In this document: positions 1 through 64,000 of the stretch, piece by piece
Layout: each line of letters starts with the position of its first letter
Numbering within the stretch: the stretch's first letter is position 1
From: Paraphysomonas bandaiensis
Lineage: Eukaryota > Protista > Chrysophyceae
Reading direction: 5' to 3'
DNA: 64,000 nt
NCBI GenBank assembly: GCA_965644295.1
Contig: CBFFRP010000434.1
Coordinates: 62,001-126,000, forward strand
Translations under genes and position numbers: made by a program
Notes under the pieces: generated by a model
What the model saw: the letters and a program-made list of their open reading frames with translations, nothing else
Database searches by the model: none
Told to the model about the DNA's origin: nothing

Positions 1-1607
1 GGGCAGAATTCGTCTTCGATATCTGTTATTTTTAGAGAAACTTAGAGTTTTCTTCTTTTAACTTCGTAATTAAGATGGCGAAGTATGATGTGACCATAAA
101 CTTTGTTCTATAAATAGTGTTAGAACTACCAACTACCGTAACTACCAAGTATATTTAGTGTTCAGCGGTTCAGTAGGTCGTAGGTCATCAGGAGTATTGC
201 ATTTCCGATATTCCGTCATTTAATTTCTCAGCTTACCTCTCTTTTATTTAATTTTTACATGCATTGTCGGTATATCTTGTACTACATCTCTAAATACTTT
301 ACACTGAACATTATAAACAAAGAAATTAATTCCTCCTGTTTAAAACAACTGCAACAGAAGAATCTCGCAACTACTCTCCTTTCTCCACATACCAGCTAAA
401 AAGAGAATGACTACCAGGTTATACTACACGGCGTGTTATATTCATTCCAATGTTTAAAAATGTAACAGAACGCAAATACATAACACATAAATGGTCGTAA
501 CTCGAAACAGGACCAGCTAAAACCACTAAATGATAGGCCTATTTGGGTAATAGGTTTCCTTCAGTCGAAACACAGAATGACATCATTCAACTCTCTTGTA
601 GAATGATAGTATTACAATATCAGTGTGGTATCAACAGCATATGTTCATACAATCTATCTTCAGCTGAAGGTTTTAGTTTTCGATACCTCAGATAAGCTGC
701 ACGAGAATTCCAAAACAGTGTTTAATGCTTTTTTTGATGTCGCCTGTGGTGGCTATTTTGATTGTTATTCCAATTCGTATGTGTACTATGTGGATGTAGT
801 GAACTGACTTCCATTTGCGAGTTTATGACGTGTGTTGCTGAAGTTATTTCGCATTGTGATTCGTTCGTTGAATAATACAGACATATAGCCACAGAAACAC
901 ATATAAGACTAAAATTTTGTGCCGGCTGCTCGCTCACACCCTTCGTCATATGAGCTGCTCCAATGTACGTGCGCAGATTCTGCGAGGTCACCTACCGCTC
1001 CCACCCGGATTAGCCTTCCCTCTCCCTCAAAAAATGATACGCGCTTCTCGTCATCATGTATGGTCACGCAAGTCAGCGTTTATTCGGTGCCGCACACATA
1101 AAATACACCGGGGTTCAAGTAAATAGCTGTTCGTTGCTGGTTTACTCGATACTATCACTCCACAAGGAGAAGCCCTCAGAACGGGATACATACACCTACC
1201 ATTAGCCGATGAGGTTCTTAGTCTCTGGTTTGAGTCGTTCGGACTGTCGCTGTCAGCTCCAACTCTTTAGAACAGAGTGGAGTGCCCTGAGCGAGCCGAA
1301 GATCTGCGCGCATCCGTCCCTACAGATATACTGGTATACGGCGGTATACGGAGTATACGAAGGCGTGCAGTTGTGATGACCTGCCAACGTACAAAAATTA
1401 GAGTATACTCTGTATACCGTACAGTACGCGCTCTACGTCCTTGTGTATTGTATTCTACCCAGAGCGTTGCATTGAGCGAGATACTGCTGTACATGTTGTT
1501 GCGTCTGCTGTCTGCTTGCATATTCATAGTAGAGTGGCTTTGCCGTTTCTTTGATTTATTTTGTTTCAATAGTTCGTAACTCCTTCATATAGTTTATATA
1601 TCCACCA

Positions 1608-2335
1608 ATGATTGGCTCCAAAGCTGTCGTCTTTGTATTATTCACGTGCTTTACTGCTTCTGCTGCAGTGAAACTTGCTGGTGAATGCTATAGCCAATGC
1701 AACTCACTAAAAAGAGAAGTATTAACTCTTGAGATGTGCAGGTATATTGCACTTACATAGAGATAACTGTGTTGTTTTTGACTTTGCAACGCAGAGATGC
1801 GAAAAAAGTACTTCCACGGCCGAAAGTAGGAGACTTTTGTACCCGTGCAATGGAAAATGGATTCAAGGATGCATGTTATGCACTATGCCAAGATACAAAA
1901 CCTGTGCCGAGAGTGGCCCAGTCATGTCGTGCTGCGGCTGTTGAGCTTCCCCGGCCAACCATCCGAAAATGGTGCGAGCATGGATATAGGGAGGGCTTCA
2001 GAGCAACCGCGGAGGCACTCAAGAACTATTTCAAAGAGGCAGAAGACACTCCAATGGAACCTGAGGTATATGAGTCGTCATTGCAAACGGATACTGAGCA
2101 TGACGAAACAACCCACGATCACGTGGATGCGAAAGAAGAAGAGGCGGAAAATACTCTTCCTGTGATAAAGACCATTGAAATATCACTGGATGAGGAGACG
2201 AAGAACCTGAACGTACACGAAGGAGAGAGCGCCGAAGAAGCAGTGGCAGAGTTTTGTGGCAAGTATATGGTGGACGATGTTGCCGGTTGCATCCGTCAGA
2301 TTCTTCCCTCGGTCTTGGAGCGCATGGATGAATAA
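1608..2335 (+). CDS. Secreted/ER Cys-rich hypothetical protein, 2 exons
   Basis: ATG 1608 gives signal-peptide-like MIGSKAVVFVLFTCFTASAA...EMCR. A GT-AG intron (~1742-1794) joins it in frame to the 199-aa ORF (DAKKVLPRPKVGDFC...). Cys-rich N-terminal half, acidic linker, small C-terminal domain. Confidence 0.7.
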
Positions 2336-2913
2336 TTTTCACCCGTTTTAGTGAGGGTTGTGGTAAATATGTGGTTGTAAGAAAGTTTGAAATTGTGAGA
2401 ATGAAAAGTTGAATGTATTTCGTAGAATTTCATTCGTTGCGGATATAACCATCAATCACGACAGTAAGTTTAGATCAAATAAATTGATTCTGTGCACTTG
2501 GAAGATTACGCGGAGCTTCTCGTGACTATGCAGGACCCAGTATAGGCCTAAAGAATGCGCGGGGTTTCTCGTAGTCATTCATATATGGACTATGCAGGTA
2601 TAGTGTAGATCTAGGTGGAGCTTGCTTGTCACCACACACTAACATACGCCGGGATTTTGAAAAAAATCTATATATTGTTTAGTTAATTCAACACTAGCTC
2701 TTTACTAGGGCACACTCTCGGAATCGGAACGGGGCAGTTACTTTGGCGTCATCAGTGTATCACTTATCAGCTACAATAGAAACTAGAAACATATGTACCA
2801 GTTGAGTACCAACAATATACACAGCACAATCAATGTCAAAACGTATGTCTCTGAACTGCTGAGCTGGTGTATATAGTATATAATATATAACATGTCACTC
2901 TAATGTACCATAA

Positions 2914-3045
2914 TAGGGTTGCGTAGCAATTAATTGAAATACCCTCACCATCAATTATAATGAAATTCAAAACCAATTTCAATCAAATAAGAATTGAAAT
3001 TGCAATTAATAAAAAATGGGGAGAGGGAAAGGTTACGCAACCCTG
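2914..3045. mobile_element. hAT-type MITE (~132 bp)
   Basis: Terminal inverted repeats TAGGGTTGCGTAGC / GTTACGCAACCCTG around an AT-rich interior. No target-site duplication recognisable. Confidence 0.6.
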
Positions 3046-3312
3046 AAAGCGAAGTAAATGATATGCAAGCAGAAATACGATGTACACACATGGCACGTTT
3101 AGTTATTACCAAGGAAAGCTCTACATATAGATATAGTTAGCTTCCAATGTGTACATACTCTAATGTCCTCATTTATACGTTCAAGTTTATAAAGTATATC
3201 ATCAATATGTCGTCATAGTCATGATTCAAAGATGAAATCGTTATGAAATCGCACAATGTTGGAAAATGTGTTATTCCTAAAGAAGAAAAAATTCATAGAA
3301 ACAACAGGAATA

Positions 3313-5206
3313 CTAGAAGTTATCGTCATCACTTTCCATTTCTTCGAGCATGAACCCCATGATAGTAGATACAAACTCGGCTGTTAGTTCCCCATCAGTA
3401 TGTTTGTCTAATGCTTTGAGAGATCTGGAGAGGTCTCGCAGAATTCCCTTTGTCTCTCGGCGTGTCTCGTCACTGTCCCCACGCATCTCGTTCGCAGATT
3501 TCATTACAACGTTTAACACAGGATCAATGACATCATTGAAGAGCTCAGACGTCGGAATATGGGAATTTCGAACCAGTACTCTTGAAACAGACGCGAAAGC
3601 CTCGGTGTCATCAATTCCTTGAGAATCGACTTCTCTATGCTCGATGGAAGTTGACCTTGAAAGCGTTTTTCTATCAGGGGGGGTGTCCTTACTCTCCACA
3701 TTACCTTCTTCACTTTGTAGTAGTTCGCATTCATCACTTGACTCCTGATTCAGTGCAGAAATAGCACTAAGAGTCCGATTCGAAGAACTCATATCACTAC
3801 GAGATGTCAAATTTTGAATTATTTGTTTCTTGTCTGGAATACTCTCACAAGCAGATATATCCAAGTGGATCGCGCTCGCGTCATCGAGTGATTGAAACGA
3901 GTTAACACTGTTGGTACAACTGCTGGACGCATGTCTCCTCACCGTCTGCAGGTCGAAATCCCACCCACCACTATCTACTGACCTCCGCAAACTGATGCGA
4001 CTATAGCTATTAGATCCCTGGTCGAGAATTCTTTCAATTTCGTTTTCCTCCCTTTTTCTGTTGATGCGAACAGCTATGCTTTGCATGAGGCTAGCAGGGG
4101 GGGTAGTAGGTGCATTAACCAAAAAAGGATGCGTCAACAACATCGAGGCGCTGTAACGACTAGTTGGGTCCTTTTGTAAACAGGCCGACACAAAGTTCTT
4201 GAATATCGGGGAGAACTGACCTTCTAAAATAGGTGGTGGGTTCTGTACATAAATGTAAGTAACAGGCAAAAACTGGCCTCCCATTCACATATTGTGAACA
4301 TGCCTACATGTAGCATATACTTGTACTATTTCAAATTTACCTTGGGTATAAGAAATATAGCCTTCATGGGGTGGTATTTGGTGGCATACGGTGGTTTGCC
4401 ATGTGCAAGCTCTATTGCTGTGATACCCACTGACCACACATCTGCTAATGAGTCATACGAAGTCTCCGTGATAACCTTAACCGACAGTCAGAAAATCGCA
4501 AGGTGAAATTGAATAATTTACCTCTGGGGCCATCCAATAAGGAGTTCCAACACGAGTTTGTCGTTTGTTCACACTTTCTGTCAACTGTCCTGTAACCCCG
4601 AAGTCCGCCAGTTTTATATCTCCCTCTCCAGACACGAGCATGTTGCCGGCCTTGATATCACGATGAATTTTTCGCTCTGCATGTAGATAGGCAAGTGCCT
4701 GCAGATGAAGATTCAAATAATGCGTATACCAATAGTTTTAGGGCTCACCGTAATTAGCTCCCTCATCACATACGCTATCGACTCCTCATCAAGAGTTCCA
4801 GTTTCACTTAATATATCAGAGAGCGAACCGGCTTCAAGGTATTCCATCACAATCCACAGTTGACTGTGCGCTATATTATTGACAATAACCGAAAACAATA
4901 TACACAGTACCACCTGCCGCAAAGATAGGACGCATAGTATTTAGTTAGCTGCGGGCATGACGAGTTCGACATTACTGATATCTCTTGGTGGACATCTTCC
5001 AATTCATCTCCCGCCTCATCTAAATTAATTAGTTTGGCAGCAACTATTTCTCCTGTGGTGGTATCTACGGCCTTGTATACATATCCAAATCCTCCCTGGC
5101 CAATTTTTTCACACAGTGAATACCGTTCTGTCGGATTCGACAGAAAATCAGGCACTGAGCGGTGAGAAAGAACAGCCCTCTGACGAGAGCTGCCTGAAAC
5201 TAACAT
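3313..5206 (-). CDS. STE20/GCK-family Ser/Thr protein kinase (MST3/STK24/Sid1-like), multi-exon
   Basis: [64 protein letters not shown] (STE20 signature) and [19 protein letters not shown] are spread over exons. Confidence 0.93.
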
Positions 5207-5808
5207 AGTTATAAGAAAATTATAAGAGTAAAAAGTGGTATAAAAAATTAATCTGACGATGAGAAGACTGAAGAGCTGATCTAATGGTACATTACTAGAG
5301 CACACGAATACTTGAATACATCCACTGACAGGTTCCTCATAGCACAGGCTTCAGTCCTCAGTATGTGATGGACAATGAGGACCACCGAATGTATGTAGAC
5401 AGTGAAAGCAGTACACAGGTGCCATATTGGCCATCACTGCGCTCGCCATACAATAGACATGAGGAGATTACGTGGAACAAGCTAATCATTGTGTTGTGTT
5501 CTTTGACCAAAAATTTGCTACAGAATTTTCGTGTCCGATTGCAGTTTTCAGTTCTTGTCTGGATATGACGCTTCAAGATAGGACGAGGAGGTAAGTGGAA
5601 AGATGTTTTTTAGTGGGGAGATAATACATACATACATACCATATCACACGAAATACAGTATTCAGTTTGATACCGTCGTATGGTATGGTGTGGTGTGGTG
5701 TGTGGAGTGCTATACACATCACGCACACTCTGTGCTGGTGCGTGTAGTTAATATATAAGATCATCGCCCGTAGATTGTCAGCGAACTAAACGAAGAAGTG
5801 GTATAAAT

Positions 5809-6282
5809 ATGCAGCGTCCGCAGTATGTCGATAGGAGTACTGGTCAGGTGTACGACACTTCGAATGCTAATTTTGAAGGGTGGCTGACGAAGCAGTCTGT
5901 GTGGCTTAAGGACTGGAGGCGAAGGTGAGGAGTGACAGTGTGATGAATACATACATGTAATATCTATTTCAGGTACTTTATTTTGAAAGGATCTAAGCTC
6001 TTTTTTTCCAAGAATGAAACGTGTACTCCACATGGTATGATTGACCTCAGTGCGTGTATGACAGTAAAGTCTGCTGAATTGAAAGCTGGAAAAAGAAACG
6101 CGATTGAGGTGTCAACAGCGGATACTACGTTTTTCATGTTTGCGGACACGGAAAAAGAGAAGGACGAATGGATTGGTGCTATCGGACGGGCGATTGTTCA
6201 GGCATCAGCAACTTTTACAAATGATGATGATGTTGATCCAGATAATAATAGCGATGATGAATCTGAGGAAAACGAATACTAG
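5809..6282 (+). CDS. Small pleckstrin-homology (PH) domain protein, 2 exons
   Basis: FEGWLTKQSVWLKDWRRR|YFILKGSKLFF...PHGMIDLS...FFMFADTEKEKDEWIGAI is a canonical PH domain, followed by an acidic tail. Confidence 0.9.
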
Positions 6283-6823
6283 TTAAAATATATCTATGTC
6301 GTATTTTTCCGATATTATTATATAATTTCAATTAAGTGTGTTTGGGGCCTGGCCAGCCTGTTAACTATTCAACATGTGTTGTACTGCGAAGTAAGTTAAC
6401 GAGATAATCCGTATATGTAGTGCGTTCCAAGCAAAGTGACTGATCTTCATGATTACACACAAAAATTGTCAACTTTTTATTACTGTCAACTAGTACCTAA
6501 CACACTTATGAATATCAGAAAACCAGTGAAAATTAGAGATGGTTCACACTGAGATGTGGAGTGTAGGCGTATTCCTCTTCTCAATCACTTTGAGTAAACT
6601 GCCTAACATAAACATACATTCATGGCTTTGTTACGATGTATATTATAACACTGTTTAATAATAGCCACGAATTTATTCTGTTTCAGTGATATTGAACGTA
6701 AAGTATCAATAAACAGATGTATTGAAATGAGCTAGTTTTGGGCCTTGGATTACACGACTGTAGGAAATATATATAATATACTGTACATAATTCTGCTACG
6801 TTATATTGTTTGTATTTACGTAG

Positions 6824-6953
6824 CAGGGCCTGGTAACCGTTAATGGTAATGACCATTAATGGTAATGCCATTACTGGCCACTATAATTAATTCCATTATA
6901 ATTTCCGGGAACTGGACTACCATTAAAGGGCCATTAATGGTTACCTGGCCCTG
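6824..6953. mobile_element. hAT-type MITE (130 bp) with 8-bp TSD
   Basis: TIRs CAGGGCCTGGTAACCGTTAATGG / CCATTAATGGTTACCTGGCCCTG. Flanks TTACGTAG (6816-6823) and ATACGTAG (6954-6961) match at 7 of 8 positions. Confidence 0.85.
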
Positions 6954-8228
6954 ATACGTAGTGTGTATTGCTTTACTTAGTTAATTTTACTTTTGTTACA
7001 GATGCACGGATGGGACATAAAGCAATACTACTTGCAACTTGCACTAAATACTAGTGGGGTAAGTATATATTGTGTAGTAGAATTATGGATTAATGGTATT
7101 TATTTCTATTTTAATACTTTCTTATATCCATATAATTACTGAAGCATCTTAAACACCTAACCAGAAAACTACTACTAGCTAGGATCATCAGACCTCAAGA
7201 AGCAGATGCTTTAAAATTAAAAATTCTTAATTATAGTGAGAAACTGAGATACTACTATATCTAGAATACCATGAACTTCCGTTATGGCTATATTATGTAC
7301 CTGTATTCACATATCATTCGTCATCCTGGTATCTTAATGACTTAAAAAACATCCATTTTTTTACATTAGAAATGCTGGTTAGGATTTATCTATTAAGTGT
7401 GTTGCTCTGCTCAATAGGATTATGATTTTATTATGACTAGTACAGATCAGTAATTAGGTAAATGCTGAATTGTTTTTACTGCTACTGACTACTGATCGAT
7501 TGGAAATTCGCGATTGGGGCGTTTTTTATCGTGTTTTATAGTGGCATATGATATCTTATCATTTCAAACTATATGTAGGTGTTTTTTGCAACGACCTATG
7601 CTTATATTGAAACGCACAATGCTGCACCAGAGCTAACTGGCCAAGTCTTCATATTTAGGACAAAGGCCGATACTGTTTTTCTCAATGTTAAATTGTAGCA
7701 TCCCAGTTACGCATAACTACACGAATAAATAAAATAAATACAGTATATCTTACATAAAGCATTCAGCAATTACGAAAGAGGGATGGATTATTCAACTTAG
7801 TCGATTTGGTTTATTTATCTCGTGACACCAATTTTGGTGTAACTTTCTTATCAAGTAGATAAAAAACCTCGTCATATAAATTTGAGTTCAACTATGTGAG
7901 GTTTTTTACAGTAGACTGAATGCGAGATACATGTATGACATCACTCTCTTGCAGTAGAACTTACACTTTAAAGTACGCTATAGAAACAAACATAGCATAG
8001 ATTAAATTAAATTAATTAAGTCTCTCCTCAACTTTTAACTTTCAACAATTCAGTGAAAAAAGAAACAACGAATATTGAAAAATTCCACGAAATCAACAGC
8101 GATCCAGGTAACTGTAGTATTATATTTTAGAAACTAACAATCCAGTAGTTGACATATTCATCCAGAAATCAGAAAATATAACACCCTAATACGCCAACTC
8201 AGTCTCAATGCTGAACGTAATCCACAAA

Positions 8229-10260
8229 TCAGTCCCATCCCACAGCCTCGAGTGCAATCACCATCAACAACGATAGAGGATACAATGCCAAAATCCAGAG
8301 ACCATCCATAACCGTGTGTGTGGGTTTCATTGTCATCAATCCCATCACCACCTTCAGCAAAATATTAGAATGAATTCGTCTTATGGGCATGATACGACAA
8401 CAGGACAGTCGTATGGCACCCACAAACTGAATCTCGTTACCTGTACAAATAGGATAGAGAGAGTTTCTGCTAGATACTCCCAAGCAAGAGTCTTGGTGTA
8501 AATTAGTACCATAAAAATTCCCAGGCCGAAAGTGTTGTTCATGCATGCTGCGCCTTGAAGTGTAGATAGTGATATTGCAATGCTGTGACTGGATTTCTTC
8601 AGGGAGTATTTATAGGAAGCCACAAGCTCAGATGCATTGGAGGCTAGTGGTGCGAGTACAAATGATACAGTAAAAGACCCCATTCCCTAGAGTAGTATGT
8701 GTCACATCATATCACTTCTTCACACTGAAATTTACTTACAGTTCTGCGGCCAATCTCCTCGAGAACATCTACCATAGGATCAGAGAAAACTACTACCAAA
8801 AGAGTACCCAATCCTAAATAATAAAGGGCACGTAACTTCAATCTCTCTTGCTGTTTCTCCGGAGAGAGAGGCTGTAGGTCCTCTGGCATGTCATCCTCCT
8901 CTTCGTTATCGTTATCACCCCCATCGTTGTCTCCTAATTCAGAATCTAGGAGTGCGCGGTTGTCATATCCAATTACTGACATTCCACGACCGCTTCTTGT
9001 GGTGAGGTAACGCTTCTTGTGCGCTTTAATGAACTGAGCAGTACCAAGCACAAATTCCTGAAAATCTACGCTGCCGTTGTGGTCTCGATCAAATACATTA
9101 AAAATTCTCGTCATATTTTCTGTATCGAGATACTCTCCCATATCTCTGTATGTAATCGGTTATAAAAGAACATGATACACGTATTGTTGGCCACCCACCG
9201 GAACACAGCAGACAGTTCGACCATACTCAGACTGCCATCATTGTTCGTATCGTACTTCGCATAGAAGGGTTTCAAGATGGCCTGAAAAGAGAGTACAACA
9301 CACCTGAGCTGAATATATACAGTTCGGGTAAAGAACACAACCTTCAGACGTGTCATCAGTTCTGGGTTATCTACCAGCGGGCTGTTCTCATCCAAATGCC
9401 GCTTCATGGTTGTTGTCTTAAATTCCGCCTGCATGACTCCTTGTAAGGTCACATCTCCACGCCGAATGGCTTCTTCAATAACTCGGTTACGTTTGTCTTG
9501 CTGACTTCCTGCATCCACATCACTGGCGGATTTGATCTGATACCAGAGGTAGGCCACGAACAGAACGAAGCACAAAAACATTCCGATCAATGCCCACATA
9601 CTCTCATTGACAGCAATATCGTGAGTGCTTTCTCCAGAATAAAACACTCCAGGGCCTTGCAAAAACAAGTACGTGATGGATGTACCGATCATAATCCTGT
9701 GGTATAATTTCTTTACATTAACTCGAAAGCATATTCCACATACCATCCACCAGTTCGTACATGAGGGGATATGACCACACCAGCCTTCGTAAGGGACGTC
9801 ATGTTTTGAGGTGAAAGTTTTGGAGATTTTCGGTAATTGGGCCTTCCTTCGTTGTCAAGGTCAACCCTGCCGCCAACTATACTCAAGCACCATGGAATGG
9901 TTAAAAGCATAATCGTGCTTCCAGCAAGAGCTCCGACACCAACCTTTTATGACATGAGCCACAGACTGTGACATGTTTAATAAGACATACCGATAACTGT
10001 GTCTGAGCATTATCCCCCATGCCGCTGAAGAGCACCAGCATGCCATCCGGCACTGCGCCCAGAATAGGCAACACTACACTTCCCACTATACCGGCATACG
10101 CAGGTATGAGGAGCAAATACTCCGATCCATTAGATATCATATCAGATGCCATCATGAGTATGTAACCGTATACAGAGAAGAGGAAGAACAGCTGGAAGGC
10201 TCCATATCCATTATCAGGGAGAGACGAGACGTCGATGAATAGATCAGATATCTCTATCAT
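8229..10260 (-). CDS. EF-hand-containing Na+/Ca2+ exchanger-like protein (NCL/EFCAX type), multi-exon
   Basis: alpha-1 repeat GSVVLPILGAVPDGMLVLFSG...GSTIMLLTIPW, two EF hands (DTNNDGSLSMVE, DRDHNGSVDFQE), alpha-2 repeat FSDPMVD...FVLAPLASNASE...GAACMNNT. Confidence 0.9.
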
Positions 10261-10696
10261 GGAGATGGAAACTGAGACAGTTAGTGTGATGTAATGGTCT
10301 GTTGCGATACCGGATGATATCCAGCAGTGCCCTTGTCTATATGAGCGAAGCGTATACTATGAGCGTATGTGTGGAGATACAAGATCCAGTCCAGTATTCA
10401 ACAGGCAGTGTGGTATTCCACAACATATCCACGTGTGTGAAACATTTTTGAATCTAAACTGAACTATATACACTACGTACACTACGTATTGGCTATTAGG
10501 ATATGCTGTACTGTGTACTGTGTGGTAATATATAGTAGTACTGCTGTATGATAGAGCAGTACATGTACAGCAGGACGCATGAATACGTACAAAAATACAT
10601 GTGCATGTTAGTTGTGTATCTTGTCAGCACGTGTGTTTGAAAATGAGTGTGTTTGGTATTAGTTACATCAATTAGTAGCGTCCACCCACTGATACA

Positions 10697-11536
10697 ATGG
10701 AGCTTCAAGCTGAGCCCCCGTGTTGTAAGATTCGTTGCTGTAAGATCCTGTGCAATGACAATCCTGTGTGCGAACGGATGGGGAAAGTCGGATTAAAGTT
10801 TTTTGACCAACACCGCGGCCCCATAATGCTCACTATGGCTGTTCTATCCTTCATTTCACTCATATTTTCTATTATTCCTGTCGTGTCAGCATCTTTTAAT
10901 GAAGATGATGTCCAAAACACAAGTTGGACATATGGTATGTGATGTAGTTATATATGCGCTTATTCTCATGTTCATTCCAGGAAAGACAAGCGACGATGAT
11001 GAAATATGGGTAAGAGCGTATTATTCAGAGTAGTTGTATAATGTCTGATATTTCAGATTGGCTTATCTATATTCGTGTATAAGTTTAATGGAAACACTGA
11101 CTCAACGGGATGGGGCAGCACGGATTGCAAGGACGTGGGCGACTCAGATTTCTGTGATGACTGCAAGGAGTCTTGTTTGGGAGCTGTTAGCATGGTTATT
11201 ACTAATTTAATAACAACTATTCCTAATATAAAGGGAAATATTGAACGAAGTACACGGAAAGGAGACAGTAATTTTGAGAAGAACCAGGCTGTTATTTCTG
11301 GCCTTATTGGCTCACTGTCAACACTGTCAGCGCTTGCTATTTATATGCAGGGGTGTCAAAATAGCCTTCCGGATCATATCAACGGTGTAGATGTGGATTA
11401 TGTAACAGGACCAGGTTTGGCGTGCCTAGCTATTGCAACATTCTTGCAGCCAGTCAATGCGATCGGGAATCTCTTGACTCCTGTCGTGAAAGATGAGGAT
11501 GATAATGGTGAAGGGGACTATGTCATTATGGCGTAA
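10697..11536 (+). CDS. Four-TM membrane protein with Cys-rich extracellular loop (amastin/claudin-like topology)
   Basis: Hydrophobic segments and a W-G-...C..C..C loop; GT-AG introns flank a ~29-nt microexon (10981-11009). The family call is tentative. Confidence 0.65.
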
Positions 11537-12606
11537 TATCTCCTCTTTATTGATGCCGATTTCACCGCATAATTTGTTTAGCACTGGGTATGTGTTAGAA
11601 CGTGAGGGATTCGTATTCGGAGTTGGCTATCTGTCTAGGAATATGTGGACGCAAACTAGTAGCCTACTTTGGGTGATAGCATAGAAGATGCGCCAGATAT
11701 TGTATTTATTTTTTGTTGCCATGCGACAGAGTGCTAAATTAAAATTAGATTTTGACTTAGCTTCTCGCTGTTTACCTAATATGTCATGTACACCCTGCAT
11801 TCAAATTCATGTAAGTATATTCTCGCTAAATACCGTCAATGTGATCAGCATCGATGCGGTGTAGTCGTCCTGGATTGAAAGGAAACATCTAGTAGAAATG
11901 TTTGATACATCATCGTCGAAAACTGTAGTAACATTGCTTTCTTTGGTGTAGTCAGGAAATATTATTAACTTTTCCATCCACACTAACATACATACATAAT
12001 ACGCTGCAATATGGACTTCGGTTCTTTGATTCACTGCAACAAAACTACATCATATTTACATAGTTCGTTTGTTCTCCTGAAATGGACAACAATCAAATTC
12101 ACGATATATATGAACTTATACATACCACTTTCCCGCAGGCATTACAGCATCGGCAATAAGACACAGGATCTCAATAAGTTGGCTATGTTCGATTGGCAGG
12201 TCGTGACGCTTGCCTTGTATGCTAGTTCGTGGTATTCCAAACCTCCTCGATGGTGTTTTCTCTTATGTGAACGATGTAGTCACTCTTTCGTATTGATTCT
12301 CGGAACGTGGCTTTGGCTTGTGTCCATCCAAGGGGCATGATAAGTACACAATCGTATCTTATGGCTGGTATCAGGGCAGATATGTCCCTCAATGCTGTAT
12401 TAGGGTACCATACAGAGAAAATAGAGTCACCGTATACAGTACGTATACCACATTTTTCTTGTGGAGGATGTGATTTTCCAAGCGGAAGAAATAAAACCCC
12501 GAGTTTTCTGTGAAACTTTCATATTTATTTATATAAGTGATGAGAGCATTTCATCACCATTGCACTGTGATAAGTAAAGAGAAAGGTGGATTGAGGGGCT
12601 TGGGTG

Positions 12607-13615
12607 ATGTCGATAACTTCTACTGGTGGTCTCACTATCAAGAGCATATGGAGTAAGGCTGGATTCGCCTCCAGGTGATATGTGTGCTCTAGGAGAGTTG
12701 TAGTTTGCTATTTTGTATGTTGGTATGGTGAACACAGCACTATGTGAGGCATTTGTGATGTTTCTAATCACCACTGTTGATTGTAGTGTCCACGTCAAGG
12801 GGATTGGTAAGCAATGTGATCTTCTCTTCGACTGTGGCATAGTTGAAGAGCTGAACCTCTCTGCTCGTCACGTATTCATCACACACGGTCATGTGGATCA
12901 TATCGGGGCATGTATTTCCCATGCCAGGGCTAGAAGCTTGATCTCTCGATATGCTACCAACTATTATGTTCCACATAACTGTGTGGAGGCACTACACGCT
13001 GCGAAGGCTGCGTTCGAAGCATTGGATCAAAAAGAAATTCCCATGAACATCGTTGGTATGGATTATCTTTCTCCTGTTGATATATCGCAGGAATATAAAG
13101 TGTTTGCCTTTCCCACTGCTCATCGCATTGCAAGCCAAGGATACGGTATCATACACAAGAAAATTGGGGGCCTGTTGACTGAGTTTTCATGTTGTACGCG
13201 TGATGAACTCAAGATTTTGCGGAAGCAGGGCAAGCAATTGAATTCTGTCACTGAGAATATTGAGTTTGTGTATACTGGCGATAGCGTCTTGAGGGGACTA
13301 CTATTGCCTGATTTTGATTTTGTGTTGAAAGCTGAGATTCTAGTCATGGAATTGACGTATCTGGATGGAGATCGTGATAAGGCCGAAAAACATAAGCACA
13401 TCCACATTGATGATTTTGTGGAAAACTATTCGCTATTTCGAAATAAACAGATTATATTTGTACACCTGTCGTCGAAGTATGCCCCTCCTTCGCGGGCTTT
13501 ACGTATACTACGGGAACGGTTGCCGCCAGCAGTTCTGGATAAGTGTGCTGTAGCCTTAAGGAGCTTTGGACATGAAGATATGGTATGCCCTCTAGGCTCA
13601 ACGATTGCGCTGTAA
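12607..13615 (+). CDS. Short-form tRNase Z (RNase Z, metallo-beta-lactamase fold; TRZ1/TM-type-like)
   Basis: Exon 1 MSITSTGGLTIKSIWSKAGFAS, one intron, then LLFDCG, FITHGHVDHIGA (HxHxDH), TAHRIASQGY, YTGDS, MELTY, HIH, FVHLS. Confidence 0.85.
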
Positions 13616-14388
13616 ATTCGTATTCAATGTAATATAAGTACTGAGTGTTAATAAAATATGATTATTTTTTATAATTATATACTAAATAGGTGCTAATATT
13701 TTGCCAATGTATTGTCAGTCTGAATTCTGAATTTTGTCAAGATAATAGTTGTACTAATGAAGCCTTCACCTTAGCAAAGATATATATATTTCAAGAGTAC
13801 AATATCAATATGTGTGTGAGGCCGAATTGTGAACCTCTGGCCTTGATTTTATTCCATATATACGTATGACTCTAATTAGTATTCTAATTCTCTAAGTAAG
13901 TAGATTACATTCTCATACGGAATATTGAAATACTGAGTCAATTTTTTGTAAATATGAATTGTCAGCAATAATGTAAACTAATCACAGGGAGTAGCAACTG
14001 ATCATTCTAGCTTACAACGGACAGCATAATTCGTTTACTGATTGGCTCAGAACGTTACAAACATTGCACCATCGGCTTTTCGGCATTTCTCCAGTGGAAC
14101 GTATCGGCAGCCAGCATCATAGTTTTCGGAAATGAATTGAAGCAAAAATGCTCTCTATTACTGATGTAAAACTACAGCGGAAATACGGATAGTTGTTGTC
14201 TCAATATTAGAGGCATCTTTGAACAAAAATATACAAAGGATGCCGATACGAAAATGGAACTTATAATGTTGAAACAAGTAAATGGCACAATTATATCTTC
14301 TCCTCCAACCACATAAGATTACTTTAAATTCATGCCACTAGATTTTTACATCTCATCTAGTGGAAGTAAAAGCGCAAACTCATATCAA

Positions 14389-16024
14389 CTAGAGCTCTGA
14401 GAAATAAGAAATATCTCTTTTTTCAGGTGGAGGCATGCCGTTATCGGTATTAAATAATGGTGGTGTAAACAAACCTCGGGAGGAATGACTGCCACTAGAG
14501 TCGATACTGCCAACAACTCTCGGTGGAGCGCCATCTGCTATCAATTCGTTTGTCGTAATGGCCTGACACAGATAACAACTATATCACGACCGATACAAGA
14601 ATAACGTATTCATATGTACATAACCCATGCGTATCTAGTGTGTCTCTTCAATTAATACTAACCTCCCCGCTATATCTGCTTCCTCGCTTTTCCACACAAC
14701 CGTCGTGCCAGTTTGGAGGAACCGCATACACCAAATCCTATATTATCGTTAAACTTCAGACCAAATATAGAACAACAAATCAGTAATATCTAGCGTGGTG
14801 TTGAACATCACTTCCCATTCCAGACCATACCACATCAAGTGCTACACTGTGTCATGATATACGAAGGAGAACGGTGTAAGAGATGAGACAACAGTGCCAC
14901 TTACATCATACTTATACCCCCATTCATCACGATGCAACGGCTACAACGATGAGACATTTATTAAGTATTTAACAAGTGTATGTATACAATTTCTACCATG
15001 TAGTGGACAAATAGGGAAGCATAGTGGTGACCCTTCAACTTCCGTCGTCGACCATGCAAACACTTCGCACTTTCGTAAAATAACGTCTGAAACAGAAAAT
15101 TAAGAATTACAGCATCAGCGACAAAAATCAAAATCAGAGATACGAATAAGTAATAAATTGAAAAACTCAATCAGCTCACCTCTCCAACTTGTAGGTTCAT
15201 TTCTTGGATCCGTCCTGTGCTGTGGTCTTCAATTTCTATCGGCCATGGTTCACTATCATTTGAGTACGAATGACTAACATGAACTATTGCCGACACAATA
15301 ATATTCTCCACCTAGAATCGATAAAGAATGTCAAACATGTATTTACAATGAGCGAATGATATTTTTCACACAGAGTATCGAATCTTACACAGTACATGTC
15401 ACCAAAGCATACCTTGTCGTGATGCATTGCCAAGGAAGCTCCATCTCTATACGCACGAATGCCATATACTCTGACTGGAACCAGCTCTATCCCTGACCAA
15501 TTCTCCATATATGGCTTCAGCTGAACCAACACCTCCTCGCCTAGATCACGAGGGAATTGCAGGAACTTCTGACGTTTACCAGGTTCGTAATATACATCAT
15601 TTACCATCCAAGTTTCCTCCTCATATCGATCAAGTTTCGAAAGATATCTAGACAAATAGTTTGAAATAATCTTATGCACACTATGAGGAGTTTTTATGAT
15701 TTCAAAGCCTCGTGGAGTGAATGACGGTATCAGTCTCCCTTGAACGTGCTGGATCCTGCACCAAATCGTCAGTCACAGTAGATTGAGGCAATATAACACT
15801 AACCATGAATTCCACCGCTCATCCAGAGCAGGTATATCTGTCATGATGTCGTCCAGCTGTCGTCTCATGGCATCCCTGTACTCGGCAGTTTCGTTTTGCC
15901 ACACAGGAGGCCACACTCCATGCCTGCTGCGCCACTCCCTCACACGATCTTCTTCACTGATAATGAGCACCGATAGACCGCTGACTAACAGAGAATATAC
16001 GAAGATTAAAGTCAGGAAACTCAT
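14389..16024 (-). CDS. Secretory-pathway 2OG-Fe(II) oxygenase-like protein, multi-exon
   Basis: Signal peptide MSFLTLIFVYSLLVSG; YGIRAYRDGASLAMHHDK, WPIEIEDH and LFYESAKCLHGR...YASLFVHY. The predicted last exon ends ...SYFSEL* (ER-retention-like). Confidence 0.7.
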
Positions 16025-16418
16025 AGACGTAGGTAGAAATGTGTACTTAGAGATCGTGGAGTCTAGGGCCATATGTACTGAGCTGAAATATCTAGATATG
16101 TACTAGCATATCCAGCCCTACCATGCATGGTATGCTACACTCTGTACATCTGCACTCTTTGGGATCTGTTCCGAAAGTACTCCAGGTGTTAGTGTACTTG
16201 TACAAACTCTAGGAGTACATATTTACCTCATATTGGTACAGTACATAAACTGAGAGTTTTTTGTGTAGGACACTCTGAAGTGGACTCTGGACTTCGTTCA
16301 TATGACGGTGAATGAAGGTAGGTACATAGATAGATGTATGTGTAGGTAAATATACGGGTTGCTATCAGTGCTACGTGCTACTGCTATTACTCATTATTAT
16401 CCACCTCTTGTAGCCGAT

Positions 16419-19400
16419 ATGACTCGTATAGATGGCTGGTGCGAAGAGCAGAGACGTCTTCTTTTACTTGAAAGGGATGCGGAGCGAGAGCAGTTGTCCG
16501 ACAAACTATCATCTCTATCTCCTAGTGAGTGCCAGGAGCTCGGTCTGTCTCTGCTCTCTCTTCAGGTAGAGTCCTCCTTCACCTCTCTATACGGCCGGGT
16601 CAAGTACCACATACAACGCCGTGATAAAAAGGAGCTTCCGACGCACTCTTTTAAGGCGGGAGATGAGGCAGAGCTGTATTCTGCGAGGCGGAAATCTGCA
16701 GCAGTGGATTCCTCTATTGTGTCTGGAATTATATCGAGAGTATCTGCTACTTTTATAGAAATGGTTTGCGAAGATGGAGACGAGGTACTTCATCTGTTAT
16801 CTCTGGTCACTTGCAGCCTCTATATACACTGTGTATAACTATTGCACTATCTTATCAATGTTATTCTTGTGTGACGTGTAGTATGTGTCATATAGACAGA
16901 CTTGGTACCTCCCTTACGACTAGACCTTCGCTCATCCGAAGCTACACACACAAAGGTATTTGTTCCTTCAGATGTACTATTTTATCCTCACCATCTATAT
17001 CGCAGCTAATGCATGCGCTGAATGATTTGGGAAATATATCAGAGAGCCCAGCATGGCCTTTGGTGGACTTACTATTCGGTGAAGTTCCGCTACCTGAGGA
17101 TCCTGTTGTTCCTATTAGCCCATTCAACTCCAAACTCAACGAGTCCCAGGTAGACCATGGCTGATATGGTTAGTGAAATGAATGAACATTGAAAACTTAG
17201 ATACAAGCCATCGAGTACGCACTGAGTGCGAGTCGCCTGTCACTGATACACGGTCCGCCAGGTACCGGCAAGACTACTGCTGTAGTGGAATTAATTCTGC
17301 AGGTAGTTTGATCGGCCGTTAAGGCTTATTAGTTGTTTCTGCTGTACGAAATGACTATTAAAATCGTATATTTGATTATAGGCTGTAAGAAAGGGCCAGA
17401 AGTTGCTGGTATGCGCGCCTTCCAACGTCGCCATTGACAATATTCTCGAAAGACTTGTGAACCTGTCAGAGACCGCTCAAAACGATGGATCTTCACATGT
17501 CAACATAGTTCGATTAGGTATGTATCTTAGTATCAACACCTGGAGGGTAGTTTATTGTCATGATTTGTTATGTGTACAGTAGCAATGAGCTTGTGTTGGT
17601 TTTGTTCATGCTGCTGCGGCAGTGACATTGATATCTATTAAATTTTGTACATGTGATGTTGCTCAGTAGAAATAGTAGCGCGTGTGTTTTAACTGTGTGC
17701 TTGGACAGCTGGTGTTAAGTTGTAATTTGATATATGTTGCTAGGACATCCCGCAAGGATGTCTGATGCGGTACATCGCCACTGCTTGGATGCACTGGTAT
17801 CGGCTGATGAGGGTACGGAGATAGTACACGACGTTCGCAGAGACATTGATCAGGCGCGAAGGTAATTAGACAGATTGTCACGTGAATCTAAATAAAATCG
17901 AACTGATGTTGAAGTGGTGCTTGTTATACTGGTCAAATTTTTGGCCACCTGATACCCAATAATTATATTTAAGTGTCAATCAATACCAGGCAACTAATGA
18001 AAGTTAAGTCCAAGAAGGATAAAGACAAAAACAGAATGAGGGAATTACAAGTGGATATTCGCGCACTTCGGAAGGAAGTTCGTCAACGAGAGGTCTGTTC
18101 ACTTTACAGTCATGCAAGAAGATCAGTGATTTATACTATATTGACCCCAGTATTAGAGTTAATAGATTATGTCAGACGATAGTGAGATTCATTCAATCTG
18201 CAGTATTTCAAACAATCTTAAATACGAATATACTGACATGGATGTCGTAGGATAAGGTTATTAAAGGCATCATCAGCAGTCGAAATGTCGTTATGTGTAC
18301 GTGTGTTGGTGCTAGTTCAAGACTCTTAAGGGGTTGTGAATTTGATGCGGTTGTTATTGATGAAGCTGCACAGGCACTTGAAGCCTCGTGTTGGATTCCT
18401 ATGTTGCATTCCGCCAAGGTGAATGTGATGCTGTGCAGATTTATATTGATTGTTGTGTGTGTATTGTCTTCCACTGTGTCTGCCAGCTAACAAACCGCAC
18501 AGGTAATATTAGCTGGCGACCACTGTCAGCTGCCTCCAACCATCAAGTCCACTGAAGCCGAAAGATCTGGTCTTGCAGTGACTTTATTTGAACGAATAGT
18601 GAAAAATGAGCGGCTAAAGATTTGCTCTCATCTGCTGGATATTCAGTACCGTATGAACAGGTAATAGATTGTAAGCACGTGTTTGTGTTGAATGTATGTT
18701 GTTGTAGAGAAATAAGCGACTGGGCTTCACGTGCGATGTACCACGGCCGTCTGCGTCCTCACGAGAGCAATTCTGCGCATTCTCTCTTTGATTTGAAATT
18801 GTCTACACCTCAGTCTAAATGTGGAGGGAGTGCCGTACAACCTTCATCTGAAGTGAGTAGTCATTTAGGCGACCCAGATCTGGATGAATTGTCTAAGACT
18901 ATCATGCTATTGGTGGATACAGCGGGGTGTAATATGGAAGAGGAGTCTGCGCGAGGCGGGTCTCATCGTAATCCTCAGGAAGCTGAAATTGTTGTTGCCC
19001 ATGTACACCAATTATACAAATTGGGCCTGAGACCGGACCAGATCGGTGTTATCACCCCTTACAACGGTCAGATCGAAGTGCTGCGGGAGATGTTTGCCTC
19101 AAAAGCGGATACTGTTTGTGCAACGGGGGATGGCGCTGATAACGTTATAGGTGCGAGTTAGATATTGAGGGTACATGATGAAATTTGCACGATTTGTATA
19201 TTTAAGTCTCAGTAAGATATTTTGATGCCGTAGTTTAAGTGGTGCTATACATAAGTTTTGTACACCCTCTTAACTTATCTTGTAATATAGCCAAAGACAA
19301 AGGCTCTGGTTTGGAGATTCGAACTGTTGATGGTAAGTTGCTTCCCGGTGTATATTGGTGCATTTTTCAATTTTTTGACGCCGCTGGTATTCATCCAATA

Positions 19401-21157
19401 GCTAGGTTTTTATTTTGTTGGATTGTGTATATACATATAGAACTGGCGCTTGATGTGTTCTATAATGTAGGATTTCAAGGTGGCGAGAAGGAAGCCATTA
19501 TACTTTCGTTGGTGCGTTCAAATCCCAACAGAGAAGTTGGTTTCCTGGCAGAGAATAGACGGATCAACGTCGCCGTCACTCGGGCGAAGCGGCATCTGGC
19601 TGTAGTATGTGACACTGACACCTGTTCTAACGATAAGTTCATCGGCCACCTCCTGTCGCATGTGAGCGAGAGGGGCGACCATCGGAGCGCTGTTGAATAC
19701 ATGCAATCCATCCAACCAATTCCACTTCCTACTATTCCGGATGAAGTAGTATGGGAGAATGTTTCAGCATTGCCTCCCCCGTTACAATCCAATGACGATT
19801 CAGTTGCATCAGTTGCGCCGACCACCGCCGTGAAAAACCCGAAGAAGCAGCCTAAAGCTGTTGCTCCATTCGTTGGCACGAAGAAGAAACCTCAGTCTAA
19901 AGAAAACAAAAAATCTCCCCTTGTAAGTGCATCGCATGAGCCACCGATAGTGCCCAGCACTGTTGAGCAGAAAGACATATTCGCGTCACATATCCGCAAT
20001 ATGTTGCTGTACTTGGCAACACGTCGTTTAGAGGGAGGAATCATTGGAACTGGAGCGGCGAGGATATTATGTAGTAACACATCCGCTCTGATGTCGTTTC
20101 GTTCTGATACCGGTTCGAATGCTAGTGATGTATCGGTAAATGATGAGGATTGTGAAGCACCAGTGAAAGCTAGGTTGAATTTGTACTCAAGTCTAATTAC
20201 ACCCAACCCTAACATGAAGTCGAATGTCCCTTCCCATACTAGGCCCAGTGCTGAACATTTAGTGTTTCCATCGAAATTGACATCTCATCAACGGCTGGTT
20301 ATTCATACCGTGGCTGAAGAAATAAATTCGATGCCTGATAGTCTAGTTGGGGATACGCGAGGACTGTTGCTACATTCGTCTGAAGGAGAAAATGAATCCA
20401 GAAGGATTGAAGTAAAGGTTGTTTTTCCGTCTAACAAAACTGATGCCAGTGGTGGGTTGGAAAATGTAACAGGAAAGGATTTGGATCACGAGAATATATA
20501 TGGTGAAATATCTTCGGATTCTGACGATGGAATATCAATTCATGAAAAAGGAGAAGTGTCGATAGAAACACCCGACTTGTCCCGCAAACAGAATTCCAAG
20601 CCGAAGAAGAAACCAAAGAAAAAAAAATCTTCAACTGGGAGTCAGGAAGAGAAAATCGTCGCTCACTGCCGTTCAGATATGAGTGAAATGGAACTACTGG
20701 ATGCAGCCATAAAAAGCAATGAGGTTGCTAACCTGATGCTATATTAATGTATATTTGATAAAGTTGCTTAGGATTGTATTGATAGTGATTATGCACTTAT
20801 ATTTGCAAGTGGTTGCTAACAATGTGTGTCAGGATTACTCTGAGTATCGAAAATATCGCGTTGCAAGTGTCCCGATGCCGAATTATGATAAAGTGAAGGC
20901 TGCAGAGTCTTTGCGGAGGCAAATATCGCAGTCACAAAATGCCAGGTACTGCATTCCGATCGTCATATGCGAAGATCATATTGTATGCGTCTCTTTTATG
21001 ACAAAAAGAACTAAATTGCGCTGATATAATGTTGCCGTTTAGGGCTGGGGAGTCCAAGAGCAAGGAGTCAGATGCCAAGAAGAGCAGTTCTTCTAGGAAA
21101 AAAATAGTAAAGAAACCACCCAGAAATTTTGGTGGTGGTAGATTGGGTGGATCTTAG
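16419..21157 (+). CDS. IGHMBP2: SMUBP-2/IGHMBP2 (Hcs1)-type SF1 helicase with R3H domain, multi-exon
   Basis: [10 protein letters not shown]-terminus, [90 protein letters not shown]; R3H-like [15 protein letters not shown]...[13 protein letters not shown]. Confidence 0.9.
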
Positions 21158-21481
21158 ATACTCTTCTGACTGCTGTATTTTTTATTTGTTTGTGTTCTAG
21201 TAGCTGCGTGAATATCCATTGAATATATTAATATAAATTAGAAATACTTTCGCGTTTTATTTAATGTGTAAACTATATATTTTCTCGCCACCGTACATAT
21301 GTGCTAGCAACCTGTCATATATACTCCAAACAGTCGTTATGTCGTAATTGATGTATGCTTTCATCGCCAAGGAATTTTTCCTACACTTTATATCGGTAAA
21401 GAATACAGAAAATACTAGGGCTAAGTAACAATATATTGATTGGCGGACCGGCCAAGAATTTCATCAAAACTGTTTTCGTTA

Positions 21482-22140
21482 ACCCTCAACAAAGCCGGAC
21501 TCGCACTTTTTCGTGGTGTTCTGGGGGAAAGTTTCGGAGAGATTCTCTCTGCGAAACTAACGTGAGCTACAAACATAGACAGCAGATATTGTTCTGACCA
21601 CTCATAGCGAATTGCTTGTGTGGATCACAGGACACAAATATAAGTGTCACTTATGTAGACGTCTTTGGGCCTGTTAGAAAGTGACATTTTTAGTAATAAG
21701 ACCTTCGTTAACACTTATATAGAATATTATATAATTATAAGAGTTACCATACTTCATTCATTGACATTCACCAACTCTTTTTATCTCTGCTACACCAACC
21801 ATTTCTAGTACGATCTTACATCGTCACTATCTTGTACAGTCAGTATATTTCAGTTTCATCACTACAATGGCTATCATATTATTGGTTCTCATACTACAGC
21901 TAGCTACTACTGTATTCTTTGAGTAACGGATATAATTCTAATATCTTTGAAACTACAGCTTTTAATTGCTCACAAACAGCAAAACTCAACAGGGCCTTGA
22001 CAAATAAACAGACATGGGCCCACCTCAATAGCATCCGGGGTATTGGGCTGCCTACTGCAGTCAAGCATCCGGGATAGATCACCTTTAGGACAGAGTTGCA
22101 CCTTGGTGCTTGCGGTGACAAACAAGCAGCTTTCTTAAAT
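21482..22140 (+). mobile_element. Copy 1 of a ~360-bp dispersed SINE-like repeat, interrupted by a solo LTR
   Basis: 21482-21671 and 21992-22135 align collinearly with 43398-43745. Confidence 0.8.
21672..21991. mobile_element. Solo LTR (320 bp, TG...CA, 5-bp TSD GGGCC)
   Basis: GGGCC|TGTTAG...CTCAACA|GGGCC. The paralogous uninterrupted repeat at ~43581 has a single GGGCC (empty site). Confidence 0.85.
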
Positions 22141-22199
22141 ATTAATGACTACTAGTACTAAAAATGAAATCTACGGATGTGCTTACTTTCTGATCAATG

Positions 22200-22292
22200 A
22201 TACTACTATATTGCAATAATATTACCTCCATCAATAGTATTGATGGAACGCTATCAAACAATAGTATTGCAATATATTGTTACCGAACCCTG
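22200..22292. mobile_element. hAT element terminal fragment
   Basis: Ends in GTTACCGAACCCTG (reverse complement CAGGGTTCGGTAAC). 22226-22281 is a near-identical inverted match to ~47180-47236. Confidence 0.6.
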
Positions 22293-22482
22293 GATAATAT
22301 AAATAGTATTAAAACTTAAAGCAATTTTTACTTGAACCCTCAAGTCCTTTAAAATCTAAATATCGTTTCATTTAGCACGACAGCTATAAACCCGTCAGTA
22401 AAATATCTTTGTGTACTGTACTAATTAATAATAACTTCTATAATGGCCTACAAATTAGTATACATATACTGTTTAGAATTGC

Positions 22483-23814
22483 TCATATCAAATTCAATGT
22501 AAACATTTTGTTTTTATAACTATCCCTGACGAACTTAGTTAAATCATACCATAAAGCTTGAAACAAAAATGGAGTGTACCCATAGTGTGTACAGTCTGTG
22601 GACCAGCCAGTAGCACCTGACTCAGGATGCATGTCGTACAGTGGGGCCGTTACAGCAGAAGGGTCATACCATCCTATCAGCTCCATCCATTTCGGATTTA
22701 TTTTCTCGAGAGCATCTTTAAACAATACGCTATCAGGATGTTCTGTTACAGGTGATATCAATCTATCGCATATAGGAAATTTGCCGTTGCGAGCACGTTC
22801 GGATCGATATAATCCCCTGTGATTTGGAAAATGTTGGTTCAATGGCGACATAACCATTAAGGCACTGCCCTTCAATGATATTTCTTTAGCAGCGTCCAAT
22901 ATAGCACGGGCCAAGGGCAAATACTCATCAGTTGTTTTTACTATAATTGGAAGTAAAAATATATGCAGGGTATTGCCACTAACCATATTGGTGCGAATTG
23001 ACTTTCTCGTATACCAATATATACGTCTGAGTATTAAATCTTTGCGAACTGACTGATTATTATATTGATCAATATCCGGTATATTAGTCGTCATATTGTA
23101 AGTGCCTAATAACCCAGTGAAAGTTTTAGGTTTGTACATGCATACATATTGAGTCTCATCGGAAGGTGGCAACACCACATGAGCACAGGTAGCTTTTGAA
23201 CTTGAGTAATACCGAGCCGCACCATGTCGGTACGTAACACGATGACCGTGCTGGCGATGAATGCCACACAGAAGATGCTGTGCAAGCTGAATGGCCATAG
23301 AATCTCCAGCGAAAGCTCCAAACTCAAAACCTGCATTTCTCAGAGCAACTAGAAAATCCAGCTCGTAGCCGTATCGACTGGAAGGTAAATGGGCCCAGTA
23401 CTTCCACAAGGAAGTGCGGTTAGACACACTTCTGCACTTGCGTCTTGTATTTATACATACACCAGTATCAATCATTTGTTGTCTGGCTCCTAACCAGCAC
23501 CGCTTGTGCAGCGACTCATAGCTCGAGTCTACCACATGAATACATGACGGCTGCTTAAATATGCTCTCTGTGTCCTGAATGAGTCCCTCATTAGAGGCCT
23601 GCAGTAGGCACAGCTCGTATGGGTATAGAAACTTATGCAGCAGTGCGGGTGGTGCATGGGTCCAAGTGTAGGGCTCGGCGGCTGCATATGATCTGTGGGG
23701 TCTCCACCCCCCCACCTCCATGCCCCCGTCACCATCATCCACCCACACACTATCAGGGTATGCATAGGAGACGACATACATCAGATAGATGCACGCGCAT
23801 ACACACACACGCAT
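22483..23814 (-). CDS. PC-esterase/trichome-birefringence-like (SGNH-type O-acyltransferase/esterase) protein
   Basis: Long intronless ORF with a hydrophobic N-terminus, GAFAGDSM (GDS motif) and C-terminal DCTHY (DxxH motif). Start codon uncertain. Confidence 0.7.
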   Translation of the reverse strand: MRVCVCACIYLMYVVSYAYPDSVWVDDGDGGMEVGGWRPHRSYAAAEPYTWTHAPPALLHKFLYPYELCLLQASNEGLIQDTESIFKQPSCIHVVDSSYESLHKRCWLGARQQMIDTGVCINTRRKCRSVSNRTSLWKYWAHLPSSRYGYELDFLVALRNAGFEFGAFAGDSMAIQLAQHLLCGIHRQHGHRVTYRHGAARYYSSSKATCAHVVLPPSDETQYVCMYKPKTFTGLLGTYNMTTNIPDIDQYNNQSVRKDLILRRIYWYTRKSIRTNMVSGNTLHIFLLPIIVKTTDEYLPLARAILDAAKEISLKGSALMVMSPLNQHFPNHRGLYRSERARNGKFPICDRLISPVTEHPDSVLFKDALEKINPKWMELIGWYDPSAVTAPLYDMHPESGATGWSTDCTHYGYTPFLFQALWYDLTKFVRDSYKNKMFTLNLI

Positions 23815-24143
23815 TGTGTGCTGGCGATACACGGGATATATCTGCTGTGCCTGTGCGTGGAGATGCATCTATATGGCGTGCCTCAGAAGCATGACGTGAC
23901 CAGATACTCCTGCGCTGTACCGATGGGTGTACCATGCTGTACGTGTGTATTGAACTGCACTGCTGTACATCAGTACACCCCAGAATATCATGGTACTTCT
24001 GTACAGCTGCGGATGTACCATTGCACGATAGTAGTACAGTACGGTCCAGTAACGGTGAGAGCATGGACAATTGCATGTATATACACAGCGGTGTACATGG
24101 TGACGCCTGTCTGTCATATCCTCATTCTAGGACAATTTGAAGA

Positions 24144-24917
24144 ATGAATGCTTACCCTTTTGCAAACCCGGACCCGAGTGACCTGAGCAGGTACTCAGTG
24201 AGTGTATTTAAAGCATCTAAGGCGCAGGATTTAATAAAAGACTCTCTGTCGGTATGTGAGAGTGTTTGCTCATCACTTGTCGTGCTCTCGTAACGGTTAG
24301 TCGCAGTGCTTTCTAGAATGGCCATTTGAGGTGCTGTGTTTCTGTTTGAAGTACATCGAAGAGTTTTATGGGGCCAAGTACAATGAGATGATATTTACGG
24401 ACTGTATGGGCATCGGCATGCAGGCAGCTGTCATTGCTTCTACATTCTCGTTCAAGGAAGTTATTACCATTGAGTTATCTGAGGAGGATACCAAGCGCAC
24501 ACAGAAAATTATTAAAGAATGTGCGGTTGACTTACCCAGCATAGTGGTGAGAGTGGGTAGAGTACAGGTAAATGCGATGTGGCAACTGCATCGAACCAAT
24601 CTCTGATTCTAGATGTTTGATGTGATTCTAATCAGTTATCTTTGTCAACTTTTGTTGAATTAACCACCTGCTTCTAGGATTACTTTGTAGTCAACGCTGA
24701 CATTGTCTATATGGATTGCAACATATTAGGACCTCTACTGGATGAAGGAATATTCTTAAAAATATTTTTTCGTTGCTGTGAAAACTTGCAATATGGAACG
24801 TTTCTGATACTGCTGACTAGATATTCGAACCATGAGTTTGAGAAGAATGGGTTTGAGCTGTTGTTGCACAAACAGAGTAGGTTGTATAATAGTATGTGGA
24901 TTTGTAGAAAGCTGTAA
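24144..24917 (+). CDS. Small protein with degenerate class I SAM-methyltransferase-like fold, 3 exons
   Basis: MNAYPFANPDP... spliced to IFTDCMGIGMQAAVIAS-FSFKEVITIELSE...GRVQ|DYFVVNADIVYMDC...LQYGTFLILLT, consistent with Rossmann MTase strand order. Motif I is atypical. Confidence 0.5.
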
Positions 24918-26138
24918 GTGTTGTAATAATAGTAGCACAACGAAGTGTCACAAATGGATATGTAATGTACAATGTCGCCATTGTTGTCAAACTATACGCT
25001 CAAGTAAGGGTGAACTTTTAGCATAAAGTATCTATTTTAATGCATTCGAACCGCCAATGGCTGGCGTAAATAATGTTGTGAAGGTGAATCAGCTGGATGA
25101 GAAGATCTGTATATCCTAAATGTGTACAATCATATTCGTTTCGCCTGAAAATCATTTCCTTTCTGTCGTATGATGTCTAAAAGAACTCACCATAGAGGGT
25201 ATAGTGTACTACCTTTAATGCATGAAATATTCCGTATGTTCTAGCAGGCTACTATATCGTTTATTCTGAATACTGAATATATTTTGAGAGTGCAGGTACT
25301 AAAAGACCCTTGTAAATTTATTACAGTAGAAGCAAGATGGCACGATAAATGGCTTGCAATATCTAATCATACTTAGATCGAAAAGAGAACCCATGCATGC
25401 TTTAGCTACAGGTTAGTCATGAGCAACATCGATAACACCATTGTCAACGCATTGATCCAGTCAACGCATCAGATAATACCAAATCCTTAATATTTCACAT
25501 ACCGGGGCTAGAATATCGTTTTATTTTGAATATATATACTTTTAAGATTTCGCTCTATACAAAAGTAGCCGTGAAGATTCAAACGTGAATAGTACTACTA
25601 ACACTTCACAAAACGCATACTGTAGTAGTTAGAACTGGAAGTAAAAGTTAAAGATTCAGCGAATAAGAACATCTGGACTTATCATAAAATGTGACTGATC
25701 GATGTCAAAGCAAATATCCATACCTTGTCATAATAATAGTTCATGCAATAAACTTAAACGATACTACCCCACTGAGTAACCTATTCAAAAAGAGTGAACA
25801 GAACAAGTTCCTAGTCAATAAAATAAGTATAATATGCTAGATCTATAGTTATAGGAACGATGACTCAAAAACGTAATCATAACATCTGGTGGCTGGCGGA
25901 ACACAGTAACACATATATATATCCATGACCACAGATACATCAACATGTCACCCATACATTCCCTGCAATGTGGATGTATAATATAAATAATGCTCAGACA
26001 TCCAAGGAAGTTTAAGCCCCATATCACTGTGGCTGGCGGCACACAGTAATGGTCGGCGGTCACTGCGTATGATGTTCCACAGATACATCAACATGTCACC
26101 CATACATTCCCTGCAATGTGGATGTATAATATAAATAA

Positions 26139-26249
26139 TGCTCAGACATCCAAGGAAGTTTAAGCCCCATATCACTGTGGCTGGCGGCACACAGTAATGG
26201 TCGACGGTCACTGCGTATGGTTCGGGGTTACCCGGTTATCATCATAGCA
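26139..26249 (-). ncRNA. U14: U14 snoRNA, 3'-most complete copy (CCGTCG variant)
   Basis: Same boxes and guide domains; one substitution downstream of domain A. Confidence 0.92.
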
Positions 26250-29200
26250 CTATTTCACATACATACATACCCAGGCATACTTACACACAACATCAAACAA
26301 CAAGAACACACATATATATATCCATGACCACAGATACATCAACATGTCACCCATACATTCCCTGCAATGTGGATGTATAATATAAATAATGCTCAGACAT
26401 CCAAGGAAGTTTAAGCCCCATATCACTGTGGCTGGCGGCACACAGTAATGGTCGGCGGTCACTGCGTATGATGTTCCACAGATACATCAACATGTCACCC
26501 ATACATTCCCTGCAATGTGGATGTATAATATAAATAATGCTCAGACATCCAAGGAAGTTTAAGCCCCATATCACTGTGGCTGGCGGCACACAGTAATGGT
26601 CGACGGTCACTGCGTATGGTTCGGGGTTACCCGGTTATCATCATAGCACTATTTCACATACATACATACCCAGGCATACTTACACACAACATCAAACAAC
26701 AAGAACACACATATATATATCCATGACCACAGATACATCAACATGTCACCCATACATTCCCTGCAATGTGGATGTATAATATAAATAATGCTCAGACATC
26801 CAAGGAAGTTTAAGCCCCATATCACTGTGGCTGGCGGCACACAGTAATGGTCGGCGGTCACTGCGTATGATGTTCCACAGATACATCAACATGTCACCCA
26901 TACATTCCCTGCAATGTGGATGTATAATATAAATAATGCTCAGACATCCAAGGAAGTTTAAGCCCCATATCACTGTGGCTGGCGGCACACAGTAATGGTC
27001 GACGGTCACTGCGTATGGTTCGGGGTTACCCGGTTATCATCATAGCACTATTTCACATACATACATACCCAGGCATACTTACACACAACATCAAACAACA
27101 AGAATACACATATATATATCCATGACCACAGATACATCAACATGTCACCCATACATTCCCTGCAATGTGGATGTATAATATAAATAATGCTCAGACATCC
27201 AAGGAAGTTTAAGCCCCATATCACTGTGGCTGGCGGCACACAGTAATGGTCGGCGGTCACTGCGTATGGTTCGGGGTTACCCGGTTATCATCATAGCACT
27301 ATTTCACATACATACATACCCAGGCATACTTACACACAACATCAAACAACAAGAACACACATATATATATCCATGACCACAGATACATCAACATGTCACC
27401 CATACATTCCCTGCAATGTGGATGTATAATATAAATAATGCTCAGACATCCAAGGAAGTTTAAGCCCCATATCACTGTGGCTGGCGGCACACAGTAATGG
27501 TCGGCGGTCACTGCGTATGATGTTCCACAGATACATCAACATGTCACCCATACATTCCCTGCAATGTGGATGTATAATATAAATAATGCTCAGACATCCA
27601 AGGAAGTTTAAGCCCCATATCACTGTGGCTGGCGGCACACAGTAATGGTCGACGGTCACTGCGTATGGTTCGGGGTTACCCGGTTATCATCATAGCACTA
27701 TTTCACATACATACATACCCAGGCATACTTACACACAACATCAAACAACAAGAATACACATATATATATCCATGACCACAGATACATCAACATGTCACCC
27801 ATACATTCCCTGCAATGTGGATGTATAATATAAATAATGCTCAGACATCCAAGGAAGTTTAAGCCCCATATCACTGTGGCTGGCGGCACACAGTAATGGT
27901 CGGCGGTCACTGCGTATGGTTCGGGGTTACCCGGTTATCATCATAGCACTATTTCACATACATACATACATACCCAGGCATACTTACACACAACATCAAA
28001 CAACAAGAATACACATATATATATCCATGACCACAGATACATCAACATGTCACCCATACATTCCCTGCAATGTGGATGTATAATATAAATAATGCTCAGA
28101 CATCCAAGGAAGTTTAAGCCCCATATCACTGTGGCTGGCGGCACACAGTAATGGTCGGCGGTCACTGCGTATGGTTCGGGGTTACCCGGTTATCATCATA
28201 GCACTATTTCACATACATACATACCCAGGCATACTTGCACACAACATCAAACAACAAGAACACACATATATATATCCATGACCACAGATACATCAACATG
28301 TCACCCATACATTCCCTGCAATGTGGATGTATAATATAAATAATGCTCAGACATCCAAGGAAGTTTAAGCCCCATATCACTGTGGCTGGCGGCACACAGT
28401 AATGGTCGGCGGTCACTGCGTATGGTTCGGGGTTACCCGGTTATCATCATAGCACTATTTCACATACACATACATACCCAGGCATACTTACACACAACAT
28501 CAAACAACAAGAATACACATATATATATCCATGACCACAGATACATCAACATGTCACCCATACATTCCCTGCAATGTGGATGTATAATATAAATAATGCT
28601 CAGACATCCAAGGAAGTTTAAGCCCCATATCACTGTGGCTGGCGGCACACAGTAATGGTCGGCGGTCACTGCGTATGGTTCGGGGTTACCCGGTTATCAT
28701 CATAGCACTATTTCACATACATACATACATACCCAGGCATACTTGCACACAACATCAAACAACAAGAACACACATATATATATCCATGACCACAGATACA
28801 TCAACATGTCACCCATACATTCCCTGCAATGTGGATGTATAATATAAATAATGCTCAGACATCCAAGGAAGTTTAAGCCCCATATCACTGTGGCTGGCGG
28901 CACACAGTAATGGTCGGCGGTCACTGCGTATGGTTCGGGGTTACCCGGTTATCATCATAGCACTATTTCACATACATACATACATACCCAGGCATACTTG
29001 CACACAACATCAAACAACAAGAACACACATATATATATCCATGACCACAGATACATCAACATGTCACCCATACATTCCCTGCAATGTGGATGTATAATAT
29101 AAATAATGCTCAGACATCCAAGGAAGTTTAAGCCCCATATCACTGTGGCTGGCGGCACACAGTAATGGTCGGCGGTCACTGCGTATGGTTCGGGGTTACC

Positions 29201-32200
29201 CGGTTATCATCATAGCACTATTTCACATACATACATACATACCCAGGCATACTTGCACACAACATCAAACAACAAGAACACACATATATATATCCATGAC
29301 CACAGATACATCAACATGTCACCCATACATTCCCTGCAATGTGGATGTATAATATAAATAATGCTCAGACATCCAAGGAAGTTTAAGCCCCATATCACTG
29401 TGGCTGGCGGCACACAGTAATGGTCGGCGGTCACTGCGTATGGTTCGGGGTTACCCGGTTATCATCATAGCACTATTTCACATACATACATACATACCCA
29501 GGCATACTTGCACACAACATCAAACAACAAGAACACACATATATATATCCATGACCACAGATACATCAACATGTCACCCATACATTCCCTGCAATGTGGA
29601 TGTATAATATAAATAATGCTCAGACATCCAAGGAAGTTTAAGCCCCATATCACTGTGGCTGGCGGCACACAGTAATGGTCGGCGGTCACTGCGTATGGTT
29701 CGGGGTTACCCGGTTATCATCATAGCACTATTTCACATACATACATACATACCCAGGCATACTTGCACACAACATCAAACAACAAGAACACACATATATA
29801 TATCCATGACCACAGATACATCAACATGTCACCCATACATTCCCTGCAATGTGGATGTATAATATAAATAATGCTCAGACATCCAAGGAAGTTTAAGCCC
29901 CATATCACTGTGGCTGGCGGCACACAGTAATGGTCGGCGGTCACTGCGTATGGTTCGGGGTTACCCGGTTATCATCATAGCACTATTTCACATATCATAC
30001 ATACATACCCAGGCATACTTGCACACAACATCAAACAACAAGAACACACATATATATATCCATGACCACAGATACATCAACATGTCACCCATACATTCCC
30101 TGCAATGTGGATGTATAATATAAATAATGCTCAGACATCCAAGGAAGTTTAAGCCCCATATCACTGTGGCTGGCGGCACACAGTAATGGTCGGCGGTCAC
30201 TGCGTATGGTTCGGGGTTACCCGGTTATCATCATAGCACTATTTCACATACATACATACATACCCAGGCATACTTACACACAACATCAAACAACAAGAAT
30301 ACACATATATATATCCATGACCACAGATACATCAACATGTCACCCATACATTCCCTGCAATGTGGATGTATAATATAAATAATGCTCAGACATCCAAGGA
30401 AGTTTAAGCCCCATATCACTGTGGCTGGCGGCACACAGTAATGGTCGGCGGTCACTGCGTATGGTTCGGGGTTACCCGGTTATCATCATAGCACTATTTC
30501 ACATACATACATACATACCCAGGCATACTTGCACACAACATCAAACAACAAGAACACACATATATATATCCATGACCACAGATACATCAACATGTCACCC
30601 ATACATTCCCTGCAATGTGGATGTATAATATAAATAATGCTCAGACATCCAAGGAAGTTTAAGCCCCATATCACTGTGGCTGGCGGCACACAGTAATGGT
30701 CGGCGGTCACTGCGTATGGTTCGGGGTTACCCGGTTATCATCATAGCACTATTTCACATACATACATACATACCCAGGCATACTTACACACAACATCAAA
30801 CAACAAGAACACACATATATATATCCATGACCACAGATACATCAACATGTCACCCATACATTCCCTGCAATGTGGATGTATAATATAAATAATGCTCAGA
30901 CATCCAAGGAAGTTTAAGCCCCATATCACTGTGGCTGGCGGCACACAGTAATGGTCGGCGGTCACTGCGTATGGTTCGGGGTTACCCGGTTATCATCATA
31001 GCACTATTTCACATACATACATACATACCCAGGCATACTTGCACACAACATCAAACAACAAGAACACACATATATATATCCATGACCACAGATACATCAA
31101 CATGTCACCCATACATTCCCTGCAATGTGGATGTATAATATAAATAATGCTCAGACATCCAAGGAAGTTTAAGCCCCATATCACTGTGGCTGGCGGCACA
31201 CAGTAATGGTCGGCGGTCACTGCGTATGGTTCGGGGTTACCCGGTTATCATCATAGCACTATTTCACATACATACATACATACCCAGGCATACTTACACA
31301 CAACATCAAACAACAAGAACACACATATATATATCCATGACCACAGATACATCAACATGTCACCCATACATTCCCTGCAATGTGGATGTATAATATAAAT
31401 AATGCTCAGACATCCAAGGAAGTTTAAGCCCCATATCACTGTGGCTGGCGGCACACAGTAATGGTCGGCGGTCACTGCGTATGGTTCGGGGTTACCCGGT
31501 TATCATCATAGCACTATTTCACATACATACATACATACCCAGGCATACTTACACACAACATCAAACAACAAGAACACACATATATATATCCATGACCACA
31601 GATACATCAACATGTCACCCATACATTCCCTGCAATGTGGATGTATAATATCCAGACATCAGATAGCCTCAACATGTCGCACACATTCCCTGCGATGTGG
31701 AGGTATCATATAGATAATACTCATACATCCCAGGAACTTCACACAATATCACTGTGGCTGGCGGCACACAGTAATGGTCGGCGGTCACTGCGTATGGTTC
31801 AGGGTTACCCGATTATCATCATAGCACTATGTTCACATACATACATACATACCCAGGCATACTTACACACAACATCAAACAACAAGAACACACATATATA
31901 TATCCATGACCACAGATACATCAACATGTCACCCATACATTCCCTGCAATGTGGATGTATAATATAAATAATGCTCAGACATCCAAGGAAGTTTAAGCCC
32001 CATATCACTGTGGCTGGCGGCACACAGTAATGGTCGGCGGTCACTGCGTATGGTTCGGGGTTACCCGGTTATCATCATAGCACTATTTCACATACATACA
32101 TACATACCCAGGCATACTTACACACAACATCAAACAACAAGAACACACATATATATATCCATGACCACAGATACATCAACATGTCACCCATACATTCCCT

Positions 32201-35200
32201 GCAATGTGGATGTATAATATAAATAATGCTCAGACATCCAAGGAAGTTTAAGCCCCATATCACTGTGGCTGGCGGCACACAGTAATGGTCGGCGGTCACT
32301 GCGTATGGTTCGGGGTTACCCGGTTATCATCATAGCACTATTTCACATACATACATACATACCCAGGCATACTTGCACACAACATCAAACAACAAGAACA
32401 CACATATATATATCCATGACCACAGATACATCAACATGTCACCCATACATTCCCTGCAATGTGGATGTATAATATAAATAATGCTCAGACATCCAAGGAA
32501 GTTTAAGCCCCATATCACTGTGGCTGGCGGCACACAGTAATGGTCGGCGGTCACTGCGTATGGTTCGGGGTTACCCGGTTATCATCATAGCACTATTTCA
32601 CATACATACATACATACCCAGGCATACTTACACACAACATCAAACAACAAGAACACACATATATATATCCATGACCACAGATACATCAACATGTCACCCA
32701 TACATTCCCTGCAATGTGGATGTATAATATAAATAATGCTCAGACATCCAAGGAAGTTTAAGCCCCATATCACTGTGGCTGGCGGCACACAGTAATGGTC
32801 GGCGGTCACTGCGTATGGTTCGGGGTTACCCGGTTATCATCATAGCACTATTTCACATACATACATACATACCCAGGCATACTTGCACACAACATCAAAC
32901 AACAAGAACACACATATATATATCCATGACCACAGATACATCAACATGTCACCCATACATTCCCTGCAATGTGGATGTATAATATAAATAATGCTCAGAC
33001 ATCCAAGGAAGTTTAAGCCCCATATCACTGTGGCTGGCGGCACACAGTAATGGTCGGCGGTCACTGCGTATGGTTCGGGGTTACCCGGTTATCATCATAG
33101 CACTATTTCACATACATACATACATACCCAGGCATACTTGCACACAACATCAAACAACAAGAACACACATATATATATCCATGACCACAGATACATCAAC
33201 ATGTCACCCATACATTCCCTGCAATGTGGATGTATAATATAAATAATGCTCAGACATCCAAGGAAGTTTAAGCCCCATATCACTGTGGCTGGCGGCACAC
33301 AGTAATGGTCGGCGGTCACTGCGTATGGTTCGGGGTTACCCGGTTATCATCATAGCACTATTTCACATACATACATACATACCCAGGCATACTTGCACAC
33401 AACATCAAACAACAAGAACACACATATATATATCCATGACCACAGATACATCAACATGTCACCCATACATTCCCTGCAATGTGGATGTATAATATAAATA
33501 ATGCTCAGACATCCAAGGAAGTTTAAGCCCCATATCACTGTGGCTGGCGGCACACAGTAATGGTCGGCGGTCACTGCGTATGGTTCGGGGTTACCCGGTT
33601 ATCATCATAGCACTATTTCACATACATACATACATACCCAGGCATACTTGCACACAACATCAAACAACAAGAACACACATATATATATCCATGACCACAG
33701 ATACATCAACATGTCACCCATACATTCCCTGCAATGTGGATGTATAATATAAATAATGCTCAGACATCCAAGGAAGTTTAAGCCCCATATCACTGTGGCT
33801 GGCGGCACACAGTAATGGTCGGCGGTCACTGCGTATGGTTCGGGGTTACCCGGTTATCATCATAGCACTATTTCACATACATACATACATACCCAGGCAT
33901 ACTTGCACACAACATCAAACAACAAGAACACACATATATATATCCATGACCACAGATACATCAACATGTCACCCATACATTCCCTGCAATGTGGATGTAT
34001 AATATAAATAATGCTCAGACATCCAAGGAAGTTTAAGCCCCATATCACTGTGGCTGGCGGCACACAGTAATGGTCGGCGGTCACTGCGTATGGTTCGGGG
34101 TTACCCGGTTATACAGTACATGGTCGGCGGTCACTGCGTATGGTTCAGGGTTACCCGGTTATCATCATAGCACTATTTCACATACATACATACATACCCA
34201 GGCATACTTGCACACAACATCAAACAACAAGAACACACATATATATATCCATGACCACAGATACATCAACATGTCACCCATACATTCCCTGCAATGTGGA
34301 TGTATAATATAAATAATGCTCAGACATCCAAGGAAGTTTAAGCCCCATATCACTGTGGCTGGCGGCACACAGTAATGGTCGGCGGTCACTGCGTATGGTT
34401 CGGGGTTACCCGGTTATCATCATAGCACTATTTCACATACATACATACATACATACCCAGGCATACTTACACACAACATCAAACAACAAGAATACACATA
34501 TATATATCCATGACCACAGATACATCAACATGTCACCCATACATTCCCTGCAATGTGGATGTATAATATAAATAATGCTCAGACATCCAAGGAAGTTTAA
34601 GCCCCATATCACTGTGGCTGGCGGCACACAGTAATGGTCGGCGGTCACTGCGTATGGTTCGGGGTTACCCGGTTATCATCATAGCACTATTTCACATACA
34701 TACATACATACCCAGGCATACTTGCACACAACATCAAACAACAAGAACACACATATATATATCCATGACCACAGATACATCAACATGTCACCCATACATT
34801 CCCTGCAATGTGGATGTATAATATAAATAATGCTCAGACATCCAAGGAAGTTTAAGCCCCATATCACTGTGGCTGGCGGCACACAGTAATGGTCGGCGGT
34901 CACTGCGTATGGTTCGGGGTTACCCGGTTATCATCATAGCACTATTTCACATACATACATACATACCCAGGCATACTTACACACAACATCAAACAACAAG
35001 AACACACATATATATATCCATGACCACAGATACATCAACATGTCACCCATACATTCCCTGCAATGTGGATGTATAATATAAATAATGCTCAGACATCCAA
35101 GGAAGTTTAAGCCCCATATCACTGTGGCTGGCGGCACACAGTAATGGTCGGCGGTCACTGCGTATGGTTCGGGGTTACCCGGTTATCATCATAGCACTAT

Positions 35201-38200
35201 TTCACATACATACATACATACCCAGGCATACTTGCACACAACATCAAACAACAAGAACACACATATATATATCCATGACCACAGATACATCAACATGTCA
35301 CCCATACATTCCCTGCAATGTGGATGTATAATATAAATAATGCTCAGACATCCAAGGAAGTTTAAGCCCCATATCACTGTGGCTGGCGGCACACAGTAAT
35401 GGTCGGCGGTCACTGCGTATGGTTCGGGGTTACCCGGTTATCATCATAGCACTATTTCACATACATACATACATACCCAGGCATACTTGCACACAACATC
35501 AAACAACAAGAACACACATATATATATCCATGACCACAGATACATCAACATGTCACCCATACATTCCCTGCAATGTGGATGTATAATATAAATAATGCTC
35601 AGACATCCAAGGAAGTTTAAGCCCCATATCACTGTGGCTGGCGGCACACAGTAATGGTCGGCGGTCACTGCGTATGTTAGGGTGATAGGCGGGTATCATC
35701 ATAGCACTATTTCACATACATACATACATACCCAGGCATACTTGCACACAACATCAAACAACAAGAACACACATATATATATCCATGACCACAGATACAT
35801 CAACATGTCACCCATACATTCCCTGCAATGTGGATGTATAATATAAATAATGCTCAGACATCCAAGGAAGTTTAAGCCCCATATCACTGTGGCTGGCGGC
35901 ACACAGTAATGGTCGGCGGTCACTGCGTATGGTTCGGGGTTACCCGGTTATCATCATAGCACTATTTCACATACATACATACATACCCAGGCATACTTGC
36001 ACACAACATCAAACAACAAGAACACACATATATATATCCATGACCACAGATACATCAACATGTCACCCATACATTCCCTGCAATGTGGATGTATAATATA
36101 AATAATGCTCAGACATCCAAGGAAGTTTAAGCCCCATATCACTGTGGCTGGCGGCACACAGTAATGGTCGGCGGTCACTGCGTATGGTTCGGGGTTACCC
36201 GGTTATCATCATAGCACTATTTCACATACATACATACATACATACCCAGGCATACTTGCACACAACATCAAACAACAAGAACACACATATATATATCCAT
36301 GACCACAGATACATCAACATGTCACCCATACATTCCCTGCAATGTGGATGTATAATATAAATAATGCTCAGACATCCAAGGAAGTTTAAGCCCCATATCA
36401 CTGTGGCTGGCGGCACACAGTAATGGTCGGCGGTCACTGCGTATGGTTCGGGGTTACCCGGTTATCATCATAGCACTATTTCACATACATACATACATAC
36501 CCAGGCATACTTGCACACAACATCAAACAACAAGAACACACATATATATATCCATGACCACAGATACATCAACATGTCACCCATACATTCCCTGCAATGT
36601 GGATGTATAATATAAATAATGCTCAGACATCCAAGGAAGTTTAAGCCCCATATCACTGTGGCTGGCGGCACACAGTAATGGTCGGCGGTCACTGCGTATG
36701 GTTCGGGGTTACCCGGTTATCATCATAGCACTATTTCACATACATACATACATACCCAGGCATACTTGCACACAACATCAAACAACAAGAACACACATAT
36801 ATATATCCATGACCACAGATACATCAACATGTCACCCATACATTCCCTGCAATGTGGATGTATAATATAAATAATGCTCAGACATCCAAGGAAGTTTAAG
36901 CCCCATATCACTGTGGCTGGCGGCACACAGTAATGGTCGGCGGTCACTGCGTATGGTTCGGGGTTACCCGGTTATCATCATAGCACTATTTCACATACAT
37001 ACATACATACCCAGGCATACTTGCACACAACATCAAACAACAAGAACACACATATATATATCCATGACCACAGATACATCAACATGTCACCCATACATTC
37101 CCTGCAATGTGGATGTATAATATAAATAATGCTCAGACATCCAAGGAAGTTTAAGCCCCATATCACTGTGGCTGGCGGCACACAGTAATGGTCGGCGGTC
37201 ACTGCGTATGGTTCTGGGTTACCCGGTTATCATCATAGCACTATTTCACATACATACATACATACCCAGGCATACTTGCACACAACATCAAACAACAAGA
37301 ACACACATATATATATCCATGACCACAGATACATCAACATGTCACCCATACATTCCCTGCAATGTGGATGTATAATATAAATAATGCTCAGACATCCAAG
37401 GAAGTTTAAGCCCCATATCACTGTGGCTGGCGGCACACAGTAATGGTCGGCGGTCACTGCGTATGGTTCGGGGTTACCCGGTTATCATCATAGCACTATT
37501 TCACATACATACATACATACATACCCAGGCATACTTGCACACAACATCAAACAACAAGAACACACATATATATATCCATGACCACAGATACATCAACATG
37601 TCACCCATACATTCCCTGCAATGTGGATGTATAATATAAATAATGCTCAGACATCCAAGGAAGTTTAAGCCCCATATCACTGTGGCTGGCGGCACACAGT
37701 AATGGTCGGCGGTCACTGCGTATGGTTCGGGGTTACCCGGTTATCATCATAGCACTATTTCACATACATACATACATACCCAGGCATACTTGCACACAAC
37801 ATCAAACAACAAGAACACACATATATATATCCATGACCACAGATACATCAACATGTCACCCATACATTCCCTGCAATGTGGATGTATAATATAAATAATG
37901 CTCAGACATCCAAGGAAGTTTAAGCCCCATATCACTGTGGCTGGCGGCACACAGTAATGGTCGGCGGTCACTGCGTATGGTTCGGGGTTACCCGGTTATC
38001 ATCATAGCACTATTTCACATACATACATACATACCCAGGCATACTTGCACACAACATCAAACAACAAGAACACACATATATATATCCATGACCACAGATA
38101 CATCAACATGTCACCCATACATTCCCTGCAATGTGGATGTATAATATAAATAATGCTCAGACATCCAAGGAAGTTTAAGCCCCATATCACTGTGGCTGGC

Positions 38201-40233
38201 GGCACACAGTAATGGTCGGCGGTCACTGCGTATGGTTCGGGGTTACCCGGTTATCATCATAGCACTATTTCACATACATACATACATACATACCCAGGCA
38301 TACTTACACACAACATCAAACAACAAGAACACACATATATATATCCATGACCACAGATACATCAACATGTCACCCATACATTCCCTGCAATGTGGATGTA
38401 TAATATAAATAATGCTCAGACATCCAAGGAAGTTTAAGCCCCATATCACTGTGGCTGGCGGCACACAGTAATGGTCGGCGGTCACTGCGTATGGTTCGGG
38501 GTTACCCGGTTATCATCATAGCACTATTTCACATACATACATACATACCCAGGCATACTTACACACAACATCAAACAACAAGAATACACATATATATATC
38601 CATGACCACAGATACATCAACATGTCACCCATACATTCCCTGCAATGTGGATGTATAATATAAATAATGCTCAGACATCCAAGGAAGTTTAAGCCCCATA
38701 TCACTGTGGCTGGCGGCACACAGTAATGGTCGGCGGTCACTGCGTATGGTTCGGGGTTACCCGGTTATCATCATAGCACTATTTCACATACATACATACA
38801 TACCCAGGCATACTTACACACAACATCAAACAACAAGAACACACATATATATATCCATGACCACAGATACATCAACATGTCACCCATACATTCCCTGCAA
38901 TGTGGATGTATAATATAAATAATGCTCAGACATCCAAGGAAGTTTAAGCCCCATATCACTGTGGCTGGCGGCACACAGTAATGGTCGGCGGTCACTGCGT
39001 ATGGTTCGGGGTTACCCGGTTATCATCATAGCACTATTTCACATACATACATACATACCCAGGCATACTTACACACAACATCAAACAACAAGAATACACA
39101 TATATATATCCATGACCACAGATACATCAACATCTCACCCATACATTCCCTGCAATGTGGATGTATAATATAAATAATGCTCAGACATCCAAGGAAGTTT
39201 AAGCCCCATATCACTGTGGCTGGCGGCACACAGTAATGGTCGGCGGTCACTGCGTATGGTTCGGGGTTACCCGGTTATCATCATAGCACTATTTCACATA
39301 CATACATACCCAGGCATACTTACACACAACATCAAACAACAAGAACACACATATATATATCCATGACCACAGATACATCAACATGTCACCCATACATTCC
39401 CTGCAATGTGGATGTATAATATAAATAATGCTCAGACATCCAAGGAAGTTTAAGCCCCATATCACTGTGGCTGGCGGCACACAGTAATGGTCGGCGGTCA
39501 CTGCGTATGGTTCGGGGTTACCCGGTTATCATCATAGCACTATTTCACATACATACATACATACCCAGGCATACTTGCACACAACATCAAACAACAAGAA
39601 CACACATATATATATCCATGACCACAGATACATCAACATGTCACCCATACATTCCCTGCAATGTGGATGTATAATATAAATAATGCTCAGACATCCAAGG
39701 AAGTTTAAGCCCCATATCACTGTGGCTGGCGGCACACAGTAATGGTCGGCGGTCACTGCGTATGGTTCGGGGTTACCCGGTTATCATCATAGCACTATTT
39801 CACATACATACATACATACCCAGGCATACTTACACACAACATCAAACAACAAGAATACACATATATATATCCATGACCACAGATACATCAACATGTCACC
39901 CATACATTCCCTGCAATGTGGATGTATAATATAAATAATGCTCAGACATCCAAGGAAGTTTAAGCCCCATATCACTGTGGCTGGCGGCACACAGTAATGG
40001 TCGGCGGTCACTGCGTATGGTTCAATGGCGGCACACAGTAATGGTCGGCGGTCACTGCGTATGGTTCGGGGTTACCCGGTTATCATCATAGCACTATTTC
40101 ACATACATACATACCCAGGCATACTTACACACAACATCAAACAACAAGAATACACATATATATATCCATGACCACAGATACATCAACATGTCACCCATAC
40201 ATTCCCTGCAATGTGGATGTATAATATAAATAA

Positions 40234-40344
40234 TGCTCAGACATCCAAGGAAGTTTAAGCCCCATATCACTGTGGCTGGCGGCACACAGTAATGGTCGGC
40301 GGTCACTGCGTATGGTTCGGGGTTACCCGGTTATCATCATAGCA
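40234..40344 (-). ncRNA. U14: U14 snoRNA, 5'-most copy (representative unit, 111 nt)
   Basis: Box C 40340-40334, box D 40240-40237, terminal stem TGC/GCA. Domain B is complementary to the conserved 18S sequence ACAUCCAAGGAA. Confidence 0.95.
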
Positions 40345-40876
40345 CTATTTCACATACATACATACATACCCAGGCATACTTACACACAACATCAAACAAC
40401 AAGAATACACATATATATATCCATGACCACAGATACATCAACATGTCACCCATACATTCCCTGCAATGTGGATGTATAATATAAAAAATAGTAAATATAG
40501 TTATATGCAGGTTCACTGTTTTTCTTCTTTGCTGTACGCAACTGTCCTGTATAGAGTGTAGCATATGGAATAATTATGAGATCACATATTCATAGCCTGA
40601 TTTAGGTGCACCATGAATTTTTTCGTTATTATTGAATTTTCATTTCAGTCATACGATGTATCAGCGATATATAAACAGACAACAGTCTACATTAACCTGT
40701 ATTCGTTGTGTTCATTGAGTTGAGTCATAAACACGCTGTATATGAAGAAATAAGCAGCGAACTGTATACGACATGCAGATGTAGAAGGAACAGTGAAGTA
40801 TATTGCAGTCGTCTAAAACACTTCATAGCACATATATATATTGTCGAGTATACCTGTGTTATGTATCTCAAAGTGC

Positions 40877-42523
40877 TTATCTGCGAGGTGGCTGGTAGTG
40901 GCTAGGAGGTTGCTGCTGATGGGGAAGCGAATGAGAACCATAGTTGGACGAAGGAACCATTCCTAAAGAGGGAGCTGATATGCCTGAAAACTGGTTGTAA
41001 GTAGGCCTCGATTCATGCTGCGGCGAAGCCTGGGAATGAATGGCGTGTTGTGGTGATACGTGCTGATGTTGGTACTGGCCTTGGTATTGTACCGGTGGTG
41101 CTGGGTACTGTAGCGGCGGTGTGGGTATCTGGGAGCGCTCCCACTCGTCGACTCTCTGCCTGACAGCTCTATAGGCTTGATCAATCCCTTGAGGGGAGCC
41201 CGAAATTGTAACTTCTCTCTCAGTATCCTCCCCTGGGCCGGGTTTGCTCACTTGTACAGAACACTGGGACGAGCGCTCAATCTCTGACACACCAGATCCT
41301 TTGGCGCCAATCAAGAAGTTTACCGCCTTCGAGGGAACCTAGCAATACGACCGTCACAAACAAATCATCCGTATATTAACGAGTATAGACATGCACAACG
41401 GATTACCATGCATGTGCATAGTGCACAAACTTACCTTCATATTAATAAACGGTGTGTAAGCATTGGAAGGGTGCTGGTGCGTGGCCTGGTGCTGATGAGC
41501 GGATTGGTGCTGTTGGTGTGGAGGGGGTTGATGGTGTAGATGAGGATGATGATCTATTCCTGGAGAAGTGAGAGGACCACCCATACCAGTAACTGGTGGA
41601 GGCACACCACCGGCCGTACGAATAGGTAGCGGCATCATTGTTTGCATTCCTTTCCATGTTTCAGGAAGGTTCGAATCCTCCACGAGTTGCCTCAGAAGCA
41701 AATATGCCGCATGTATACGGTTCTGTATACCTCCTACGAGGTGCATGGAGCGACCATACACAGTATGTCGAGCACTTAGCATTTCCCGTTCGCTCTCGGA
41801 ATTAATATGACAGCCAGAAGTATTCTGGGTTTTCTTTATAAGTGATCCGGACTTACCAATAATATGAGAAACAAGCTCAGAGGGAACAACAATAGTGAGT
41901 TTATCGACCATAGCGGCTAGGGCAGTTTCAAAAGGTCCACCAGTTGGTACTCCACGTTTACTTTCATGAGCTTTCTGTAGCTGAACCAGAAGGGAGGTAT
42001 ACCCTGCAAGGACTGCTTTCACCGAACCAAAAAAAAATATGGTGCGGAGCGGAGGAGGAGAAGTGGGGGGGCACGATTGCTTGTCCACTTGTATCAAGCA
42101 CCCCATTTCGCGCGCTATTGACCGTACACGGGCCCCTTTCTCCCCTATAATTACCGAAATCAGGCGTACATCATCAGGAACCTGTACGGCGAAAGTAATA
42201 TTCCTGCTATCTACACTGTCTTTCATATATACACTCTCTGTAAGTTCCTTGACTCGCTCCAGCGCATTATTAGTGGCTACAACAGCGGCAGGGACTTTTA
42301 CAGCTTGACCATCTGGTGCTTCGCCCTCGCCACTAGCCTGTCGTTTAACACTATCGCCGGGTGTTAAGCTATCTTCGGCAGGACGCTTCCGGCTCTGAAT
42401 AAAAGATATCACAGATTCCAACAGAGACACAGCTGTCTCTTTCCCTCCTGAGCCCTTCAGAAAGAAATCCGCAATATCTTCTACATTTCGAGAGGCCACT
42501 TGAACACCAGACAGAGAACTCAT
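40877..42523 (-). CDS. Triple KH-domain RNA-binding protein (PCBP/FLK-like), 2 exons
   Basis: Three GxxG KH loops: ISVIIGEKGARVRSI, VSHIIGKSGSLIKK, VNFLIGAKGSGVSEI. Pro/Gln/His-rich linkers. Probable ATG at 42523 (MSSLSG). Confidence 0.88.
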
Positions 42524-42695
42524 CTTCAGGCAAGAGAGTGCAGAGGTATCACGATAAGCGGATAATACAAGATGATAAATATTACTGCCAGTGGCTATTG
42601 CGCAACACAACAGAACACCCTGCAGAATATGGAAATAACTTCGCTTCGAAATAATACAACAATAATATTGCACGGCCATCCATCTATACATACTG

Positions 42696-43268
42696 TACAT
42701 ACATACATACATACATACATACATACATACATACATACATACATACATACATACATACATACATACATACATACATACATACATACATACATACATACAT
42801 ACATACATACATACATACACACATACATACATACATACATACATACATACATACATACATACATACATACATACATACATACATACATACATACATACAT
42901 ACATACATACATACATACATACATACATACATACATACATACATACATACATACATACATACATACATACATACATACATACATACATACACATACATAC
43001 ATACATACATACATACATACATACATACATACATACATACATACATACATACATACATACATACATACATACATACATACATACATACATACATACATAC
43101 ATACATACATACATACATACATACATACATACATACATACATACATACATACATACATACATACATACATACATACATACATACATACATACATACATAC
43201 ATACATACATACATACATACATACATACATACATACATACATACATACATACATACATACCTACATAC
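42696..43268. repeat. (TACA)n tetranucleotide microsatellite, ~570 bp
   Basis: Nearly uninterrupted ACAT repeats; source of the spurious MYVC/HTYI ORFs. Confidence 0.99.
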
Positions 43269-43397
43269 AATGTGCGTAAGTTACAGAGTTTGTATGTATG
43301 TATATCTGAATAAATTTATGCATTTATACAGCTGTTTTGTGTAGATTTATGCACTTATGTAATTTAGGCAGGTGCACACTACATGTACACAGTAATC

Positions 43398-43758
43398 ACC
43401 CTCAACAAAGTCGGACTCGCACCTTTTCGTGGTGTTGTGGGGGATAAGTACCGGAGAGATTTCTCTGGGAAACTAACGTGAGCCGCAAACATAGTCAGCA
43501 GATATTGTTCTGCCCACTCATAGCCAAATGCTTGTGTGGTACAAGGGACATCAATAAGAGTCACTTGTGTAGACGTCTTTGGGCCCTGACGAATAAACAG
43601 GCATCCAGGAATGGGCCCACCTCAAGGGTAACCGGGGTATTGGACTGCCTGATGAAGTCAAGCATCTGGGATATTCGCCTTAAGAACTCAGAGCGGAAGT
43701 GGTCGCACCTTGGTGCTTGCGGCGACGCACAAGCAGCTTCCGTAGCGTTAAATAGTAG
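43398..43758 (+). mobile_element. Copy 2 (most complete) of the ~360-bp dispersed SINE-like repeat with HDV-ribozyme-like 5' end
   Basis: Aligns to 21482-22135, 44150-44351 (inverted) and 63810-63979. Ends in a GCTTGCG-GCGA-CGCACAAGC hairpin followed by CGTAGCGTTAAATAGTAG. Confidence 0.8.
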
Positions 43759-44149
43759 GATAAAAAAGTGTGTACTGATTAGTTACAGGTAGAGGTCTAA
43801 CTAGTTTGTCTAGCATTCATCTAGCTACTAAGTTGGTGCAGGTTTTTAACGCCTATTGCTAATAATAAGACTTTCAATACACAGTAATCAAAAGCAAGCT
43901 AAAGAGAAATTGGGAAACAAGAAAATGAGGGAGAGGTTTATCCTACTCTTCCGCCAATCTAACCGTTCTCTTGAATTTTGCGGAAGAAATGATGCTTCTT
44001 GGGACACTCAGATTGTATCCAAGCGATCAAATTCGCAAGAAATCAAAGCACTGACGAATATCTGTATATATACAGTATATGTTTAACGAAAAAAGAATTA
44101 TTACAACATATAGGTCCATGTCATGACATTGATATGAGTAAAGAAATAT

Positions 44150-44351
44150 ATTCATCAGAGCCCAAAGAAGTTTTCACAAATGACACTTATATTAGTACTC
44201 CTTGTACCACACAAGCATTTGGCCTTATGAGTGGGCAGAATATTATCTGCTGACTCTACATGCGGCTCATCATGTTAGTTTCCCGGAGAAAACTTTCCTG
44301 CTGTATTTAGCCCCCAGAACACCACGGAAAGGTGCGAACCCGACTTTGTAG
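44150..44351 (-). mobile_element. Copy 3 (5' part, inverted) of the dispersed repeat
   Basis: Reverse complement reads ACAAAGTCGGGTTCGCACCTTTCCGTGGTGTTCTGGGGG...AACTAAC...GTCAGCAGATAATATTCTGCCCACTCATA...TTTGGGCTCTGATGAATA. Confidence 0.8.
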
Positions 44352-44603
44352 CCGGATGGTGTAAGGATAGTAGAGTGATTTATAATATCAATACGTTCTA
44401 CCTATCTAATTATGATGAGTCCATTCGAATATTCATTTGCACATTAGTTCACAGTAATGTGTCATTACAACACACATGACATCATATCCGTGAATACTTT
44501 ATTACTAGCATGATGACACAAAAAATAAACTACCGATCAATCGAAATCGTAGAAATTACTTCATGATTTATTCGCTCGTTCCTGGTCTAACAACGTTGCG
44601 ATT

Positions 44604-46269
44604 CTACTCTTCCGGCGCATGGATCCTATTACTGACATCGACTGTGTCCAGATAAAAACTGATGAGAACTAATACAAAGCACACCAACCAGTTCATTACC
44701 TGTGTAATTGTCTCGAATCCGCCCATACCTAATCTATATCTCCGAAGGAAGGGGATCAAGTCTCCTAACACTTCTGTAAGTTCTGTTAACATTTTGCAAT
44801 CCCGATTTGGCGAAACCAACAGCAGTGTCACGACAGCATCCAGTGTCATCAGTAAAATCAGAAGTGCACTACAGGAGGGTTTGTCTCGTAAACTCTGTTG
44901 GTTGAATTGATCGGAAAGGTGATCACGAACTTTCAGAGAGGCTGCAATAGCAAGCTCTTCAAGAGCCTCATCTCCATTACAACCTTCTTCCATATCAAAA
45001 GCCTTCAGGACGCTACTCATCGCGACTTGAAGTACAGTAACACACATCTGTCTCGCTTTTTCCAGATATATTATGACGGGCCCTTTCTCAGATTCTTCTG
45101 GCAGTGAAAAACGAATTCCTACCAGTGCAGTGCATAAGCACTTGCATGCGTGGACAAGCCTGAATCCTCCCGAGTCCTTCAGCTCATCGATCACACCAGT
45201 CAGACAAGCAGACACTTCTGCAAGCCAGTCGGAAGAAGTATCCACCGTGACACCGCAGGGTAAAAGGGCAGCCCGCACGGCTTCTTGCATAGCCAGACGC
45301 ACACACTCCTGGAAGTAAAACAACAATATCAAAAAATAGAGGTGTATGAGTATTATGCTGGCATGTAATATCATACAAGCGATAAACGTACCCGTGAAAA
45401 GCAGGCGAGGTGTTTGTCAGCAGACATCACAAGAATAACACGCAAAATCCACAGGCGCAGCTCCTTGGTGAATGGTTTCCCGTCACTCTCGGGAAACTGT
45501 TCACAGGCGTGTGTTACAAAGTTCAACCATCCCCGGAAAGTTCCGTCAGCACAGACTTGGCGCCGCATGACACGTTTCATTGGTCCATTCTTTGTACTCA
45601 TAACACTGGTGGTAAAGATGCCCAATGAGTAATCCAGATCAGCAACCGACGGCACCCAATTCATACGCTGAGCATAATAGGGAAAGATATATCAGCATGT
45701 TACATTCGAATAGCACATAGCAGCTACCTGATTCTTGTAAAGTGAAGCGACTTCATGAATTACTGCATCTACTAACGCCTCGTCAGGGCTTGTGCACACC
45801 ATTAAGTATAGTTCCCGTGCAGCCGGGACAGGCAGCTGTCTGTTTCCTACCACGCACCAAGACTCTAAGAGGCCATTCTTACATGCCCAGAATATGCTAT
45901 CTATGTGCCCCGCTATCGTCAGTACGATATCTACCCACGTATACACAACATACCTCGATGAGAGAATATATCACCTAACTTATTATCGCAGTCTTTGTGT
46001 CTCAGAGGCGTGAAAGCATAGCGCTCGGTACTCTCTTCACTGCCTACGGACGATGTCTCATAGTCCTCATCATCCACCCGGCCAGTATCTTCGTCTGAGG
46101 ACAAATCATCAAGGCTTGGTAGCTCTCGCTGAAGCAGTTCCTGAGTGGCCCTCACTTGCTCGAGCCCAAACTCACTGCTCGTGTTCAATCCACCCTCCTC
46201 AGATGACCCTTTTGACGCCCTCTTTCGAGAAGGATGGGTTTTCTTGGTATCCGCCAGTTTTCTCTTCAT
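44604..46269 (-). CDS. Hypothetical alpha-helical protein with basic N-terminal NLS-like segment, multi-exon
   Basis: Chain of minus-strand ORFs (MKRKLADTKKTHPSRKR...; GHIDSIFWACKN...; RMNWVPSV...; QECVRLAMQE...) separated by short GT-AG introns. No family recognised; 3' end uncertain. Confidence 0.6.
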
Positions 46270-47171
46270 TACTCACTCGCAATGTTCTGATGTGTATGTT
46301 AATTCGTGGAAATAAACTGACCTAACAGCACCTGCCCCACACATACAGACCCACTAGCGACTTTAAACTATGTATTCCCAGTGTAGTATATTCGTATACA
46401 TTCTTTGAAAGTGGGGTACTATACTGGCCAATGAAATATGAGTATAGTTTATTCATTGGTGTTATGCGCATCAGGTATGTTCTGTGCAGAGGCCGACAGC
46501 AGAGTATACTGTACGTATACAGCAGTAGATACAGAGATACATAGATAGATACATCGATATATATATCCACAGGGAGATGTCCAAGCAACCATTCAAAGTT
46601 GACGACATTGTAGACATCTGTGGTGGTATCCACCAGCACGAGACGGCTATCGTGACTGGTATGTGATGGTCGGAGGTAGGAGACAGGTCACGCGAGACAT
46701 AATGACTCCCTCTGCCATGTCACCTGAGCTCCGATGACATCGAAGAAAGAAGAGACCCGTTACATCTAATACGAGTCAGAGAGAGCTCGAAGGGGATCAG
46801 ATTCATACGATGCTGACTGGACGGAACAAATAGAAAATAAACAACAAGATGTTGGAGGCCAGTTACAACAACTCGGAGAGAAATTGGATTTTGTGGAGAA
46901 TAAGGCGGTATCGTTAGAGGAAGAAGTCTGGAGCATCACGTACCACACGCCTTGTTGTGTAGGATACACCTGTGAGCCGCGAGTGAGGTATAGTTGGAGT
47001 TATATTTCTCGGTGCGTTGACAGCGATAAGGTTACACTGGTTTCGAGTTTTGAAATAAAATATACTCGTGTTGGTTTATTGTTTTCAAGTTCTATGAACT
47101 TGATACTTTGATCTTTTTATTTCAATTATTGGAGTTTAGTATTATCAGTCATGGTTGCCACTAATAAATAT

Positions 47172-48366
47172 ATAGGAAACAACAAATATATTGCAATACT
47201 ATTGTTAGATAGCGTCCATCAATACAATTGATGGAGATTTTAAATAGGCCCAACAATACAATTACAATATATTTCAATATATTAGTATGACTAATCAGTA
47301 AGTAAACACATCCGTAGATTCCAGTTTTAGTATTGGTCATTAAGATCACATGATAACCAAACCTACTACTGCTTATAGCTAATAAAAATCCACCTCGTCC
47401 TCACCCTCTGAGCCATCATCGGTGACGTCAACATATTCATTCACAGAATTAATTGATATATATGCTAGTATTCGGCCACAACTGTTGATTAGCTTTTAGA
47501 AACAACAGCATATTACGTAGGATGCATACCTTTCCTCAACACTGAAAAAATAAGTTTCTCTGCGCTGAACAGGTGTTCACATGTATTGGAAGTACATACT
47601 ACATTACTCGTGGACCTGTACTTAGATATTTCAACTTTTCGTTTCTTAATTTTTTTTTTTTAGCTGACTGAAGAACTTTTTCCTTATAGCCAACATCAGC
47701 TTCATCATCCTCGGTATTGTTGCAAACACTGTCTGAACGGAGATAATATACTCTAACAGCATCTTTCTCAGATCTTGTCAAATCAAATTCTTCGCCTCAT
47801 TGGATTCTTGTAATTCTATATTCTCAAATTCGGATCATTAACAATGGAGCTGTTTTTCCTTAAAGCAGATAGGGGATACCTTGCCCCGAAGTCCCTCAAT
47901 AAGCCGTCAAAAATGTTTCGGCATTCATAAAGATTCACTTGACTTGTTGATCCTCCTGTTTGAAGCAGGTTGGAAGCTCTTTCACACTTTCTCAGGTCTT
48001 GTTTGTTTCATCTTTGACCGGAATCCAAAAACAGAGGTAAATATCTCTACTCTTGTATGCATTCATCTTATATATCAGTATGATATACTATATACATATG
48101 TTACATTAAAAGAAGTACTGAACATATATGTGCGTGTAGAGGTGTAGAGTACTGTTTGAGCTGGCGATATATAAAAAATAGAAAAACACATCAAAAATGG
48201 GCTTTTTTCTTATTGTTCCGGTTATTTATATACATTTTTACCCTACAGTTAAGAATCTTTCTGTATATGACTATCATAATATTGATTGCAATATATTGCA
48301 ATATATTTTGGCTGGTCCACCAATCAATACATTGTACAATATATTGTATATTATATCCTAGTCCTG
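47172..48366 (-). pseudogene. Fossil hAT DNA transposon with frameshifted C-terminal transposase remnant (~47440-48020)
   Basis: Minus-strand frames give ...NLYECRNIFDGLLRDFGARYP / NSSIVNDPN / LTRSEKDAV...KYLS / CTSNTCEHLFSAEKLIFSVLRKGMHP / MLLFLKANQQLW, matching the hAT dimerisation-domain pattern (TSxxxERxFS...LFLxxN..W). ATATTGCAAT-type subterminal repeats lie on both sides. Confidence 0.7.
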
Positions 48367-48924
48367 CAACAGATTGAACTGACCATTAATAAAGGCGATA
48401 AAACAACTAGTGTGGTAATATATTACATCAACGCTTGCAAAATTTTCCATTTCTAGTTCCGACTATTTCATAATTTCGAAATCGTTTGCAGCAAGGACGC
48501 AAGTACTTACCCTGGACTATATGCAACCGCCTAGTACTCACCAAACATGAGACTTGACAGGGGGACTGTGTCTCTATTCCTCTGTCCTTTTCGTGTAGGT
48601 GATCATAGCTACTACTATGTATTACTTGACAGTTAACGTGACAAGCTTTTTAGCTGCAACCTGAAAGGCATTGTGCCATTGGACAATCTCCACAAATTGA
48701 TTCAATGCGTCACTATCATTGTAGCTTATACCACAGCGAGTACAAGTCTGTAGTATTCTCATTATTATCTCCGCATTGTATATCAACAGATACACTATAC
48801 TGATATTTGAACCGTTCATGACGTCTTGGTGTAACATTAACTACTGCTATTAGATGATAACAACGACACATTATATTGCTTCAGACATACAGCAAACGCG
48901 AGGCGATAAGAAGCGCAGCGTCGC

Positions 48925-51900
48925 TCATAGGATGGTAGTTGAGTACGGGTCATCCTCTCCGCCGTCACCAATTCTATCATCTTCACAATCTTCTTCCTCC
49001 ATATCGCTCTCCTCCGTATTGTCGCCCATACCACCTCTTAAAATCTGCTCCACAGCCTAAGCACATATACAAACAAAACCATAGTGACACAAATTAGAGT
49101 GTGTAGCACACACCTACCCTCCTGCAATCTCCACTGAGGGTTTGAAGTGAACTTTCCGTACCGCCGCTGCTACTATTTACTTCGGTAAAGCCAACACGCC
49201 TCCGCTTAGGGGCTGTGGAAATGAAATCATCATCCGACTCGGTGCGTCGCCCGTTAATAATTCTTCCGGACCTTGACCTACGTTGTGGACGACGAGAATG
49301 CAATTCCACATCATCACCATTACCGTCACTGTTATCCCCTTCAGCACCGTTCAAGAGTTGTCGACTCTCGATAGTACTCTGCGCTGCCCGTAAAGCCCTC
49401 AAATTCCTTGTTCGGGACTGAATGGTATCTCTTCCTGTATCCACACCTTCATCTATTCTCGAACTGTTGGAAGAACTTGCTCGTCTGCGGCTAGTTCGAC
49501 TTTTTCCCCGGCCTCTGACAGCAGTTGAATCCTCAGTACCATGGCCACGACTACGGGTCCCGCCGCGACCTCTCTTCGCAGGCGGAGAAGTTGCTCGAAC
49601 TTCCTGTTTATTCTCCATCTCAAAGTTATCGGACTCTCCGCTGGCTTCTGAATATATATGAGTAACAACCTCCACATGCTGTCCAACTCACCACCGGAAA
49701 GTGCAGTTTCTTCCACTGAGCTACGCCCTCGCCTTTTACGCGGCGGTAGTACTATATTAAAACGTACAGGTCATACGAGAGCGAGACTATCATAAATAGT
49801 AGTTACCCTCCGATTCCTCTTCACTATCAGAGACCGCTGAAACGCCGCTTCGCCGACCGCGCCCTCTCCCTCGCCCTTTACTCCGTCTAAACACGCAACC
49901 TCAGACCTCACAGTGGTAAACACATCGTAACATACCCTCCAAGCGAACTGCCTCGTCTTCCCCGGCTCCCTCTACCTCCGCCACTATTACGCCTGCTTCT
50001 TCGTCCCGCATTATCGTCACTACCCTCATTATAAGAGTCCTGCCTGGGTCCCCTTCTGCGAGTACCCTCAAGCATGGTAAGCCAGCCCTGTGCAAGTGCA
50101 ATTTGATCCTCTTCAAAAACATCAGATTTCAGAGTCATGCGAAGCAACAGTTTGAGACATGTATTGCGTTCTCTGTCTGGGAGATTTCCACGTCTCTTAA
50201 GGTCGATAATTCCCTCCATCATTTGCTCCATATCTGCTATAAATTTCGATAGAGCTTCCATCTTCCTAGCTGCAACAGCTTCCTCTTCATCTTCATCTAC
50301 TTCTTCTTCCTCTGGTTCAGACTCGTCCTGCAAATCCGCAAGACGGTCGAGCATCATCTCTGGAGTAACCTGTGTCATAGCAGAGTTATACAAGCCACAC
50401 ATCGTACACTAAAAGTACAAATTATCCACATTGAATATATCCCAAACCACAACATAGCAGCTTCAACTATACATATATATTGTGCTCATATAAGTGGGTC
50501 TACAATGTACTTATAGGCGGTACTCTATTGATAACGATATAAGTATGAAAATGACACTCACCAGATCAGGAAGAACTTTCTTCCAAAAGTCAGGGTCATT
50601 CACATCGATTTCAGCTGTCTCAGCAGCACTGGCTCCTGTGAACATGGACTTGTTTGTCCTTCCACTTTTTTTCTTTTTATTTAACCAGGACTCGGTCTGC
50701 TGTCCTTCCACGACTCGAACATGAGAACGCGAGTCAAGAATGGATTCAATATCTTGCTCACAAAACTCCTTCACTGCCTCCACATCGTCTTCCAACAAAA
50801 CAGCGTACGCTCCCTGTCGCAATAGTGCCTCCATCTCTTTGGCGTCAATCTTAGCACCCTCTTCATTCTCTACATCTGTGAACGTTCGTGTACCCAATAA
50901 AGCCTGCTCCAATCCAAGCTTTCTGGATGCTCGCTCGAACATCTCCGACTCAAACGACCGACGGGTGATGAGTCGGTATATTGTCACGTCTTTCTTCTGG
51001 CCGATACGATGGCAACGGGCCATTGCTTGTATATCATTCTGAGGGTTCCAGTCGCTATCGAAAATAATTACCGTATCGGCGGCAGTTAAGTTGATACCAA
51101 CACCTCCAGCACGAGTGGACAGTAGAAACACAAAGCTATCCGGATCTTTGTTGAAGCGGTCAATTGCCTTTTGACGGTCGTTCCCCTGTACTCGCCCATC
51201 AAGACGTTCACAATTATAGCCACGGAAATCACAAAATTCCTCAATGACATCGATCATCTTCACCATTTGCGAGAATAACAGAACTTTATGACCCTCTCGT
51301 TGTAACTTCGGGAGCAACTTGTCGATGAGAACCATTTTCCCACTTGCTGGGATCAAGAAGTCTGTAATGCGCTTCGACTCGAACGCAGCGTTGTCGAAAG
51401 AGTCTGAGGTGTCCTGTTGCAACATGTACATTCAATACAGTAATTGCTACTATAAATGCGACAAACCTGAGAGGTCTTCAACATATCATCCTCTAGGTCT
51501 TCCATTTCTTTCTGTTCCACTCCATTGATGAGATAAGGGTGATTGCAGCATTTTCGTAGCTCCATCTGAATGTTCATTAGCTTGGGTAAACTACCCTTGG
51601 TAGTCTGCATTAAATAGCTGTGGTTGTGTTCGAATATGGCGCGGTAGTACTGCTTCTGCATGGTCGTCAGCTCAACATCTATGATGGTCTCCTGCTTTGG
51701 TGGTATATCCTTGGCGACGTCTTCCTTCACTCGTCTGAGGAGATGTGGAGCAATGCGACGCTGAAGACTCTCCACTTGTTCCTGGGTCTGCATCTTTCCG
51801 TAGCGCGCAGCGAATTTCTCGGCATCCGGAAACTTTGCGGGCTCAATGAAGTTGAGGAGAGACCAGAGCTCGGCGGTGTTGTTCTGGAGGGGGGTACCGG

Positions 51901-54900
51901 TCATGAGAATACGATGCTGATATCCATAGGCCATCTGACCCTTTGCTACGACACTGCGCATGCATTCGAGAAGTTTGCTGCTGCTGTTCCGGAGCCTGTG
52001 TGCCTCGTCAACAACCACCGCTCTCCAGGGAACCTCTGCTAACTCCTCGTAATCCTTGATGAGATCGTCGTAAGTAGTAATTAACACCTGAAACTTCAAA
52101 AGGCGTCTGGACCGACCCTTATAATACCATTCAAATTCTCTAATCACATCACGCATATCTCGCCCTCCGCCCATGTCGTGATATAGGCACGTCACCATAC
52201 GTGTCCACCCTTCTGTCTCGCGCTTCCAGTGTTCTATTGTAGAAAGAGGTACACAAACCAGAAAAGGACCGCGAATATTCTCCGTCTCACACAGATGGTC
52301 TAAAAAAGCCACTACTTGAACAGTTTTTCCCAGACCTGGATATACACTTATGATCACTACAAGTATAACGCATCACACCCTACCCATCTCATCAGCAAGG
52401 ATTGAAGATTGCTTCGAATACCAGCACCGCAGGAGCCAATTCAAACCATCCAGCTGGTAATCTCGAAGCCGACCACCCGAAAAATACTCTTTCGACTGAG
52501 TGTGCAGTTTAGATTGCCAAGCCTCATTTTTCTTAGGTGCTGCTCGTCAAGTGTTAATGACGTTTTCAAGTGCTGACATATTCATGTACCTACTACGTCT
52601 TCATCTGCTCCATTGTCTTCCTTCTTATCATCAACAGTCTGTCGAGCCCATCGCCACTTAAATCCTCCCCCATTATCTAATCTGTTTCCAAGCACAGCAT
52701 TGATGCTGTACACGGGTATGTTCAGAGCCCGTGACGCTTGGTTAGGAGTGTCCCAAACGCGCATAACTTCCCCTACAGAACACCTCATAAGCCCCCCCCC
52801 ACAGAACCATAACACTAGTTTTCACCTGATGCAAGATCCACTTGCTCCACTTTCCTCGTTCCAACGTCTTGTACTTGCTGCTGTCCCATTCCCAGTTCAA
52901 CGATGTAATTCTGCCACTCACTGCGCAATGGGGGAAACTCAGACTCATTCACTGCCCTCAGAAGTCGACCCAATGGCCCATCTCCTGCCTCTAGCTCTTC
53001 TCGAGGGCGCCATTCCTTATCGTTACTCTTCTGCTTATGTTCCCATTCATCTTCTTCCTCATCAGACGAGCTCGAATGAGAGGCTTCAGACGAATCTGAT
53101 GACCCAGATGCGCTCTCAATATCGCTGTCGGAGTCACTGCTGTGTTCTGAGTGAATGGCGCCATCTAGATCACGAGTACTCTTGTTCACATTTTCGTATT
53201 CTTCTTCGAATGCCTCTTCCAGCAACTCCAGTCGTTTTCGAGTTAGGGTGCCCTCATATTCAACCATTTCCTGTAGAGCTCTACAATCATCGCTCACACG
53301 GGGGATGTCGCCGTCCATAACCACATTGAAGTGGGTCTTGCCTGCACCCTCTGTCTTAACTACCACATCTCCAGTATCGTAATCTTCTTCGTATACAAAG
53401 TTGAGTCTGCTATCGCGCCCTCGAAGCTTTATAGCTGCGACATCATACGCCTTTGCTGCCTCTTCTTCTGATTCAAAGGTACAACCTGAACCCCCTACAG
53501 GAATTATATTATACTGCTCATCGGCAATCTCTGCCCGATATCGACCGCATGGTAACTTCGAGACGCCGAAGAACCGACTTCGGTGAGGAATCGGTTTCTT
53601 GCTAACCACCTCGCTAGAAAGGCCTGCTAAAAAAGACTCCACGTGGCTTTGGGCAGCAGACTGAAGTCTTAAAAATCGCAGATAAAAATAAGGTTGGCCT
53701 TTAACTGAAAGCAATTTGATTATCTTTTTAAACCCCAAGTGTGTTATATATAACCCGTTTATCCCGACCAGAATATCGCCTATTTTAATTTTTCCAGTAG
53801 CTTCTGCGGGACCCAGGCCGCCATCGGATTTCTTGCGGAACCCCAACACAACTACTCTATCCCTGTAGTCGCCAATATTCATAAAGAGTCCACTGTCGCC
53901 CTTTGCCACACACACCTCAATCTCATTCGACTTCAGTGGTGGTCTATTGGGGCAAGGTAAGATAGTTCCTCGAGATATGGAGTGAATCATATCGCTCAAA
54001 GTTGATGCCACCTCACTCCTTGTGTAGTCGGTACCAGAGGGTGCCCAGTATGTCTGCCTGACCATGCTGGGAGGAACCACCGCAGTAGACTCGTCGTGTC
54101 CTTCGGGTTCCTTGTGCTTCTTTCTATTCAGCTGTCGTGCCTCAAATGCAGCACGTGCAGCATCGAGGGACTCCTCCGCTGTAAGCCCGCGTGTTTTTTT
54201 CCTATGCTTTGTCCTAAACTTCTCCCAGTCATCTTCTTCGCCTTCTTCACTATTTTCAGGATCAGTACTACTGTTTGCAATAGATATATCATCGTCATCT
54301 TTCGCTTCTGCACTATTTTCTGCACCGTCTTCTCCCCCGTCCACATCCATATCATTATTTGAACCTTCATCATCCGCTGCGGAGGATTTTACTTCACCAT
54401 TATTTAATGCGCTGTTATTTCCCTCGCCACCATCAGAACCCACGTTTTTCGTATTCGTAGCAACAAAGAGTTTATCCAGCACATTCGCGGTCGCCTCAGT
54501 GATTCGGGAACGCTCTTGTGCACCATACACACTGGCGAATGCCGCGGGCCCACACTCCCTTACCAGTGCCTCCGGAGGGGCTGTATTGAATCGCAGAAAA
54601 TGTAGTGCACGCATTTGAGAGTAGACTGCAGCGTCAAGGTCCCGGATAGCACTAGGGGCATGAATGGCAGGGTACTTTTGATTCCGTCGCTCCTTTGCTA
54701 GTTCTGCACCAATCTCCGCTTGAGTTAACGGGGGTTCCTCGGGTGGGGTGTCATTAAGTGTATGATAGTCCGCAATGGCCTGGTCGTCATTTATGTCCTT
54801 AGGGGTTTCCCATGTGCAGTCTCGGTAGGAAAGTCCTCGCCACTTAACGAGGTATTTTTTCACCCTTACACAACGTATCTTTCTCTCCTTTGCGGACTCG

Positions 54901-56577
54901 ATCATTTTCCGTGCCTCATCCTCAACACTCGCGCTTAGTGCCCGAGCACCAGACCTTTTTAGCCAATCTGTGCAATGGGGACACACCCACGCATCTTCCG
55001 GTACCGCGGATAAAGGGGGATTTAGACAGAATATATGATACCCGGCATCGCAATGATCACATAGCAGCATGAGGTCATCTTGACCATCTTTTAGACAGGA
55101 CCTACAGGTGCTCTCCCAAGGACGTGCCACTGGATCGGTCATGTATACCAACCCCTCCTGGAAAGAGAGAACCCAAGCTTGGTAAAGACGCTCAAATACT
55201 AGAGAGAGCGCATGAGCGCAGTACCATATCTGGCTCTTGTGCAGATTGTACACCTTGCAGTTTTTCCATATTTGTCTAACGTCCATGGCGAACTTCGTGT
55301 ACTGTTGACCTTTGTATGCGCCACTCTCGAGTTTTTTTCTGACATCCTCTAAAGACATAGGCTCGGCTACGACATCTAAATAGTCATCATATTCCTCAGT
55401 GTCCACGGGGTATCGAAAACTTGATGCGTAGGGATCTTCCCAAAGTCGGTCTAAAACCCGTCTGCACCTCTCTTGAGGCTGCCATATCTGGCTGCGGAGA
55501 AGAACAACCTCATCTCCATCTTCATTAACCCGTGGGGCGCAGAGGGAGAGATCAGGAGTGGACAGAGAACCACGTGTGTTATGTGCAGGAGTGGAGGGGG
55601 CGGTGGTGGAAGCTAATGGAGGGGGAGCAACAGACCCTGCTTCAACAACTTCAGGGGCTTCATCCTCCACCGATTCGTATACCTCTTCTTCTCGCATGTC
55701 AAGAATCTTTTCGATCTCCGTGAAACTATGTCACCACATACATTACGTTATTAAATGAGCAAAAATACTGCAGAGTGTACACACCTAGGATCGAATTCCC
55801 CATCCTCCTGGGCAGTGGGATCGCCTTTATCAATTTTATTCAAATAACGATTGAGCGCCATCTTGCTACGAGCACTCATTGTGTCTATCTCATGAGCTGA
55901 GAGCCATTGGCAGTGCAAATAGGACATACTCTTGTACTTTATTAAGTACTCATAATCAAACTTGGAGTCCATAGCAGAAAAATTTGAGTGCTTTCCGGCT
56001 GCAAACAGCACACATGTGTCATTACACAAAGTCGGCACATCACACAGGACGTACGTGATGAGTTTCGCCATCTTTTTCCAGTTTTCCTGGGTCTCCTTCC
56101 AAATATTAGTTGAATTTTAAGAGTGCCATCTTCATCCTATTCATATATAATGATAAATCAACACCACACTCAAGTATATAAAACAAAATTTTTACTCTTT
56201 CTGGCTCAAAAGGAAAGCGATTTCTGATAGTACGAGACTCCTCAGCCGCTGACTGCTGCCCAGTGAGCATGCTCCTCGATGTGAAAGTATAATCACAATA
56301 GGCACATTCCTTAATAGACACAGCTAAGAAAGCGCCACATCCAGGGCACTCTTTGGTCCTAGCCTTTCCTTTTCCTGTAGATTTAGGCGCAGAAGGGCGA
56401 CGCACTTTCTCATCATCACTGAAGTCAATATCCGAGAAACCTCCTGTCTGGAAGTCTCCACTATTGAAAATATAACAGGTTTACGAAAAACTATGACACA
56501 GACACGTATAAATACCTGTATCGTGTAGACCTCCGCGTCCGCTTGTTGCCTCCTACCTCATCTACGCTTGTAGTCAT
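48925..56577 (-). CDS. CHD-family (CHD6-9/Kismet-like) SNF2 chromatin remodeller with Zn-ribbon, chromo, bromo, PHD, PDZ, AP2 and NUMOD1-like domains
   Basis: [120 protein letters not shown]; chromodomains [15 protein letters not shown] and [16 protein letters not shown]. Confidence 0.92.
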
Positions 56578-57337
56578 CGCTAATAGCTAGTCAGCGTTGC
56601 TGTAAACAACACAGCAGTCAGTACATATGTCTAAGTGAATATATCAATCCACACACACTATTAAGGATAAAAACGCAACTAGTGTACACACGACTCCATT
56701 GTGTCCCTCTGGACACACACATTACACTACACACCAAACCACAACTAGAAACCATATATTCCAATAACTCCCATCTACCCTCACCAATACACATACCTGG
56801 CTCTTGCCAAAGCCAACTGGACCAGATAAGGTTCGGTTTATTTCAAACTTCAAACCCGTTACGATTTGAATCCTCTGTGTGAGATGCCTGTACTTGTCCT
56901 CAGATCAAACCAGCCCGCTATACCATCTACTCCTGTACGTACAGATTGCACGCAGTATAGTACTGTACGCCTACAGTAGATTTCATACTCTGTCCGCATG
57001 ACACTGCTGCTATACATACATACCGAGTGTAGTGTTCTTTTTTTTCTTCAATTATTACTATTCGAATTTTCAAATCGAGATGTGTCTGCTGCTTGTACTC
57101 ACACCCTGCACTTCACTTGGTACAATTGTACTGCTGTACATATTGTAGATGTACATGTACACCTGCAGTACATCTACTGTACGCTGTATCTTCATGTAGG
57201 AAAACCTGCAAACAGAAAAGCCATGATTTTTTTCTGACTTTAGTGAGATGAAAATAACCCAACACAGAGCCTCAGCTACATTCACCTAGAAGTGAGTCTG
57301 CCCCATAGAGGTTGACTTACTGTGCCTGTTCCTGTTC

Positions 57338-58692
57338 ATGCACATGATGCAGTGGTGCGGCTGGTTGTGGGCTTGTAGTTTACTGCTCCATTCCTTGTTC
57401 TCGACAGCGAATCCGCACACTAACATGAGCTCTCATTTCAACAAACATTTGCCTGCATCAAATGCTGATGTGGATAGTTTGTTCCCTAAGTATCATCGCT
57501 GTATCGACTCCGGTGAAGCTTACAGTGCAGCCTACTTTATTACCAGAGCACATCTGCTGGAGACTAAAACTAACTATACTTTAGAAAGAGTGAACTGCGA
57601 AATGGGATCTTTTATTATGATGAACCAAAGAAGGCATATGAAACCTGGCATGATCGGTGCAGTCACCCAGTCACTTGATGTGCTGGACTTCTCTGTTATT
57701 CACCTCTCAGGCTATGAAAGGTTGATCAGGCGCTACTGGGGATCACTTCGTTCCCAGAGGTTGTTCACTACAACAACATCGAATGATGTAGCTAAGAATA
57801 TTGGCAAGGCGACAGCACAAGTACTTGCTACTATGCCAGAGCGGTCTCGAATGACCATGAACGTGTCTAATAAGGTATGACTATGTGCTGTGTGTCAGAG
57901 AGTAAAGGGTTTCTGCAGTTAAACCGCACGGTAGCTATAATGCCGTTCTTAGGAAGTACAGTCGGGGCAGGCCACTCTGTACTCGCAAACCGCTATGAGT
58001 ATCTAAAAGCATGTTTTTGGAGTATATATGCGCATATTTCACACATAGTGGTTGCTGTAACGAGTTCCGAAGATTATAAATACTGTAGACATAAGAGTGG
58101 ACTTCCCTTTTTCGACGTACTGCTTCTCGATAACCTGCCAAAAGTTGCTGCCTTACCAGTAGCTACCAGTATTGCAGTGAAGGATAGATTGATCGATGGA
58201 CGTTATGATTTTGACTATATATATTTTACCGAAAGTGATCAGGTGAATCTAACTCGTATGAAGACTGTGTGGAGCTGACGGTTTTTCCATATTAGATTTT
58301 ACTAATGCGAAGACCTCAAGACCTATTTGACATATTGCACCGGTTTCCACGGTATGTCCTTCTCCCTCACCGACTTGTTACGTATCCAAAATCGGTATAT
58401 ATTCAAATTTTATACTCTAATAAAGAGTTTAATGTATCTTTTATAGGTGATGAAAGGCGTTGTTCGTCGGCCCGTTGTATCAGTTTCAGATCCGAGTATG
58501 GATTGGGTGAATATGAGCTGTTGTCTTCCTCGACAAAATTGCCAGTCAAGAGTGGACTGGGTGGGCATCAAGAGCAATAATGTGTCAGTTCTTCCTATGT
58601 TCAATCTGAATGTAGCATTAGGGAATGCTAATTTCATTCTAGAAAGATTTCGTGCTTGTTCGTTAACAAGTCGAGTTAGTGTGTGTCCATGA
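57338..58692 (+). CDS. Secreted/type II membrane hypothetical protein, possible GT-A glycosyltransferase-like, multi-exon
   Basis: Signal/anchor N-terminus; TVAIMPF...YLKACFWSI...IVVAV...FDYIYFTESDQ (DxD-like)...LLPHRL; Cys-rich tail. Confidence 0.55.
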
Positions 58693-59838
58693 TACAGCGA
58701 GTACTATTTTGTTTTATATAAATAATAACTATTATGTACCATTATTGTTAGTTATTGTATAATACTTACTTCGGTTTAGATATACTTTCAAAATAAGCTG
58801 TTTTTCTAATCATACAGACAAGTATGCAATTGGTATCATTCCTTTACACTTCACCCCTCAACCATAAATGACGTGGGCAGAGGGTAGAGTGCATTCTACT
58901 GCAAGTGCAATGGAAAAGTGCTAATACACTTATCATTTATAATACCACAGCCTCCCCGTATTTCTGAAAAGAGCGTATCCATCAATTTCTTCCTCTTCCC
59001 TCCCCACGTTTTACAGTGGTACTATATATCTATATATAATATATACATATATGCCTGGTTAATTCACCCATAAGAGACGTAGGCTATGTAAATCTTTATT
59101 ACAAAACTTGCTTGAAAAATTAAAAATGTTTTATTATATTTTATGTATTACACTACTTTCTATTATATATATTGTGTTGAAAATACGATGATTTCAAAAT
59201 ATTGTGTATCACATGATAAAATCAGTTGTAGGACTGAATCTATACTACTCACTGACTGTAGGAAATTGTTGACTATCATTATCGGAACATGTATGCTTAC
59301 CTTGATATGAATATTATCAAAGTTGGATGAGTGGTAGAAAGTAGAAAGTAGTAAGCAGTAAGAAAGTTTATCTACGTCGACAAGTTTTTATGTTTTGACA
59401 AGGGATGACACTCTCTCCTTATCCCAAAGTTAAATTGTAGCCTATCCTCACGATGTGCAAATGCCAAGCATATTAAAACCGGAGGCTTACAGATCTGTCA
59501 CCCGGGATAATATGGGGCTGTAGCTAGATACTTTCCCGGTGACGATAGGAGTATTCTTGAACTAACAAACACGCAACACGCAAAGATAGGGTTGGATAGT
59601 CTATAAATAAAACTGCAAGAACAAAAACAAATAAAATCACACTCCGGTTACAGTTATTTTTGCAATATAACATCATAAGATAAGAGCAACTACCTAGCAA
59701 TTACATGAACCACGGCAGACTAATTGCTACTCTTGTATTCTCACAGTCAAACTCAAAATAACAATGAAAACTGAGATTTATAAGACGTGAACAGGAGATA
59801 GCGGGTGTCGTGCTAAGCTCTTATTTGTAGTTCCTCTC

Positions 59839-61491
59839 CTAATGGTGTCCGCTCTTGGTTTCCTCGGAACCCGATTCGGGCTTGCCGCCAGCAGAGCGAC
59901 GAGGATAATACTTCTCTCTGAGCTTGTGATCGATTTTTCCAAGAAGATTCTGGGGGAAGGTTCTGAGGAGATCCCAAGCAAGGTCCAGACTCTCGAATAC
60001 ATCTCTGTTCTGGTAAGGGCCCTGGGCGATAAATTTGCCCTACACATACAGCACATATTAACAACCTATACAGCGGAAGTTGCACAAATTACCTCGAACT
60101 TCTCAACAAATTTGATAAAGAGGTGATCCTCCAAGGAGAGAGCTTCCTCTCCGACAACAGCCTTCATGGCCATAACGTCCTTGCCTCTAGCGTATGAGGC
60201 GTACAGCTGATTGGAGACAGCACCATGGTCATCACGGGTCATGCCCTTACCGATGGCAGATTTCATCAGACGGGACAGGGATGGGAGCACGTTAATAGGA
60301 GGGAAAATCTCCTTAGTGTGGAGCTTTCTGTCCAGGTAGATCTGCCCCTCCGTGATGTATCCAGTAAGGTCAGGAATAGGATGGGTGATATCGTCGTTAG
60401 GCATGGTGAGGATAGGCAGCTGGGTAATAGAACCATTTCTCCCAACAATACGTCCGGCTCTCTCGTATATAGTAGAAAGATCGGTGTACATATATCCAGG
60501 ATAACCTCTGCGTCCGGGCACTTCCTCCCTAGCAGCAGACACCTCACGAAGGGCGTCAGCGTATGATGACATATCTGTCAGAATACAGAGCACGTGCAAG
60601 TCACGTTCGTATGCAAGGTACTCTGCCGTGGAAAGGGCAAGGCGTGGAGTAATAATACGCTCGATGGTAGGATCGTCAGCAAGGTTGAGGAAAAGGGCAG
60701 TACGTTGCATAGCACCAGACTCTTCGAAATCGTTACGGAAAAATCTGCTCGTTTCCATGTTAACACCCATGGCACCGAAGACGATGGCGAAGTTGTCCTC
60801 GTGACCGTCGAGAGTATCCTTAAGCCTCACAAGAGAAGCCTGACGACAGATCTGCGCTGCGACTTCATTGTGGGGAAGACCCGCAGCAGAGAAGAGAGGG
60901 ATTTTCTGACCACGAGCAATAGAGTTCATTACATCGATGGCAGAGATACCAGTCTGGATCATGGCCTTTGGGTAGTCACGGCTCGAAGGGTTGATGGGCA
61001 TACCCATGATATCGAGGTAATCCTCCGCAAGTACTGGAGGAGCTCCATCGATTTGCTTTCCAGAACCATTGAAAGCTGCATATCAATAGTTGTAAGCACA
61101 TGAAAACAATGAAACAAATAAACTTACATCTTCCAAGCATCTCTTCAGATATGGGCATCTTCAGAACATCACCAGAAAATTTACATCTGGTATGGGTGTT
61201 ATCAATTCCAGAAGTTCCCTCAAAAATCTGTACAACAGCCTTCTTTCCAGCGACCTCAAGCACCTGACCGGATCTGACTTCACCATTTCCAAGTGTGACG
61301 TTAACGATCTCGGCGTATCTGGGCTTCTTGACATTCTCTAAAATGACGAGAGGACCATTGACACCAGCGATGGTTCTATACTCCAACTTGGGGTCGACAC
61401 TGTAGTCTCTGATGGCAGCAGCTGCGTTGATCTGTGCAGCACTCATGCCGGAGCCACCTGTCATGAAAGCGGGATCGTTGAAAGCAGACAT
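59839..61491 (-). CDS. VMA2: V-type proton ATPase subunit B, 3 exons
   Basis: [113 protein letters not shown]. Confidence 0.98.
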
Positions 61492-61973
61492 CTGTTCAAT
61501 AGAAACCGTGAATCAATTTCAGCGGATATATCGTAACCACTACCTTGGCTTATAGAGAGCAATATCCGTAACACAATGTCTAATCTGATGATGCAATCAG
61601 TGTATCAATGCACTGCCACTGCCTCTGCCTGTGCAATAAGTCTGTCGATACACACATAGAACAACCCTTTTTTTTCATCTCATGTGTAAGTCGCAAGAGC
61701 GTATCTTCAACCATCACTCATTTTCAGTTTTGAGGATGGTTGCGTAGATGCCGTATGAGATGCGGAACAAACATACACATCCGTGCAGCTGACTGTATAC
61801 AGTGGAGAGATGTGTGTATTGTGTATAGTGATTCAGGTCATCCTCATCTTATTCACACACACTCCCCATATACCATATATAATCAGCACGAGACAAGGGA
61901 CCGATATAAAAGGCTGTCCTGTATCACTGTTTTACGTTAGAATTATTTAGCCCTATTGGATTAGTTTTAACAA

Positions 61974-63059
61974 ATGAGAATAAGAGATCTCTTTCCTATT
62001 GCCACAGCTGCCAATCTGTTAGCTCATGTCGTAGGACTTCAGTGCTCCAACTTTGATTCAAATATGGGGGCTACTTTTGACCTCACAGATCTCGTTAGGT
62101 GTGTTGATATTGATTGGCTTTATACGAGTGTCATGTATTTCCAGGACATCCGACGAGCCCAGCTATATGGTAACTGATGGGGATATTCCATGTACTACAG
62201 ACGTAAGTTATACATGCGATAATTATACATGCGATAATGATATACACTTCAGGTTGTAGAACAAAACTTCACTTACATGTTCAACATTTGCGGTACTGTG
62301 GCGGGTGGTGTTCCCTCTGCTTGCGCAACTCTCACTGGACTGAGCAAGGCCGGAGCACTTCAGATTGACAAAAATATCCTCAGTGACCCATCAGATGACT
62401 ACTGTTTCCTTGCGGGTGCTTATGGTGACCAGGCAACTACTCTGGGACTTCTAGATCAAGAGGATCCTACGAAAGGGCTTGCGCTCACTTACTATGGAGC
62501 CTACTGTAATAGCCCCGCTGTTCAACGTCGCTTCCGCATCGAGCTCATTTGTGCAGACAAGTTGAATCCTATTCCTACCCATGCACTAGAGTACGAACAT
62601 TGCTCCTACACTGTGACAATGCCTTCTGTTTACGGATGTCCATTGGAGTGTCCTGTTGCCAACAGAGAACTCTGCGGAGGCAATGGACACTGTGCATATG
62701 ATCAGGACAAAGCTTCCGCTCGGTGCTTCTGTAACCATGGTATACCCCTGTAGTATTAATGTTTAATATATGTAATGTGTACGCACTATGCAGGATACAA
62801 GGGTAAGGACTGCAGTACGAAGTCTTCAAGTAGCGGCGACGATCTTAACTACTCCCCAGCACTGTTGGGTCTTATCATCACCCTCTTTGTAATCATTGCC
62901 CTGCTGGTAGGCGGCATATTCCTCATGATTCGCCAACTTGCCGCTTACAAAGAAGATATGACAAACTATCAGGTAACTGTTTTCGATAGCTTGGTGTCAT
63001 TGTTATGTACTGACATTTTGTCGTAGGCGTTGAAAGGAGATGAATCTGAAGCAATATAA
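61974..63059 (+). CDS. Type I membrane protein with mannose-6-phosphate-receptor-homology (MRH/ATG27-like) and EGF-like domains
   Basis: Signal peptide; GATFDLTDL, FNICG, GLALTYYG..C...RRFRIELIC...CSYTVTMPSVYGCP (MRH); CGGNGHC...CFCNHGYKGKDC (EGF); TM helix; tail with YxxPhi (YQAL). Confidence 0.8.
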
Positions 63060-63809
63060 AATGTATTTGTAACGCCTTGACGTCACAGTCGTAATCTAGA
63101 CCCGTTAGTTGAGCATGGGAGCAGTTAGCGCGGTGTTAGTAGTGTTATTGTTCAAATAATGTGCGGTCCTGTACTTCCGTAGTCAAGTTCTGTATAGAAT
63201 TGTATTAGCGGCCGGGCTTTATAATAACTTCTTATTCCTACTATCTGAATTAGGCTCCCACCAATTTTTTACTGTTCTAGCTACTATAAGATATATATAT
63301 CCGCTAGGAATGAACAACATCAATAAAAAGATGAAAAAAAGTACTTTTGTAGAGAATGATTTTATATGTAAGATGAAGACTGCTGAGTACTGCAGTATGA
63401 TGCGCTATGCGATCTGTATTGTGCAATAGAAGTGAGTAAGTAGTGTGCAATACGTAACGGGTGAATATAGTTACAATGAAGTCAATTCAGTTACTAATCT
63501 GTGACTATATAACAAGATATAGGAGTGACTGGTGAACACATGATAAACACATGTGATTGCCAACAGATGTCCAACAGATGTAATATGAAGTTGAAATTAA
63601 TAATACTCTAAAAGGTCAGTTGTCTATCTTCTCCAGCCGCTCTATGCGGCAGCCAAACAGCCAAATGATTCAAGACCGCAGTCGCTGGCACGTTACCACA
63701 TCCAAGGGGTCACACGCCAGAACAGTAGAAACACACGACGGAAACCGATGGTGCAACAAGGACACCTAGCTCACCCCACGCGACTACCTCTAACCCCTGC
63801 ACAAGTGGG

Positions 63810-63979
63810 AAGCACTTGAGATGTTCACCTTAAGGACTCAAAAATCCTGAAGTCAGTAGATGTCAGGTATATCAACATTCCTCTTGATCACTGTGTTTTC
63901 TTTGAGCGATAGAGCGAAAATGGTTGCACCTTGGTGCTTGCGGTGACACACAAGCTACTTTCGTAGCGTTAAATAGTAG
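63810..63979 (+). mobile_element. Copy 4 (3' part) of the dispersed repeat, with a ~70-bp insertion
   Basis: AAGCACTTGAGATGTTCACCTTAAGGACTCA...AGAGCGAAAATGGTTGCACCTTGGTGCTTGCGGTGACACACAAGCTACTTTCGTAGCGTTAAATAGTAG aligns to 43660-43758. Confidence 0.75.
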
Positions 63980-64000
63980 AATATCAGAGTTAAGCACTAG

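Follow-up and report, generated by a model that had tools for sequence, protein, structure and literature searches.

A head-to-tail array of U14-like box C/D snoRNA genes in the chrysophyte Paraphysomonas bandaiensis

The window analyzed here, a stretch of 64,000 nucleotides from the genome of Paraphysomonas bandaiensis, a marine stramenopile that possesses silicon transporters, contains a tandem array in which all copies are arranged head to tail on the minus strand (Table 1). Tandem Repeats Finder called a single array at 25909-40489 with a main period of 255 bp, 50 copies and 90% matches, and placed period variants of 148, 251 and 399 bp at its low-coordinate end. When the units were anchored at box D (n=58), 36 of them measured 255 bp, seven 251 bp, four 259 bp and four 148 bp, the rest being single lengths from 253 to 315 bp. 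Box C is present in 54 of the 58 units, and the complete box C/D RNA comprises about 113 nt, with about 50 copies being canonical. A 115-nt segment containing the snoRNA is identical in 45 copies, and four further copies carry one C>T exchange. Among the remaining copies with box C, one has a single-base difference, one a divergent 5' part, two are extended to 159 and 165 nt by internal duplications, and one is degenerate. Both box C and the upstream spacer are missing from the four 148-bp units. The original prediction, made from the letters of the window, had located about 58 units, about 54 of them with box C, at 25889-40485, which is correct within a few bases. The minus-strand motifs it had listed, ATGATGA, CCATACGCAGT and TTCCTTGGATGT-CTGA within a terminal GTGC/GCAT stem, were recovered as described.

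Table 1. Features of the array and its surroundings (positions in the window)
Feature	Position	Strand	Evidence or remarks
Whole U14-like tandem array	25909..40496	-	58 units, 54 with complete box C/D gene
Representative U14-type gene, 113 nt, identical in 45 units	30382..30494	-	Rfam RF00016, predicted fold
Box C (UGAUGA, preceded by A) of the representative copy	30483..30488	-	Sequence and Rfam alignment
Box D (CUGA) of the representative copy	30386..30389	-	Sequence and Rfam alignment
Domain A, CCAUACGCAGU	30454..30464	-	11/11 complementary to own 18S positions 86-96
Domain B, CUUCCUUGGAUGU	30390..30402	-	13 bp with own 18S ACAUCCAAGGAAG
Representative spacer	30495..30636	-	Variable (GTAT)3-5 run, donor-like GGGTATGT, acceptor-like ATTGCAG/G
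Higher-order repeat zone, transcript-distal end	25994..27589	-	251-bp units alternating with four truncated 148-bp units
148-bp units without box C	25994-26141, 26393-26540, 26792-26939, 27442-27589	-	Box D anchoring
Degenerate copy (box D changed to AUGA, domain B damaged)	31721..31832	-	Unit-by-unit sequence comparison
Unit with 50-nt internal duplication repeating domain A	34015..34319	-	Tandem Repeats Finder and unit comparison
Unit with 44-nt internal duplication repeating domain A	39942..40236	-	Tandem Repeats Finder and unit comparison
Upstream same-strand neighbour, KH-domain (PCBP-like) gene	40635..43270	-	mRNA contigs; stop codon 40877-40879

The spacers are 136-144 nt long across the units. 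Compared with shuffled sequences, neither these spacers nor those of a second snoRNA array described below showed additional folding stability (z +0.7 and +0.9), so that a processing hairpin cannot be claimed. Within the array, diversity amounts to about 0.007 in the snoRNA and about 0.006 in the spacer when gap columns are excluded. As both values are equally tiny, they do not allow selection on the copies to be deduced from within the array.

On its high-coordinate side the array is preceded by the KH-domain gene, whose introns at 41339-41434 (96 nt) and 40736-40853 (118 nt) are spliced in RNA contigs. The mRNA contigs of this gene stop at about position 40635, approximately 140 nt ahead of the array. 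A repeat is found inside the KH gene at 42696-42819. For an open reading frame of 461 amino acids downstream of the array, an exact-protein look-up returned nothing on record.

In 54 units the sequences AUGAUGA and CUGA are enclosed by a GUGC/GCAU terminal stem, and the predicted fold of the representative copy combines this stem with an internal hairpin. Every unit is matched by the Rfam model SNORD14 (RF00016) from one end of the model to the other (positions 1-111 of 111, 49.2-49.8 bits, E 3e-9). Since the score of 49.2 bits is lower than the gathering score of RF00016, 64 bits, a scan of the whole window at the curated thresholds gave no match, and SNORD14 appears only with E-value reporting. 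For calibration, environmental U14 RNAs selected by the same motifs were scored; they reached 47-98 bits, and four out of five fell below 64. Thus, the Rfam match that had been anticipated was obtained as a full-length alignment, but not at the gathering score. The original reading of the repeat as U14-type is borne out by box C, box D, the terminal stem, domains A and B, the internal hairpin and the SNORD14 alignment in every unit; judged by this predicted anatomy, the array units are of the U14 type.

The fit between these RNAs and the ribosomal RNA of the same organism was analyzed with 18S copies that were located in its own genome by a conserved sequence pattern. All five copies holding the 5' region read ACTGCGTATGG, with a U at a place where eukaryotes conserve an A, as also seen in the Rfam eukaryotic SSU consensus. 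The Rfam U14 consensus at domain A is CAUUCGCAGU, and the standard T is present at the corresponding position in all 166 environmental U14 sequences (120 metagenome loci); an A occurs only in the U14 of this organism. The exchange of A to U at 18S position 92 is hence accompanied by an exchange of U to A in domain A, a compensatory pair which restores the duplex to 11/11. The target originally proposed for domain A, ACUGCGAAUGG, is not taken from the organism's own 18S, which reads ACUGCGUAUGG. The latter removes what would have been an A-A mismatch and thereby makes the case for U14 stronger. At the level of sequence, this covariation with the own 18S is the strongest evidence for the U14 identity of the array, and such a natural compensatory pair supports the pairing of domain A with helix 6 outside yeast. 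The yeast U14 domain A duplex comprises 13 bp; that of the array has 11 bp and is shifted relative to yeast. No D' box (CUGA) follows domain A, so that this domain is not a methylation guide. Domain B, on the other side, directly abuts box D, which places C407 (own 18S numbering) in the fifth pair counted from that box. This agrees with the earlier expectation from the D+5 rule, which pointed to the C equivalent to yeast Cm414.

A whole-genome search of the 62.5-Mb assembly with an exact pattern gave 58 matches, 57 of them in the array and one in a solo unit on contig C413. The array and this solo unit are the sole U14 loci in the assembly. The C413 copy is a piece of array 1.1 units long with array spacer flanking it on both sides, which identifies the array as its parent. 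Contigs C2 and C266, considered as carriers of a further array from the ends of DNA-run contigs, have just 13-18 nt in common with the unit, all of low complexity, and thus do not carry one. In the DNA run X18 the word depth of the array unitig was 19,864 as compared to 91.2 for a flank contig, a ratio of about 218 that may reflect strain variation. The 31-mers from this unitig occur 57-59 times in the window. DNA word depth therefore suggests a true copy number of roughly 200 or more, as compared to 57 assembled copies. Read depth had been named beforehand as a check on the copy number, and its outcome contradicts an inflation of the array during assembly. That only a few real copies exist and were expanded by the assembler is extremely improbable, also in view of the ordered variants and the 399-bp higher-order repeat within the array. 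Masking as satellites and collapse by assemblers are the usual fate of such arrays, so that snoRNA annotations and copy-number estimates in protist genomes miss them.

The genome contains a second array, made up of 32 units of 182 bp with a snoZ157-like snoRNA (51.9 bits). It sits between the Helicase_C and CTE_SPB4 exons, in an intron of a same-strand SPB4-type helicase gene. The presence of many snoRNAs in one intron implies that the organism is able to free snoRNAs from multi-copy precursors and does not need a separate intron for each of them. Tandem amplification thus seems to be a general way in which this genome organizes snoRNA genes rather than a peculiarity of U14. The original prediction had suggested amplification of one processing snoRNA with dosage selection. 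Amplification of U14 is indeed observed, but with another snoRNA arrayed in 32 copies a dosage selection specific for U14 is not required.

RNA evidence was sought by placing contigs from RNA and DNA libraries on positions 40150-42650 (2501 letters) on the KH-gene side of the array. These are assembled contigs, which are blind to small RNAs, RNA ends and levels and from which rare or unstable forms drop out. Contigs from the RNA libraries X1 (281 nt) and X11 (285 nt) represent closed unit-to-unit sequences, i.e. whole unspliced units, and depth in X1 was 0 over the neighbouring introns and the intergenic gap. The polyA metatranscriptome X5 gave no array signal. Exon-exon joints between units were not seen in the contigs of X1, X5 and X11, which can miss rare forms, whereas both KH-gene introns are spliced in contigs of X1 and X5. 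The unit contigs in the RNA libraries could derive from carried-over DNA, because with about 200 copies a DNA carry-over of 0.1x would suffice to produce them.

Taken together, we consider it probable that the array represents the organism's own U14 (SNORD14/snR128-type) box C/D family, amplified head to tail, with transcription as a long precursor and cuts in the spacers as the putative route of expression. The family would have been homogenized by unequal exchange. By analogy to established U14 biology, in which U14 is a stable RNA of about 100-130 nt needed for 18S production, each RNA of about 113 nt would assemble with the box C/D core proteins (fibrillarin, Nop56, Nop58 and Snu13), domain A would pair with 18S positions 86-96 in the helix 6 region and act as a chaperone in the folding and processing of the 5' domain, and domain B would direct 2'-O-methylation to C407, which corresponds to yeast Cm414. 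More tentatively, one long precursor covering many units may be transcribed on the minus strand, either from a start immediately downstream of the KH gene or by read-through from that gene. Cleavage within the spacers and exonuclease trimming that halts at the snoRNP, rather than one splicing event per unit, might then free the snoRNAs, in the way known from polycistronic clusters of plants and yeast.

Release by splicing would be expected if the array were a repeated-intron host gene of the SNORD115/116 or SNHG14 design. Each unit would then consist of an intron of about 164 nt (GTATGT...TTGCAG) carrying U14 and a non-coding exon of about 91 nt; U14 would be freed from the spliced intron and the joined exons would form an unstable non-coding RNA. 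The donor-like GGGTATGT and the acceptor-like ATTGCAG/G do occupy constant positions in all complete units, the array opens with the acceptor half of a spacer, and the putative intron is close in size to the verified introns of the KH gene. Yet the donor falls within the length-variable (GTAT)n run, and only about 33 nt separate box D from the putative acceptor. The three RNA libraries yielded no inter-unit joint in spite of the spliced KH introns, within the limits of contigs for rare or unstable forms, and the sole array contigs are whole unspliced units. Moreover, the second array lies within one intron of a coding gene, where splicing of each unit would wreck the mRNA. We therefore regard this design as unlikely. 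Similarly small is the chance of its wider form, an independently arisen protist counterpart of SNORD115/116 in which a long non-coding host transcript with 50 to 200 modules of intron and mini-exon serves an essential rRNA-processing snoRNA, within an rDNA-like, concertedly evolving set of high-copy snoRNA arrays that would amount to a distinct mode of encoding the snoRNA repertoire.

The equal homogenization of snoRNA and spacer, the truncated, duplicated and degenerate units, the missing signal in polyA RNA and the fact that no per-unit promoter is evident would also fit a U14-derived satellite that is mostly or wholly silent, functional U14 then being supplied by the C413 solo copy or by a few array units. 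This is quite improbable in our view, as about 50 copies retain every functional element including the base matching the own 18S, and as the presumed independent source on C413 is itself flanked by array spacer. Array-type units are also present in two RNA libraries, and the other snoRNA array of this genome lies in an intron of an expressed gene. A non-genic satellite has no conserved functional product, whereas the unit found here encodes the only U14-type RNA of the genome, matched to its own 18S. Comparably low is the probability that each unit is transcribed on its own from a promoter in the spacer. Such a promoter might be seen in the TATATATAT run about 80 nt upstream of each snoRNA, and in the second array TATATTTATA is found about 20 nt upstream of the snoRNA. 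However, the distance between the TATA-like run of the U14 array and the mature 5' end is too large for direct initiation, the RNA-library contigs are continuous from unit to unit, and the absence of any run of at least four T residues behind the gene speaks against RNA polymerase III.

U14 is usually encoded by one to four gene copies, and 57 to about 200 near-identical copies of this snoRNA, which belongs to the few that are essential for the small ribosomal subunit, widen the known range of snoRNA gene organization. U14 of yeast is functionally described and essential (PMC10783500). The array RNA shares with U14 (RF00016 SNORD14; yeast snR128) the box C/D motifs with the terminal stem, domain A complementary to the helix 6 region of 18S, domain B beside box D at the Cm414/Cm462 equivalent and a hairpin between the two domains. 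It differs by its score of 49 bits, below 64, by the compensatory A opposite a lineage-specific U in 18S, and by the gene number. The earlier statement that no equivalent had been described was too strong, as mammalian SNORD115/116, plant U14 clusters and the snoRNA repeats of trypanosomatids and Euglena are analogues. Mammalian SNORD115 and SNORD116 are present in SNHG14 in 48 and 29 copies; they are orphan, imprinted and brain-specific snoRNAs, each copy of which sits in its own spliced intron between non-coding exons (PMC11608373, PMC12429941, PMC3413130). Like the array, they comprise tens of near-identical box C/D genes in a homogenized tandem repeat. In contrast to them, the array RNA has a canonical rRNA target with two 18S complementarities, the units measure 255 bp instead of about 2 kb, and the contigs gave no sign of splicing between units.

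Clustered snoRNA genes are likewise a feature of trypanosomatids, where transcription by RNA polymerase II is polycistronic and precursors are trans-spliced and polyadenylated (PMC6562600). The clusters of these organisms mix snoRNAs, whereas each array found here repeats one snoRNA, in an unrelated lineage. Tandemly repeated snoRNA clusters were reportedly described in Euglena by Moore and Russell in 2012; clusters are reiterated in tandem in both trypanosomatids and Euglena, and those of Euglena have mixed content. Literature searches turned up no relevant account of snoRNA arrays in diatoms. Gene clusters of U14 in maize and potato, giving rise to polycistronic pre-snoRNAs, are said to have been described by Leader et al. 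in 1994 and 1997 (reference given in PMC2875012), and the U14 RNAs of plant clusters are presumably freed from a common precursor in the absence of splicing. They resemble the array in having head-to-tail U14 genes on one strand with short spacers (100-150 nt in plants). Plant clusters contain two to four diverged copies; the stramenopile array contains 57 or more that are near-identical, and its polycistronic transcript is putative. Clusters of the plant type with two to four U14 copies were also found in metagenome contigs.

Tandem Repeats Finder places a single array in the window, at 25909-40489, with a main period of 255 bp (50 copies) and periods of 148, 251 and 399 bp at its low-coordinate end. 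When units were delimited by the minus-strand box D motif, 58 were obtained (36 of 255 bp, seven of 251 bp, four of 259 bp, four of 148 bp and the rest singles of 253 to 315 bp), 54 of which contain box C. The originally predicted coordinates and unit counts are correct. Unit variants were compared over a 115-nt snoRNA segment. Here, 45 copies are identical, four have one C>T in common, one carries one single-base difference and one more diverges in its 5' part. Internal duplications of 44-50 nt, repeating the 18S-complementary domain A, are present in two copies, and the box D of one degenerate copy is mutated. In the 399-bp higher-order repeat, 251-bp units alternate with the four 148-bp units, in which box C and most of the spacer are missing. 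The spacers of the array are 136-144 nt long, and most of their differences come from a (GTAT)3-5 run and from two variants of a single base.

At curated thresholds, no Rfam match was obtained in the window. With E-value reporting, every unit aligned with the whole SNORD14 model (1-111 of 111; E 3e-9), so the expected U14 match was found at full length, yet at 49.2 bits against the Rfam gathering score of 64. According to the Rfam alignment and a free fold, the RNA of the unit has box C and box D, is closed by a terminal stem of four pairs and contains an internal hairpin of six pairs. Five environmental U14s, chosen by the same diagnostic motifs as the array units, reached 98, 63, 61, 51 and 47 bits. 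Outside plants, animals and fungi, sub-threshold scores thus seem to be nothing unusual.

The organism's own 18S rRNA was located by a conserved pattern and then confirmed with Rfam. All five genomic 18S copies containing the 5' region have TGTGAAACTGCGTATGGCTCATTA, with U at position 92 (own numbering) in place of the A conserved in the Rfam consensus for eukaryotic SSU; they read ACUGCGUAUGG instead of the usual ACUGCGAAUGG. Domain A of the array, CCAUACGCAGU, is complementary to 18S positions 86-96 at 11/11 bases, as the U of the Rfam U14 consensus is replaced by A. The original prediction had named ACUGCGAAUGG as the target of domain A, which is not the sequence of this organism; the A-A mismatch expected with that target is gone, since the real one differs. 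Metagenome contigs were scanned for U14-type motifs with either base allowed at the variable domain A site, and all 166 U14s found, in 120 loci, have the standard base. A conserved rRNA position has thus undergone a rare change, and the guide carries the complementary one; this is hard to account for unless all or some of the array genes provide the working U14. Domain B, CUUCCUUGGAUGU, lies immediately 5' of box D and forms 13 pairs with ACAUCCAAGGAAG of the 18S. The fifth pair counted from box D involves C407, the equivalent of yeast Cm414 (PMC10783500), where the D+5 position had rightly been placed. Two partial 18S copies were also observed in non-rDNA sequence. The one on C196 follows the 18S for about 1.48 kb before diverging, the one on C68 lacks about the first 370 nt, and the two are identical wherever both are 18S.

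Features in the window and in the assembly of the organism (C, assembly contigs; L, extracted stretches)
Feature	Location	Strand	Description
KH-gene intron	window 41339-41434	minus	spliced, GT..AG, seen in runs X1 and X5
KH-gene intron in 3' UTR	window 40736-40853	minus	118 nt, spliced, GT..AG, seen in runs X1 and X5
Second homogeneous snoRNA array	L036:3321-9197 = C120:41320-47196	minus	32 units of 182 bp
Solo U14 unit	L037:4539-4825 = C413:12538-12824	minus	1.1-unit piece of the array, 92-96% identical
18S copies with U at position 92	C196, C437, C525, C551, C653		all copies holding the 5' region
Partial 18S copy	L041 (C196:104200-106500)		in non-rDNA sequence
Partial 18S copy	L042 (C68:176100-178300)		in non-rDNA sequence

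The public sequencing run X18 has the character of DNA, with a 2264-nt contig (word depth 91.2) that continues unspliced through both introns of the KH-domain (KH) gene, the same-strand neighbour upstream of the array, and through the intergenic gap. A 100-nt unitig within an array unit has a word depth of 19,864, about 218x that of the flank contig, a single-contig ratio that is still rough; summed depths are not copy numbers. The 31-mers of this unitig occur 57-59 times each in the window. Thus, the assembly under-represents the array, by a factor of about four provided that X18 and the assembly come from the same strain. An expansion artefact of the assembly, the alternative considered in the original prediction, is excluded by this comparison of DNA depth with assembled occurrences.

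In the 62.5-Mb assembly (669 contigs), an exact pattern of domain A core, domain B and box D has 58 matches, 57 in the array and one on C413, and the Rfam model scan agrees with these loci. The C413 copy is intact except for one G>A and adjoins an ORF of 207 aa that has no match in Pfam. As a 1.1-unit piece flanked at either end by array spacer, it is evidently derived from the array and not the reverse. The SNORD14 scan also matched the C120 array, whose unit is a different box C/D RNA (snoZ157/R69/R10-like, 51.9 bits vs a cut-off of 55). Since it is flanked by same-strand exons encoding Helicase_C and the SPB4 C-terminal extension (CTE_SPB4), this array is intronic, within a ribosome-biogenesis helicase gene of the SPB4/DDX55 type. 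Exonucleases alone cannot free 32 snoRNAs from a single intron, so the organism must cut between copies; plants and yeast do so in polycistronic snoRNA clusters. Elsewhere in the assembly, at least seven silicon-transporter (PF03842) loci were observed (C348, C406, C398, C150, C149, C298 and C405); most of them have open frames of about 500-560 aa, whereas that at C405 has 337 aa. These loci suggest a silicifying stramenopile, such as a diatom, and signature stretches of the 18S would also be of the stramenopile type; a diatom is the probable source.

Transcript evidence was taken from assembled contigs of public runs; those holding the array locus are marine plankton samples. The 3' UTR intron of the KH gene starts 24 nt past the stop codon (40877-40879), and the KH-gene contigs of X1 and X5 stop near 40635-40700, about 140 nt short of the array. 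At window position 41876, all four runs (DNA and RNA) have T vs C in the window, reflecting the assembly base or a strain difference, and the KH-gene ORF contains a short-word repeat (42696-42819) that spans 100 nt or more. On the array, X1 yielded one 281-nt contig representing a closed 251-bp unit and the random-primed metatranscriptome X11 one 285-nt contig representing a closed 255-bp unit ('goes back 255'), while the polyA metatranscriptome X5 yielded nothing. The depth of X1 is 0 in the KH introns and the intergenic gap, and its DNA carry-over is therefore low; at about 200 copies, even 0.1x DNA could give one such array contig. Transcription through whole units is likely, if unproven. 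Units of the 251-bp variant cluster towards the transcript-distal end of the array. Their presence in X1 would match a long transcript sampled with 3' bias, but is accounted for just as well by a difference between strains.

Splicing of every unit, as an intron with U14 followed by a non-coding mini-exon, is not supported, as the putative mini-exons are joined in no contig of X1, X5 or X11, although contigs can miss such forms. For the array, we infer both promoter and processing route: U14 would be released by cuts between the copies of a multi-unit precursor, as in plant and yeast polycistronic clusters, the route suggested for the C120 array and by analogy favoured here.

The 120 metagenome loci hold one U14 per contig in 90 cases, two in 16, three in 12 and four in two, a soft baseline as longer arrays would break short-read contigs. 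Environmental relatives (L093:1400-1700 and L155) have a similar U14 5' half, CCCGAACCATTCGCAGT..., with U14 in a dicistronic pair or beside another box C/D-like gene, and no long U14 arrays within the contigs examined. Analogues are the U14 clusters of plants, which have a few copies, and the snoRNA repeats of Euglena. Mammalian SNORD115/116 form repeated-intron arrays (PMC11608373, PMC12429941), and trypanosomatids have polycistronic snoRNA clusters (PMC6562600). Our literature search found no description of snoRNA arrays in diatoms. The principle of the U14 array is shared with known snoRNA arrays; new are the lineage, the restriction to one essential processing snoRNA per array and the unusual copy number.
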